Assembly: GCA_000004695.1 (NCBI GenBank)
Contig: CM000153.2
Span: 4,864,001 to 4,928,000 of the forward strand
Length of the DNA: 64,000 bases
Reading direction: 5' to 3'
Source: Dictyostelium discoideum
Taxonomy: Eukaryota
Below, piece by piece: positions 1-64,000 of this stretch (position 1 is the first letter of the stretch; every line of letters starts with the position of its first letter). A model generated the notes under the pieces. It searched no databases, had not been told where the DNA came from, and saw nothing but the letters and a program-made list of their open reading frames with translations. The translations under genes and the position numbers were made by a program.

Positions 1-706
1 AGCAACCTTGAGTGATCTTGGTTTACTTGATTTAACGAATGAATCAGTCTCTAATAGGAATAATAAAATCTCTTCACTCTTTTCTAATTTAACATATTTC
101 TTGAATGCATCTAACCAATTTGGTTCAGTTAATATAATTGTAAATGGATCATTTGGATCAGAGTCAAAGAAAGTTGTAGATGATTGTTGATTTGTCGTAA
201 ATCCACTACCACTACCATCATTACTAGTTCTAGGTGAAACACATCCTTGACCACTATTATTAGATCCTTGTTGTGATGACATTGATAATGGTGATGCCGA
301 TGATGATGAATTACTACTATTACTACCAGTGATACCACCAATTATTGGTAAACCACCTAAACTTGGTGAAAACATTCCAATTACTCCACTTTTAATTCTT
401 TCACTTACTCCATTTGATGATGATGATGATGACGATGAAGATGATGACGATGACGATGGTGTTGATTGAGAACTTAAATTTGGTGATGAAATTTTACTTG
501 TACTATTACTACTATTATTATTTATATATGGATTATTTAATGACATTGATGAATTTGAACTTGGTAATTTTGACATATTATTATTATTATTATTACTACC
601 AGTACTACTATTACTACCTACACTACTACTTAATGATGTTATTGCACTCGAATTATTATTTATATTTAAACTACTACTACCTCCACTATTACTTAAAGAG
701 CTACTT

Positions 707-743
<37 letters not shown>

Positions 744-3280
744 TACTATTTGAATTACTACTACTATTATTTAAATTATTATTATTTAAATTATTATTAT
801 TATTTTGAATATTTAATAAATAAGTTTTATATGATGGTATAACTAATTTGAATTTCTCTTTTAAAATCAACTCAAATTGTTGATCAATTTTTGAATCTTG
901 TTTAATTTTCTTTTCTTCACGATCAATATATTTTTTCATTTTCTCTTCACGTTGTAACATTTCTTTACAAATATTTGAATTTAAAAATGGTTGAAAATAG
1001 TTATAAGCAATATGTAATAGAATATCTTGAGAAACATTTTTAAACATATTTCTAGTGACTGATTTCGAAGAGATTGCATCTTGAATGGTTTGATATTGAA
1101 TTGTTGTAATTTGTTTATCACAACCTGGTTTCAAATAAATATCATAGATATCCATTGCATACATTTCCAATAATTGATCATCTTGAGTATCTTTAAATTT
1201 ATTAGTTTCTAAATAAAATGAAATCATATTTACAATTTCTGATGGTGTATTATTGTTAACTAAAAATGGTGTAATTAATGGTTCTAATCTTGGTGATAAT
1301 GATAAAACCAATGGCGGTATTATATTATTATTATTTGAATTTATATTTGAACTATTATTATTTGAATTATTATTATTTGAATTGTTGTTATTATTATTAT
1401 TATTATTACAGTTGTCTATATTTAATTGTGACATTAATCCTGAAATATTTGTATTACTATTACTTTTTATTAAACTACTATTTGCTAAACTACTACCACT
1501 ATTTGATGAAACTGGATTCAATTGTTTTAAAAATAGAATGAAATATTCAATTGTAATTGGATTTTTAATAATTGAATCAACTGAATTAATACAATGGAAA
1601 ACACCTCTATTTTCATTTAATAATGTTTCAAAATTTGATAATGACGATAATGGTGATAATGAAATCGGTGATACAGATAATGTTGATGATGATGATGAAT
1701 TTTTAATTAATGTACTTGCTGAATGATATAATGGACTTGTCATAAATAATGGAAACATTGATAAATTTAAAATATTATAAACATTTTCAACTGCTAAAAC
1801 TAAACTTGAATAAAATGGTTGATCTTCTTCGACTGTATTCTTTCTATTTTCAATTAATTGTTTTGATCTTTAACAAAAGTAAATAAAAAAGAAAATTAAC
1901 AAATTAATATTAAATTTAAAATAATAATTAAAAAAAAAAAACATCTACACAACACACTTACTCTGAATCGATATTAATTTCATATTTACAATCATTTGCA
2001 ATATAATTACCATACATATTTAAAAATAAAGTTCTAATTCTATTTCTTGGATAATTATTAGTTTCTAAATCTTTTAAAGTTGTTGCATCTAACCAAAATA
2101 ATAAATTTTCAAGACAATGTTGTTTCTCTGCAAAGATTCTAAATGCTTTTAAATAAATTGGCATATCCAATAAATCTTTAAAATTTTGTGGTGGTACAAT
2201 TAAAACATGTTGTTGTTGTTGATTATTACTATTATTATTCAATAATAATGATGAAGAAGTTGGTGTTGTAATTGGTGATACTGTTGGCGATGAGTTATTT
2301 GAAAAAGCTGGTTTAACTTCTTGATTGAAATTACTTTTACCAAATCTAACAACTTGATGTAAATTTATCATCTTTTTTAAAAAAAAAAATAAAAAATAAA
2401 AAAAACAAAAAAAAAATAAAAAATTAATAAAATGAATATTATTATTATTAATATTATTATTATATATTTACTTGTTTTGAAATGTTAAATAAAAAATCAT
2501 GTTTTCTAGTAACAAATTCAGATAATTCATTTTCAATTAACATTGAATATTTTTCATATTGATACATTGATTGATTTAATTTGGCCATTGTATTTGCAAT
2601 TTTATCACTTGTACTATCAGATATTGATTTTGAATATTTTAATAATAATGATCTTAATTCTTTTCTTTGAACATTTGATTCAACTAAAAATTTATCCATT
2701 TCTTGTTTTAAACTTTTAAAAATTTCTGAATGATCAAATGGAATTCCATTTTCAAATGTATAATCTAATAAAAATCTACACTCTTTCTATAGAAATTTGA
2801 AATTTTAGAGAAAGAGAGAGGGAGAGAAAAAAAAAAAATATTAACATACATGTATGTTAAAAAATAAATATAAAATTTCACTACTTACTAATGTTTGAGG
2901 TAAAACTGAAGCAACTTCTTTATTAAATTGAATTACTGTTGATGAAATTGTAGAGATTGATGGGAATTGTAATGAAACTCTATTAAGATCATTTGATAAA
3001 AAAAATGATGATTGACCAAATGATTCTGCTGAACTTAAAAATGTTCTTGATGCTTCTAATGTATTTATTAATGAACTTCTCAAATTAACCAATGTGTGAA
3101 TATTTGCACTAAACCTTTTGGATGAGATTACTTCCATTTCAATGGAATCTTCTAATAACTATAAAAAAAATTAAAAAATAATAATAATAATAAATTAGTA
3201 ATAAAAAAAAAATTTTAAAAAAAAAAGATATTTTATATTAATAATAATAATTTAGATATAAAACTTACAGTAAAACCCAT
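1..3280 (-). CDS. RGS (regulator of G-protein signalling) domain-containing protein. Multi-exon on the minus strand, with the 3' end running off the window. Proposed exons: 3280-3269 (ATGGGTTTTACT then GTAAGT), 3158-2889, 2786-2472, 2371-1962, and 1867-1 continuing past the edge.
   Basis: The ORF at 1958-2371 plus the following exon carry an RGS-like core (…AFRIFAEKQHCLENLLFWLDA…, …LFLNMYGNYIANDCKYEINID…). GTAAGT/GTAAAT donors and (T/A)AG acceptors join the listed ORFs in frame. The minus-strand frame then stays open through N/S-rich low complexity to position 1. A second RGS-like stretch (…FKKYVKLEKSEEILLFLLETDSF…) may lie near the window start. Confidence 0.55.
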
Positions 3281-3710
3281 TTTCTAATTATTATTGTTAT
3301 TAATATTTTCTTTTTTTTTATTTTTTTATTTTTTTTTTTTTTGTTTTTATTTTTATAGAAATACAATATTATTATTATTATTATTTTTTATTTTATTTTG
3401 TTTTTTTTTTCTTTAGATTTAAATAATGATAATTATAAAACAAACCATAAAAAAAAAAAAAAAAAAAAAAAATTTATAGTTAATAAATAATGTTAAATTG
3501 TTTGAATATTTGATTGATTTTAAAATAAAAAAAGTTAAAAATAAAAGTTATATAAATATTAAAATAATAATAATAATAAAAAAAAAAAAAATAGATTTAA
3601 AGATTAGTATCTAATGAACATGTTATATTATTGTGATTGGTTATTTGAAAAGATATATTTGAGATTTAATTTTATTGTAATAAACACCATAATAGTACCT
3701 TTTTGTTTTG

Positions 3711-3741
<31 letters not shown>

Positions 3742-3769
3742 ATTTTTAAACTTTTTAAATTTTTGACGA

Positions 3770-3840
3770 GGGTGTGAAATGATTAGATTTATTAATGGAG
3801 TGTGTGTGTTTTTTTTTGTGGTTTGTGATGTTTATTTAAG
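3770..3840. promoter_or_regulatory. G/T-rich box (GGGTGTG…GTGTGTGTG…GTGGTTTGTG) in the divergent promoter region between the RGS gene and the Rit1-family gene
   Basis: gacgagggtgtgaaatg…ggagtgtgtgtgttttttttgtggtttgtgatg stands out in an otherwise more than 90% AT spacer. It resembles the G-box / CA-element class bound by the Dictyostelium G-box-binding factor. Confidence 0.3.
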
Positions 3841-4190
3841 GTGTAAAATTGGTAAAAATTATAAAAATAAAAAAAAGATTTTTTTAAGTTTGGTAATATT
3901 TACTTAATAAACCTAAATTAAAGTTTTAGGTCTTGTATGCAATTAAATTTTTTTTTTTTTTTTTTTTTTAAATTTCAATTTTGTTTTTTTTATTTTTTTT
4001 AAAAAATTTTTTTTTTTTGATAATTCAACGGAAAGGGTTTTTTTTTTTTTTTTTTTATATTTTTTTATTTTTTTTTTACCAAATCTCTTGAGGAATCGCA
4101 CATCACTCTGAAGGATTTTTTTTTTTTTTTTTTTTTTTTCTTAATTAATTTTATTTTTTTAAGTTTTGTTTTTCCCAATAAAAATTTTCG

Positions 4191-4222
<32 letters not shown>

Positions 4223-4444
4223 CTTAATTGAATTTTCAATTAAAACTTAATTCTTATTGATATTCCCACCCAAATAAACAAAAGAGAATATCATTTTTAT
4301 ATATATTTGTTAATCATTTACCCAAATAAATAAATAAATAAAATAAAAAAAAATAAAAAAATAAAAAAAAAAAATTGGGAAAAAAAATAAAAAAAAAAAA
4401 AAATAAAAAAAAAAAAAAAAAAAATTTTCAAATATAATATTAAA

Positions 4445-5859
4445 ATGTATCACTCTGAAGCAAAAACTAAAAGAATTGTATTCAAAGGTGAATTAGGAGT
4501 ATTTAATAGATTACAATCAATTTATCATGATTCAAATTTTGTAGAAAAAGTTAGAGAATCATTATATAAAGGTTTACCATTAATAGCCAATTTAAGATGT
4601 GGGCTATGGTATAGTGAAAAGTTTGATGCAAAAGTTTATTTCAAATCTACAGATGGTCATTATGGTAATTGGAGTTTCAGTACAAATAGATTAAACCTTC
4701 ATCTATTAGATATAGTAAATAAATTCAATGGTGCAATAATTGTTGATTCAACTAGAAAAGGTAAAAAATTTCCAGACTCTTTCTCTAGAACTATTCCAAT
4801 TTGGACTTGTGTAATTAATAGAGTTTTATTAATTTTAAAAAAGCAACAACAACAAAAGCAACAACAAGAAGAAGAAGAGATTGAATGGGATACGGAATTA
4901 AATATGCCAGGATGGGTTAGTGATAGTGAAAAGGATCAAGTTGAAAATAAAGTTGTAAATAAATTTGTAAATCAATTATTAGAGTGTGGAGCTGATTTAA
5001 GTGGATTTTGTAAAAGTGTTAAAAAACCATTAAGACCAATTTGGATTTGTGTAGAGTCAATATTACAATGGTCAGATTCAATTGTGAATCCGGAGGAATT
5101 AAAATTTCATCCATTATATTTAGTATCATGTTCTGATAATAGAAGAGAGGGTCATCCATCATATCGTCAATATGTTCAAGGTGCTGGTGATGATGAAGAA
5201 CAATGGTCTTTTGGTTTAACTCCACAATTATTTTGGTCAAATCATAAAGAAATTTTAGCACAAAATAGAGATTACATTGAAGATTATATTTCACAATTAT
5301 TATTAGATTCAAAAATTAATTCAATTGAAATTGTTGATGAAATTAGTAATGAAAATGATGATAATAATAGTAATAATAATAATAATATTAATAATAATAA
5401 TATTGATTTTGGAGAAATTGATAAAGTTGGTGAAACTAATTTCTATATTAGTGATTCTTTAAAATGTAATTATTTTTTTTATTTATTTTAAAATTTTATT
5501 TTTTATTTACTAATTTTGTTTTAAAAAAAAAAAAAAAAAAATTAAAATAAAAAAGGTTTAAATAATAAAATTTGGAATAAATTTGATATTATTTTAAATT
5601 GTTCAGAAATTATTTATAAAGGAATTGTAAATGAAGAAGAAGGAAAAGATCAAGTTAGAAAATCAAATTATTTACATTTACCAATTAGAGAAGGTAAAAT
5701 TGGTAAAAATGATTTATTTAATCAATTACAACAAGCAGAAGATTTCATTATTAAAAAATTAATTGAAAATCCAAATTATAAAATATTAATTCATTCAACT
5801 ACTGGTAAAGCAAATTGTGTTTCAATTATAATGGCAATAATTACAAAATACTTTTTAAA

Positions 5860-5937
<78 letters not shown>

Positions 5938-6193
5938 TGGAAAGGATAATAATTCTGAAGATGATGATAATGATGATGAAGAAATTAATGAAAGTAATTT
6001 TTATTTTAAATTTTCAAATTCACCAAAATTTAAAGTTGAAAAAATTGATATAAAAATATCTTATTTATTCATTGAAAAATATTGTTCTCAGTCACTTCCA
6101 TGTAAATCAATGAGATTGGCTGTAAACAAACATTTAATGTCACCAAAACCAAGTTTGGTTTATAAAGGTTATTTAAAAGAAAATAAAAAATAA
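4445..6193 (+). CDS. tRNA A64-2'-O-ribosylphosphate transferase (Rit1 / initiator-tRNA phosphoribosyltransferase family). Two exons: 4445-5465 and 5556-6193.
   Basis: Remembered family motifs NRLQSIYHDSNFV, LPLIANLRCGLWY, YFKSTDGH, RLNLHLLD, VDSTRKGK, PIWTCV, RPIWICV, YVQGAGDDEEQW. The GTAATT donor at 5466 and the AG acceptor at 5554-5555 join in frame to a C-terminal phosphatase-like exon (…ILIHSTTGKANCVSIIMAIITKYFL…). Confidence 0.65.
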
Positions 6194-6526
6194 TTATTTG
6201 TGTATAATTTTAATCAAAAATAATAATTTCAAAATTACTTTTATTTTAGTATTTCTTTTTTTATTTATTTTTTTTTAAAAATTCCAACATTTTTAGTTAA
6301 TTTAGAACAAAAAAAAAAAAAAAAAAAAAACATGACCATGAGATGACTTTTCAATCGAATTTTTTGATTAATACATAAAAAAAGTTTTTTTTTTATTTTT
6401 TTCTTTTTTTTTATTTTTTTTTTATTTTTTTTTTATTTAAACAGATAGAAAAAAAAAAAAGGGGTAGAGTCTTTTTTTTATTTATTTTTTTTTATTTTAT
6501 ATTTTATATTTTAAATATTTTAAAGA

Positions 6527-7049
6527 ATGTCAAAAGTTAATGACTTTGGGTTTTCAGAAAGTAATGGAGATGAAGTTGGTATTACTATGAGTACACCATT
6601 TTTAGAGAGTGACAATAGTAATACACAAAGTATTAGTGGTAGAATAGGTAGTAATAATAATAGTAATAGTAAAAACAGTGGTGGTATTGGTAGTGGTGGC
6701 GGTATAAATATTAATGGTGATCCATATGGTAATAGTGGTGGTGGTGGATCAAAAACAAGTAATAATTTCGGATCGGGTACAATTGCATTTATGAAAGGAT
6801 TAACTCATCCAGTAGCAGCATCAGTACATGTATTATTCAAATTATCAGCGATTTTATTATATTTATTTTCAGGTTTATTTGGTGGAGGTTTCATCCTTAC
6901 ATTCATTCTATGTATACTTTTATTAAGTTTTGATTTTTATAGTGTAAAAAATATAACTGGTAGACTATTGGTTGGTCTCAGATGGTGGAATCAAGTAGAT
7001 CCAAAAGATGGTTCAAATAAATGGTATTTTGAAACTGCACCAGAGGTAA

Positions 7050-7145
<96 letters not shown>

Positions 7146-7540
7146 GTATTAATTTTTTTTTTTTTTTTATATATTTATAAAATTAGGGTCATAGAGTTAA
7201 TCAAATTGAATCATTAATTTTTTGGATTACATTATATGGCACACCAATATTCTGGATTTTATTTTTTTTAAAGTGTATAATTTCTCTTCAATTTGCTTGG
7301 ATTTTAAGTATGGTTATAATTTATACAATTAATTTTTTATTGTTTTTCCAATTTCCTAATTTTTTTTTTTTTTTTCCTTTTATAATAAATTCAGTACCAA
7401 TAATAGCATTATCATTAAATATGGCAAACGTTTATGGATTTTATAAATGTTCAAATAGTAATGTTTCAAACGCAGCTGCAACATTTGCATCAAACTATAT
7501 TGGTAGATCACTATTACAGCGTGCAAGTTCATTTATGTAA
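6527..7540 (+). CDS. Golgi membrane protein TVP23 / FAM18 family (DUF846). Two exons: 6527-7045 and 7187-7540.
   Basis: HPVAASVHVLFKLSAILLYLF, LLLSFDFYSVKNITGRLLVGLRWWNQVDPKDGSNKWYFE and the C-terminal …NVYGFYKC… resemble TVP23. The intron (7046-7186) has a GTAATA donor and a TTAG acceptor and contains a (TTA)n microsatellite. Confidence 0.75.
7046..7140. repeat. (TTA)n microsatellite, about 30 units, inside the TVP23 intron
   Basis: Uninterrupted ttattatta… run, seen directly. Confidence 0.9.
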
Positions 7541-7671
7541 AAAAAAAAAAAAAAAAATATAAAGAAAATAAAAAAGTAAAATTAAAAGTAATAAATAAAA
7601 GTAATAAATAAAAGAATGGGAGGAGGTAAAGAATAAGATAAAGAAAATAAAAATAAAATAAAAACATTTAT

Positions 7672-10659
7672 TTATTTAATATTTCTCATTTTACCAATTA
7701 AATTACAAATATTCTTTTCAGCATTTGTTAGCAAAGATATATTATTTGTATTATTATTATTATTATTACTATTACCATTATTATTATTATTATTGTTATT
7801 ATTATTATGTAATTGTTGATGATAAAATGAAGTAAAAGTATCACGATTCATTTCTAATAATGATTGAGTTTTTTGTAATAAAGGTTCAGCACTAACACCT
7901 AAAGCAGATAATACATTAAATAAATAACCAATATCATTACTAAGTTGTTGACATGATGGTTCATTTAATGTTATAATTTCAACTATTGTTTGTAAATATA
8001 ATTTTTCAGTTGCTTTTGCTACAATTGTAATCCATTGATGAGCAATACCATCTTCCAATTCATCATCTTCATCATTTTCATCATTTTCATTATTATTATT
8101 TGTATTAATATTAATATCTTGATCAGCATCTTGTTGTTCTTTTTCTTGTTGTTGTTCTTTTTCTTGTTGTTCTTGTTGTTGTTCTTGTTTTTCTTTTAAT
8201 TTTTCAATTAATAATTGTTCATCATCAAATTGTTTTTCTCTTTGATATTGAATTAAAAGATTTTGATAAAAATCATCTTCAGAATTCGAGCATGTTTTAA
8301 TTGGATATTGTAATGATGTTGATAATGAAAATCTTGTTAATTCTTCTTCAGAGTATGGATCTAATTGTTGTGGTATAGTTAATAAATGATCAGTAATTTG
8401 TGATATGTAACTTAGACCGCCGCCACCACCACCGCCATTATTTTGACTTGGGTTATTATTATTATTATTATTATTATTCCATTCATTTGAAACTATTTTT
8501 GGTAATTCCTTTAATTTCAATTTAATGAAATAAATTAAAGTTTCATATACAAAATGTTGAGAAATTGATAAAAGTTTTGAAATTTGATTAAATGATTCTT
8601 GTAAAAGTAATGGTTTCTTTGAAATTGATTGATCTTTTGAAACTGATGATGATGATGATAGTGGAAGTGGTGATGATATTATATTCTCTAAATTTTGTAC
8701 ACTAATTTGTAATTTTTGAATTTTATTTAAATCTTTACCTAATAAAAATTTTCTAATATTACAAATGAATTGATCATTATCATTATTACTACTACTATTA
8801 TTACTATTATTACTATTACCAAGATAATGAATAATATTTAAACTAGTTGAATTATCAAATTGTTGAAATTTATTTAAAAGTTGATGAATTGATTGAAGTA
8901 AATTCATTGCACCTTGAAAGTATTCCCAATTTTGTAATGTTGCACTTGTTCCAACACTATTACTATTACTATTACCACTACCACTACCACTTCTTGAATG
9001 ACTTCTAGTATGACTATTTGTAAGTTTTTTAACTGGATCAACTTCACCATTAATGCTTGATGGTGTATTTATTTGTTGTTGTTGTTGATTAAAATTTGGA
9101 AAAGTACCACTACTACCAATAATATAATTTGTTGTTAAACCAGTTATAAATTTTAATTCATTAATTGTATCTCTTAGAATTAAAGAGATTTCAGTGAATA
9201 TTTGATTTAAAACTGTATTGACATAACTATCGATATCAGTTGTATGTGTGAAATCAAAGAATCTTTCAATTGATTGTTGTGCGATTTGAAATGATTTTGG
9301 TATAAATTGATTCTCGATATTTTTAATTATATTTGTAAAATCAGCATTACCACTACCACCACTGCCACCACCACTCTTCTTTTGTAAAGTTAAAATTGGT
9401 GAAATCGATTGCAATTGTGATTTAACTGATTTAATTTCATATTCACTAAATTTATTTTGAAAGTATTTATATGGTTCAAATATTACTTTAAATAATTTAT
9501 CTACTGCTGGTGAAGTAGTTGGTGTTGAAGAGGAATTAATTATGTTTGGAAATATTGGTGATAATGATTTTAAGAAAGAACAAGTTGTTTTATAAATTGA
9601 TAATAGTTCATTAACTTTAATTGGTTGTTGAGTTGTTTGATTGGCAATCGTAATGGCTTGATCAATTCTACTTTGAACATTTGGATTAATCGTAGTGAAT
9701 AAATGAATGATTAAATTCTCCAATACTTGAATATAATCTATTGGACATAATCCCGACAACCAATTGAATTCACTATTTATCATTACCAAAACTTCATCAT
9801 AAAATTTTGATAACCAATTATGAAAGTTTGATGATGACGATGACGACGACGACGACGACGAATAAGAATTCCATAATAATTTTAAAGGATCGATTCTAAC
9901 TTGATAATAATAAATAAAGAATTTATCTTGACGTTGAATATTTGTAAATATTTTTAAATAGTTTTTACAAGATTCTAAATCTTTTTGTTGTAATGATTGT
10001 TGAAGTGGTTGTTTTAATTGCGATTCTAAACGATCTTGATATACATTGAATTTCTTTGACTGTTCTCTAAACTCGGGTACGTCTGATAGGACTGATAATG
10101 ACTGTTTCACTTCTTCCAATTTATCAGAGATCATTAGGTAATCGTTTGATGAGAATAACTGGTCTACAGTTTTAGAGAAAGATAATAACTTCTCTGCCTC
10201 TTTTAACGAACGAATTGATATCTCCATTCTAGATTTCACCTGATCCAATTTCTCAATGACCGACACTGTCTCCATTGATTGGGGTGAATCATTATTCATC
10301 TCTCCGATTTTAGATGATATACTTTTAATACGGTTCTTTAAATGTAATGATTCTTTTCTAATTCTATCCACTTCTCTAATTGATTTTGGTACAATTAATA
10401 ATGATTCACTAGTTATACTCTCTAATGATATATTTAGTTCAATTTGATATAATTGTAATTTTGATAAATAGTTTGAACATATATTTTCAATTTCTAATTC
10501 TGCTTTTATATTATTTTGATCTGTTAATATTGATTGTTGATTAGATTTTGCATTACCACTACTACTACCACTACCACCACAATCACTTAATAAATTATTT
10601 ATCCATGTTTTTGAATTAAAATCATTTGAAGAAAATATATCTTTTAATTCATTATTGAT

Positions 10660-10662
<3 letters not shown>
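7672..10662 (-). CDS. cog7: Conserved oligomeric Golgi complex subunit 7 (COG7), single exon
   Basis: The N-terminal region resembles COG7 (…KTWINNLL…, METVSVIEKLDQVKSRMEISIRSLKEAEKL, FIYYYQVRIDPLKLLW against human …[27 protein letters not shown]…AYYYKCHKVQLL). The listed ORF begins at 10716 with a poly-K encoded by a poly(A) tract. The start is more likely the second ATG at 10662 (MINNELKDIF…). Confidence 0.7.
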
Positions 10663-10713
<51 letters not shown>

Positions 10714-11041
10714 CAATCATATAAAATATATACATATATATTTATACAAATAATTTTTGAAACTGAACAACAAAATTAAATTTTTTTTTAAAAAAAAAAA
10801 AAAAATATCATAATTTTTCAAAAAAAAAAAAAAAATCTTTTTTTTTTTTTTTTTTTTTTATTTTTCCCACCTAAACTTTTAATTTTTATTTTTTTATTTT
10901 TTTTTTCTAATTTTTATTTTTTATTTTTCATTATTATTTGTATAAAATAAAAATATCTTTATACTTAATAACAAACTATTAAGTATATAGGGGGAAGGGA
11001 AAAATAAAATAAAATTAAATTAAATTAAATTAAATTAAATA

Positions 11042-13194
11042 ATGTCAGTCGAAATTGTTCCTTTACCATTAAGGATTAATGAAAACGAAAGTTTTTTATC
11101 ATATGATGATAGATTAAATAGAGTTGTATTTAAAACATCATCTGGATTTGGAGTAGTACTTTTAGATGATCCAGAAGCAAATAGAAGATATTATAGTTCC
11201 GATAAACCAATCATAGATGCAAAATTTTCACCAGATTTAAAATATTCTGCAATACAATTCTCAGATTATGATATTGTATGTATATAAAAACATATTATTT
11301 ATTTATTTATTTCTCTATATATAATACACATTTAAACAAATGTGTTAATACATATAATTATTTTTATTTTAAAATTAGGAAATATTACATTTAGAGAATG
11401 GTACAAGATATATTCAAACATGTAAATATAAATCTAGTAAAGCCACTATATTAGGATACTATTGGACCACAAAAGAAAATATACTATTAGTAACAAATGC
11501 ATCATTAGAATTATATGCAATGGGTTTGGATGGTTCATGTAAATTAGTTAAAGAAAGTAAAATTAAAATAACGAATTGTGTTTATTCTGTAAGTTTATCT
11601 ACATATATATACATTTTTTTTTTTTTTTTTTTTCTTCAAATTTTTTAACAACAACAACTAACATTAATAATAATATTATTTATATAAATATAAATATAAA
11701 TAGTTTAATTGTAATTTTGGAGTACTATTTTTACATTCAGGTGGTACATCAATTCAACCATACTTTTTTAGAACCAATTCATTTGATAAATTACCAAAGT
11801 TTAATATTGAAGGTAATGGGAATGGATTTAATATAAAGAATTTATATGTAACGAAATTACATGAAAAGTTTTTTTGTGTTTATGGTGATCAAGAGTATAT
11901 TTATCTATACGAGATGACATTAGAGACAATCTATAAGATTAAACCTATAAAGATATTATTATCAGGTCCAAATAGTATTCATTTCGTTGATAATTTAATC
12001 ATTGTACATAGTGAATTAAATATTTCAATTGTTTACGATTTGAAAACTATTCAACGTGATCGTGAACGTGGTCAAACTAATAAAAAAGAACCTGAATTTC
12101 CAATATCTGCAATACCAATGACACTTTCAACTATAAATAGTAATAATTTATTATATTTAATGAATAATGCTACAAAAACACATTCCACAACTTCAACTCC
12201 AATAATTAATTCTATTAATAATAATAATAATAATAATAATAATCCATCATCGTCATCATCACCTAGTAGTAGTAATAATTCACAATCATCATCACCAACA
12301 ATGATATCATCATATGAACAACGCCAAATTGATCAACATAAAGAACAACAATTACAAAAACCAAATGTTACATTATATTCAAAGAATTGGAGATTCATTT
12401 GTCCAAACTATATTTTCGATCCAGATTCTGGTATTTGGTATGAAGTTACATTAAACTTTGAAAAGATTTCAAATTTCCTTCAATTCGATTCTCATAAAAC
12501 TATACCTTTTCTTCAAGAACGTACTTTGTTAAGTGCAAAGTTTGCATTACTTTCGATCATTAAAACAATCATTGAATTTAAAACTGATACTCTTGATGGT
12601 ATTGGTAAAATTTATGATGATCTAAATAAAGTTTTATTTAGAACTACAAATAGACAATTAACTGAAAGTTTACATAAATCAATTAATCAACCAAATAATA
12701 ATAATAATAACAATAATAATAATAACAATAATAATAATAATAATACAGCACAAACTTTAAATTCAACTGGAAATCTATCAAATAGTATTTCAATAGGTGG
12801 AATGAATACATCAACTGATAATTTAACAACAACAACAACAACATCGTCATCAATATCATCATCACCATCAAATTCATTTATTGGTAATTCAAAAACCAAT
12901 GTAAATAATTTATCATATTTAAATTATAAAAAACAACAGCAACAACAAATGGAAAAACAACAACATATGCCAAATGATGATGAAGATTCTTTTAGTTTAA
13001 TTGGAGATGGTGGTAGTGGTGGTAGTGGTGGTAGTTTTTATAATACAAATACAAATACAACCTCAACTACCAATACCACTACTTCCCCATCTGGTAAAAG
13101 TAATAGTAATTTGAAATTATCACAATCATTAAATAATACACCAAATCAATCACCAAATAGTAGATCATCTTTAAATAATAGTAGTAATAATATA

Positions 13195-13248
<54 letters not shown>

Positions 13249-14196
13249 CATGTTGTACAAAATAGACAATCAAGAAGTAATCAATATATTTTAATTAACA
13301 GTCATGATATGTATGATTTCGTATTCAATCCAATTTATGAAAAATTATTAATTGAATCACAAAAAGAAAAAGAAAAAGAAAATGATAATAATAATAATAA
13401 TACCAATAATAATACCAATAATAATAATAATAATAATATTGAAGAATTAAATTCAAATGAAAAATTAGAATTAGATTCAAAATATTTAATTGCAGTGGTA
13501 ATTCAATATATTAAATCATTAAGTTTTAATCATTGTACTGGTATATCGGATAAATTATATAATCTATTGATTAGTTTATTAATTGATAATAATATGTTTT
13601 CAAGATTACATCAATTCTTACAATATTATGTAATCACTGATTCATTATCAATAGCTTATAAACTTTTATCAATTGGTGAACAATATCCACCAGTACTTCA
13701 ATTGTCATTGGATATGTTTAAGAGATTATCAATGCCAAATATTATCATCGAAACTTTATTAGAGAGAGGTCAAGTTATTCAAGCAATTCGTTTATTACGT
13801 TCAACAAAGGAAACTAATGAACAAGCTTATCAAGAGTTGTTGACCCCAACTTATCCAATTCAATTCTTGGCTAGTTCTTCAAATCAGTCCAATGATACTC
13901 TATTCTTTTCAGTGTTTAAATTCTTTGAAACTAATAATTTAATTATACCTTCACATCCATCCTTTGATAAGTATATAAAATTATTCATTGAAAAGTTTAC
14001 TGAAAAATCATTATCACCTCTATTATTAGATATTCTTTCAAATTTAAATAATAATAGTACTAGTGGTGGTGATATAACTCCAAAGAAAAATGTTGGTGGT
14101 AGTTTCTTAAATCAAAGTTTAAATAATTCTTCTCCAACTTTAAGATCTTCAAATTCTTTAAATAGTTCACCTAGACTTCAATATTCTAATAATTAA
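11042..14196 (+). CDS. Regulator of MON1-CCZ1 complex (RMC1 / Mic1 / C18orf8 homolog). Three exons: 11042-11275, 11379-11588, 11704-14196.
   Basis: TCKYKSSKATILGYYWTTKENILLVTNASLELY, GVLFLHSGGTSIQPYFFRTNSFDKLPKFNIEG and IHFVDNLIIVHSELNISIVYDLK resemble human RMC1. Donors are GTATGT at 11276 and GTAAGT at 11589. The exon-3 acceptor (AATAG at 11699-11703) was chosen because it preserves the frame and restores the RMC1-like 'VLFLHS…IQPYFF' segment. The nearer CAG at 11738-11740 breaks the frame. A long Asn/Ser/Thr-rich low-complexity insert follows. Confidence 0.65.
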
Positions 14197-14582
14197 TAAT
14201 TAATTATTTTAATTTTGGTTTTAAAAAAAAAAAAAAATTAAAAAAAAAAAAAAAAAAATTAAAAAACTCTGATCGATTTTATTTTACTCATCTCTAAAAT
14301 ATATAAAAATAAAAAAAATATAAAAAAATATATATATATATATATATAAAAATAAATAGTGTATATCTTTATAACTAAATTAATTTTTTTAGTCTTGGTA
14401 AAATAATTTTAATTTTTTATTATAAAAAAAAAAAAAAATCATTTGAAAAGTACATAAACTTGAATGATTTTTACAATAATAATATTAAAAAAAAAAAAAA
14501 AAAAAAAAGATATCTTATTTATATAACTAAATTAATTAATTTTATAATATTTGTAAATAATTATTTAAATAATTAAAATTTA

Positions 14583-15851
14583 TTATTTTTCAAATGATGA
14601 AGGTATTGGAAAAATTTCATTAAAAGTGATATCGAATAAATATTGAATTTCATCAGTCATTAATTCTATTCCATCATTTAAACATATTGAGTTTATAGTA
14701 AGTCTTAATTGATCAACTTTTTGAAATATTTGTTGAAAATTATCATTATTTAATTGAAGATATAATACATCGGATGTGGTTTTAATTGTACATTTTGAAA
14801 ATTTAATTGCAAATTGGTTATATAAATGTGCCATTTGGAAATCAGTTTTATTTCTAAAGAAATGTGAAGAGGTGATTTCTAAACCTGTGCCGAAATCTTC
14901 TTGCATTTTATACCATATCTTTCTATTGAAAACTTGAATTCCATGAGCTGGGAAATTTCTTTTATACTCTTGTCCATCTCCCCATATTATTGCCAATGCT
15001 CTATTTGTTAATAAAACTCCCATTGTATATTCATCAAATGATTTTGAATTTCCCGATTTTCCACCCAGCACGTCTTTATTAAAAAAAACAACTTGATTAA
15101 AATTTTCATCAAAATAATCACTTTGTTCAACTGGTCTACTTAAAATTATATCATCATTTAAATATAAAAAACAATTTGAAACTTCAATTGGTAAATTCCA
15201 AAAATTTGATTCAATTGAATTTGAATTAAATGATGGTAAATCTGATCTAATAATTTTAAAAAATAATGAAAAAAATAAATATAAAAATGAAAAAAAAAAA
15301 AAAAAATGAAAAATCTATTAATAATTATTCTTTGAAAAATGAAAAAATAAAAATTTAAAAATAAAAAAATTATAAATAATTTACTTTTTATGAAAATAAT
15401 CATCATGTGATATAAATCTAACATTTTCAGGATTTTCTATATTAAACCATGTCGGTATTTGATTTGCAGTAATTATAAAAATATTTTTAATCCATGGTGC
15501 ATATTGTCTAACACTTCTTAATGAATATTTTAATGTACCAATATCTCTAAAATTGGTTGTGGGTGGTGAATAACTAAAATTACCTATTCTTTGTATTTTT
15601 GATTCTTCATGTATTGGATCTGAGCCATTAACCCAAGTATAAACTAAATCTACATATTTACATTCTCTTGACATTATAACTTGTTTAATATTTCTTTCAT
15701 TTTCATTTAAACCAATAGGTTTTGATTTAAAATCATCATATATTTCTTTAGGAAAACTTCTATTACAAAATTTGAAAAAAATAATTAAATAAAAAATAAC
15801 AATTACCAATGTAAATATAATTGATTTTTTTTTATTTAAATTTTTTATCAT
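14583..15851 (-). CDS. Stealth-family / GlcNAc-1-phosphotransferase-like protein, paralog B. Two exons: 15851-15385 and 15246-14583.
   Basis: CR1-like VDLVYTWVNGSDP, CR2-like LKYSLRSVRQYAPWIKNIFIITANQIPTWF, CR3-like LYLNDDII, and a conserved C-terminal exon. Exon 1 ends with a GTAAAT donor after …FHKK (phase 2) and joins a TTAG acceptor at 15248-15247. The start is taken at MIKNLNKKK (15851), after an upstream poly-F/K artefact. Confidence 0.7.
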
Positions 15852-16244
15852 TTTTTTTTTTTTGAATAAAATAAAATAATATAAAATAAAATAATATAAA
15901 ATAAAATAAAAAAAACCCAAAAGACACTAACTCTTGAAATTATTTATTTTTTTTCTTTGTCACTTTTTTAAATACTTTCAGAAAATAAAAAAAATAAAAA
16001 AAATAAAAAAATATATATTTTATAATAAATTGGATCAACCTATATGCTCAGAATGTCAAAAAAAAAAAAAAAAAAAAAAAAAAAAACAAAATAATTATTC
16101 TTTAAATTTCTTATGAAAACCCTGGTTTTTAAAACTAAAAATAAAAAATAAAATAAAAAAAAAAATTAAAAAAATTAAAAAAATTAAAAAAATCAAAATG
16201 CACAAAATAAAAATAGATTCGAACATTGCAAACGTTGTAAATGT

Positions 16245-16295
<51 letters not shown>

Positions 16296-16429
16296 ATTTT
16301 TTTTTTAAACACCAAAAGTGACTTGCACCAATTCCTCTAAAAAATTTTTTTTTTTATTTTTTTATTTTTTATTTTTTCATTTTTAAACCGCCAAAAAAAA
16401 AAAAAAAAAAAAAAAAAAACGAACCTTTT

Positions 16430-16530
16430 TAAAAAATAAAATAATTGATTTGAGTTGGACAATTTTTGTAAATAATTGTTAATAAACTCTAAACCCTCAT
16501 TTAAATTTAAACATATTGAGTTCATTTTAT
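16430..16530 (-). pseudogene. Relic fragment of the Stealth 3' exon, lying between the two paralogs
   Basis: Minus-strand translation …KEIKMNSICLNLNEGLEFINNYLQK… matches paralog A's C-terminus …RDETNSICLNDGLEFINDDLQKK…, as does the nucleotide motif …catttaaa(c)atattgagtt…. There is no upstream exon and the match decays quickly. Confidence 0.5.
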
Positions 16531-16622
16531 CTCTTTAATTTTTAAATTCCAATATCTATAAAACCAGGAGGTGGTGTTGGTGAATATTGTCAAACACCAA
16601 TACTGTTTTTTTTTAATTTTAT

Positions 16623-17941
16623 TTATTTTTCAAAATTAGATTTAATTGGGAATAGGAAATTAAAAGTATCATCAGATTTTTTTTGAAGATCATCATTAAT
16701 AAATTCCAAACCATCATTTAAACATATTGAGTTTGTTTCATCTCTGGAATTTTTAAGGATTTCTAATTTTTCATCAAAATTTTCATTATTTAATTGAATA
16801 TATAATACATCATCTGAACCTATAATTGGTTTTGAATATCTTAATGCAAATTGAATATATAAATGTGAGATTTGAAAATCAGTTATATTTCTAAACTTAT
16901 TTGAAGATGTAATTTCTAAACCTGCACCAAATTCTTCTTGCATTTTATACCATATCTTTCTATTGAAAACTTGAATTCCATGAGCTGGTATACTCCTTTT
17001 TCTATCTTGACCCCAAATTGAAGCCAATGCTCTATTTGAAAATAAAATTGCTTTTGAATATTGGTCATATAAATCTAGAAAATAGGCTTTTCTACCCATT
17101 AAATATTCCGTTAAAAAAACGGATTGTCTAAAATTTTTATTTTCATCAAAATAATCACTTTGTTTAACTGGTCTACTAAAAAATATATCATCATTTAAAT
17201 ATAAAAAACAATTTGAAACTTCAATTGGTAAATTCCAAAAATTTGATTCAATTGAATTTGAATTAAATGTTGGTAAATCTGACCTAAAAATTTTAAAAAA
17301 AAAATAAAATTACCATATTAATATTAATTAATTTATTTATAAAATTATTAAAAATTTAATTTAATTTACTTTTTATGAAAATAATCACTATGTGAAATAA
17401 ATCTAACATTTTCAGAATTTTCAATATCGAACCATGTCGGTATTTGATTTGCAGTAATTATAAAAATATTTTTAATCCATGGTGCATATTGTCTAACACT
17501 TCTTAATGAATATTTTAAAGTATTGAGATCTCTAAATGAAGATGGTATATATCTATTTACAGAGATATCATCAGCTTGTAAACTCATTCTAGTTTTCTTA
17601 TGACTATCGATATGTTTTGGATCTGAACCATTTACCCAAGTATATACTAAATCCACATATTCACATTCTCTTGATAATACAATTTGTTTTATTCTTTTTT
17701 CTTTTTCTGTTAATTCTATTGGTTTTGATTGAAAATAATTATAAATTGTATGTTCATCAAAAACTTTATTTTCACCATTAATCGTGTACCCAATTCTATT
17801 AAATAAAACAAATGGAAAATCTATATCTCTTAATTTACAAAATAAGAATGTATTACTTATTATTACTATTATTACAGCTATTAAAAAAACACCTCGTTTC
17901 AGTAGGTATTTTGGTATTCTCTTTGTAGCAGACAGCCTACT

Positions 17942-17944
<3 letters not shown>
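16623..17944 (-). CDS. Stealth-family / GlcNAc-1-phosphotransferase-like protein, paralog A. Two exons: 17944-17370 and 17283-16623.
   Basis: VDLVYTWVNGSDP, LKYSLRSVRQYAPWIKNIFIITANQIPTWF and YLNDDIFF, with a …NFEK* tail. Same exon structure as paralog B (GTAAAT donor, TTTTTAG acceptor, phase 2). The start is taken at MSRLSATKR (17944), after a poly-K artefact. Confidence 0.7.
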
Positions 17945-17988
<44 letters not shown>

Positions 17989-18203
17989 CCAACTTTACAA
18001 TTTAGTTAATTTTCAGTTTAATAAATATAATAAACTATTCAATTATTACTGTTACAATTATTATTACTGTTATTTTTTTTTTTTTGTTTTACCAGAGGAA
18101 AAAAAAAATTAAAAAAATTAAAAAAATTAAAAAAAAAATGTCAACTAAAAATAAAAAATATCTTAAATTTCAAAAAAAACCGATTAACATGAACAATCTA
18201 TTG

Positions 18204-18260
<57 letters not shown>

Positions 18261-18438
18261 TATTTTCGTTCAACCGGACAAATCCAATTGTTTGAAAAAA
18301 AAAAAAAAAAAAATTTTTTTCGACGCAGTGCAATAATATATAAAAAAAAAAAAAGTGAAATTTAGAGAAGAAAAATAAACAAAAAAAAAAAGATACTTTT
18401 TTCATTATTTTGTTGAAATAAATTATTTTTTTATTTTT

Positions 18439-18902
18439 TTAAATTTTATTTTTTGCTTCTAAAACGAATTTCTCTTCAAATTTATTCTTTGGTGTCATTG
18501 AGGCAGCAATGGTGTAATATTCATTTGCTTTTTCATATTGTTTTAATTGAGTGTAACAATCAGCGATTGAAACTATACATCTAATTAAAGTTGGATCAAT
18601 TTGATAGGAACTTAAAAAATAATCCAATGCTTCTTGGTATGTTGCATTTGGCACTTTACCAAATAAAGCATTTGCAACACCCCTCTCAATCCAACTTATT
18701 GATGCCACTGAATAACTCCATCTTCCTAATAAAAATAAGGTTATACTATCATTTGGTCGTAAATTTAAAGATTTTAATGCATACTCTTGAATTTTTGGTG
18801 CATTTCCCACTTTTTCTTTTGAACTTAAAAATTCACCTAATCCTGATGTTGAAATTGCCCACCACTTTATTATTTATTAATATTATTAATAATATTTTTT
18901 TT

Positions 18903-18936
<34 letters not shown>

Positions 18937-19209
18937 ACATACTTTATATAAATCAGGATGTTCATTAGTTGGTATGAATTTATTTATTATTTCTAATGAA
19001 GTTTGAATATATTTTAATTTTGTATCTCTATCTTCTTCTAAATCACTTTGATTATAATATGCACGAGCTAATCTCCAATTGATTTCAACATTCTTATTGA
19101 CATTATCTTGGTCCTCTTGTTGATTAATAAATTCAATGATTTCATCATGTTTACATTGGTCATGTAATTTATCTGCTTTATTAATTATTTCTTCCATTGG
19201 TAAAAACAT
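18439..19209 (-). CDS. TPR-like protein, possibly regulator of microtubule dynamics (RMD/FAM82) family. Two exons: 19209-18943 and 18864-18439.
   Basis: …VEINWRLARAYYNQSDLEED… followed by TPR-like helices. The GTATGT donor after …HPDLYK and an AAAG acceptor join in frame to WWAISTSGLGEF…. Exon-1 end coordinate is uncertain by ±1 because of an ambiguous homopolymer count. Confidence 0.4.
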
Positions 19210-19289
19210 TTATTTTACAAGTTTTTTATTACTATAATTATTATTTTTTTTATTTTTTAATTACCAAAATAAAATTTTTTTATTACCCC

Positions 19290-19329
<40 letters not shown>

Positions 19330-19826
19330 AAATATTTTAAAATAAAATAAATTAAAATTTTAATTCTCAATGCTAACACCAAAACTTGACACATTCTGAA
19401 AGTTATATATAACTCTTTTAATCTTTTCTTTTTTTATTTCAAAACACCACACATAATATTTTTTTGATTATTTATTTTTATTTTCATTTTTATTTTTTTT
19501 TTTTTTATTCTCACTTTTGTTTTAATTTTTATTTTATTTTATTTTTATTTTATTTTTATTTTTATTTTTTTTAATAAAAAAGAGGAGGAAAAAAAAAATT
19601 GTTAAACCATGTGATAAATTTTCAGACACATCATACGAACAACACTTAACTATACGCTCTTACTCAAACATATGCATACATGTAGTGTGCCCAATATTTT
19701 TGGTTTTAAAAAAGAGAAATGTTTAAATCCTAAAATAAAATGTATTTTTTATTATTTAATTATTTATTTATTTAATTAATTATTTATTTTTTTATTTGTA
19801 TTTTTTTATTTTTATTTGTTTTATAT

Positions 19827-20270
19827 TTATAAAGCTAACATTGAGAGTAAAGCAAGGGCAAAAAGAGCAAAACTAGCACCAATTCTTGTAGAATCAGAAG
19901 AGTCAGACTCTGAAGAGTTTGTTTTGTCTGGAACACAAACAACTGAGTATGTTGTAGTACCAATTGCAACTTTTGATTTACCATCTACACAAGTAAATTC
20001 ATTTGAAGAAGTAGGAGTTGCAGCACATTTTGTATCTTGAGCACCAAATTGATTAAATGTAAACTTTGAGGTAGAACCAGTTACTGGTAATACATTAAGA
20101 ATTGAACCACAAGCAGATTGGCAAGTATTAACCTTTAATTCAACTGGTGTTGTTACACATGGAGAGCTGGCATCTGAATTTGTAACTTGAAAATTTGAGA
20201 AAGTTTCAGCTGCATTTGAAGAAGCAATAATTGCTACAATTAATAATAATAATGGTTTAGTAAATTTCAT
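19827..20270 (-). CDS. Ponticulin-like small secreted, probably GPI-anchored, protein; array copy 1
   Basis: 147 aa with an N-terminal signal peptide (MKFTKPLLLLIVAIIASSNA), six Cys, an S/T-rich stalk, and a C-terminal hydrophobic tail (GASFALFALALLSMLAL) typical of a GPI signal. Overall organisation resembles ponticulin. One of five near-identical copies. Confidence 0.6.
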   Translation of the reverse strand: MKFTKPLLLLIVAIIASSNAAETFSNFQVTNSDASSPCVTTPVELKVNTCQSACGSILNVLPVTGSTSKFTFNQFGAQDTKCAATPTSSNEFTCVDGKSKVAIGTTTYSVVCVPDKTNSSESDSSDSTRIGASFALFALALLSMLAL

Positions 20271-21048
20271 TTTGAATTGGTTTATTTTTTTTATGTATTG
20301 GAATTTATATATATATAATTTGTTTTTATATTGATTATAATTTTTTTTTTTTTTATTATTACTATTTTTTTTTTTATTCTCAATTTATACTAAAAAAAAT
20401 TATTTTTATTATTTTTTTTTTAATTTTCAAATATTTAGTATTAACACGTTGGTAAGAAACTTAATTTTTTTTTTCTAAACCATTGTTTTTTAAAAAAAAA
20501 AAAAACCAAGATTTATTTTTGATTTTTACTTGAAAAATGCAAGCAAAGCAATTTTATTTTTTTTTTTTTTTTTTTTTCTTGGAGAAATCTTTGATTGAGA
20601 AATTTACAATGACAAACTTTTTTTGTTATTTGAAAAATAAAATAAGGATTATTATTACTTAAAAAAACAAGAAAATTTATATATTTTTTTTTTTTAAAGA
20701 TAGTTTTACCAGGAGAAAATTTAAAATTAAAATATGGAAACAATAGAATTTTTAATATTGAAATTCGATGCGATTGTAGATAATACTAATTGATTTCATT
20801 TCATTTTTTAAGTTAGAAATTTAGTTAGTTTCCTAATATTATTTTAAATTCCATTTTAAAAATTAAATATTTCTTATGATTAATTATTTAAACTATGCAC
20901 AAAAAAGTTAATTTGTAAATTTAATGTTAGTAATATTTTAGATGATTAGATTTTTTATTTTATAATTTTGAACATATCATAAACGAATGTTAATTTTAAT
21001 GAGAGTGTGGAAAATTAATTTAATTTATTTATTTGTTTTTTTTGTTTT

Positions 21049-21492
21049 TTATATAGCTAACATTGAGAGTAAAACAGAGGCAGCAAGAGCAAAACTAGCA
21101 CCAATTCTGGTAGAATCAGAAGAGTCAGACTCTGAAGAGTTTGTTTTATCTGGAACACAAACAACTGAGTATGTTGTAGTACCAATTGCAACTTTTGATT
21201 TACCATCTACACAAGTGAATTCATTTGAAGAAGTAGGAGTTGCAGCACATTTTGTATCTTGAGCACCAAATTGATTAAATGTAAACTTTGAAGTTGAACC
21301 GGTCACTGGTAATACATTAAGAATTGAACCACAAGCAGATTGGCAAGTATTAACCTTTAATTCAACTGGTGTTGTTACACATGGAGAGTTGGCATCTGAA
21401 TTTGTAACTTGAAAATTTGAGAAAGTTTCAGCTGCGTTTGAAGAAGCAAAAACTGCAACAATTAATAATAATAATGATTTGGTAAATTTCAT
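21049..21492 (-). CDS. Ponticulin-like protein, array copy 2
   Basis: Identical or nearly identical to copy 1 (147 aa). Confidence 0.6.
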   Translation of the reverse strand: MKFTKSLLLLIVAVFASSNAAETFSNFQVTNSDANSPCVTTPVELKVNTCQSACGSILNVLPVTGSTSKFTFNQFGAQDTKCAATPTSSNEFTCVDGKSKVAIGTTTYSVVCVPDKTNSSESDSSDSTRIGASFALAASVLLSMLAI

Positions 21493-21594
21493 TTTTCTAT
21501 TTGATTTTTTTTATTGGGATTTATTTGTATGGTATAATTTGTTTTTTTTTAATTCTTATTTTTTTTAAAATGTTCTATTTATACTCAAAATCAG

Positions 21595-21629
<35 letters not shown>

Positions 21630-22229
21630 TTTTAAATGTTAGGTATTAACACGTTGGTAATAAACTTTTTTTTATTTTTCATCTTGAATTTCAAAAAAAA
21701 AAAAAATCCAAGATTTGTTTTCGATTTTTAATTGAAAAATGCTAGCAAAGCAAATTATTTTAAATTATAAAGAAACTAACAAACTGAATTTTATTTAAAA
21801 GTAGTGTTGAAAATTATATTTCTTATAAAAAAAAATAAAAATTAAAAAAATAAATAATTCGAGATCATTTTTATTAATTATTTTTTTATTTCACTAATAT
21901 TTTTAGTTTTTTTTTTTTTTTATTTTTTTTTATTTAATTATTTATTTAAATTAAATGAGTTTAAATCCCTATTCAACAAGAAAATTAAACTAAAATGAGT
22001 TTTTTAGTTTATATAATAAATAAATTTGAAAAATAATATAGTCACCCATTCCACCAATCATAACCTCGAATATTTACAAACAACATTATCCAGGAATAAA
22101 TCAGATAAAATTTTGAAAGATAATTTAAAAATAACTTTTTATGGAATATTCCATTTTAATAATTGTTAAAACTATGGACATATATTTCACATGATTATAT
22201 ATTTTTTTTTTATTTATTTTATTTGTTTT

Positions 22230-22673
22230 TTATAAAGCTATCATTGAGAGTAAAGCAGCGGCAGCAAGAGCAAAGCTAGCACCAATTCTTGTAGAATCAG
22301 AAGAGTCAGACTCTGAAGAGTTTGTTTTATCTGGAACACAGACGACTGAATATGTTGTACTACCAATTGCAACTTTTGATTTACCATCTACACAAGTGAA
22401 TTCATTTGAAGAAGTAGGAGTTGCAGCACATTTTGTATCTTGAGCACCAAATTGATTAAATGTAAACTTTGAAGTAGAACCAGTTACTGGTAATACATTA
22501 AGAATTGAACCACAAGCAGATTGGCAAGTATTAACCTTTAATTCAACTGGTGTTGTTACACATGGAGAGCTAGCTTCTGAATTTGTAACTTGAAAATTTG
22601 AGAAAGTTTCAGCTGCGTTTGAAGAAGCAAAAACTGCAACAATTAATAATAATAATGATTTAGTAAATTTCAT
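22230..22673 (-). CDS. Ponticulin-like protein, array copy 3
   Basis: Identical or nearly identical to copy 1 (147 aa). Confidence 0.6.
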   Translation of the reverse strand: MKFTKSLLLLIVAVFASSNAAETFSNFQVTNSEASSPCVTTPVELKVNTCQSACGSILNVLPVTGSTSKFTFNQFGAQDTKCAATPTSSNEFTCVDGKSKVAIGSTTYSVVCVPDKTNSSESDSSDSTRIGASFALAAAALLSMIAL

Positions 22674-22973
22674 TTTTGTTTTTGATTTTTTTTATTGGAA
22701 TTTATTAATATGGTATAATTTGTTTTTAAATATATATTTTTTTTTTTTATAATTTTTTTTTTTTTTCAAAGTGTTCTATTTATACTCAAAAAATTTTCAA
22801 TAATTTATTTTATTTTTATTTATTTTTTTTTATTTTCAATTATTTGGTATTAACACGTTGGCAATAAACCTATTTTTATTTTTCATCCAGGATTTTAAAA
22901 AAAAAAAATAAAAACCAAGATTAGTTTTTGATTTTTACTAGAAAAATGCAAGCAAGGCAAATTTTATTTTTTA

Positions 22974-23009
<36 letters not shown>

Positions 23010-23441
23010 CGTGATGAAATCTTTGATTAGGCAAATATAAAATGAGAAACTTTTTATTTTATCTGAAAAACAAAATTAAGACTTTATTACTTGAAAAAAA
23101 CAAAACAGTATTATTTTTAGTTTTTTTTTATTTTTTTTATTTTTTTTTTTTTTTGTTGTAAAAATTAAAATATAATTATACCAAAACCCAAAAAAGGTTT
23201 AAAATTAATTAGATTGTTTTTTAAAATAATATTCCTTTTTAATTTCCTTAAATTGAAATCAAAAAATTTCTTTTTTAAACAGTATAATTTTTTATTATTT
23301 ATTGTTAAAATTGTGAGCGAATTTATAAATTAAATATTTTTTATTTTTTAAGTATGAAAATATTTTTAATTTTATAACTTTTCAAAAGCAAAAAGTAAAA
23401 TGAAATTGTTTTAAATAACTAATAATAATAAAATATATTAT

Positions 23442-23885
23442 TTATAAAGCTAACATTGAGAGTAAAGCAAGGGCAAAAAGAGCAAAGCTAGCACCAATTC
23501 TGGTAGAATCAGAAGAGTCAGACTCTGAAGAGTTTGTTTTATCTGGAACACAAACAACTGAGTATGTTGTACTTCCAATTGCAACTTTTGATTTACCATC
23601 TACACAAGTAAATTCATTTGAAGAAGTAGGAGTTGCAGCACATTTTGTATCTTGAGCACCAAATTGATTAAATGTAAACTTTGAAGTTGAACCGGTCACT
23701 GGTAATACATTAAGAATTGAACCACATGCAGATTGGCAAGTATTAACCTTTAATTCAACTGGTGTTGTTACACATGGAGAGTTGGCATCTGAATTTGTAA
23801 CTTGAAAATTTGAGAAAGTTTCAGCTGCGTTTGAAGAAGCAAAAACTGCAACAATTAATAATAATAATGATTTAGTAAATTTCAT
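23442..23885 (-). CDS. Ponticulin-like protein, array copy 4
   Basis: Identical or nearly identical to copy 1 (147 aa). Confidence 0.6.
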   Translation of the reverse strand: MKFTKSLLLLIVAVFASSNAAETFSNFQVTNSDANSPCVTTPVELKVNTCQSACGSILNVLPVTGSTSKFTFNQFGAQDTKCAATPTSSNEFTCVDGKSKVAIGSTTYSVVCVPDKTNSSESDSSDSTRIGASFALFALALLSMLAL

Positions 23886-24131
23886 TTTGTATTTGATTTT
23901 TTTGTTGGAATTTATTTATATGGTATAATTTGTTTTTAAATATATTTTTTTTTATTATTTTTTTTTTTTAAAATGTTTTATTTATACTCAAAAAAATTAT
24001 TTTTTTTTATTTTTCAAATATTTGGTATTAACACGTTGGTAATAAACTTTATTTTACTTTTCATCCTTGATTTCAAAAAAAATAAAAACCAAGATTTGTT
24101 TTCGATTTTTAATTGAAAAATGCAAGCAAAG

Positions 24132-24163
<32 letters not shown>

Positions 24164-24588
24164 CATGATGAAATCTTTGTTTATGCAAGTTTAAAATTAG
24201 AAACTTTTTTATTTTATCTGAAAAACAAAATTAGGACTACTATTACTTGAAATAAAATACCATTTTATTATTTTTTTTTTTAAACATATTTTGGTTGTAG
24301 TAAATTTAAAAATAAAATATATTAAAAAACAAATCAAGGTATAAAATTAATATTATACTATTTTTTAAATAATATTCCGTTTTTTTCCTTAAATTATTAT
24401 CAAAAATTGCTTTTTTTAAATTCGTATAATTTTTTATTATTTATTATCAAAACTGTGAATTTTTCATATTTTTATTTTTTTATAATTTTATAACTTATCA
24501 CAATTTTTCAAAAACAAACTATCCAATGAAATTGTTTTAATTAATTAATCTTAATAAAATATATTATTTTTTTTATTTGTTTTATGTT

Positions 24589-25032
24589 TTATAAAGCTAA
24601 CATTGAGAGTAAAGCAAGGGCAAAAAGGGCAAAGCTAGCACCAATTCTGGTAGAATCAGAAGAGTCAGACTCTGAAGAGTTTGTTTTGTCTGGAACACAA
24701 ACAACTGAGTATGTTGTAGTACCAATTGCAACTTTTGATTTACCATCTACACAAGTGAATTCATTTGAAGAAGTAGGAGTTGCAGCACATTTTGTATCTT
24801 GAGCACCAAATTGATTAAATGTAAACTTTGAGGTAGAACCAGTTACTGGTAATACATTAAGAATTGAATCGCATGCAGATTGGCAAGTATTAACCTTTAA
24901 TTCAACTGGTGTTGTTACACATGGAGAGCTAGCTTCTGAATTTGTAACTTGAAAATTTGAGAAAGTTTCAGCTGCATTTGAAGAAGCAATAATTGCTACA
25001 ATTAATAATAATAAAGAATTATTTAATTTCAT
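24589..25032 (-). CDS. Ponticulin-like protein, array copy 5
   Basis: Most diverged copy (MKLNNSLLLL…, one Gly-to-Asp change); otherwise identical. Confidence 0.55.
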   Translation of the reverse strand: MKLNNSLLLLIVAIIASSNAAETFSNFQVTNSEASSPCVTTPVELKVNTCQSACDSILNVLPVTGSTSKFTFNQFGAQDTKCAATPTSSNEFTCVDGKSKVAIGTTTYSVVCVPDKTNSSESDSSDSTRIGASFALFALALLSMLAL

Positions 25033-25567
25033 TTTTGTTTTTTAAAATAATATTTTTTTTTATAATTTTTCTTTTTGATTGGTGCTCTATTTATACTTAA
25101 AATTTTTATTTCTATTTTTTTATTTTTGGTATTGACACGTAGTTGAAGTTTATTTTTATCTCTAAATCCTGGTTTTTTAAAAAAAAAGATTAGTTTTCGA
25201 TTTTTACTTGAAAAATGCTAGCAAGGCAAATTATTTTAAACACGCTTATATTATTTTTTTTTTTCTTTATAATGAAATCTTTGATATGAAAATTATAAGG
25301 AGAAACTTTTTATTTATTTGAAAGTTGTTTTTTTTTCAATTTTACATTTTTATTTTATTAATGGTTTGAGACAATTCACAATTAAAAAACTAATAATAGA
25401 AAAAAAAAAATCCAGCCAAAAAAAAAAAAAACAAATAAAAAGCTACACAAAAAAGATTATTTTTTAAATTATATATTTTATTATAATTTTTTTTTTTTTT
25501 TTTATTCTTTATACATATAAAACTATTAAATGTATAAAAGAGATAATATTATGATTATTTTGGTTTT

Positions 25568-25602
<35 letters not shown>

Positions 25603-25608
25603 AATTAA

Positions 25609-28600
25609 CTAATATTTAATAGAGGAAGAATTTGATAAATTTGGATTATTATCATGGAATTTTTTCAAAGCATGAGATAATTTCATATTTAATAACATGT
25701 TTACATTAGGATCATCGACTGGAATTACTTTAGATTTAACATCGCGATCTAATAAACCAAGATTTTGAGGTGGGTCAAATTCTAAAAGAACACCATCATC
25801 TACCATTTCATTTGATTTAATGAATTTGAAAGGAATTTGGAAGAGGAAAGAACTATGTAAGAAATTCTTTTTAGATTTTGATAAGATAATTCTATGATCA
25901 GAGATGATGATGGTACATTCTTGATTGATGATATGATGCCAAATGTAACTATCAGAAGCATGTTTACCTTTGTGAGCGGTTTTCAAAAGGAACCAACCTT
26001 CACTTTCAACTTCATCGAATGGACGTAAAACGTTATCATGAGAAAAGCATCTTGGAGGACGAACACGTTCTGCTTGACTTTGAAGATTTGTAGTGTTTTT
26101 AATACCTTCGGTTGTTTTAGTTGCTAAATCGATTACGGCGGTAGTTGGTTTAACTGCAACACCTACAACACCTTGAGCTAAACCTTTGGCAAAACCTGCG
26201 AAACCACCTTTCTTTGCACCTTCAACTGGTTTTGTAACGATACCTGTAATACCTTGAAGAATACCACGACCCAAACCAATACCACCCATTGCTAAACCTT
26301 CACCAACATGGGAAGGTTTACGAGCTTGATGTAATTTTCTTTCTTGAAGATATTTTTCATCAAATGAAAGAGTTGCAACACCAGTACCCAAAGTACCGGT
26401 TAACTTTGACAAAGTATTGAAAGTACCAAATACAGAGTTCTTTACAAAACTACTTGTACCTTTTGCTAAACCTTTAGTGAAGTCTGCTGGTGATTTAACT
26501 AAACCTTGAGCTGGCTCTACGAAAAAGTCATGAACACCAGTACCGAAATTTCTAAACAAACCAACAGGATTACCAAGGAAATCGACAGAACCTAAAATGT
26601 TATAAAATTGTCTGAGAGCTTGTTGAATGTATGATGTTTTAATCTTATCAATGATAGTTGATCTTGAAGTGAATGGATGTTCCATTAATAAACCTTGTAA
26701 TGTAATTGGTGCACGATCTAATCTTGTCAATGATAAACCTAAACCTTCAACCAATGATAAAATCTTATGATTGGATTTAATTAAACCATCATTTTGGAGA
26801 GCTAAAGTTAAATTGATCTTTATTGGATTCAAAACTAATAATGCGAAATAAACCATTTTAATTGTTGAAGAATCTGAAGTTGGTGGTTCAATTGAGACAG
26901 CATTATATAGTGTTGATGTTAAACTATCAAGACCACTACCACTTTGTCTCATTTGACTACTTGTCATTCCATTATTATTATTATTATTTGAAGCATTATT
27001 TCCACGACCAAATGATGGAATTGAATCAACGAAATCTAAAACTTCTTTAATCCAATGATCTTCGAGTTCAATTGTCATCTCTTGAATTAAAGTTGAAAAG
27101 TATCTAAAGTAATCAATATTATCAATGGTAGATTTAATGATAACAGCATGTAAAAAGTCTTTTCTATGTTCTTTATCTGGTGAAACTGTATGAATGAGTA
27201 CAGGGAAATCTGTTTTAATCAATTGATTATCAATTTGTAACTCTGCTAATTTAACCTCAACCGTATTTTCAATTGAACTTTGAGTTGCAATGATAAGGAA
27301 ATCTTTCATTGAAATGTAAGCCAATTCCTTTGGTGTCTTATCGATAATTGAACAACCAATACCAGAGCAACGAATATTGAAATGATATTCACTCTGTGAT
27401 TGTGATAAATTGACAGCTTTATTATCGGTCCAAGCTTTAATTGAACGGAATTTCTTTTCATTGGTAGAGAAGAGTAATACACGAGATGGACCATCGATTG
27501 TAATTGTAATGTAGAGATCAGTACGTTCATGTTGAAGTTTATAACCTTTAATCTTATTGACATTGATACGCTTTTTCAATGTTTTACCCTCTACAGCGAC
27601 AGAGAGAACATATTCTGCAGATGGTTCATCCCAACCATAGCAAAGCTTTTCTTTTGGTTCAATATAATCGATATTCTCTGGTGAATCACGTTGGAAGAAT
27701 GAGATTTTGAATTGAGTATCATTTTGAATGATATAAGGTGGACTTTCTTTACTTGAAAGTGGAATTCTAATGAAATGAGTACCTTGTTTCTCTTTGATAT
27801 TCACATGGAATAAGAGAGAATCGTGATCAGGACGTTCGGTATTTCTACTCTTTACAACGTAATCACTAATGGAATCAACAAAGAAACCACCTGACCAACG
27901 CCATTCTTGAGGATTCTTTTCATTGGTAATTGGTCTAATTGAAATCTTTTTATTTTCAACATTCTCTTCCCAATGGAATGGTTTATATTCACCAGGATCT
28001 AATCTTAGTTCACCTAGTAATCTAACAGGATTTGAAACACCTTTACCATTACTACCTGAACTACTACTCAAACCACTACCACTGAAATTGAGTGCCATCT
28101 TATCGATACCATCGATAGTACTAACACATTGAGCAACTAGAATTGGGAATGGTAAATCATTGCAAATTACATTCTTTGGTACAAAAGTGACGGTTTTAGA
28201 GAGACGGAATCTTTCATTTGGACAGAAATCAACTTTGTATGAGAGTTCATAAGTACGAGTTGGGTTTGTTAAAAAGATAGTATTTGGATTACCAACTGCA
28301 GAGATTGGGAATTTCTCACAGAAACTCTTATTCATTGGTTGTTCAGCTTGTAATGGAATACGAGCACGAATTGTGTTGTTACTATAGAGCACTGGTGGTC
28401 GTGGTAATTGATCTGGTAAATTGGGTGGTACCAATAGTACTTGATTATCGGATAACTTGACTTCAATTGGTAAGAGGGAATTATTGACTAACCAATATTG
28501 ACAATAAAATGATAGAGTACGAACGCCTTTAATCAATTCGGTACGTTCAATATCCAATGAAATTTCACGATTGTTTTGTTGAAGTTTGAATGTTTTTGTA

Positions 28601-31600
28601 AAAGTTGGAGAGGTTGCATCACCTGATACCAAGGTATGTTTAGTTTCTGGGAAATTCTCTAATTCACTTACGATCGCCACTAAATTTGAACCTGGTTGAT
28701 AGTAATGACAATCGATTTTCTCACCTGATCCCATGTTAACCTTATCAATGGTTGTACCTGGGATTGAGAGTTTAAATGGATATGGTAAAATGTTTTCAAT
28801 TTGAATGGGTGGGAAGAATTTAAAGGTATTATTGAAACGATCACAATTTCTATTGGCAATGGTTTTATGAACCAATGATACAAACATACCAACTTTATCC
28901 ACTGTTTGAAGTTTAAAGAGTTTACTATTTTCATGATCTGGTAATTTGTAAATATCGATTGGATCGGACCAATATGGTGAATTCTCTAACTTTATCCAAA
29001 ACTTGCAAAGATCCTTTGAGACTAAAATTGGTAAAGAGAATTTAGAATGTTTAGCGATTGAAAAGGGTGAACCATTCTCTTGACATTTCAATTCCAAATT
29101 TAATGATGTATTATTTTCAAATTGATCCATTGATTTAATGTAACAACATTTACTGCCATCAGGACGTAAACGTACTTCACAAGTGATGAATTCATTGGTT
29201 GAACCAATTCTATAGATTCTATAACCAACTGCATCCATTGATAGATTTGAAATCTTTGAGCCTTGAATAAATAATTCTATATTCAAATGTTCACCCATTG
29301 TTGCATCTCTACTCTTTGAAATTTTCATTGGTAATGATACTGGTTCCGATGATTCTGTCAATTGGAACATTTCACTATCAACCTTTGGAATATGATATTC
29401 TAATGTTACACCAGTTTGATTTGAAATCCAATGAGAATGGAATGAAATTTTACTATCATTCTTTTCACCACCTGGTAAATATTTATTTAAAACACTTGGT
29501 CCATTAAATGATTGAACTAAACCGCTACCACTGGTACTACTATTATTACTACCTGTTGAAGTTGTTAAATTTGATGCATTCAATGATGAACTTAAGTTTG
29601 CTGCATCCATTTGATCAATTTTCTCCACATGAATCATTGCACTACTAATAGTTTGAAGTAATGAATGTGAGACATTGATATTTAATAATTCACGAGTTGC
29701 CAAGAAACTACCTTTAATCTTACCGGTACGATTCTTTTTCAAATCGACAGAGAAACTCCAATCTTCAATAACTGGTTCAAATTTCATATTAGTTTCATTG
29801 AAATAATCACCTTTAATTGACATTGAAGCCTTTGATTCTAAATCTGTGCTCCAATTCATTGCACTTGCTTCAATATCTGCAAAGAATAATTCTATAATTG
29901 GTATATACATTTCTGGTGATTCATTAATAAATAAAACACTAACATTTGGACATGAGAATCTTAATTTTTCATTATTTGTAAATAATTCTTCATCTTTTTT
30001 ACCACTATTACTATTACCAGATGTTGAAGTTTGGAATGAATTTGTTGATTTATTTAATGATGGTAATGAAGTTGAACTTGAAGCCATATTATCAAATGAT
30101 AATTGTCTCTTCTTTTGTTGTTCTTGTTGTTTTTGTAGATTTGTTGTAATATTATTTAAAATCTTTAAGATTGCTTTTACATCATCATAAGAGAAGAAAA
30201 CTTTCATAGCGGTACAAGAGATACCAATATCTTGTTTCCACTCGGTTGAAGTTAAATTCTCTTTAATATATTTAATGGTGATCATTTCAATTGGTTTCAA
30301 AATTTGAATTGGTCTTGAACCTTGATTTTCAGATTCTGTTGAAGATGGTTTATAAATGTTAACTTTAGTATTTTCAATGACAACTGTAGCATTTTCAATA
30401 CCATGTGGATCTCTACGGAATTGTACACCAACACGAGTTTTCAACATTAAACATCTTGTAGTTGATAATGTTTCATCTTCAACCAATGTAACTGATGGTA
30501 CTAAAGTTGCTGTGAATGTAATGGTTGGTGATCTAAATATTTCTTTCTCTTCTTCATCTTCCATACCTGCTTCTTGTGGATATGATGATAATGAATTATT
30601 TGATATTGATGATGAAATTGTTTTAGATTCTTTACCACCAATTGATGAAGTTCTACTTCTATTTTGACCAATAATTGATTGTGATCTTACTTTTTGTTGT
30701 TGTTGTTGTTGAGATGGAATAAATGATGATGATGATGATTGTTGTTGTTGTTGTTGAAGATCATTATCATCTTTTTCAATTGATGGATCCATTAATGAAT
30801 TTAATTCACTTTCTAAACTTTCCAAATCTAAATCTAAATCAACATCCATATTATTTGTATCATGTTGTTCTGATAATGGTACCATAAAGAATTCAGAAAT
30901 CATTAAGAGAGGAGTTGGCGAAAGGAATAAACAAGTGTTATTAATATTGACATTAATATATTGATCACCCAAAAGATTATCACGAATATAACCAACTTGA
31001 AGGAATGGTGCAACTGATTCAGTGTTTACTTTATTCTCTAAGAGGTTCTTAAAGATATTGGTTGAATTTGAACGAGTATCAGAGAGTAAAATTGATTTCA
31101 TACTTAATTGAATGTTTGTTTTATTCTTATCGGTATTCTTTACATCGACATCAATGCCACGAACGATGAAATGAGCTATTTCACCTTGAGCATCCAATGA
31201 ACTAATCTTGAAACTAACATAGTCCAATACCAAATGAATACGTAATAAAACTTTACCCATTTTTTGAATAACCTCTTGTTCTGTGAAATATTGCATATCA
31301 TTAGAAGTAATACGACCCATTTCAAAAGGATCACCCATATTTGAAAGTTTTTTAATTTCTTGAACCTCTTTATTTGCAAGATCCAATTCTTTTTGTACAT
31401 TTTGACTTAAACCCAAAAAGAAACGATATTGATTTTCATCCAAATAGAAAGCGAAATGAGAAATTGATAAATCAATAGTTTGATCCTCAACTTCTGGATC
31501 AGTATTTGGTACCAAGAATTTTGAGATACCTAAATCAATTGTTAACTTCTCCAAGAAGTAACTTGATCTATTATCGGATAAAATGGTGATATTTGCATCT

Positions 31601-34600
31601 TGTAAATGAATTTTCATATTTTCCATTGGTGCCATTGTCTTATCATGATATTGCCAACCATTTGAAATAATGATTTTACCCAACTCCATAATTAAAGAAT
31701 TCTTTGATCTAGTTGCTTGTGGTATAACTAAAACTGGTGTTTCAACAACAATATCTAATTTCATCTTTGGTATATGTTTATTTGTATTTTGTTGAAGTGA
31801 TGTTAATAATTTTTTATTCTTTTCAAGATCTAATTCTCTTTCACTCTTTTCATGATTATCATCAGATCTTGGTGTTGATGTTGATGATGATGAAGATTGT
31901 TGTTCATTTAATTTTGAATCAATTGATTTTGATTTTTCAATTGATTTATTATTATTATTGCTATCATCTTGTTTTAAAATTGGATCTAACATACCACCTA
32001 AAAAATAATTTTGAAGATGAATTAAGAAACCAACATTTGCATTGAATAAGATTGATTTAACATTTGCATTAACTGAAGCATCATAACCTGCATAATTTGA
32101 TAGAGTCATTGAGAAAGTTTCATATTTAAAGTCTAACATATCACCAGATGTATTCTTTGGAATGATAATTTGTTTATAGTTTGAAATGGTTGGAGTTAAA
32201 TCATCCAAAATGATTGAACCCAATCTACCTTGAACCAACATACGATTATCTTTAAACATTGAAACATCGGTTGAAACATTATTAATTGTAAAGATACCCA
32301 ATAATTCATTATTATCTTGATTTAATGCTAAACCTAAACTATTGATATGAACACTAAATTTCATTGAAACAAATTCAGTTGGACCTTTCTTTTTTGGTAC
32401 ATGACGAACTGAACGAATGATAACTCTTCTTGTAGTGGTACCAGATGCAGTTTTACTTGAAACCACTTTTTCATCAGGACCAACTGGTTTACTATTACTA
32501 CCTGTACCTGTAATAATCTTTCTTGAAACGATTTGTGGTGATTGTTGATTTGGTGATTGTTGATTTGGTGATTGTTGATTTGGTGATGATAAGTGAGCAT
32601 TAGGTGAGGTTGCTGCTGTACCACCACCTTCAGATGAATTAATTGGTACCACTTTATTTCTACTTAATAGTCTTGGATAAGCTTTACTAATTTGATCAAT
32701 ATTTTCAGGATCTTTTTGTAATGATTTTGCTAATTTTAATAATTGATAAATGGTTGATGGATTAATAACCAAATAAAAAGAATGAATCTTTAAATCGATG
32801 GACATATCTATTTTATTAAATTCTGGTGAAGCTGTTTGAATTTGTTTGAAATGCATTTGAACCAAACTATCCTTACCCAATGAACGATCTGCATGTGGTG
32901 GATTTGAAGTTGCCAATTTATTTAAAGTATTCTTTGTGAAACAATCTTCAATCTCTAATGATGATAGTTTAAATGTACCAGACATATCAAAAGTACGTTG
33001 TTGGAAACCAACATTAATATCAGAGAAAACCACTCTAATTAAATCGGATTGATTATTTGATAAAGTTAAACTAATTGATTTAATTTCAAATTCAGCTTCA
33101 ACTAATTTTGCATTCAATAGTAATTCAATGTTTTCTTTTGATTTCTTTAAATCATTTGATGAATTAACATCAACAGGTGCAGAAGAGGAAGAAAAAGAAT
33201 GTGGTGAAGTTGAAATTAATTTTGGTGAAACTGAAGAAGGTGAATTTGAATCATTAATTGGTGTTATGGTTGCTTTTGGTTTACCACTAGTAACTGGTAT
33301 ATCTGCAGTGATGGCATTTAAAATAGTTAACAATTGTTTGAATTTCTTATCAGATAAATAGAAATCGAATTTTGGTAATTCACCTTTAATTTTTAATTTT
33401 GTCATTGTTAGGTTATTTTGTTGAATTGATGAAAAGATTTTCAATTGAATATCGAATTTTTTAATGATTGAGTTATGATGTTTTAGAGGATGACCTTGTT
33501 TATCATTGACACCACCAATAGTTGGTGGTTTTTTATCACCAGTACTAATTGCAGACTTTAAATCGTCTGATAATAAAACTTGAATCGATTCAAATGATAC
33601 ATTAAACTTATCGTAGAGATCAATTTCACTAGTGCTACCTGCCAATTTATTGCTACCTTTAACGAATGCTGAAGTATCAGAACGTACGACCAATTTACCT
33701 AAATCTACAATTAAAATATTTGAACGTTCATTAATTACATCCTCTGGTATGAAAATGACTGGAGCATGAATGTTAACAGCTAAACCTAAAACCTTGTGAT
33801 TATCAATAGCATCTTGTAGTTGCATTTTCGCTTGTTCTTTAATGTCTTCTAAATGAGCACCAGCTCTATTGGAAATATTGGTAATATCTAAATTTGGGTC
33901 ATGGAAAAAGTCTACAACTTTCATAATTAATGGTTTGGTGACAATGATATTCAATGGATCCATATTTAACTCTACAGAGAGATCTAAATTTTTATCGGGT
34001 GGACGAGTATCAACAATGACACTAGCAAAGGTTCCAGTACCTTTGGTTGGTACACTTGCAATAATCTTTGGGAAATGAGTACGTTTAGTGAATTGATCGT
34101 AAACTTCAAACAAATGAATACCAGCCATCACTTTAATACCTTCATTACGTTGTTCGAATTTCAAAGATAAACCAGTGTACAATGCTTCAATGAAAACTTG
34201 ATTCGCCTCTACCAATTGAATTGCAAAACCTTTGATTTCAAAATTACCAATAATCTTTACCCAATCTGGTGGTTCTTCACTTGCGGAAACCACATCATTA
34301 TATTCAATGGTTTTATAGAGTTCATCACGTTCTTCACTTGATAATTGAATTTTTGGTGCAGCTTTTTCATCTTCATCCTTTTTAGTATTGAAAATATTTT
34401 GAAAGAAACCACGTTCTTGACGTTTTGAATCGAGAAATTGTTTACGTATCTTATTTTTCTCTGTCTCTTTTTTAATCTCTGCATAGGCCAATGATCTAAA
34501 GTAAACTATATCTTCAAATGATAAACGCTCTTCCAATTGATTCAATTGTTCCAATTCATGTTTATTCAATGGTTGTAACCAATCAACCTTTGGTATATTT

Positions 34601-35939
34601 CTTTTGAATAATGGAATGTATGCTAATCTTGCGCGACGTCTTTGTGCTATAAATTCCCATGATCTACTAAATCTCTTTTCTCTAATTTGTTCAACAATAA
34701 CTTGACCAACATATCTCCACCATAATTTTGGATTCTCTGATACCTTTACAATAGGTCTAAACTTTAAATACTTTATATCTCTTAAATATTCATTTGTAAA
34801 ATTTAATATACTTAAAATATTTTGATATTGACCTGATGATAATGTACATGTAATTTGTGACATTACACATTCAACCAATATTTTTGGTATTGATTTTTCA
34901 ATAATATCACTTTTATTAATATTTAACTATTAAATAAAATAAAATTAATAAAAAGTTAATATATAAATTATTATTATTTTAAATATTATTATTATTATTA
35001 TTATTATTAAAATATATTTATATTTACTTTTAATTGTGAAGAAATTGGTTTAATAATATATTTTGATAATAAAGAGAATGAAGCAGATGATGGAATTAAA
35101 CTTGTAAATGCTTTTGTAAATTCATCAAGTTTTAAATTTTGAAGTGAATCTGCATTATCATCAATATAAAAACCTAATGAATCCATTAATGCTAACTTTT
35201 TTATAAACTTTGATTTTGAACTATCAACAAATGATGGTATCCAAAATTCATCGGTTGATTGAATTGATAATTTATCTAATGTTATACCAAGTGCATATAA
35301 CTTTATTTTTTTTTTTTTTTTTTTTTTTTTTATTATTTTAGTAAAATAGAATTACTTTATTTTATTATTATTATTATTATTTTTTTTTTTTTTTTTTTTT
35401 TTACTTACTTTACCAATATCATTTTTATTTTCAAATCTAATATGAACTTTATTAATTACAATTTGTAAATTATCAATAATTTTTGTAACTAAACGATCAG
35501 TGAATGAATCTGATTTTTCGGATTGTAATGAAGAGATTTCATTCTCTTCAGCATCTTTAATTGATTTAATCCATTCATAATTTTCTAATTTCTTTTTCTT
35601 TAATTCTGCTTGTTTCTTTGCTTCTTCTTTTTCATCGTATTTATAGTTTTGTGTTTGTGGTACTGCCAATGCATAGATACAATCGATATTGATAATTACA
35701 GGTTTAGATTTTAAATCTTTCCAAGGTACTTTGAGATCTAATTTACCAAGAAAACCCTTCTTCACTGTAATGGGTAAATTTATTGGTAGATTCGCCAGAG
35801 CATCCTCTTTTAATTCTAAATTTTGAAGTTGTACACTACCTCCAAATATACCAATCTTTAATTGATCTTTATTTAAATTCTTTACATATTCACCAAGTAC
35901 TCTTGATAAAACATCTGATACTAATCCTTCAAATACCAT
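25609..35939 (-). CDS. VPS13 family bulk lipid-transfer protein. Three exons (35939-35409, 35300-35028, 34926-25609), about 3,373 aa.
   Basis: N-terminal chorein domain MVFEGLVSDVLSRVLGEYVKNLNKDQLKIGIFGGSVQLQNLELKEDAL…VPWKDLKSKPV…VHIRFEN, then LYALGITLDKLSIQSTDEFWIP (compare human GISLQNLSMQTTDQYW). GTAAGT and GTAAAT donors and AAAG/ATAG acceptors join in frame to the 9.3-kb exon, whose N-terminal M (TTG) is artefactual. The paralog (A-F) cannot be assigned. Confidence 0.85.
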
Positions 35940-36620
35940 TATTTATAATTCTTTTCTTTTTTTTTTTTTTTTTTTTTAATAATTTGTTTTTTAATTATTT
36001 GTTTTTTTAAAATTCTATCTTTTTTTTTTTTTTTTTTTTCTGAATACTATAAAAAAAAAAAAAAATAAAATATAAAATTAAAAAATAAAATTGAAATTAA
36101 ATTAAATTAAATTAAAAAAAAAAGTAAAAAAAAAAAAAAATTGCTTTTTTTGGGTTGTTTTTTTTTTTTTGTATTTTTTTAAATTATTATAATTTTAATT
36201 TATTTTATAGCATATAAATAAAAATTATATTAATATTAATATTAATAATAATAAAAAATAATATGATTAATTAATATAAAAATATAAAAAATAATAAAAA
36301 AAGTTATTATTATAATAATTATTAATAATTTTTCTTTTTTAAAAAAAAAAAAAAAAAAAAAAAACAAAAAAATAAAAATTAATAAAATTAAAAATAAAAA
36401 AAAAAAAAAAAAAAAAAAAAATTCGCCTTGAAGTTTGTTTTGAAAATATCTTCCCAGGGGTTCGAAAACCATTTTTTTAAGTTTATTTTTAATTTTTTTT
36501 TTTAGTTTTTTTTTTAATTTCCCACTCGTGAGCTGGACTAAGAAAAATCAAAATCAAAATCTTTTTTTTTTTTATTTTTTTTTTTATTTTTTTTTTTATT
36601 TTTTATTTTATATTTTTCAT

Positions 36621-37469
36621 TTAAAGTAAAATTAAATTATTATGATCTATTACAGCTTCTTTTGTAAAACCAGTTAAAGTATTAAAATAATCTTTAGATT
36701 GTTTACCAATAATTTGATTGATTTCATCAGATGAATAGTTTGTTATACCTCTTGAGATTTGAGAAGAGTTTACATCTAAAATTGTAACCAATGAATCCTT
36801 TGGAAATTCACCAAAAATCGAGATGATACCAACGGGCAATAGGGACTTGGCACGTTGTGAAATCGCTTGAACGGCACCATCATCTATACATAATTGACCC
36901 AACGGTTTGGAATAGAATCGTTTATGTTGATTTAATAACTCTAATGATTTATCAGGTGATGACGACAGTAGAGAATCCGTTATATTTTCAATTGTTTCAT
37001 TATGATGGTTAATTTTATGATGGCTCATCAAGTCCAATACCAATCGCTCGATTTCAAAAACATGTTTATCATTCACACCCATATCATGAAGAGAATTTGC
37101 CAACTTTAATAAATAATCTATGTTTCTACCACTTGGTCCTATCGATCTAAAGATTTGGTTTGCAATGTTTTCATTGGTATCTTCACCCAAAAACTCTAAA
37201 TTCTCTGTGGTTGCCAAATATACAATTGCTTTGCCATAGGGCTCAACATCGTCACCCTCCTCTAAAAACACATCCAACTCGTGTCTCTCATAACCACCTT
37301 TCTCTCTATAATCTAAATTCTTTAAAATTGGCATTGCTGCATCATCGGATATTGAATAAACTGTTCCCCACGTCAACCAAACTTCATTTGATTTATCATC
37401 CTCTGGTTGTTTAATTAATGTTACAACTCTACCAGGATTTTCAATTGTTCCTCTATGGTCAGTTGATCC

Positions 37470-37500
<31 letters not shown>

Positions 37501-37710
37501 AAATAAAATAAAAATAAAATAATAAAATTAATATATTTTATTAATAAAAAAAAAATAGTATATACAAATAATTTTAATAATATACCTACCTTGGTAAAAT
37601 ACTCTTTTCCATCCTTTTATATACGCATTAAATTTTCTAGAATATGGAAAACCGGGTCTCCACATTAAGCTACCATATCCAAATAAATATACAAACATAT
37701 CCTCACACAT
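36621..37710 (-). CDS. ChaC-like glutathione-specific gamma-glutamylcyclotransferase. Two exons: 37710-37590 and 37468-36621.
   Basis: Exon 1 gives MFVYLFGYGSLMWRPGFPY…WKRVFYQG. A GTAGGT donor (phase 1) joins to STDHRGTIENPGRVVTL…, then LDYREKGGYERHEL and GPSGRNIDYLLKLANSL, all ChaC hallmarks. Confidence 0.75.
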
Positions 37711-37723
37711 TTTTTATTATTTC

Positions 37724-37757
<34 letters not shown>

Positions 37758-37766
37758 CTTTCTTTA

Positions 37767-37797
<31 letters not shown>

Positions 37798-38847
37798 TAT
37801 TATTTTTTTTTTTTTATTTTATTATTTTTTTTTTTATTTTTATTTATTAATTATTTATTTTATTTTTTTTTAAATTGAAATAACTAGTTATTTGAATATT
37901 TAAATATTATAATATGTAATGTTAAATATATGATACAAGAATGGAAAGATATTGTATTTGTTACACACACAGACGAAAGCTTAATGTGGTCGGGGTTAAA
38001 AAAAAAAAATTATTTAAATAATTAAAAAAAAAATTAAAAAAAATAAAAAAAAAACAAAAAAAATAAAAAAAAAATATTTAATTTTATTTATTTTTTTTTA
38101 TTTTTTTTTTTTTTTTAAAACATTAGCGTTCAAAATCAACTGAAAATGGTAGAACCAAAAAAAAAGAAGATATTTTTGCAATCCTAACAATTCCACTGTT
38201 CCCATATTTTTTATTAAGGGAAAAAAAAAAGAAAGAAAATTCGGACAATCATTTTACATTATTTTTACTTTGAAAATTACTATACAAAAAAGAAAACTTT
38301 ATCATTTAAAATTTTTTCGTGCTATCTAATAAAATTTTTTTTTTTATTTTTTTTTATTTTTTTTTTTTTTTTTTAGTAATAATAAAGAAAAAAAAAAAAA
38401 AAAAAAAAAAAAATTAAATTAGTTGAAGTTATTTATTTGTATGAAGAATTTAATGTTTTCTTAATAAATTTTAATATTAAAAAAAAAAAAATAAAAAAAA
38501 AAATAAATAAAAATAAATGAATGAATGAATTTTTAAAATGATATTAATATTTATAACTTTTTTTAAAATCTAAAAAATCTAATAAACACAAATCAATAGA
38601 GTTATTCATAAAATTCTTTACATAGTGTTTCAAATTAAAAAAAAAAAATTAAAAAAAATATTTTTTTTTTATTTTTTTTTATTTTTTTATTTTTTTTTTT
38701 ATTTTTTTCTTTTTTTTTTTTTTTTCCCAATAAAATTTTTTTTTTTTTTTTCTTTTTTTTTTTTATCTAATTTTTTTTTTCCTCAATATTTTTTTTTTAC
38801 AATTTAAATATCTTTTTTATTATTTCAATATCAATATCAATATCAAT

Positions 38848-39797
38848 ATGGGTGTTGCAGACAATGAATATATTTCAGTTCCAACTGGTGAACCAGTTCA
38901 ACAACAACCACAAACTACATCTGTTGTTTTTGGAGCTCCACAAAGCTATTATCCACATCAACAACCACAAATCATTTTAAGTGCACCAACAACCACCGCT
39001 TCAACCTCAACTACAGATTCAACTGTTGTTGAAGAAAATCCAGTTTGTTGTGATCGTTGCGATTTAGAAAATAAAGTCAAATATCAACGTTACTCAACCG
39101 TTGGTCCATGGTTATACCAAATTATCATTTTATTCTTTTCCCAACAATTTTTACTTTTCAGTATTGCTCCAATTTTAGGTCTATTTGCAATGTACACTCA
39201 AAATAGATGTATTGTTGTTATGGTAAGATTTTATTTATTTATTATTATTATTTTTTTTTTTTGTATATTTTTTTTTGTTCTTATTTTTTTATTTATTTTT
39301 TTTTTTTCTTTTTTTTTGACCTAAATAATTATAAACTAACACACACTCATATTAATTTTTTTTTTTTTTTTTTCAAAATTTTTTTTTATAGCATTTCTTA
39401 ACAGCTGCATTCTATTATATTTTCAGTGTTATTTTCTTATTTAGTGGAGATCAAATTAATACCATTTTATTATCAATTCTCTTTTCTATTATTTTCACTC
39501 TCTCATTAATGAACTATAGTAGATATATTAAAACCTTAAACAAATTAGCAAACGTTGGTGAATGTTTACAATCAACTATCAATGGTTCTGGTTTTGAAGT
39601 CACAATTGAATCTCAACCAACTCCAACCACTATTCCACAACCAATCGTTCAACCACAACCAATCTATGTTTCACAATTACCAATGATGATTCCACAACCA
39701 TCATCACAACCACCACAAATTATTGTTCCACAAATCGTTTATGATGCAAACCATAACCCAATCTATCACTTAATCCCAATTCAAAACAGTAACCAAC

Positions 39798-39802
<5 letters not shown>
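38848..39802 (+). CDS. Hypothetical multi-pass membrane protein with Pro/Gln-rich termini. Two exons: 38848-39222 and 39392-39802.
   Basis: GTAAGA donor at 39223 and ATAG acceptor at 39388-39391, in frame. Contains a CCDRCD motif followed by three or four hydrophobic helices. No family recognised. Confidence 0.5.
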
Positions 39803-39838
<36 letters not shown>

Positions 39839-39956
39839 ATATTTTTTTTTTTTTTTAATTTTTTTTGGGAGGTGAGGGTTAATTCACCAATTTTGTATCA
39901 ATATTATTATTTCTTAATTTAACATCAATAAAATCGAAATTTATTTCAATATTTAA

Positions 39957-39996
<40 letters not shown>

Positions 39997-40117
39997 TATA
40001 AAGCTTCTTTAATCAAATTAGTTTTATTGGTTTAAATTTACAAATGAAATTTCATCCATTTTGTCTTAAAAATTTCGAATAAAAGAAATTGTTTTTTAAT
40101 TTATTATCTTTATTTAT

Positions 40118-40197
40118 AATAATCACATTTTTTAATAATCACATTTTTTTTAATAATCACATTTTTTTTTAATAATCACATTTTTTAATTTAAATTA
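40118..40197. repeat. Minisatellite: four tandem units of AATAATCACATTTTTT(T)n
   Basis: ataatcacattttttaataatcacattttttttaataatcacatttttttttaataatcacatttttt, seen directly, upstream of the 40757 gene. Confidence 0.85.
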
Positions 40198-40261
40198 AAA
40201 TTTTTTTTCCATAATATTTTAAAAAATATATTACCTTGCAAAAAGTTTTAAAAATCTTACA

Positions 40262-40440
40262 GTGTCTAAAATTGGTAATCAAGACTTTGGTACTCAACTA
40301 AGTTACAACAATCAAGAGGCATTCTTGATAAAAGATTTTTGGGAGTACATTTGGTCTTGAGTTTTACTGATGAAATTAAAAGTATAACTCTTGAACATGT
40401 TGAAGTATTTAATTAGAAAATTAGGTTTAAATGTTCAGAC
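40262..40440 (+). pseudogene. Degenerate partial copy of exon 1 of the downstream gene at 40757
   Basis: Frameshifted translations VSKIGNQDFGTQLS…AF and LVLSFTDEIKSITLEHVEVFN* parallel VSTIGNPEFDAATK…GIL and LVFSLKNDIKSITIDQVEVFN of the 40757 gene. Shared nucleotide strings include aggcattctt(g/a)ataa and gttgaagt(a/t)tttaat. It sits in an unusually non-AT-rich island with no ATG-initiated intact ORF. Confidence 0.5.
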
Positions 40441-40756
40441 AATAATTGAAAATTTGGTCTAATAAAAACATGGTATCTTAAATTCAGGTTCTTATTACTC
40501 AAAGTATTAAAAAAATTACTTTCGCCATTAATTTTTTTTTTAAATATTTTTTTTTTTTTTTCAAAAAACTACATAAAATTTTTTAAAAAATATTTAATGA
40601 CGAAATTGGATTTAAAATTTTAAATCCCATTTTTTTTTTTTTTTTTAAAAAACCCAACTTTTATTTTAAAATTTTTCATGGTTTAATGAAAATTTTAAAA
40701 AAAAAATTTTATTTAAAATATTCATTTTTTTTTTTTCATTAAATTTTTAAAAAAAA

Positions 40757-41377
40757 ATGGAAAGTATTATAAACCAATTGAATAATCTAACTGTGTCAAC
40801 AATCGGTAATCCAGAATTTGATGCTGCCACTAAAGCCAATGACGCAAAAGGCATTCTTAATAATCATTATACTGGAAAAGATTTGGTATTTAGTTTGAAA
40901 AATGATATTAAAAGTATTACGATTGACCAAGTTGAAGTTTTTAATAGAGAATTAAGAGATGTAAAGGAACAAATTCTAAATTTTGTCCAATCAGAACATG
41001 GTATTATAAATGTAGGTCCTCGTTATAAAAAGTATAGAAAAATTAGAAATAAAATCAGAATTAAAGTTGGTAAGTACTTTTATATATACACCAACATTAA
41101 AATATCATTAATAATATTAAAATCCAAATTCCAATCAAATTTTATAGGCACAGTAGCAGCCGATCCAGAACTCACTCAACAACAAAAAAATGTTATAATT
41201 TATGTCCTTTTACCAATTTATAACTTGCCAGATTATGATAGAAATTATAACCCAGATAAAGGTGGAGGTGAAAAAACATTCTCAAAGATGTTGCTTAATG
41301 TCGCTGTTATGCACTCAAAATCAAAATTTGAATATGTAGATGGTTATTATTCTTTTCACCAAGAGACATTAATTTGA
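40757..41377 (+). CDS. Hypothetical protein, about 180 aa. Exons 40757-41069 and 41148-41377, separated by an in-frame 78-nt intron.
   Basis: GTAAGT donor at 41070 and TATAG acceptor at 41147. The intron is stop-free in frame, so the ORF track also reads it through. No family recognised. Confidence 0.5.
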   Translation: MESIINQLNNLTVSTIGNPEFDAATKANDAKGILNNHYTGKDLVFSLKNDIKSITIDQVEVFNRELRDVKEQILNFVQSEHGIINVGPRYKKYRKIRNKIRIKVGKYFYIYTNIKISLIILKSKFQSNFIGTVAADPELTQQQKNVIIYVLLPIYNLPDYDRNYNPDKGGGEKTFSKMLLNVAVMHSKSKFEYVDGYYSFHQETLI

Positions 41378-41653
41378 AATTAATATGAAATTGGTATTTT
41401 ATCTACGCAAATTAATTTCAAATTGATTTCATAAAAATAAATAAAATTATATTTATCACTTTTAAATTTTTTATAGTATTTTGAATTCCAGTTCAGGGAA
41501 AAAAGATTTTTTTTTTTTTTGGGTATCACCCATCCTTATCCATTAGCTAAATAATAATAAAATTTTCCAGATAAAGTAAAAACACTAATTTTGTTATTAA
41601 TCTTTATTTTATTTTGTTTTATTTTATTTTATTTTATTTTTTAAAAAAAGTAT

Positions 41654-42589
41654 TTAATGAAAACCTATTTGTTTTTTCAAATTAACAATTCTTTGATTCT
41701 TTTCTCTACTTCTTTTATTACTAAACCAATTATTACGTTGATATTTTGAAAGATCAATTAAAGCAGAGATGATTATTTTTTCATCCTCATTTGGATAAGG
41801 ATGATCTGAATGATTTTTAAAGTAGTCAGAGATGAATGATTTATATTGATCATTTAAAGTTCTACGATTCTTTTTATCACTAATACTACAGCCACCACCA
41901 TTTGTAAAGTCGTCAGTGAAAGTATTTGAGAAACCATGTTGGTGATCCATTGATTGTGGTCTCATCTGATAGATGAAATCAAATGATAAACATTTCTGAT
42001 GAGCGATTATCAATGTGAAAAAACCATGAATATGATTTCTTTGGGCCTTCAAATCCGATCGATCCAACAATGGTGATCTAACGGTGGTAGATAATTGTTG
42101 AATGGATTTCATGATTTCCAATGATTCAGATTTGGTTGTATTGATTTTAGTAATCTCAAAATTGAAATCCTTTTTCAACTTTTCAATATTTGCTTTAATT
42201 AATGGATTCTTTAATTCTATTCTCTCTTGAGTTATATAATTATCCAATGATGGATTCAAAGTTTTATACTTTAAATATGAGAAATCTTTTGAACCACGAA
42301 TACCCAACTCTTCATTAACAACTGATTCACCTGTGAATTCATTAATAAAATTGAATGATTTCTCTCTAATCCATTGAAATTTTGAATTCTTTTCTAAAAA
42401 ATGTAATTTTTGTTTAATTGATTTAATTCTATCATTTATAATTTCATAATAATTATCACCAATTATTATTGATTCATTTTTAAATTGATTATTATTATTA
42501 TTATTATTGTTATTATTATTATTTTCTTCATCATAACTATCATTTCCATTACAATTATCATTATCATCTTCTTCTTCCTCCTCCTCTTC

Positions 42590-42621
<32 letters not shown>

Positions 42622-43160
42622 TATTATTATTGTCTTTATTATTTTGTTTAAAGTTTTGATATTGTTGGTATGGTTGATAATTTTGATATTCTTCCCCACT
42701 TTCATCATCACCAGATTCATCAATATAATTATTACAATTTTGTTTTTTATATATTTGTTGTTGTTGTTGTTGTTGTTGTTGTGAGGTTTGTTGGAATGTT
42801 TTATTATTATTGTTATTATTGTTTTCATAACCATAGTCTCTATGTTGTTTATTAATATAGGTTTTATTACTATTACTATTATTATTATTAGGATTATTAT
42901 TAGGTTTATTATTATTATTATTATTACAAGGATTATTATTGCTAATATTATTATAATTATTATTATTATTGTTATTGTTGTTATTATTATTATTATAATT
43001 AACTTGGTTGTAATTATTTCTTGTAATTGGTTGGTTGAAATCAAAATATTTATTATTTAGATTTTGAAATGATGGGGAAGAAGAAATTGGAGGTAATCCT
43101 TGGGAAACCATTATTTTTTTAGTTGGTCTATTATAAGGATTATTATTATTATTATTATTA

Positions 43161-43206
<46 letters not shown>

Positions 43207-44357
43207 GATATGAAGCTTCTTTTCTTTTTAGTTGTTGAGATTGAGGTTGAGATTGAAGTTGAGGTTGAAGTTGAGGTTGAGGTTGAGGTTGAGGTTGAAG
43301 TTGTTGAGATTGAGATTGAGATTGAGGTTGCTTAGTTCCAATGTATTGTTGTGTGGGAATGATTGGTACAGAAGAATTCATTGGTATTGGGAATTGATTA
43401 TAATAGAGACCATGTTGATGCTGTTGATGTTGATAGAAAGAGTTATTATTGTAATTATAATTATTATTATTATTATTATGATTGCCATTACCATTACCAT
43501 TGCCATTGCCATTAGCATTTAATTGATGATATAATTGACAGATATTTTGTTGATATTGTTCATTATAAGTGTAGCCTAAGAATGAAAGAGCAGTTTGATG
43601 ATGTATCGTTGGTTGTAATGATGGTGGTGTAGCTGTTGTTTGAATAGTTGTTATTGGTGTCATTACACTTGGTGGTGGAGTTGATGCTGGTACTACAGTT
43701 GATGATGATGATAGTGGTGTTGATGGTGGTGGTGGTTGTACAATTGTCATTGCTGAAGATTGTGCTTGATGTGGTAACATTAAATAGTTTGTTGATGAAT
43801 TTAAATTATCATCATTAGTAATTAATGATGATGTTGTTGCCACTACAGGTGATGGAGTTACTATCATTGGTTGTACTAGTAGTGATGAGGATGAAGGTGG
43901 TGGCGTTGGTGGTGTTGCTTGAACTGATGGTGTTGATAATGTATTTGAACTACTACCAATAATATTATTACAACCATTATTTGAATTTTGAATATTTAAA
44001 GCTGATCCATGTGGTGGTGTTGATGTTGGTGTTGGTGTTGGTGCACATCTCTCTTCATTTACTGTTGTCAATGTTGTTTCTGTGGTATTGTTTCCATTGT
44101 GACCTGTATTACTACAACAATTAATGTTTATATTGTTATTACTGTTATTATTATTACAATAAAATGATGCTAATTGATAAAAAAAAAAAAAAAAATTAAA
44201 AAAAAATTAAAAAAAAATAAAAAAATTAAAAAAATAAATAAAAAATAAAAAACATCAGTTAAACTTTTTTATTTTTTTTTATTATGAAATGCGTAATGTG
44301 AATGTAAAAAATATAAAATATAAAATACATACTATTATTATTTGCTGTTGATGTCAT
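41654..44357 (-). CDS. TALE-class homeobox transcription factor, about 850 aa and heavily low-complexity. Proposed exons: 44357-44333 (micro-exon) and 44169-41654.
   Basis: C-terminal homeodomain KKNRRTLNDQYKSFISDYFKNHSDHPYPNEDEKIIISALIDLSKYQRNNWFSNKRSREK. The HPYP-x-E-x-EK three-residue loop insertion and NWF-x-N-x-R are TALE signatures. The listed ORF starts at a TTG. An upstream ATGACATCAACAGCAAATAATAATA plus GTATGT donor, joined in phase 1 to a TTAG acceptor at 44171-44170, is proposed as exon 1, with lower confidence. Confidence 0.65.
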
Positions 44358-45096
44358 TTACAAAATATTTTTATTATGGTTTGAAGTTTTTTTTTTTTTT
44401 TTTGATTATTATTTTATATTAAAAAAAAAAAGAGAGAAAAGAAAAACGACTTTTTTTTTTTAAAGAGTGTGAATAAATCTAAAGAAAATTATATCCTATT
44501 TTTAGTGCATATCTTTGAATGGGTGGTAAAAGTTGCCATTGTTTTTTTAATATGGAAAAGAGTAGGTTATTGGATTTTGGTTATTTGTGCATTTTATTTG
44601 ATATATTTTTAAATCAAATTTGGTTTTGTTTTTTTTTTTTGAAATTTTTTTTTTTTTAATTTTTTTTTTTTTTTTTTTTTAATTTTTTAAGGGGTCCTGC
44701 AAACATTTTTTTTATTTTTTCTTTTTTTTTTTTTTATACACATCCAAACACAAACTGCACTACACATACCTAAAAATCAAAATCAAAAAAAAAAAAATAA
44801 AAAATATCTCGCGATATATTTTTATTTTTAATTTAAGAAACAAAAAAAAATAAAAAAAAAACCTTAAAGGAATACTTGTATATAATTTGTAATAATAGAA
44901 TATTTTTTTTTGTTTTCTATACTATAAAGAATAATTTGTACATTAAAGAACTATAACAAAATAATATGTAATAATACAGAAAAAAAAATAAAAAATAAAA
45001 AATAAAAAATAAAAAATAAAAAATAAAAAACAAACAACAAAAATACATAATAATAATAGAAAAAAAAAAAAAAAATAAAATTTTATAACATAAAAG

Positions 45097-46016
45097 ATGT
45101 ACTACAACCAGCAACAGCAACAACTACAACAACCACAACAACACCAACAATTATTACATATTGAAAGATCATCACCAGTATTTTCATCAGCATCATCTAA
45201 TCATTCAACTACAAGTGGTGGTGGATTTAATAATAATAATAATGGCAATAATAACTATTATAACAATAATGGAGCAAGTAGTAGTAGTATACAACAAAGT
45301 GAAACATCAATAGATACACATTTATTTGTATCACCACCACCAACTACATTAGTATGTCCATTACATAATGGTATTTTCAATCAACCATTCATAGCAAAAT
45401 GTGGACATACCTTTTGTTTTAGTTGTATATTTAAACCACATGCAAATTCAACCTCACCAAATCAATCACCTATAAACTCAAGTAATAGTACAAGTACAAA
45501 TGAATTATTAAAATGTTTAAATAATATATCAATATCTCATCAATCAGGTAATAATAATAATAATAATAATAATAGTAATAATAATAGTAATAGTAATATA
45601 GCGAATAATCAAAATAATACACAGCAACAGCAACAACAACCACAACAAAATATATTTAATAATAATACAAATATAATGATATGTCCAATTGATAAAATGT
45701 CATTAAGAGAATATGAATTCTTTCCAAATTTAGCATTATCAAGTCAAATTAATGATTTATTAATCTATTGTAGGTGGGGTATAAAAAAGAGTTCAATCAA
45801 TGGTGAATTAGTACAGGATGATCAAGGTTGTCAACAAAAGATAAAATTAGGTTTAAGAATTGATCATGAAAATGTTTGTGAACATGCAATTATACCATGT
45901 CCATATAATAGATCATGTCAACCTTTAAAAAGGTTTCAATTAAAACAACATACATTGTTTGTATCTCAAAATTAATTAGTTACCATTATTATAGTTTATT
46001 AAAATTTTTTTTACTA

Positions 46017-46101
<85 letters not shown>

Positions 46102-47357
46102 TATTATTTTTATTTTTATGATAAAAAAATAGAATATGTAATCATATACATTGTAATCATAGATCAGCAGGATGTACATTTGAAGGTACAAAACAACAAT
46201 TAGAGGATCATTTACAAGGTTGTGTTTATGAAAGTATTAAAGATTATATACAGAGGAATGAAGAACAAATCAATACATTAAGATTACATTTAGAGGAGAA
46301 GACAACAGAGAATGATTTCTTGAAAAAGAGTATAGTACAATTGACAGCAGGTTTCAATCAGTTGGCAATGAAATTAGAAGCGAAAACCAATAAATTCGAG
46401 GGTACAATGAGACATATTCAAGCGAGTTTAGAGGCAACACAACATCAACTATCAGAGACAGTTTATGATTTAAATATAATTAAAAAGAATTCCAATTTGG
46501 AGAGTGTGGATATAGTGGATTTGAAAATACCACAATTGAAATGTAAAGGTACGTTCGTGGGTCATAATGGCCCCATTTGGTGCATGACTGTCACAAATGG
46601 TATGTTAATTAGTGGTAGTTCCGATATGAAGGTAAAGATATGGGATTTGGTGACCTTGAAATGTAAGCAAGTCCTATCGGGCCATGAGGGTATAGTCCAT
46701 ACGTTGGCTGTCATTGGCAATAGGTTGTTCTCGGGCTCCTCTGATCAAACCATTCGAGTTTGGGATTTGGAGACCTTTGAATGTCTATCAGTACTCAGGG
46801 ATGATAATACAGTGTGCGCTTTGGTTATTGCTGCTGGTTACCTTTTCTCAGGCTCATTTCAGCATATCAAAGTTTGGGATTTGGAAACATTTGAATGTGT
46901 TCAAACTTTAAAGGGTAATAGTCATTGGGTGCGTGCTCTGACCGTTAGTGGTGGTTATTTGTATAGTGGTGCTTATAATGTTGTCAGGGTTTGGGATTTG
47001 GCAAATTTCGAGTGTGTTCAAACAATTCCTGGTGGTAGTGGTAGTATATATTCTTTGGCCGTTTCAAATCGTAGATTATTGGCTGGAACTTATGAAAATA
47101 CTATTGTGGTTTGGAATTTAGATACTTTTGAAATCATTAACAAGTTGGAAGGTCACATTGGAGCTGTCTATACTTTGGCTGTTTCTGATAAAAAGTTTTA
47201 TAGTGGTTCTTATGATTCAACCATTAAAGTTTGGAATGATTCTTTAGTTTGTGTTCAAACTTTAAATAGGCATACATCTTCAGTTGAATCAATAGTTGTT
47301 AGTAGTGGTTGTGTTTTTTCTGGTTCTGCTGATAATTCTATAAAAGTTTGGAAATAA
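45097..47357 (+). CDS. TRAF7-like E3 ubiquitin ligase (RING finger, TRAF-type zinc fingers, coiled coil, 7 WD40 repeats). Two exons: 45097-45956 and 46133-47357.
   Basis: RING C-x2-…KCGHTFCFSC…CPIDK. TRAF-type zinc finger …CQPLKRFQLKQH…CNHRSAGCTFEGTKQQLEDHLQGC. Then a coiled coil and repeated …GHNGPIWCM…SGSSD.TIKVWDL… WD40 blades. The intron has a GTTTGT donor (phase 2, non-canonical and weak) and a TAG acceptor at 46130-46132, and contains a (TAA)n run. It is the only phase-compatible solution found. Confidence 0.65.
46015..46110. repeat. (TTA)n microsatellite inside the TRAF7-like intron
   Basis: Seen directly. Confidence 0.9.
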
Positions 47358-47559
47358 AAAAAAAAAAAATAAAAAAAAAAAATAAAAAAAATTAAAAAAT
47401 TAAAAACCATAATATTAATATTATAAAATATCTTTTTTTTTTATTTTTTTTTTTACTTTTGAAATATAAAAATGATTAAACCACAAAATTTGTTATGGGC
47501 AATTATTAAAATTCCTAAAAAAAAAAAATCTAAAAATAAATGTTTTTGTGGGAAAAAAA

Positions 47560-47627
47560 AAAAAAATTAGGGTTGTGGGAAATAAGGGCAAGTTCATGAA
47601 TTTTTTTTTTTTTTGGGGGGGTAGAAG

Positions 47628-47640
<13 letters not shown>
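47560..47640. promoter_or_regulatory. G-rich box upstream of the FNIP-repeat gene
   Basis: gggttgtgggaaataagggcaag…tttgggggggtagaagggttttt in an AT-rich spacer, about 110-180 bp upstream of the ATG at 47744. Confidence 0.3.
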
Positions 47641-47696
<56 letters not shown>

Positions 47697-47743
47697 CTCA
47701 CTATAACATTTTAATACCACAAAACTAAATAAAAATAATAATA

Positions 47744-49372
47744 ATGATTGATATCGATAATTCAAATTTATTTTTTAAAATTTTTAGAAATAAATTTTTA
47801 AGAAATCAAATTTTTAAACATTTAAGAAAATTTAATATTTGTCCAAGACTAGTAAAATATAATAGTATTAAACGATTTAAAGAGTGTAAATTTAAAGGTT
47901 ATTTATCAAATGTTTATTACAATTTCAAAGGATTTGAATATTTACCAAATTCAGTTAAATTTTTAAAATTGGGTGATAATTTTTGGACATCAAATTTATT
48001 TATTTTGGAATTAAATAAATTGAAAAATTTTTTACCACAATCATTAACACATTTGGAACTTTCAAATTCATTTTCAAGATATTCAAAATTGAATGGACGT
48101 TCATTCATACCAGAATCAGTTACAAAATTAAATATTGGTGATGGTTTCAATAGAATTATAAGATCTGATGATATACCATTAACTTTAAAATCATTAAAAA
48201 TTGGTAAAACATTTAAAAATTCATTAAATTTAATTGATTGTAAAAATTTAGAAAATTTAGAATTTGTCGAAGAATCACATTTTAATAATATTTTTAATAA
48301 TGATTCGAATAATTTACCACAAAATTTAAAATATTTAAAATTTGGTAATTTATATACAATGGAAATAAAAAATGTTGAATTAAATTTACCAAAAACATTA
48401 ACATATTTATCATTTGGAAGTGGATTTAATTCACCAATTAATTTACAATCATTAATAAATTTAAAAAGTTTAACATTTGAATCAAATTATAAATGTAAAT
48501 TTAGTGTTGGATCATTACCATCAAGTTTAACATACCTTTCAATTAATGGATATGAAAAAGATTTTGAAATTGGTGTATTACCATCAAATTTACAAACTTT
48601 AATTATTAAAAGTTATACTATAACAACTAAACAAAAATTTGAAATTGGTGTATTACCATCATCAATTACAAATTTCACTTTTAATAATCACTATAATACA
48701 TTACATCCATTCCAAAGTGGCGTATTACCATCATCATTGACAAGTTTAGATTTATCTTATTATGAACATCCAATTGATAATTTAATTCTACCATCATCTT
48801 TAACATATTTAGAATTACCAAATAAAGAAGAAAGTAATAAAAGTTGCATTTTGTTAAAACTATTTTCAAATTTAATAAATTTAAAAAGTTTAGTTTGGAA
48901 TTGTAAAGATAAAATACCTCCAAATATATTACCCAAATCATTGTCACAATTTAAAATTATAAATATTAAATATTATCATAAATTTGAATTGGATACTTTC
49001 CCAAGTTCACTTTTATCTCTTTTAATTAATTCACATAATTGCCATGGTTTTGAAGATGGCATTTTACCACAATCATTAAAAAAACTTGAATTAGTTAGTC
49101 ACCTATTTAAAACTCAATTTCAATTAAATTCAATTCCCAAAAATTTAGAAATATTATCACTTTCATATACATCATACCATTATGGATTTAAGAAAAATGA
49201 ACTCCCTACAACTTTAAAACATCTGTCTTTGCCTGAATATTATTCACATTTTATTGATTGTGATTTACCAAATTTGGAATCATTATATATTGGAAAGCGT
49301 TCAGTTGATACTAAATTAAGAAATATAGCTTCAGAAATTGAAGATATTAGTTTTATAAATTTATTTGAATAA
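47744..49372 (+). CDS. FNIP-repeat-containing protein (dictyostelid-specific repeat family)
   Basis: Tandem units of about 22 aa: LP.SLTYLSFGSGFN.PI…LPSSLTYLSINGYEKDF…LPSNLQTLII… Single ORF of 542 aa. Confidence 0.7.
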   Translation: MIDIDNSNLFFKIFRNKFLRNQIFKHLRKFNICPRLVKYNSIKRFKECKFKGYLSNVYYNFKGFEYLPNSVKFLKLGDNFWTSNLFILELNKLKNFLPQSLTHLELSNSFSRYSKLNGRSFIPESVTKLNIGDGFNRIIRSDDIPLTLKSLKIGKTFKNSLNLIDCKNLENLEFVEESHFNNIFNNDSNNLPQNLKYLKFGNLYTMEIKNVELNLPKTLTYLSFGSGFNSPINLQSLINLKSLTFESNYKCKFSVGSLPSSLTYLSINGYEKDFEIGVLPSNLQTLIIKSYTITTKQKFEIGVLPSSITNFTFNNHYNTLHPFQSGVLPSSLTSLDLSYYEHPIDNLILPSSLTYLELPNKEESNKSCILLKLFSNLINLKSLVWNCKDKIPPNILPKSLSQFKIINIKYYHKFELDTFPSSLLSLLINSHNCHGFEDGILPQSLKKLELVSHLFKTQFQLNSIPKNLEILSLSYTSYHYGFKKNELPTTLKHLSLPEYYSHFIDCDLPNLESLYIGKRSVDTKLRNIASEIEDISFINLFE

Positions 49373-49801
49373 AATTAAATAAATAAATAAAAATAAATAA
49401 ATAAATAAATAAATATATAAAAATCTTTACAATTAATTAACTAATTATTTTTTTATTTTTTTATTTTTTTTATTAAATTAATTTTTTTTATACTTTAAAA
49501 TTTAAAAGTGGGGAGTTTTCATTAAACATTGGAAAACCATTATTTATATTATTATAATTACTATTTTTACAACTACCACTACTATTATTTTCATAATATT
49601 CTATACATATTGTCTTTGATGTATAATAGTTTTTATAATAAAATTTAATTGATCTTTTTTCAAACTTTTCATTTAATTCTTTTAAAAATAAATTAAATTT
49701 TAGTTTCCTCTATTTTTTTTTTTTTTTTTTTATTTGTAATTGTTAGTATTAATTTTTAATTTTTATTAATATGTAAAGTTTTTTTTTTTTTTTTTTTTTT
49801 T

Positions 49802-50188
49802 TTAAATTCTAATGGTTACATTTTTAAATTTAAAAATAATTATTAAAATAAATATAATATCAAATATAACAAGTGGTGTTAAAAATCCAATTATTAATGT
49901 TAAAGGTGGATCAATAATTTTAAATGCTATTGATGTAATAACTGTTAAAATTGTACAAACTAATGTTGGAATATAAATTTGAAATGGTAATGGTTGTTTT
50001 AAAATTGTACATTCTTCACTAATATCATTATATTCAGTACGATGGATTAAACAATTATTTAATTCACCATTTGTAGGATAATAATCAAACCTTTTGAATT
50101 TCCCATATTTATTTGTTATTATTTTAAATCCATATAATATAGGTGGTAAAATCTTTTTATTATTAATTTCATCATTTATTACTACCAT
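49802..50188 (-). CDS. Hypothetical small membrane protein (128 aa)
   Basis: Intact ATG ORF with two C-terminal hydrophobic helices. No homology recognised. May be part of a larger spliced gene. Confidence 0.3.
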   Translation of the reverse strand: MVVINDEINNKKILPPILYGFKIITNKYGKFKRFDYYPTNGELNNCLIHRTEYNDISEECTILKQPLPFQIYIPTLVCTILTVITSIAFKIIDPPLTLIIGFLTPLVIFDIIFILIIIFKFKNVTIRI

Positions 50189-50218
50189 TATTTTTTTATT
50201 TTTTTATTTTAATTAAAA

Positions 50219-50249
<31 letters not shown>

Positions 50250-50541
50250 AACAACCAAAAATAAATTTTTTGTTTTTATTAAATTGAAAAAAAATCAAAA
50301 ATCAAAAATATCTAAAAATGATGATGACATAATGAATTTGGAACAAATCAAAAGCTTCCATTTTTAATTTTTTTTTTTTTTTTTTTTTTTTTCAAATTTT
50401 TTTTTTTTTTTTTTTTAATTTTTTTTACAACTACACATATTTATTTTATTTCATTTGCATTTACTTCATCCTACACTTTGTTTTTTTTTTTTTATTTAAT
50501 ATTAATATTTAAATTAAATATAAAAAAAATGAAGGGGATTT

Positions 50542-50578
<37 letters not shown>

Positions 50579-50734
50579 CAAAAAAAAAAACTATAAATAA
50601 CAATGAAAAAAAAAAAATAATATAATTCATTCATTAAGCTTTTCTTTTTATTAAATTATTTATTTAAAGTTATAATTACTATTAATTTATATATATTTAT
50701 AATATTTACAAACACAATTTTCAAAAATATAATT

Positions 50735-51994
50735 ATGAATATTATTAAAATCATTTTTTCATTATCTTTATTAATGATGATGATTTCATCAAGTATTGGT
50801 CAAGGTCAAGGTCAATATTTAAGAATGGATGTATTTGGTGATGACCAATGTAGTAGAGAAACTGTTTATAGTACCAAATGGACTAAATTAAATTTTTGTA
50901 ATGGTCAATTTGTTTATAGATATGTTCCAAATTTAGGTGATGGTAGTAGTACAACAACCACTGGTAATCCATTAACAACTGCAGGTACATTAAGCTCTGT
51001 CGATATCACTTCAATTGTTACTCAAGCTGTTACTCTTGGTATGAGTGGTGCTGGTGGTTTAACCAATTCTGGTCTTTTATCAATTGGTGCTTTAAATGTT
51101 GATAATTTAGTTGACGCAGCTGCTTCACAAAGTGATAATCAAAATAGTGGTACCACTTCACAATCACCATTACCAACATCCGATCCTATCTCATCAGCCA
51201 CTACCACCACTACCATTACCAATAATCCAACAACTACTTCATCATCAATTTTAACCAATTCCGGTTTATTAACAATTGGTGGTACTACTGTTTCAGCAGT
51301 TACTGATTTCGTTACCAGTCTTATTTCATCATCATTAACAAATATTGTTACTACTGGTAATGGTGGTGCCACTACATCAGTTCAAGGTGCTATGGGTAAT
51401 GTTGTTCTATATTATTGTCTTAGTGCTTCAGGTTGTCTTACTCAATGTGTTAGTTTACAAAGTTCACCAGTTGGAATTTGTACAAAGAATAAATTAGATA
51501 ATGTTGTTTACTCTGTTGTTAATGGTACTGATATGATCGTAAAGATTGATAATACCACTAATCCAGGTCCAAACAATGGTTATTGTCAATCCTTTACTTC
51601 TCCATCCGCTTGTGTAACTGATAATAATGAATTAACTCAATATATGAATAATCAATGTGGTAAAGGTATTAAAATCAATTGTACAAGTTCAGTTTACAAT
51701 TCATATAGCTGTGTTGATTCAAGTTGTTTACAATGTTCAAAAATCAGTTCATATCCATTAAATCAATGTAATTTAATAAATTCAACCAGTGGTGTAATGT
51801 TTAAATCATTATTAAAAACTCCAATCACTGAAGAACCAACTCCACTTCCATATTCGTCTTCCTCATCAACTAATGATACTGATTCATCTCAACAATCAAG
51901 TAATTCAAATAATTCATTTTATAATAATAATAATAATAATAATATGATTACAATTATCATCTTCTCCATTTTTTTCATTATTTCAATGATTTAA
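50735..51994 (+). CDS. Secreted Ser/Thr-rich, Cys-rich cell-surface glycoprotein, probably GPI-anchored
   Basis: Signal peptide MNIIKIIFSLSLLMMMISSSIG, a long T/S-rich mucin-like region, a Cys-rich C-terminal domain, and a terminal hydrophobic tail MITIIIFSIFFIISMI following a small-residue omega-like region. Confidence 0.55.
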   Translation: MNIIKIIFSLSLLMMMISSSIGQGQGQYLRMDVFGDDQCSRETVYSTKWTKLNFCNGQFVYRYVPNLGDGSSTTTTGNPLTTAGTLSSVDITSIVTQAVTLGMSGAGGLTNSGLLSIGALNVDNLVDAAASQSDNQNSGTTSQSPLPTSDPISSATTTTTITNNPTTTSSSILTNSGLLTIGGTTVSAVTDFVTSLISSSLTNIVTTGNGGATTSVQGAMGNVVLYYCLSASGCLTQCVSLQSSPVGICTKNKLDNVVYSVVNGTDMIVKIDNTTNPGPNNGYCQSFTSPSACVTDNNELTQYMNNQCGKGIKINCTSSVYNSYSCVDSSCLQCSKISSYPLNQCNLINSTSGVMFKSLLKTPITEEPTPLPYSSSSSTNDTDSSQQSSNSNNSFYNNNNNNNMITIIIFSIFFIISMI

Positions 51995-52137
51995 ATTAAT
52001 ATATAAATTAATAATTATTACTATTGTTTTTCAAAAAAACAAAGAATAATTAAAAATATAAAAAAATATAAAAATATAAAAATAAAAATAACATATATAT
52101 AAAAAGAAAATGTGTTTTAATTTATTTTTATTTTTTT

Positions 52138-53744
52138 TTATCTTTTTATTAAATTAATTTTAAAAGGAAATGGTGATAATGTTGTTCCGCCTTCTCTAAT
52201 TTCTTCTTCAATTAATTTATTTGAAGAGAATTTAATTGATTTAAATAATATTAAATTTACAATCCATATTGACATTAATGCAAATTGAAAACCTAAACAA
52301 TTTCTAGGACCCATTCCAAATGTAATTAATTTCTTTTCTAATTGATTATTATTTAAAAATCTATCTGGATTAAATTGGAATGGGTTTTCCCAATCTTTGT
52401 CATTTAAATGACAAGAATAAACATTTTGAATAATTTGAGAACCACTTGGTATGAAATAACCATTTAATATAATATCTTTATTTGTTCTATGAGGTTGTGA
52501 TAATGGGGAAACTGTGAATCTTCTTTCAACTTCTTTTAAAACTGAATTATAATATGGTGTTTTACTTTTATTTGAAAATGTAATTTTATTATTTTCATTT
52601 AATATATAAAAATTTAAAATTTCATTAAATACTTTATTTTGAATATTTTCTCTATTTGTTAATGCAATAATTAAATGAATTGTAAAAAGTGACTAAAATT
52701 AAATTTAATTAAATATATTAAAAAAGTTAGTAAAAAAACCAATAATAATATATAATTTAAAAATAATTAAAAATTACATTTGTATCAGATCCAGCAATCA
52801 TTAAATCAGTTGTTGTTTTTATAACTTCATTCCAAGTTAATAGATTTGATTTAAATTTTAATAATAATAAATCAACAAAACATTCATTTATATTATTATT
52901 ATTATTATTATTATTTTTATTTAAAATTTCTAAACGTTTTTGAACTTGGTTTTCTATATATTCATATATATTTTCAAATATTTTTTGATGAATTTTTGTA
53001 GTTTTATTTATATAAAATTTATTTAAAATTGGAATATAATCTTGTGGAATTGGATGTGACCCCATTCTAAATATAGAATGTATATAATCAACAAGTTGAA
53101 TGACTTTTTCATCTTTATAATCATTATATCTAAAATTAAATAAAAATGATATAATTATATTTAAAAAACAAATTTTAATATTTAATGTTGGGTCTATTGA
53201 TTCATTTGATTTTATATGTTCATTGAAACTATCAATTAATTTATTTGTTTCATTGATTATCATTGGTTCATATTTTTTAATTTTTATATTTGGTGATAAT
53301 TCTTGAATTGAAATTGATTGTAATTTTTTCCATATTAATCCATTTGAATTTACAATATTTTCTGCTATAATTCAAAACAATTTTTAAATTAATAAAAAAA
53401 ATAAAATAAAATAAAATATATTGATACTTACAAGATTTAAATTTTTTAGTAATTTTATTATATCTTTCAATAAAAACTTCACCATTTTCAATGAATGCTT
53501 CTTTTAAAATATCAAATTCAGATAATACAACAGTATTTACAATACCATATTGTAATTGATAAATTTTACCATATTTTTTATAATAATTAAATAAAATATT
53601 TTGTGGTTGATTATTTAATAAAGAAATTAAATTCCCAATTACTGGCAAAGTAATTGGAGAAGGTGGTCTTTTCTTTTTAGGATTTAAATTTAAATTTAAA
53701 AAAGAAAAATAAAATAAAAAAACAACTATTACAATTATTATCAT
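52138..53744 (-). CDS. Cytochrome P450 monooxygenase. Three exons: 53744-53432, 53364-52778 and 52692-52138.
   Basis: N-terminal membrane anchor and PPSPITLPVIGNL, I-helix AGSDTN, ExxR (EVERRF), and heme-binding FGMGPRNCLG. GTAAGT/GTAATT donors and ATAG/TTAG acceptors are phase-consistent (1/0). About 484 aa. Confidence 0.85.
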
Positions 53745-54277
53745 TTTTTTTATTATTTTTTTTTTTTAATTTTTATTTTTATTTTTATTTTTATTTATTG
53801 TTTCTTAACAAATTCAAACTTTGTTTTTTTTAATATTTATTCAATTATTAATGAAGAGAAATAAAAAATTAAATAAATAAAAAAAATAATAAAAGATAAT
53901 CCCCAAAAAAAAAAAATTCTTTTCAAAAAAAAAAAAAAAATAAAAAAAAATGGCTGGTGTTTTTGTGTGTTTTTGTGTGTTTTTTTTCTTTTTTAAATAA
54001 TCAAAAAAAATTTTAAATTATTTAATTATTATTATTTTGTGGTTAATTTTTTTAAATTTTTTTTTTTTTCCTTAACACTATTTTTTAATTAATAAAAAAT
54101 AAAAAAAAAAACTTTTTTAAATTTTTTATTACTGTTCTAATTATTACTCATATAGTTTTATTGAATCTTTATTTGAAGATTATTCATAAAAAGTAACAAA
54201 TAAATAATAAAAAAAAATTACAAATAAGATAAAAAATATAATTTCAAATTAATTAAAATAATAAGTTAATTAAAAAA

Positions 54278-56365
54278 ATGGAATTTACAAACTATAAATA
54301 TTTTAACCAAGTTTTTGAATATATCACAAAAAACTATCAAAATAAAACAAATGATTTTTTAAAAAATTTAAAAAATTCAGAAAATGAAACATTTAATAAA
54401 TTACTAGTTTCAATAATTAGGGAAAAACTATTACCATTTATTAATGATGAAATAAATTTAAAAGAAAATCAAACAAATAATTTTAAATTTAATTGTGGTG
54501 ATAATAGTATTAAAGAAATTAGTTTTGAAATTGAAAAAGTTTTTGGATTTTCATTTTTTACATTTAAAAAACCAATATATTATAATTATTACACTGAAAG
54601 AAATCAAACAATTTTAAATTCAACATTAGAATTAATTGAAATTTTAAAACAGAATCCATCATTTAATGATATTGAAGTATTTAAAAGTGAAATTGTAAAT
54701 AGTATTACCAATATGGCATTAATTACAACACTATGTTCTGATGATTTAAATAAAATCAAAAAATTATCAATTGAAAATAATTGGAATTATTTATCAGATT
54801 ATGTCGATGCCCAATTTAAAAAAGATAAAACATTTGATAAATTTTTATTTTATGATCAAATTCATCTTAGTGGTCATCATATTCATCCAAGTTTTAAATT
54901 AAGGTTAGGTTTAAATCATAAACAAGTAATTCAATACTCTTATGAATTAAAAAAAGAAATACCAATTAGATTCATTGGTTTAAATAAATCAGTGGCAAGA
55001 TTTGATATGATCAATGATGGTGATGGTAATGGTGATGGTAATGGTGATGATAATCCAACAAGTTATTTTTTTAAATTATTTCCAAATTTAAAAGAATTAA
55101 TAATAAATTACTTTAAAGTAAATCAAGGATTAAATATTGATAATTATATTATTTATCCAATGTTTCCATATCAAATAACTGATACATTTCCAATACAATT
55201 TAAAAATGAAATTGAAAATAAAGAATTAATAATTATACCAGAGGAATTATATTCAATTAAATCATTTCAAACTTCATCATTAAGGAATTTAATACCAGTA
55301 ATTGAAAATAATAATAACCCACCACATATTAAATTTTCAGTACCAATTCAAACTACAAATTTCGTTAGATTTATGCCAAATGATTTTATACCAGTTGGTA
55401 CATCAGTTTCAAAAATTTTAAAAAGAATTAAAGAAATTGAATTTGAAAATTTTAATAATAAAATTGTATTTTTAAATGAAATTGGTGGAATTTATCATAA
55501 AAATGATACAGAATTAAAATATCAAAATTTTGCAATAATATGGAAAGAAAATACAAATTTATTTTTAAAATCAAATGATGATCATCCAATTAGTTCTTGT
55601 TCATTATTTAATCAATCACCAATTTGTGAATCTTCAAAATTACAAACAATTTTGGGTGAAATTATTAAAAAATATAATGAATTTAATATAAGTAGTAGTA
55701 GTAGTAGTACTATTATTTCCAATGATGATATTGATCATGATGGTTTTAAAAATTCAATTTTAAATTGGTTTAAATTATATTGTAAATTATTAATTGAACC
55801 AAGTTTAATTTTATTAACAAAGTATGGTATTTCATTAGAATCTCATTTACAAAATTCAGTTTATGTTTATGTTAAAGGTGAACCAAAATTATTAATTTTA
55901 AAAGATTGGTCTGGTATTGTAATTAAAATGGATAGAATTTTAAAACATAAGCAATTAATTGGTGAAAACTTAATAAACTCAATTCCAAAGTTAATTCAAT
56001 TATCAGATTTAGAATTTTATAAAATGTTTTCACATTCAATTTTACATAATCATATTTGTCAAATTATAATTGGAATTTGTAAAGAATTTCCAAATCATAT
56101 TACAGAGACTCAATTATGGTTTGAATGTTATCAAATAATGAAAAATACTTTTAATTTAATTAATAATCAAGATATTAGTAGTAATGGTAGTGGTGGTAGT
56201 GATAGTGGTAGTGGTGGTACTTTTAAGAATGATATTGAAAATGATGAAAATGAATTATTTAAAAAAGAATTAAAAGTTAAAGCACTTACTGGAATGAGAT
56301 TATTAACAAAAAATCAAATTTTATTACCATTTAATGTTAAAAATCCTTTAAATCAATTTATTTAA
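54278..56365 (+). CDS. IucA/IucC-like protein (NRPS-independent siderophore synthetase-like fold). Tentative.
   Basis: 695-aa single ORF. DQIHLSGHHIHPSFKLRLGL and IYPMFPYQ resemble remembered IucA/IucC motifs (GHP-x-HP…K-x-R-x-G; …HPWQ). Length and the absence of other recognisable domains fit. The assignment rests on memory of motifs only. Confidence 0.4.
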   Translation: MEFTNYKYFNQVFEYITKNYQNKTNDFLKNLKNSENETFNKLLVSIIREKLLPFINDEINLKENQTNNFKFNCGDNSIKEISFEIEKVFGFSFFTFKKPIYYNYYTERNQTILNSTLELIEILKQNPSFNDIEVFKSEIVNSITNMALITTLCSDDLNKIKKLSIENNWNYLSDYVDAQFKKDKTFDKFLFYDQIHLSGHHIHPSFKLRLGLNHKQVIQYSYELKKEIPIRFIGLNKSVARFDMINDGDGNGDGNGDDNPTSYFFKLFPNLKELIINYFKVNQGLNIDNYIIYPMFPYQITDTFPIQFKNEIENKELIIIPEELYSIKSFQTSSLRNLIPVIENNNNPPHIKFSVPIQTTNFVRFMPNDFIPVGTSVSKILKRIKEIEFENFNNKIVFLNEIGGIYHKNDTELKYQNFAIIWKENTNLFLKSNDDHPISSCSLFNQSPICESSKLQTILGEIIKKYNEFNISSSSSSTIISNDDIDHDGFKNSILNWFKLYCKLLIEPSLILLTKYGISLESHLQNSVYVYVKGEPKLLILKDWSGIVIKMDRILKHKQLIGENLINSIPKLIQLSDLEFYKMFSHSILHNHICQIIIGICKEFPNHITETQLWFECYQIMKNTFNLINNQDISSNGSGGSDSGSGGTFKNDIENDENELFKKELKVKALTGMRLLTKNQILLPFNVKNPLNQFI

Positions 56366-56444
56366 AAAATAATAATAATAATAATTTTAAAATATAATAA
56401 AGTCTATTTTTTTTTTTTTAAACTTTTTTTTTTTTTTTTTTTTT

Positions 56445-57839
56445 TTATCTTGGTAAACCTTTACCAGTAGCTGTTCTTTGTCTACCTCTTGAAGAAATAG
56501 GTGATGCTTCTACTAATGTTGCTGATTTTTGTTTTTTTATAATTTCATTATCTGAATGATCATCCTCTGATTCATTTTCAGATTCTGATGAAACTGGTTT
56601 CTTCTTTGGTTTTGGTGATGATTTTGTTGGTGTTTTTGTTGGTGTTTTTGTTGTTGGTGTTTTAGATGAACTAGAAGGTCGACCTCTTTTTTTACCACTT
56701 ACTGTTGTTGTTGAATTAGAAGCTTTACCTTTATTTGGGATTGTAGTTGATTTCTTTTTTAATTTTTTATTATCATCATTTTCAGATGATTCACTTTCAT
56801 TATCATCATCATCTTCTTCACTATCACTATCATTATCTTCTTCATCACTACTATTATCATTATTATTATTTTTATTTTTATTATTAGCAGATTTTCTACC
56901 TTTTTTTGGTGGTATTAATTCAAAAACACCAAAAGTTGATTTAAATTGTTGTTCGAATGAATTGATCATTTGTTGTGGTATTTGTTCAGTTGTTAACCAA
57001 AAACGATTTTTAGTTTGTTTCAAAGAGACTAAATAATATAAAACGTTTGAAATTGTTTTCTTTTCAAAGATTTCAACCACCTCTGGTAGTGGATCAGGTA
57101 ATGGTAATTCATTGATTTTATTTAATGCTGATTGTGTCTTTATTGTTTTCTTTTCTTGATTGAATAAAATATTATTATTATTTAAATCAACTGTTTCAAA
57201 TTTTTTGGTTAAAAATGGTTTTGGTGTTGGTTTTGTTGTAGCTGTTGTTGTTGTTGTTGTTGCTGCTGTTGTTTCTTCTGTTACTGTTTTAGTATTTGCA
57301 ACTTCACCAGATGCAATTGGTTCTAAATCTTCATCATCCTCTTCATACAGGTTTGGTTTTTTTTCTTCTTCTGATTCATGTTCCTTTGGTTTTTCTTCTT
57401 CCTCTTTTGATTCTTGTTCTTTTGGTTCTTGATCTTTTAATTCTTGTTCCTTTGGTTCTTGTCCTTTTAATTCTTTTGATTCTTGTTCTGTTGTTGATAA
57501 TGTTACTGAAGATTGTTCTTGTTTATCATTATTTATTGGTTCCTCTATTTTGTTAGAATCTGTTTTATCATCTGTAACCATTTTATCATCTGTAACTATT
57601 TTATCATCTGTAAATATTTTTGAATCTGTTGTAGTTGTTTCTTTTAATGTATCATCTGTTTCAATTGTTGGCTTTTCTAATGTTGCTGTTGTATTTGTTG
57701 TTGTTGTTGTATCTGTAGTATCTTTATTTACAATATTATCACTATTATTTATTGATTTTGTGTCTGTTGCTTCATCAACACTTGTTACTACCTCTGACTC
57801 TGATTTTTCTACATTGTTATCCTTTTTTTTTTTTTTAGT

Positions 57840-57875
<36 letters not shown>

Positions 57876-57982
57876 TATTTTTTATAAACTTTTAATGATC
57901 TCATACATACCTCTAATTTTGTTTGTGATTCCTTTTCTTTATCTAAACCATTTAAAGTAGCATTGTCACTGCTATCGGACAT
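56445..57982 (-). CDS. Acidic Ser/Thr/Glu-rich nuclear-type protein with an AT-hook. Two exons: 57982-57911 and 57821-56445.
   Basis: Exon 1 gives MSDSSDNATLNGLDKEKESQTKLE, followed by a GTATGT donor. An AAAAAG acceptor at 57822 joins in frame to DNNVEKSESE…. Downstream are the AT-hook KKRGRPSSS, E/D/S blocks and lysine-rich tails. Confidence 0.5.
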
Positions 57983-58307
57983 ATCTTTGGTTAAAACTAT
58001 TAATATAAACCTGTGTAATATAGTTTGAAGAAAATAAAAAAATAAAAAAAAAAATTTGGAAAATAAAAAAAAAAATGCCGCCAAAAAAAAAAAAAAAAAA
58101 AAAAAAATAATTAAAAAAAAAAAAAATTAAATTAAATTAAAATATCCAAAAATGTGCAAATAAAATAAAAAAATCGATTCGCTTTTTTTGAGAAATTGTT
58201 TGAAATCTATTTTTATAAATAATTTTACTTTTTTTACTTTTTTTTTTTTTGTTTTTTTTTTGTTTTTTTTTTTTTTTTTTTTTAAAAATTATTCTTTATT
58301 ATAATTT

Positions 58308-58688
58308 TTAAATTGATTTAATTGTTTGTTTTTGTTGTGGATGAGTTGGTTTTTGTTCAACCTTTTTCAAAACTTCATGAATGTATGGGATGACACCACC
58401 ACCAGCAATTGTTGTTGAAACTCTAATTAAATTATCTAATTCTTCATCAGTTTTAATTGCTAAAAGTAAATGACGTGGTGAAATTCTTCTTACATTGTGA
58501 TATTCTTTAGATTGAATTGAAACTTGTGAGATGGTTAATTCTAATACCTCTGATGCTAAATACTCTAAAATTGCTGCTAAATAAACTGACGATAGAATTG
58601 ATACTCTCTTTAATGGTACTTTATTCTTTAACATTCTATGAATTCTACCAACTGGGAACTATCATAATTTATTTATTTATTTATTTTT

Positions 58689-58719
<31 letters not shown>

Positions 58720-58992
58720 TAATAAAACTAATCAATTAATTTGTCATTATAAATTTACACCAAATTCTTGATAGTAATAATATTATTATTGTTTGTTGCT
58801 TTTTTTTTTTTTTTTTTTTATTACTTACAATCAAACCTGCTTTAGTTGATTTAGGTACTGGTTTAACTCTTTTGTTAACTTTTTTTGATGTTGTTTCTGA
58901 TTCTGTCTATAATAAAAATAAAATAATAATAATAATAATAATAAGTAGGTGATAACACATATTAATTATGAAGTAATATTGGTACATACCAT
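58308..58992 (-). CDS. Histone H2A family protein, divergent variant. Three exons: 58992-58990 (ATG only), 58906-58829 and 58658-58308.
   Basis: …KAGLI|[13 protein letters not shown]…[17 protein letters not shown]…[22 protein letters not shown]…[15 protein letters not shown] is the H2A core. There is no C-terminal SQ(E/D) motif. The ATG is immediately followed by a GTATGT intron, and a second GTAAGT intron splits AGLI|FPVGR. Confidence 0.75.
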
Positions 58993-59225
58993 GGTAACTT
59001 TGTTTATAATATAATAAATTAAAATGTATAATTGGTATAAAAAAAAAACTTTTGAAAAATAATAATAAAAAAAAAAAAGAAGAAAACAATAAAAAATAGT
59101 TTTGTATTTATAGAATACAGTTATTGTGTAAATTTAGTGAAATTAAATTGAAAAAAAAAGTTTTTGCTTTTTTTTATATTTTTTTTTTTTTTTTTAATTT
59201 TTGAATTTTTTGAATATTTTATTTT

Positions 59226-59271
<46 letters not shown>

Positions 59272-60313
59272 CAACGGATCTTTTTATTCATTCCAAAAAT
59301 AATTACCACTTTTATTTTTTTTTTTTTTTATTATTATTTTTTTTTTTTTTTTATTCATTTTATATTTTTGTTTTGTTTTGTTTTTTATTTTTTGTTTTTT
59401 TAATTTATTTTTTTTTTTTATTTTTTAGAAGGTTATTGTTATAGAAAACATAATACCCAAAAAATAATAAAAGATGATTATCCATGTATTTCCAGTAAAA
59501 TTAATATGGTAAGTTATTACTTTTTATTATTATTTTTATTATTTTTTATTTTTTATTTTTTTATTTTTTATTTTTATTTTTCATTTTTATTTTTCATTTT
59601 TTTTTTTTTTTTTGTATAAGCAAATAATAGAAAAAAAAAAAAAATAGTAATAGTTTCTCTCTCATTCATCCCATTCCAAAATATTTTATTTTGATGGGTT
59701 AAGAAAAAAAAAAAAAAACAGGGTGACCAGTTAAAAAGAACTAAATTCATTTTATTTTAATTTTTTTATTTTATTTTTTTTTTTAATTTTTTTTTTTTTA
59801 TTTTATTTTTTTATTTTTTTTTTTATTTTTTATTTTTTATTTTTTTTTTTTTTTGAGTCGTGTGTTTAATATTTTTATACATATAAATTAAAATAAAAAT
59901 ATCGCATTTTTAAATAAAAATATCACATATATACATATTTGTAATATTTCTAAAAAAAAAAAAAATTTGTATTTTTCCATAAAATCCAACTTTGGAAAAA
60001 AAAAAAAAAAAAAATTAAATTAAAATTAGAATTTAATTAATTTATTACTATTTATATATAATTTCACACCCAAACCATAAATCAAATTACTATTTTTGTT
60101 ATTATTAAAATATTATGAATAATAATAATAATAATAAAAAAAAAAAAAAACAAAATACAAAAATATTTTTAACAATTAAAAAAAATAAAAATTAAAAAAT
60201 AAAATAAAATTTAATAAAATATAAAAAAAATATAATAATAACAAAATTAACAACATTAAATAATAAACACAATATTTTATTAATAAAATAATAATAATAA
60301 TAATATAGATATA

Positions 60314-61001
60314 ATGATAAATATTTATCAAAGTAATAATAGTATATCAAATAGTAGTGCAGATGAAAATGAAGAATTATCTTTTTCAGAAAATGAAGAT
60401 AATAATATAATAATAAATGGTGAAAATAATAATTTAATAAAAAATTCACACCAATCATCATCTTCTTCAAATCTAATGTTCTCTGGTAGTGAAAATTATA
60501 TGATAGTTAGTAGAGTTTTATCAGATAATAGTTTATTCATAATGGAAAATGACATTGAAAATAAAGATAATATAATTAATAATAATAAAAATAATAATAG
60601 TAATAATAATGTTAATATAGAAACATATGATAAAATTGATACACCAGGGAATGATATTAATGGTGATAAAGAAATTAATGATATTAATATACCAGATGAA
60701 AATGAAAGAAATTCACCATCAAATACAAGTCCATTATTATCTTCATCATCATCTCAACCACAACAACCACAACAACAGCCAAATTATAAAGGATATACAA
60801 ATCTAACACCTACTCACTCAGATTCAGAAGATTCTTATGATGAAATTGATACTTACGATAATATGTATATTGAACAACTTAAACATAGTAAACCAATTAA
60901 TATAAGGAATAGTAGTGATGATTTTGAAACAATTGAAATTAAAACTGAATTTAAAGATAATAATAATTATGATGATTATGATGATGAACAATTAAATGAT
61001 A

Positions 61002-61039
<38 letters not shown>

Positions 61040-62363
61040 ATTCATAATAATAATAATAATTTAAATTCAATATCTAGTAATTCAATATCACCACCAACAG
61101 TATCACCATTTAAAATACTCTTAACAAATAAATTAAAATCGATTAAAGATAAAATTGAAAATTCACCAAATAGTGATAAATATAATACATTTCCAATGGA
61201 TAGATATAACAATATACCGAGTAGTGATATTTCATTATTTTCATCTTCTCCTGCGTATGATATTGTAGTTTTAAATACAAATCAATCATTAACTTTAACA
61301 ACAACCTCAACAACCTCAAATAATTGTAACAACAGTAATAATAATAATAATAATAATGGTAATCATAGTAATAGTAATAGTATTGGAAGTAATAGTAGTT
61401 TAAATAGTGGTATTAATTCAATATTAAGTACATCATCTATGACACCATCAAATTCGAGTCATTTTCATGATAATAATAATAAAAATAATATAACTACTGA
61501 TGGTGAAAGTGAAACATCATTTGAAACCGATAGTCAAATTAGTAGTAAAGCTTTGGATGGCGCAGGTGGTGAGACAATATTTGATACACCTCACCATAAT
61601 CATCATCATAATCATCACCATCATAGTCATCATATTATTCATCATGAACTTCATCAGAATCCAAATGGTAAAACCATTTTGTATAGTAATCCAAATTTAA
61701 TAAGATATAATTCAAATTCTTCAATCACAAGACCAGTATTATCATATGAAAGAACCAAACTAAACTATAAGATATTGTCATTACTATCATTGTCAGTGTT
61801 TTTCTCAGTCAGTAATTTATATTATGCTCAACCATTACTTAATGAATTTGTTAAGGAATTCAATATATCAAATAGTGTAGCATCATTAATTACAATGGCA
61901 GTTCAACTTGGTTATGCATTGGGTTTGTCACTCATTTCAATTCTTGGTGATTCAATGTCAAAGAAAAAGTTAACATTGGTTCTATCATTAATAACCTGTG
62001 GTTCTTTATTTGGTATTGCCACTTCACCACATATCATATCGGTAATTATCTTTCATTTCATAGTTGGAGCATCAACCATCATTCCATACATTGCAATTCC
62101 TTTGGCAATGGATATGACCAATCCATCAGATCGTAGTAGTATCGTTGGCGTTTTATTATCTTCAGTTTTCGTTGGATTATTAGGTGCACGTGTCCTATCT
62201 GGTGTAATTGGTTATCTATTTGGTTGGAGAACTGTATTTTATTTTGCTGGTGTAACAATGTTTATTATTTCTTCATTATTATTTTATTTTTTACCATATA
62301 CTCCAAGTAAGTTTTAAAAATAATTATTAGTAGTATTTTATTTAAATTAAATTAAATACTAAT

Positions 62364-62422
<59 letters not shown>

Positions 62423-63076
62423 AAAGGAAATCAAAATACTATGCCATATAATAAATTATTAATATCAGTTTATGAATTTTTAAAAAAAGAAAAAGTATTA
62501 AGACAAACTTGTTTTATTGGATCAATGGTATTTTCAACATTTTCAATACTTTGGACAACATTATCATTTAGATTGAATGAAGAACCCTATGAATATCCAT
62601 GTGCATTCATTGGTTTATTTGGTTTAATTGGTATGGCAGGTGCAATTTCTTCCCCATTATCTGGTAGATTGGCTGAAAGATTTGGTATAAATAGATTGAT
62701 GATAGTTTATTTATTAATTTGTGCAGTTGGTTATTTAATTTTAATGTTTTTCGATTATCATATCATTGGTTTAATTGTTGGTATTTTCATATTGGATTTA
62801 GGTGTTCAATCATGTCATATTAGTAATCAATCAAGAAATAATCTTTTATCCTCCTCCTTACAAGATGATACTTCAAAATATAATATCAATACAATTTATA
62901 TGGCTTCTTATTTCATTGGTGGAAGTATTGGTTCTGGTTTATCTGGTGTCATTTTTGCTCATTTTGGTTGGGCTGGCTCTTCAATAGTAGCACTTTTATT
63001 CCTAAGTCTTGGTTTAATTTGTCATTTAATAACTTATGAAAAACCAACATTTATTTCAGTTCCAATTGAAGATTAA
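60314..63076 (+). CDS. Major facilitator superfamily (MFS) transporter with a long N-terminal low-complexity extension. Two exons: 60314-62306 and 62427-63076.
   Basis: About 470 aa of N/S/D-rich extension and a His-rich block, followed by six TM helices (…LITMAVQLGYALGLSLISILGD…, …GARVLSGVIGYLFGWR…). The GTAAGT donor at 62307 (phase 1) joins an AAG acceptor at 62425-62426, then six more TM helices (…GLFGLIGMAGAISSPLSGRLAERFG…). Confidence 0.65.
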
Positions 63077-63186
63077 TAAAAAAATAAAAAAATAAATAAA
63101 TAAATTAAAAAAAATAAAATTTAAATTATTCACCTAAAATCTTTTTAAATATTTTAGAAAAAAAGAAAAATGGAAATAAATAGAAT

Positions 63187-63226
<40 letters not shown>

Positions 63227-63371
63227 CAATTTAAACATATTTTGTCAAAATAAATATTTTATTTTATTTTATTTTATTTTATTTTATTTTATTTTATTTT
63301 ATTTTATTTTTTAAACTATCATTTTAAAATAGCCTTTTTTTTTTTTTTTTTTTTTTTAGATTAAAATTAAA

Positions 63372-63911
<540 letters not shown>

Positions 63912-64000
63912 TTTTCCCCTTTATAGTTTTGGATTTTATTTTTATAATAAAAAAAAATAAATAAATAAAAAAAAGTTTTATGTGTTAAAAGTTAAGGGTA

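Follow-up and report, generated by a model that had tools for sequence, protein, structure and literature searches.

Probable minimal Stealth enzymes and a pseudogene fragment in a birth-and-death array of Dictyostelium discoideum

Two adjacent genes of Dictyostelium discoideum, termed here Gene A and Gene B, very probably encode minimal Stealth enzymes within a birth-and-death array, in which a relic lying between them is the non-functional, duplicated 3' end of an A-type gene. The genes lie within a 64,000-nucleotide stretch of contig CM000153.2 (positions 4,864,001 to 4,928,000), referred to below as the window and used for all coordinates.

Gene models and Stealth domains

Both genes are on the minus strand and each has two exons. 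Gene A consists of a 575-nt first exon (17944..17370; ATG at 17944), which encodes residues 1-191 and contributes 2 nt of codon 192, an 86-nt intron (17369..17284) and a second exon (17283..16623) that includes the stop codon. In Gene B the first exon is 467 nt long (15851..15385; ATG at 15851), the intron 138 nt (15384..15247), and the second exon again runs to the stop codon (15246..14583). The introns of both genes begin with GTAAAT and end with TAG, and because the two first exons each leave a remainder of 2, both introns are in phase 2. They follow FISHSDYFHKK in Gene A and FISHDDYFHKK in Gene B. The splice models thus bear out the identical exon architecture described in the initial annotation, with a phase-2 GTAAAT donor after ...DYFHKK on the minus strand, and the ends of the span that it gave, 14583-17944, are exactly the Gene B stop and the Gene A ATG.

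The spliced products, of 411 residues for Gene A and 376 for Gene B, are identical to D. discoideum AX4 DDB_G0286711 (XP_637636.1/Q54LC5) and DDB_G0286709 (XP_637635.1/Q54LC6), respectively. Both genes and their assignment to the Stealth family are already public, where their annotation label is "hypothetical"; a literature search found no mention of their gene IDs or UniProt accessions.

Profile searches uphold the Stealth assignment made in the initial annotation and place the first three Stealth conserved regions (CR) of both proteins above the Pfam gathering cut-offs. Stealth_CR1 (PF17101, cut-off 27.2 bits) scores 44.9 bits in A, at residues 95-120 (17585..17662, minus strand; E 8.9e-12), and 41.7 bits in B. 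Stealth_CR2 (PF11380, cut-off 39.4) spans the intron in both genes, scoring 139.4 bits in A (residues 137-242; 17133..17536, minus strand; E 6e-41) and 139.0 bits in B (residues 101-207; 15093..15551, minus strand; E 8.1e-41); in A it holds the LNDD metal/ribose motif and aligns to the GNPTAB structure 7s6n. Stealth_CR3 (PF17102, cut-off 24.2) scores 42.6 bits in A, where residues 292-338 (16845..16985, minus strand; E 5.8e-11) include PAH, with the catalytic His, and FRNITDFQ, with an Arg and a Gln; the score in B is 52.1 bits. The fourth region, Stealth_CR4 (PF17103), reaches E values of about 1e-5, at 25.4 bits in A (E 1.4e-5; residues 369-411; 16626..16754, minus strand) and 26.2 bits in B (E 7.9e-6), both under the cut-off of 27.4. 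This region contains the CLND motif in both proteins, can be aligned to GNPTAB (in A through a second aligned stretch) and to CpsY, and has a precomputed PF17103 match in A/B orthologues of other species.

The linkers between the conserved regions are 10-50 residues long. A Pfam scan at E<=0.1 returned Stealth regions only, with no Notch, DMAP or other accessory domain in either protein. A Kyte-Doolittle scan finds a single hydrophobic segment in each, at the N-terminus: residues 18-36 of A, GVFLIAVIIVIISNTFLFC (17837..17893, minus strand; mean hydropathy 2.63 over 19 residues), and residues 11-29 of B, IIFTLVIVIFYLIIFFKFC (15765..15821, minus strand; mean 2.82 over 19 residues). The two anchors do not align, in keeping with the divergence at the N-terminus that had been noted before. 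In such an arrangement a short N-terminus would face the cytoplasm, followed by a single membrane anchor and, in the lumen, a catalytic domain consisting of CR1-CR4 alone.

Structural homologues and catalytic residues

With the sub-threshold CR4 included, the four conserved regions of A and B stand in the same order as in the Stealth family at large (PMC1285062), and as just described they carry no accessory domains. Among structures in the PDB, both proteins match the catalytic domain of GNPTAB (7s6n; E 3.2e-36). A further hit is CpsY (8j2n; E 7.9e-31), with a match that spans residues 97-408. CpsY is a solved minimal Stealth enzyme from bacteria, from which A and B differ in being eukaryotic and intron-containing, in having an N-terminal membrane anchor and in a CR4 that falls just under the Pfam cut-off.

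GNPTAB (PDB 7s6n, 7s05, 9bgg) encodes the alpha/beta subunits of UDP-GlcNAc:lysosomal-enzyme GlcNAc-1-phosphotransferase. Its catalytic domain is homologous to A and B, in which the donor-binding and catalytic residues are conserved, but both lack its Notch repeats, DMAP-interaction domain, spacers and EF-hand. The motifs LNDD, PAHG and FRN(I/K)TDFQ, present in both genes, supply the strictly conserved Asp, His and Arg, equivalents of GNPTAB D408, H956 and R986, for which the respective roles are Mg1 ligand, base and phosphate contact (PMC9388126). In the alignment to 7s6n, both genes retain equivalents of S385, I388, E389, N406, D407, D408, H956, R986, Q992 and N1151. By contrast, the GlcNAc contact H959 is replaced by Gln and the acceptor-side N1153 by Gly in both, while R322, also on the acceptor side, is replaced by Ser in A and Asn in B. 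Arg322 and Asn1153 have been proposed to position the terminal mannose acceptor (PMC9388126).

A relic of an A-type gene

In the spacer between the two genes, the codons for LEILKNSRDETNSICLNDGLEFINDDLQK recur as a decayed A-type copy (16463..16553, minus strand), which now reads LEFKN*RDKMNSICLNLNEGLEFINNYLQK. By blastn, 16545..16463 matches Gene A 16756..16680 with 77% identity over 83 columns, a 6-nt insertion included; with looser gap scoring the match extends to 16553..16463 against Gene A 16767..16680. By tblastn the similarity is 66.7% over 30 residues (E 8.5e-5), and it ends after LQK. The initial annotation had placed a short degenerate copy of the C-terminal coding sequence at 16430-16530: its existence is upheld, whilst its coordinates were slightly off, the recognisable part being 16463-16553.

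The genome is extremely AT-rich, and spurious poly-A/T matches abound in the sequence flanking the relic, such that one might attribute the similarity to chance in low-complexity DNA. A shuffled-spacer null is uninformative here because T-runs matched introns. Instead, the null was built from 2002 real, length-matched stretches from elsewhere in the AT-rich 64-kb window; their local scores have a mean of 26.8 (sd 5.2) and a maximum of 50, against 74 for the relic. Every copy in four other genomes can also be aligned with the relic at the corresponding codons, A-type copies giving the best matches, and the protein-level E value points the same way. A chance origin is thus vanishingly improbable, and the empirical null drawn from the window itself rules it out.

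The relic is A-type, its nearest match being the A gene of its own genome. It has an in-frame TAA upstream, a 6-nt (two-codon) insertion within the CLND motif and, as had been claimed, no upstream exon; no further Stealth-like piece was found in the A-B spacer at E<=10. It has features expected of a pseudogene fragment: similarity to a parent gene at equivalent codons, a disabled frame and the absence of all other parts of the gene. At the syntenic place in D. cf. discoideum there is only a 17/18-nt core, whose score of 38 is within the range of the null.

A functional role for this sequence has some superficial appeal. An ATG-initiated ORF of 62 codons (MNSICLNLNEG...; 16337..16525, minus strand) starts inside the relic, and on another D. 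discoideum assembly an automated predictor joined MNSICLNLNEGLEFINNYLQKLSNSNQLFYFLKR to Gene B at SFPKEIYDD, making the relic an alternative first exon (model P0124/KAM9941872.1). That model, however, would have to splice from a GTTCGT donor over a ~660-nt intron to an acceptor within Gene B exon 1, and it strips Gene B of its only membrane anchor. The ORF ends in translated poly-T and has no Pfam match, a stop lies just upstream in the ancestral frame, the two-codon insertion splits the CLND motif, and D. cf. discoideum shows scarcely any conservation of the relic. Function of this sequence, whether as such an exon or as a small independent ORF, is highly improbable.

The relic is best regarded as the leftover of a duplicated A-type 3' end, produced either by a whole extra copy that was then mostly deleted or by a short segmental duplication. 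The second route, which involves no third gene but only the duplication of a segment of ~0.2 kb from the 3' end of Gene A just downstream, is a real possibility, if less likely than not. The relic starts only ~70 nt past the Gene A stop and 211-214 nt from its cognate sequence, it resembles the A gene of the same genome most, and the spacer is free of other Stealth fragments. Against this, the last 19 codons of Gene A and its 3' flank are not recognisably repeated after the relic, where only low-complexity matches are found, and in D. dimigraforme a whole-copy duplication has been followed by internal deletion, leaving fragments of the end of exon 1 and of the C-terminus. That species has two clearer A-type fragments at the same locus, which, with the A-type character of the relic itself, supports the earlier proposal of at least one further round of duplication and decay.

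Other features of the window were considered. The 3' flank of the relic matches the region downstream of Gene B at 76.9% over 91 columns, ending in a T-run, and this match was judged to be low-complexity similarity. GC-richer spacer patches and the words TTTGACATT and TTGGTGTTT were considered as shared elements and rejected: TTTGACATT occurs in the window as often as chance would predict, and TTGGTGTTT shows a mild enrichment there (six matches against 2.0 expected), with 3/6 clustered near 56.6 kb. ARAGORN found no tRNA genes, and a search of Rfam gave only a far sub-threshold match to mir-463 (27.9 bits against a threshold of 70).

Divergence and history of the paralogues

Gene A and Gene B products are 65% identical over 350 residues, with 68% identity in the alignable part of exon 1 and 62.8% over exon 2, the latter within the 60-70% initially estimated for the C-terminal exon. 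In the tree, A and B belong to a subfamily (bootstrap 100%) that is limited to D. discoideum and closely related species. The A clade (88-100%) and the B clade (90%) are well supported, whilst the order among A, B and a third lineage is not fixed. A phylogeny had been suggested as a means of deciding whether the two genes are sister copies; they are paralogues but not recent sisters, each having its own orthologue clade in other species. The A/B split is older than the speciation of D. discoideum and the relatives compared.

Copy number at the locus varies. Two copies are present in D. firmibasis and one in D. citrinum, where Gene B is missing from the syntenic site. The locus in D. dimigraforme comprises A, B, a third copy and the two A-type fragments, which have 90.6% and about 92% amino acid identity to its own A gene; two of its copies are B-type.

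The two genes have also evolved at different rates. dN/dS is 0.23-0.30 among A orthologues and 0.36-0.52 among B orthologues, and the comparison of D. discoideum with D. dimigraforme gives a dN of 0.091 in A and of 0.230, 2.5 times as high, in B; the dN/dS values and any rough dating are approximate, because dS approaches saturation in a genome with such an AT bias. The faster rate of B, together with its absence from the syntenic site in D. citrinum, might be taken to mean that B is becoming a pseudogene, so that the pair would be one working gene and one decaying copy. Yet the reading frame of B is intact with canonical intron signals, none of the catalytic residues checked has been lost in D. 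discoideum, D. cf. discoideum or D. dimigraforme, dN/dS remains far below 1, and D. dimigraforme has kept two B-type copies. Decay of B is accordingly very unlikely. The higher dN/dS of B could reflect relaxed constraint rather than a new function. The initial annotation had suggested that the diverging copies may differ in acceptor specificity; what the sequences show is the higher non-synonymous rate of B and, in both genes, the replacement of two GNPTAB residues implicated in placing the mannose acceptor.

Superimposed on this divergence is a tract at the end of exon 1 in which the two genes resemble each other within a species. The tract lies at 17372..17524 in Gene A and 15387..15539 in Gene B (both minus strand). 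Third-position identity was dropped as evidence for conversion, as even comparisons between species give 95-97% third-position identity in this region; the measure is unreliable because a strong A/T codon bias gives conserved residues the same codons. Quartet site patterns were used in its place. Over the whole gene, 58 sites support orthology and 16 are concerted, but within amino acid columns 151-240 the counts are 1 and 10, as opposed to 57 and 6 elsewhere (Fisher p 1e-7). Nine sites are common to A and B within species and differ between species (A 17487-17403; B 15502-15418), and the concerted sites include the synonymous pairs ATT/ATA, ACT/ACA and GCA/GCT. In columns 151-240, dS is 0.14 between paralogues within a species and 0.27-0.28 between orthologues. 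Gene conversion between A and B has homogenised a stretch of ~150 nt in CR2.

The clear conversion sites are limited to the end of exon 1, although the tract possibly continues into exon 2. Where exon 2 begins, identity is high among all copies in all species, so that constraint rather than conversion may be the cause.

The locus is a birth-and-death array undergoing ordinary gene-family turnover. Like other tandem families of this kind it shows a varying copy number (one, two, or three plus fragments), fragments of dead copies, unequal rates between copies and one concerted tract, which together make up the textbook pattern.

Proposed enzymatic role

We infer the activity, donor sugar and acceptor of A and B from homology. 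By analogy with the catalytic domain of GNPTAB, the donor is most likely a UDP-sugar, probably UDP-GlcNAc, and the reaction would transfer a sugar-1-phosphate onto an acceptor hydroxyl in a single metal-dependent step. The equivalent of His956 (GNPTAB numbering) would act as the base, with those of Arg986, Asp408 and Asn1151 holding the phosphates.

One reading is that A and/or B are redundant GlcNAc-1-phosphotransferases of the mannose-6-phosphate pathway, acting on N-glycans as gpt1 and GNPTAB do. They have the same catalytic fold and largely keep the residues that contact UDP-GlcNAc. D. discoideum already possesses a proven N-glycan GlcNAc-1-phosphotransferase of the same enzyme family, gpt1 (XP_638036). 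Qian, West and Kornfeld (2010) reportedly found the activity abolished in a gpt1 knockout, which would weigh against redundancy. gpt1 is moreover the only proven enzyme for the N-glycan step and is treated as such (PMC11795075, PMC6994554), and the equivalents of the mannose-positioning Arg322 and Asn1153 are replaced in both A and B. In favour of redundancy, the minimal GNPTAB catalytic core by itself phosphorylates free mannosides (PMC9388126). Taken together, a role for A or B in this pathway is distinctly unlikely. Nor is gpt1 the same gene as A or B: neither of them contains the peptide that links CR1 and CR2 in gpt1 (quoted in PMC9388126), gpt1 was not among the 34 closest A/B homologues whose sequences were compared, and A and B fall in a separate subfamily. 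The acceptor of A and B is probably not the terminal mannose handled by the separate gpt1 enzyme.

Dictyostelium contains unusual protein-linked sugar phosphates, namely GlcNAc-1-P-Ser and Fuc-1-P-Ser. The literature found by search names no transferase gene for either. Several D. discoideum Stealth genes were listed by Sperisen et al. (2005, PMC1285062), who proposed that they act as hexose-1-phosphoryl transferases for protein phosphoglycans. For the additional Stealth genes of this organism, serine phosphoglycosylation of secretory or lysosomal proteins is the candidate role in the literature (PMC1285062). In its most specific form, this would make A and/or B the long-sought Golgi enzyme adding GlcNAc-1-P or, for example, Fuc-1-P to serines, with the fast-evolving B shifted in its acceptor or donor preference, a scenario that is unlikely. 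The acceptors in that case may be the cysteine proteinases or spore-coat proteins of D. discoideum.

Implications

The relic, the conversion tract and the differences in copy number account for several faulty automated models in new Dictyostelium assemblies. These models fuse A and B, fuse the upstream TPR gene to A, or take the relic for a first exon. The same three features, with copy number compared between species, are a record of ordinary gene-family turnover. A and B, alike in catalytic core but evolving slowly and fast respectively, offer a natural contrast, and as candidate serine-phosphoglycan transferases the pair provides two concrete targets for knockout.

Gene models and Stealth homology

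Two intact genes, A (DDB_G0286711) and B (DDB_G0286709), lie in tandem on the minus strand and were spliced by eye and by script. In gene A, a 575-nt first exon (17944..17370) is followed by an intron at 17369..17284 and a second exon at 17283..16623, giving a product of 411 aa; gene B consists of a 467-nt first exon (15851..15385), an intron (15384..15247) and a second exon (15246..14583), encoding 376 aa. Both introns read GTAAAT...TAG and, since both exon-1 lengths leave a remainder of 2, both are phase 2. They follow FISHSDYFHKK in A and FISHDDYFHKK in B, and are unlike each other in sequence. The common architecture described in the initial annotation, with a phase-2 GTAAAT donor after ...DYFHKK, is seen in both splice models, and its outer limits of 14583-17944 coincide exactly with the stop of B and the start of A. 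By exact-sequence look-up the products are the D. discoideum AX4 proteins DDB_G0286711 (XP_637636.1, Q54LC5) and DDB_G0286709 (XP_637635.1, Q54LC6), named in databases only as "hypothetical" or "uncharacterized".

The two proteins share 65% identity over 350 aa (BLASTP), with 68% in exon 1, where it can be aligned, and 62.8% in exon 2, in keeping with the roughly 60-70% first estimated for the C-terminal exon. Their N-terminal anchors, previously described as diverged, do not align, and A carries an eight-residue insertion between conserved regions CR1 and CR2 that B lacks. Long homopolymer runs are found upstream of gene A (17945-17999 and about 18200-18260), appearing on its strand as ~55 A immediately 5' of the ATG and ~57 T farther upstream. 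Comparable runs occur in the A-B spacer, and together they swamp any naive similarity search in these regions.

The assignment to the Stealth family through CR1-CR3 held in a Pfam HMM search: CR2 is detected with E-values of 6e-41 (A) and 8e-41 (B), and CR1 and CR3 exceed their curated cut-offs in both proteins. CR4 scores 25.4 bits in A and 26.2 bits in B against a cut-off of 27.4 (E about 1e-5), and the Pfam scan found no domains besides the Stealth regions in either protein. Among solved structures, gene A matches the catalytic domain of GNPTAB (7s6n, E 3.2e-36; also 9bgg and 7s05) and, over aa 97-408, CpsY, a bacterial Stealth enzyme (8j2n, E 7.9e-31). Each protein has a single strongly hydrophobic N-terminal segment (aa 18-36 of A; aa 11-29 of B). 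The Stealth-only domain content, the structural matches and this segment point to A and B being minimal membrane-anchored Stealth enzymes. They are not orthologues of GNPTAB, and they are also distinct from gpt1 (XP_638036), which alone among Dictyostelium enzymes is proven to act in methylphosphomannose synthesis (PMC11795075, PMC6994554).

The structure alignment was read against the residue roles reported for GNPTAB (PMC9388126). Donor-binding and catalytic positions are conserved, equivalents of S385, I388, E389, N406, D407, D408, H956, R986, Q992 and N1151 being retained in both proteins. H959 is replaced by Gln and N1153 by Gly in both, and at the position of R322 A has Ser and B has Asn. 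The two residues implicated in positioning the terminal mannose acceptor are R322 and N1153 (PMC9388126).

A disabled gene fragment between A and B

A degenerate copy of the C-terminal coding sequence, placed by the initial annotation at 16430-16530, proved genuine, its recognisable part being 16553..16463. The top non-self blastn match in the window aligns 16545..16463 with gene A 16756..16680 (77% of 83 columns, one 6-nt insertion); with gentler gap scoring the aligned region grows to 16553..16463 against 16767..16680. Translated in its ancestral frame, the fragment reads LEFKN*RDKMNSICLNLNEGLEFINNYLQK, the counterpart in gene A being LEILKNSRDETNSICLNDGLEFINDDLQK; it is thus disabled by an in-frame stop and by a two-codon insertion within the catalytic CLND motif. 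It scores 74 in local alignment to the A coding sequence, compared with a mean of 26.8 (sd 5.2, maximum 50) for 2002 equal-length windows from the rest of the AT-rich window, and tblastn gives an E-value of 8.5e-5. Scored against the corresponding codons in twelve copies representing five genomes, it matched AX4 A best (74), followed by D. dimigraforme A (65), with B-type copies lowest (33-40). The fragment is therefore a true relic of A type with a disabled reading frame. As had been claimed, it has no upstream exon: tblastn found no further Stealth-like pieces, either in the spacer or in the rest of the 64-kb window.

A 62-codon minus-strand ORF (16525..16337, starting MNSICLNLNEGLEFINNYLQK) overlaps the relic. 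In another D. discoideum assembly, an automated model (P0124; KAM9941872.1, 379 aa) takes this ORF as its first exon, joining 16525-16424 on the minus strand to about 15760 and entering gene B at SFPKEIYDD, with loss of the gene B membrane anchor. As this requires a GTTCGT donor and a ~660-nt intron, the model is probably a prediction artefact.

Phylogeny and syntenic loci

Neighbour-joining analysis of 333 columns with 200 bootstraps recovers an A clade with members from D. firmibasis, D. citrinum, D. dimigraforme, D. cf. discoideum and D. discoideum (bootstrap 88-100%), a B clade comprising D. dimigraforme B and a third full copy, C, together with B of D. cf. discoideum and D. discoideum (90%), and a third clade (the P0005 group) of single-copy genes at another locus (100%). 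The second D. firmibasis copy groups with this third clade at 82%. The three clades form one subfamily (100%), of which no members were seen outside D. discoideum and its close relatives, with the branching order among the three lineages at bootstrap values of only 50-58%. The separate multi-species clades indicate that A and B are old paralogues still lying side by side, and not recent sister copies.

One D. discoideum strain assembly (ACTFIW_002350) contains a P0005-type paralogue that forms a single-member cluster without an AX4 entry. AX4 DDB_G0268950 (P0032, 493 aa) resembles a shortened form of another family protein (P0017, 552 aa), lacking part of its interior as well as the true C-terminus. 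The AX4 annotation may include incomplete Stealth gene models and omit others.

Syntenic loci were compared in four other assemblies, where the flanks, an upstream RMD1-3/TPR gene and a large downstream gene, are kept. D. cf. discoideum has both A and B. In D. citrinum (L002 5040-6911) the A orthologue stands alone between the conserved neighbours, and the 560-nt spacer that separates it from the convergent downstream gene contains neither a B copy nor a fragment. D. firmibasis carries two copies in tandem. In D. dimigraforme (L004 8328-15581) the order is A, B, two A-type fragments and C, which is nearly identical to B. The first fragment (L004 11462-11557) shows 90.6% amino-acid identity to residues 163-194 of that species' own A, and the second (L004 12569-12731) about 92% to residues 356-411. 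The simplest reading is that the A-B pair was duplicated and the second A then decayed. This supports the duplication and decay originally proposed for the locus; the initial interpretation needs correcting on one point, in that A and B split long ago.

D. dimigraforme C retains a C-terminal hydrophobic tail (EKINNHPNQSSIFNISIVVLFLFFTIFLILTKLLF); B of that species ends in two stop codons, with a remnant of that tail readable downstream (L004 11410-11463). Such a tail, along with an N-terminal anchor, is present in the second D. firmibasis copy (L003 8380-9619) and in the unlinked P0005-type paralogues (P0005 locus L006 8001-9564, from a D. discoideum strain); neither the A-clade genes nor B of D. 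discoideum have it. The subfamily may descend from a form anchored at both termini.

The upstream neighbour (18439-19209, minus strand) is a two-exon RMD1-3/TPR family gene, ~230 aa in related species and syntenic in all four other assemblies. Annotation fuses it to the A orthologue in D. firmibasis (P0004, 578 aa), and in D. cf. discoideum A and B are annotated as a single 748-aa protein (P0125, L005 4001-7289) that omits A's last residues and B's anchor. Convergent with gene B is a plus-strand ORF of 760 codons that contains long stretches of Asn, Ser and Thr (11914-14196); at this position related species have larger orthologous models (973-1016 aa).

Selection and gene conversion

Both genes are under purifying selection, with B much less constrained. 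By the Nei-Gojobori method, A orthologue pairs have dN/dS values of 0.23-0.30 and B pairs of 0.36-0.52; in the comparison of D. discoideum with D. dimigraforme, A has a dN of 0.091 and B one of 0.230. For the quartet formed by A and B of these two species, gene-wide site patterns favour orthology (58 sites, against 16 concerted and 7 other), whereas alignment columns 151-240 show 1 orthology and 10 concerted sites (Fisher p 1e-7). Nine concerted sites, synonymous changes among them, fall at A 17487-17403 / B 15502-15418. With D. cf. discoideum the tract still gives 2 against 5, and its dS is lower between within-species paralogues (0.14) than between orthologues (0.27-0.28). The concerted sites and the low paralogue dS reflect gene conversion between A and B over the last part of exon 1. 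Where exon 2 begins, near-identity is common to all copies in all species and is thus not assignable to conversion.

Possible function

The N-terminal anchor suggests that A and B would face the Golgi lumen and, by homology to GNPTAB, they may transfer sugar-1-phosphate from a UDP-sugar in a single metal-dependent step. The donor would be UDP-GlcNAc, given that most, not all, GlcNAc contacts are kept. The acceptor is likely to be other than terminal mannose, since two acceptor-side residues are substituted and gpt1 already covers that step.

The genes and their family are already known from public databases and from the original Stealth paper. In the latter, Sperisen et al. (PMC1285062) recorded multiple Stealth genes in D. 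discoideum and suggested a role for them in making GlcNAc-1-P-Ser and Fuc-1-P-Ser. According to a glycomics study from 2025, dictyostelid phosphoglycosylation is still little known (PMC11795075), and no papers naming DDB_G0286711 or DDB_G0286709 were found in the literature searched. What the present analysis adds, namely the relic, the conversion tract and the differences in copy number, is new detail, ordinary in kind. It is possible that A or B is a serine phosphoglycosyltransferase, as one among several candidates; if true, this is the one reading that would raise the interest of the pair.

Follow-up and report, generated by a model that had tools for sequence, protein, structure and literature searches.

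The ponC gene cluster of Dictyostelium discoideum as an ancient array of ponticulin-like genes, probably homogenised by gene conversion

Ponticulin (PonA) of Dictyostelium discoideum is a 17-kDa glycoprotein of the plasma membrane that binds F-actin with high affinity and nucleates actin, and its gene is reported to be single-copy (PMC2290967), whereas the related PonC is encoded by a tandem array of 3–7 copies. The two proteins are alike in length (143 versus 147 aa), in their predicted signal peptide and six cysteines in register, and in having an N-glycosylation sequon right after the last cysteine, a Ser/Asp-rich linker and an uncharged hydrophobic C-terminus predicted to act as a signal of the GPI type; in the database searches run here, both families were found in Dictyostelium only. 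Their sequences differ by about 66%, and it is only for PonA that actin binding and nucleation, as well as the proposed transmembrane beta-strands, have been documented.

Concerted evolution of duplicated genes, of which histone, ubiquitin and globin duplicates are further examples, provides the second comparison. In the tandem arrays of trypanosomes (PMC1855330), as in the ponC array, paralogues are closer to each other within a species than orthologues are between species, the homogenised tract roughly coincides with the coding region while the spacers diverge, the edge copies are the most diverged, and unequal crossing-over varies the copy number. Whereas the trypanosome arrays are polycistronic (PMC1855330), every ponC unit carries a putative promoter of its own. 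The ponC array also differs from other such arrays in being short, in its incomplete homogenisation (dS about 0.1 among copies), and in that the 5′ end encoding the signal peptide escapes homogenisation.

The window analysed here, a stretch of 64,000 nucleotides from D. discoideum AX4, contains five open reading frames, all intact, 444 bp long, on the minus strand and encoding 147 aa each, whose products match exactly the UniProt entries 'Ponticulin-like protein C1–C5' of AX4. The locus is the already annotated ponC1–ponC5 cluster, an ordinary and known one, and the value of revisiting it is mostly housekeeping. From low to high window coordinate, the order is PonC2, C1, C4, C3, C5 (DDB_G0286715–723), with ponC2 (19827–20270; DDB_G0286715, Q54LC3) as the edge copy nearest the RMD1-3 gene, followed by ponC1 (21049–21492; DDB_G0286717, Q54LC2), ponC4 (22230–22673; DDB_G0286719, Q54LC1), ponC3 (23442–23885; DDB_G0286721, Q54LC0) and ponC5 (24589–25032; DDB_G0286723, Q54LB9), the edge copy nearest VPS13. 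The initial annotation, made from the raw sequence, had described five 444-bp minus-strand frames of 147 codons repeating every 1.15–1.22 kb, and its identification was correct, the start-to-start spacings being 1222, 1181, 1212 and 1147 bp. Upstream, the array is bounded in all species examined by a VPS13-family gene (large exon or ORF at 25609–34878, minus strand; Pfam VPS13_N, _M, _VAB and _C, and synteny), and the conserved downstream boundary is an RMD1-3/TPR gene (18439–19209, minus strand; Pfam RMD1-3 and synteny), whose two ORF pieces are presumably split by an intron.

All five PonC proteins feature a hydrophobic N-terminal signal, six cysteines and a hydrophobic C-terminal tail. By rule-based inspection, the predicted signal peptide has its hydrophobic core at residues 7–16, followed by SSNA-AE in all five copies, and the C-terminus, which parallels that of PonA, consists of a Ser/Asp-rich SDSSDS stretch, a TRIGAS spacer and an uncharged 14-aa hydrophobic end (mean KD 2.4–2.6). 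This arrangement points to a GPI-anchor-type C-terminal signal, so that the architecture proposed by the initial annotation holds at the sequence level. By analogy with ponticulin, the signal peptide and the anchor peptide would both be removed from the mature protein, and the six cysteines presumably form three disulfides. The 147-aa precursor would comprise a signal peptide, a six-cysteine all-beta domain of ~100 residues, a Ser/Asp-rich linker and a GPI-type signal. The structure model of PonC1 has a confident all-beta core of eight strands (pLDDT about 88–93 over residues 40–110), forming a compact domain with strands of 4–9 residues; the PonA model (mean pLDDT 45.8) is too poor for a fold comparison with PonC1.

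The suggested kinship to ponticulin was confirmed by searches against PonA (P54660, the authentic ponticulin, named 'Ponticulin' by UniRef; P0035 in our set), although Pfam holds no model for the ponticulin family. BLASTP aligned PonC1 with PonA at 34% identity over 99 aa (E 2e-6), and hhalign aligned the PonC and PonA profiles over 104 columns with a probability of 94.4% (E 8.4e-8). In both alignments, all six cysteine pairs are in register (positions 38, 50, 54, 82, 94 and 112 in PonC; 37, 48, 52, 77, 89 and 104 in PonA). The 'ponticulin-like' label is hence backed by real though distant homology, and PonC is, judged by its sequence, a true but distant paralogue of ponticulin.

Function is a different matter. 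Papers terming PonC 'actin-binding' cite work on PonA (PMC4920372, PMC9686302); the actin binding of PonC is an annotation by similarity, and by the same analogy the copy number of the array may be relevant to the actin cortex. It is quite possible, though not the reading we would favour, that PonC is not an actin-to-membrane linker but an abundant glycoprotein, GPI-anchored and facing the lumen or the outside of endolysosomal and secreted membranes, with the array providing bulk supply while the amoebae grow on bacteria. At the protein level, the only direct evidence on PonC localises it to secreted multilamellar bodies, setting it apart from PonA: when these bodies were purified in three independent preparations, PonC came first in the protein ranking, but the authors caution that it may be a contaminant or a false positive through actin association (PMC4920372). 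Expression data point in the same direction, since starved cln5- cells, which lack the lysosomal protein Cln5, show ponC1–5 together among their most up-regulated genes (PMC9686302), ponC1 belongs to a set of eight validated genes that change, in one direction or the other, specifically on K. pneumoniae (PMC7078664), and ATG9/ATG16 mutants express five ponticulin-like genes at reduced levels (PMC8204557). The low identity to PonA, the lack of any hydrophobic segment beyond the two terminal signals, and the compact beta domain with short strands and three presumed disulfides are likewise consistent with a protein other than a linker. However, ponticulin is equally soluble-looking in architecture and yet binds actin (PMC2290967), and architecture alone therefore cannot exclude actin binding by PonC. 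The narrower proposal, that PonC is the major GPI-anchored coat glycoprotein of the multilamellar bodies that Dictyostelium secretes while feeding on bacteria, supplied in bulk by the conversion-homogenised multi-copy array, and not a cortical actin linker, is in our view less likely than not. If true, it would make the 'ponticulin-like, actin-binding' label a functional mis-transfer in databases and papers.

Alignment of the units and a motif scan identified conserved upstream blocks in all five of them, all on the minus strand. The proximal promoter and 5′UTR of ponC2 (20271–20546) contains block A (20532–20546), block B (20515–20527), the CCAACGTGTTAATAC block (20438–20452) and a TATA-like element (20380–20392). 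The corresponding regions of ponC1 (21493–21748; A 21734–21748, B 21717–21729, C 21643–21657, TATA 21574–21586), ponC4 (22674–22955; A 22941–22955, B 22924–22936, C 22847–22861, TATA 22775–22787) and ponC3 (23886–24129; A 24115–24129, B 24098–24110, C 24025–24039, TATA 23977–23989) are organised likewise, and that of ponC5 (25033–25224; A 25210–25224, B 25193–25205, TATA 25086–25098) is shorter than the other four, has a deletion in the 5′UTR and carries a degenerate block C (25129–25143) with three mismatches. The blocks may be functional, and the array would then consist of five head-to-tail, independent transcription units, each with its own TATA-type promoter of ~200–280 bp built from the same four blocks. 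The ~700 bp of conserved upstream sequence initially attributed to each unit shrinks in extent: conservation among units covers only ~200–280 bp upstream and ~25–60 bp downstream of each CDS, and in the distal 350–450 bp of most spacers similarity is at the level of shuffled sequence.

The five AX4 copies differ pairwise by 5–12 aa (12–28 nt), more than the 3–6 substitutions first reported. PonC5 is the most diverged (on average 22 nt from the other copies, versus 17–20 nt for the others), in keeping with the earlier view of copy 5 as a diverged array edge. The claim of near-identity at the protein level applies mainly to the mature part, where only four residues are variable, while most replacements fall at the two ends of the precursor, within the signal peptide or the C-terminal tail. 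From 0.095 for the mature region, pN/pS rises to 0.44 for the signal peptide and to 1.27 for the tail. Mature PonC is under purifying selection (pN/pS ≈ 0.1), which would hold the mature domain, and the signal and anchor peptides, presumably cleaved off, would be left to drift.

Viewed along the gene, the five AX4 copies are finely mosaic. Their 20 informative sites include nine split types out of ten possible ones, the four-gamete test fails for 92 of the 190 site pairs (Rm at least 8), and identical splits are clustered (8 adjacent pairs versus 2.5 expected, P = 0.0005); a permutation test of the PHI type, run over windows of five informative sites, was not significant (P = 0.76; 20 sites, 5 sequences). 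With only 20 informative sites in five sequences, the evidence for conversion consists of the clustering of patterns and the contrast between species, not of mapped tracts.

That contrast comes from syntenic arrays located between the VPS13 and RMD1-3/Stealth genes in four other species, namely D. cf. discoideum, D. citrinum, D. dimigraforme and D. firmibasis; one of these arrays has 3 copies, one has 4 and an additional pseudogene fragment, one has 5 and one has 7. In the CDS tree, the copies of each of the five species are monophyletic in 200 of 200 bootstraps, and mean dS is 0.045–0.104 within species versus 0.19–0.73 between species, with values of 0.19–0.26 when AX4 copies are compared with their positional orthologues in D. 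cf. discoideum. For the upstream and downstream flanks and for the 66 nt that open the CDS, on the other hand, the partner of an AX4 copy in D. cf. discoideum is the one at the corresponding array position; this holds at either edge and for part of the interior. The copy proximal to VPS13 carries an MKLNN signal-peptide variant in AX4 (PonC5), in both wild D. discoideum strains analysed and in D. cf. discoideum, while the CDS beyond this variant resembles the other copies of its own species. Hence, the array is far older than D. discoideum as a species, and conversion is confined to the coding body, the 5′ end encoding the signal peptide escaping it. The head-to-tail array under concerted evolution envisaged by the initial annotation is borne out by the species-wise clades, the dS contrast and the mosaic; the recent amplification it had offered alongside homogenisation is rejected, since at least five species diverged only after the array had formed, and positional orthology persists in the flanks.

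Per-species monophyly would also be expected if the array had re-expanded recently in each lineage from one surviving copy, by birth and death of units and without gene conversion. Copy number varies from 3 to 7 among species and strains, and the locus holds 5 copies in one wild strain, where the AX4 S2 and S3 spacer types are in swapped order, and 4 in the other, which is missing the S2-type spacer. Such differences in copy number and unit order, here seen even among D. discoideum isolates, mean that unit duplication and loss clearly occur, and the imperfect pairing of inner spacers by position (for instance, the C4 upstream region pairs with that of Dcfd_2) indicates that some unit turnover is mixed with conversion. 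As the full explanation, however, re-expansion is improbable. It does not account for edge spacers, and partly inner ones, that are orthologous by position in AX4, the wild strains and D. cf. discoideum, nor for the retention of the MKLNN variant next to VPS13. AX4 spacers are far more diverged than the CDS, their distal parts lying at the shuffled baseline, which is a misfit with recent copying of whole units, and nine of ten split types among five copies are impossible under any duplication tree.

An assembly artefact, whether a collapsed or a falsely expanded repeat, is rejected as the origin of the array and has a negligible probability: 1.2-kb tandem repeats in DNA of ~20% GC are hard to assemble, but all five copies are distinguishable and their distal spacers unique, the wild-strain arrays come from two independent assemblies with Mb-scale contigs, four other species have syntenic arrays, and each AX4 protein has two accession series (EAL641xx, KAM99418xx) on two contigs, suggesting two separate assemblies.

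We therefore consider it very likely that ponC1–5 are an ancient array of ponticulin paralogues homogenised by conversion and reshaped by unequal crossing-over. The array would have been multi-copy before the divergence of D. discoideum, D. cf. discoideum, D. citrinum, D. dimigraforme and D. firmibasis; short-tract gene conversion would keep the coding sequences alike within each lineage, and unequal crossing-over would alter copy number and unit order. The net effect would be several co-regulated genes giving a high dose of one near-identical mature surface or luminal glycoprotein, and we infer that dosage is the selective reason for the array. The joint response of ponC1–5 in cln5- cells (PMC9686302), the top rank of PonC in multilamellar bodies (PMC4920372) and the K. 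pneumoniae-specific response of ponC1 (PMC7078664) agree with such co-regulation and abundance. In practice, short-read RNA-seq and proteomics are unable to tell the ponC copies apart, a problem already encountered in multilamellar-body proteomics (PMC4920372), and a ponC knockout would need the removal of all five genes.

The PonC profile search also retrieved other small six-cysteine Dictyostelium proteins (P0027–P0033; E 3e-23 to 3e-4), presumably members of a 'ponticulin-like' family. Like PonC, they have a signal peptide, a cysteine-containing domain of ~100 aa, a Ser-rich linker and a hydrophobic tail; unlike PonC, they are encoded at other loci, are much more diverged, and are named only 'hypothetical' or 'expressed protein' in the sources consulted.

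The ponC locus, which lies in a window of ~20% G+C, comprises five minus-strand ORFs of 444 bp at 19.8–25.0 kb, all intact and recovered by an ORF search of the window. Their translations exactly match PonC2 (DDB_G0286715, 19827–20270), PonC1 (DDB_G0286717, 21049–21492), PonC4 (DDB_G0286719, 22230–22673), PonC3 (DDB_G0286721, 23442–23885) and PonC5 (DDB_G0286723, 24589–25032), being identical at every residue to the AX4 UniProt entries named "Ponticulin-like protein C1–C5". According to the direct-repeat search, all copies are in register, with start-to-start spacings of 1222, 1181, 1212 and 1147 bp. The array is bordered on one side by a VPS13-family gene (25609–34878, minus strand), and on the other by an RMD1-3/TPR gene (18439–19209), with Stealth-family genes beyond. 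As the products are identical to PonC1–C5 and the neighbours are identified, the locus is already annotated and known. The initial annotation, made from the sequence alone, was thus largely confirmed in its observation of a five-copy minus-strand array, and its interpretation is supported with corrections. One of these concerns the 3–6 substitutions it counted between copies; pairwise differences actually amount to 12–28 nucleotides and 5–12 amino acids.

The VPS13–RMD1-3 interval also harbours the ponC array in other species and strains, with seven copies in D. firmibasis (the five in the middle facing the opposite way from the copy at either edge), three in D. citrinum, four and a pseudogene fragment in D. 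dimigraforme, five in D. cf. discoideum, and five and four in the wild D. discoideum strains L005 and L006, respectively. In a codon-aligned CDS tree, the copies of each species form a single clade in 200 of 200 bootstraps. Mean synonymous divergence is 0.045–0.104 among within-species paralogues versus 0.19–0.73 between species, and is still 0.19–0.26 between AX4 and D. cf. discoideum orthologues paired by position. Unlike the coding body, the initial 66 nt of the CDS and the non-coding flanks show positional pairing between species, where AX4 C5 corresponds to D. cf. discoideum copy 1 and AX4 C2 to copy 5, and an MKLNN signal-peptide variant is kept at the VPS13-proximal copy in AX4, both wild strains and D. 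cf. discoideum. The initial annotation had left open whether the units were amplified recently or are being homogenised. Recent amplification of whole units is refuted by the shared synteny and the positional pairing of the flanks, while the species-wise clades, the low within-species synonymous divergence and the mosaic structure of the copies argue for homogenisation by gene conversion. An assembly artefact was also weighed as an explanation of the array and rejected.

The AX4 copies constitute a fine mosaic, in which 20 informative sites display two-versus-three splits of 9 types, out of 10 possible. Among the five copies, 92 of 190 site pairs are incompatible under the four-gamete test, with an Rm of at least 8, and identical splits cluster along the gene (8 adjacent pairs versus 2.5 expected, P = 0.0005). 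This clustering test took the place of a coarser PHI-like recombination test that gave no significant result for the AX4 copies at a window of 5 sites; the conversion tracts must hence be short, and the sample is small. Units also turn over: the order of two inter-unit spacer types of AX4, S2 and S3, is reversed in the wild strain with five copies, and the S2 type is missing from the one with four. Copies of the two wild strains pair by position with each other and those of AX4 form a separate clade; therefore, the tempo of homogenisation falls between these two levels of divergence. Taken together, the shared synteny, species-wise CDS clades, positional flanks, mosaic copies and unit turnover lead us to conclude that the array is of ancient origin and that gene conversion, acting on the coding body, maintains it together with occasional unequal crossing-over. 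This behaviour is textbook concerted evolution; gene conversion in the ponC array was not described in the literature searched, and the result adds detail rather than a new kind of phenomenon.

For the five AX4 copies, overall pN/pS is 0.27, with the mature region (codons 22–128, with four variable residues only) at 0.095 and the signal peptide and C-terminal tail at 0.44 and 1.27, respectively. Should both terminal signals be cleaved off, as they are in ponticulin, practically one mature protein would result from the five genes.

The ~700 bp of conserved upstream sequence initially proposed for each unit hold only for the promoter-proximal 200–280 bp, which, along with a short stretch past the stop codon, is the only sequence conserved among the unit spacers; in most of them, the distal halves align no better than shuffled sequence. 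All five promoters have four blocks in common, TTGCTWGCATTTTTC, AAAAATCRAAAAC, CCAACGTGTTAATAC and GAGTATAAATAGA. The third, found upstream of every copy, occurs 7 times in the window with up to 3 mismatches, versus 0.69 expected. D. cf. discoideum and D. citrinum have recognisable versions of the blocks, which can barely be made out in more distant species. Published data fit a co-regulated, high-dose expression of ponC: ponC1–5 are all among the most up-regulated genes of starved cln5− cells (PMC9686302), ATG9/ATG16 mutants show reduced expression of five ponticulin-like genes (PMC8204557), ponC1 was validated as a K. pneumoniae-specific responder (PMC7078664), and PonC, its copies not separable by peptides, is the first-ranked protein of purified multilamellar bodies (PMC4920372). 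We infer that dosage is the probable reason for the array.

The label "ponticulin-like" proved justified, and establishing the link between PonC and ponticulin (PonA) required an exhaustive HMM search and direct comparison with PonA, represented by database protein P0035 (UniRef "Ponticulin", NCBI "actin binding protein"). A Pfam scan matched the five proteins to no family, a PDB sequence search gave no relevant match, and word-seeded searches with single sequences and profiles, up to E ≤ 10, returned PonC orthologues and paralogues only, never reaching PonA. Among 1.84 billion representative proteins, the HMM search yielded just ten with E ≤ 0.001. The seven distant members of this set whose entries were consulted, as well as the PonC relatives from the word-seeded search, all belong to Dictyostelium, and the distant proteins have a common layout of signal peptide, ~100-aa Cys-containing domain, Ser-rich linker and hydrophobic tail. 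PonC1 is 34% identical to PonA over 99 residues (BLASTP, E 2e-6), profiles of PonC relatives and PonA orthologues align over 104 columns (hhalign, probability 94.4%, E 8.4e-8), and all six cysteines are in register. In both proteins, an N-glycosylation sequon directly follows the last Cys, and a Ser/Asp-rich linker precedes a C-terminus that is hydrophobic and uncharged, as is typical for GPI-attachment signals. The predicted PonA structure has a pLDDT of only 46. Homology and architecture thus support the assignment of PonC to the ponticulin family; its signal cleavage and membrane anchoring are predicted.

Actin binding has been documented for PonA alone (PMC2290967), and papers terming PonC "actin-binding" cite work on PonA. 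The sole protein-level observation of PonC comes from multilamellar bodies, where the authors caution that confirmation is needed (PMC4920372). It is conceivable, if somewhat improbable, that PonC, rather than linking actin at the cortex, serves mostly as a glycoprotein of secreted or endolysosomal membranes.

Several minor features of the locus were also recorded. A tRNA scan of the window found no tRNA genes. Plus-strand ORFs of 72–91 aa (19816–20040, 20987–21262 and 24584–24802), which overlap ponC2, ponC1 and ponC5 in antisense along their 3′ halves, have ...ESEESDSEEFVLSGTQTTEYVVVPIATF... in common in their translations and are most simply a by-product of sense-strand codon composition. 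Stealth-family (CR1–CR4) genes follow RMD1-3 at 16623–17992 (minus strand) and further left, an adjacency kept in every species examined; one D. firmibasis gene call spans both, giving a merged 578-aa product with RMD1-3 and Stealth domains. In the D. firmibasis array (locus L001, 7003–15259), the edge copies are oriented like VPS13 and RMD1-3, and one inner copy (8735–9196, 153 aa) is far more diverged, with an insertion in the Ser-rich linker. The D. dimigraforme fragment (L003, 9230–9512), detected by tblastn only and without a gene call, is flanked by VPS13 and the first intact copy, spans query residues 11–32 and 44–110, and is apparently an edge copy in decay. The interval from the last ponC copy to RMD1-3 contains an additional small called gene in D. 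cf. discoideum (L004, 10825–11401, minus strand, 169 aa, with a Urocanase Pfam match) and D. citrinum (L002, 13978–14706, minus strand, 152 aa), with no counterpart in the 617-bp AX4 spacer (19210–19826). Finally, array spacers of both wild strains, whose assemblies are labelled D. discoideum, differ from those of AX4 (20271–24588) by 10–16%, spacer order and copy number are also unlike AX4, and every ponC copy carries fixed replacements, such as NTC to STC and ATPTSS to AASTSS, a divergence surprisingly deep for one species.
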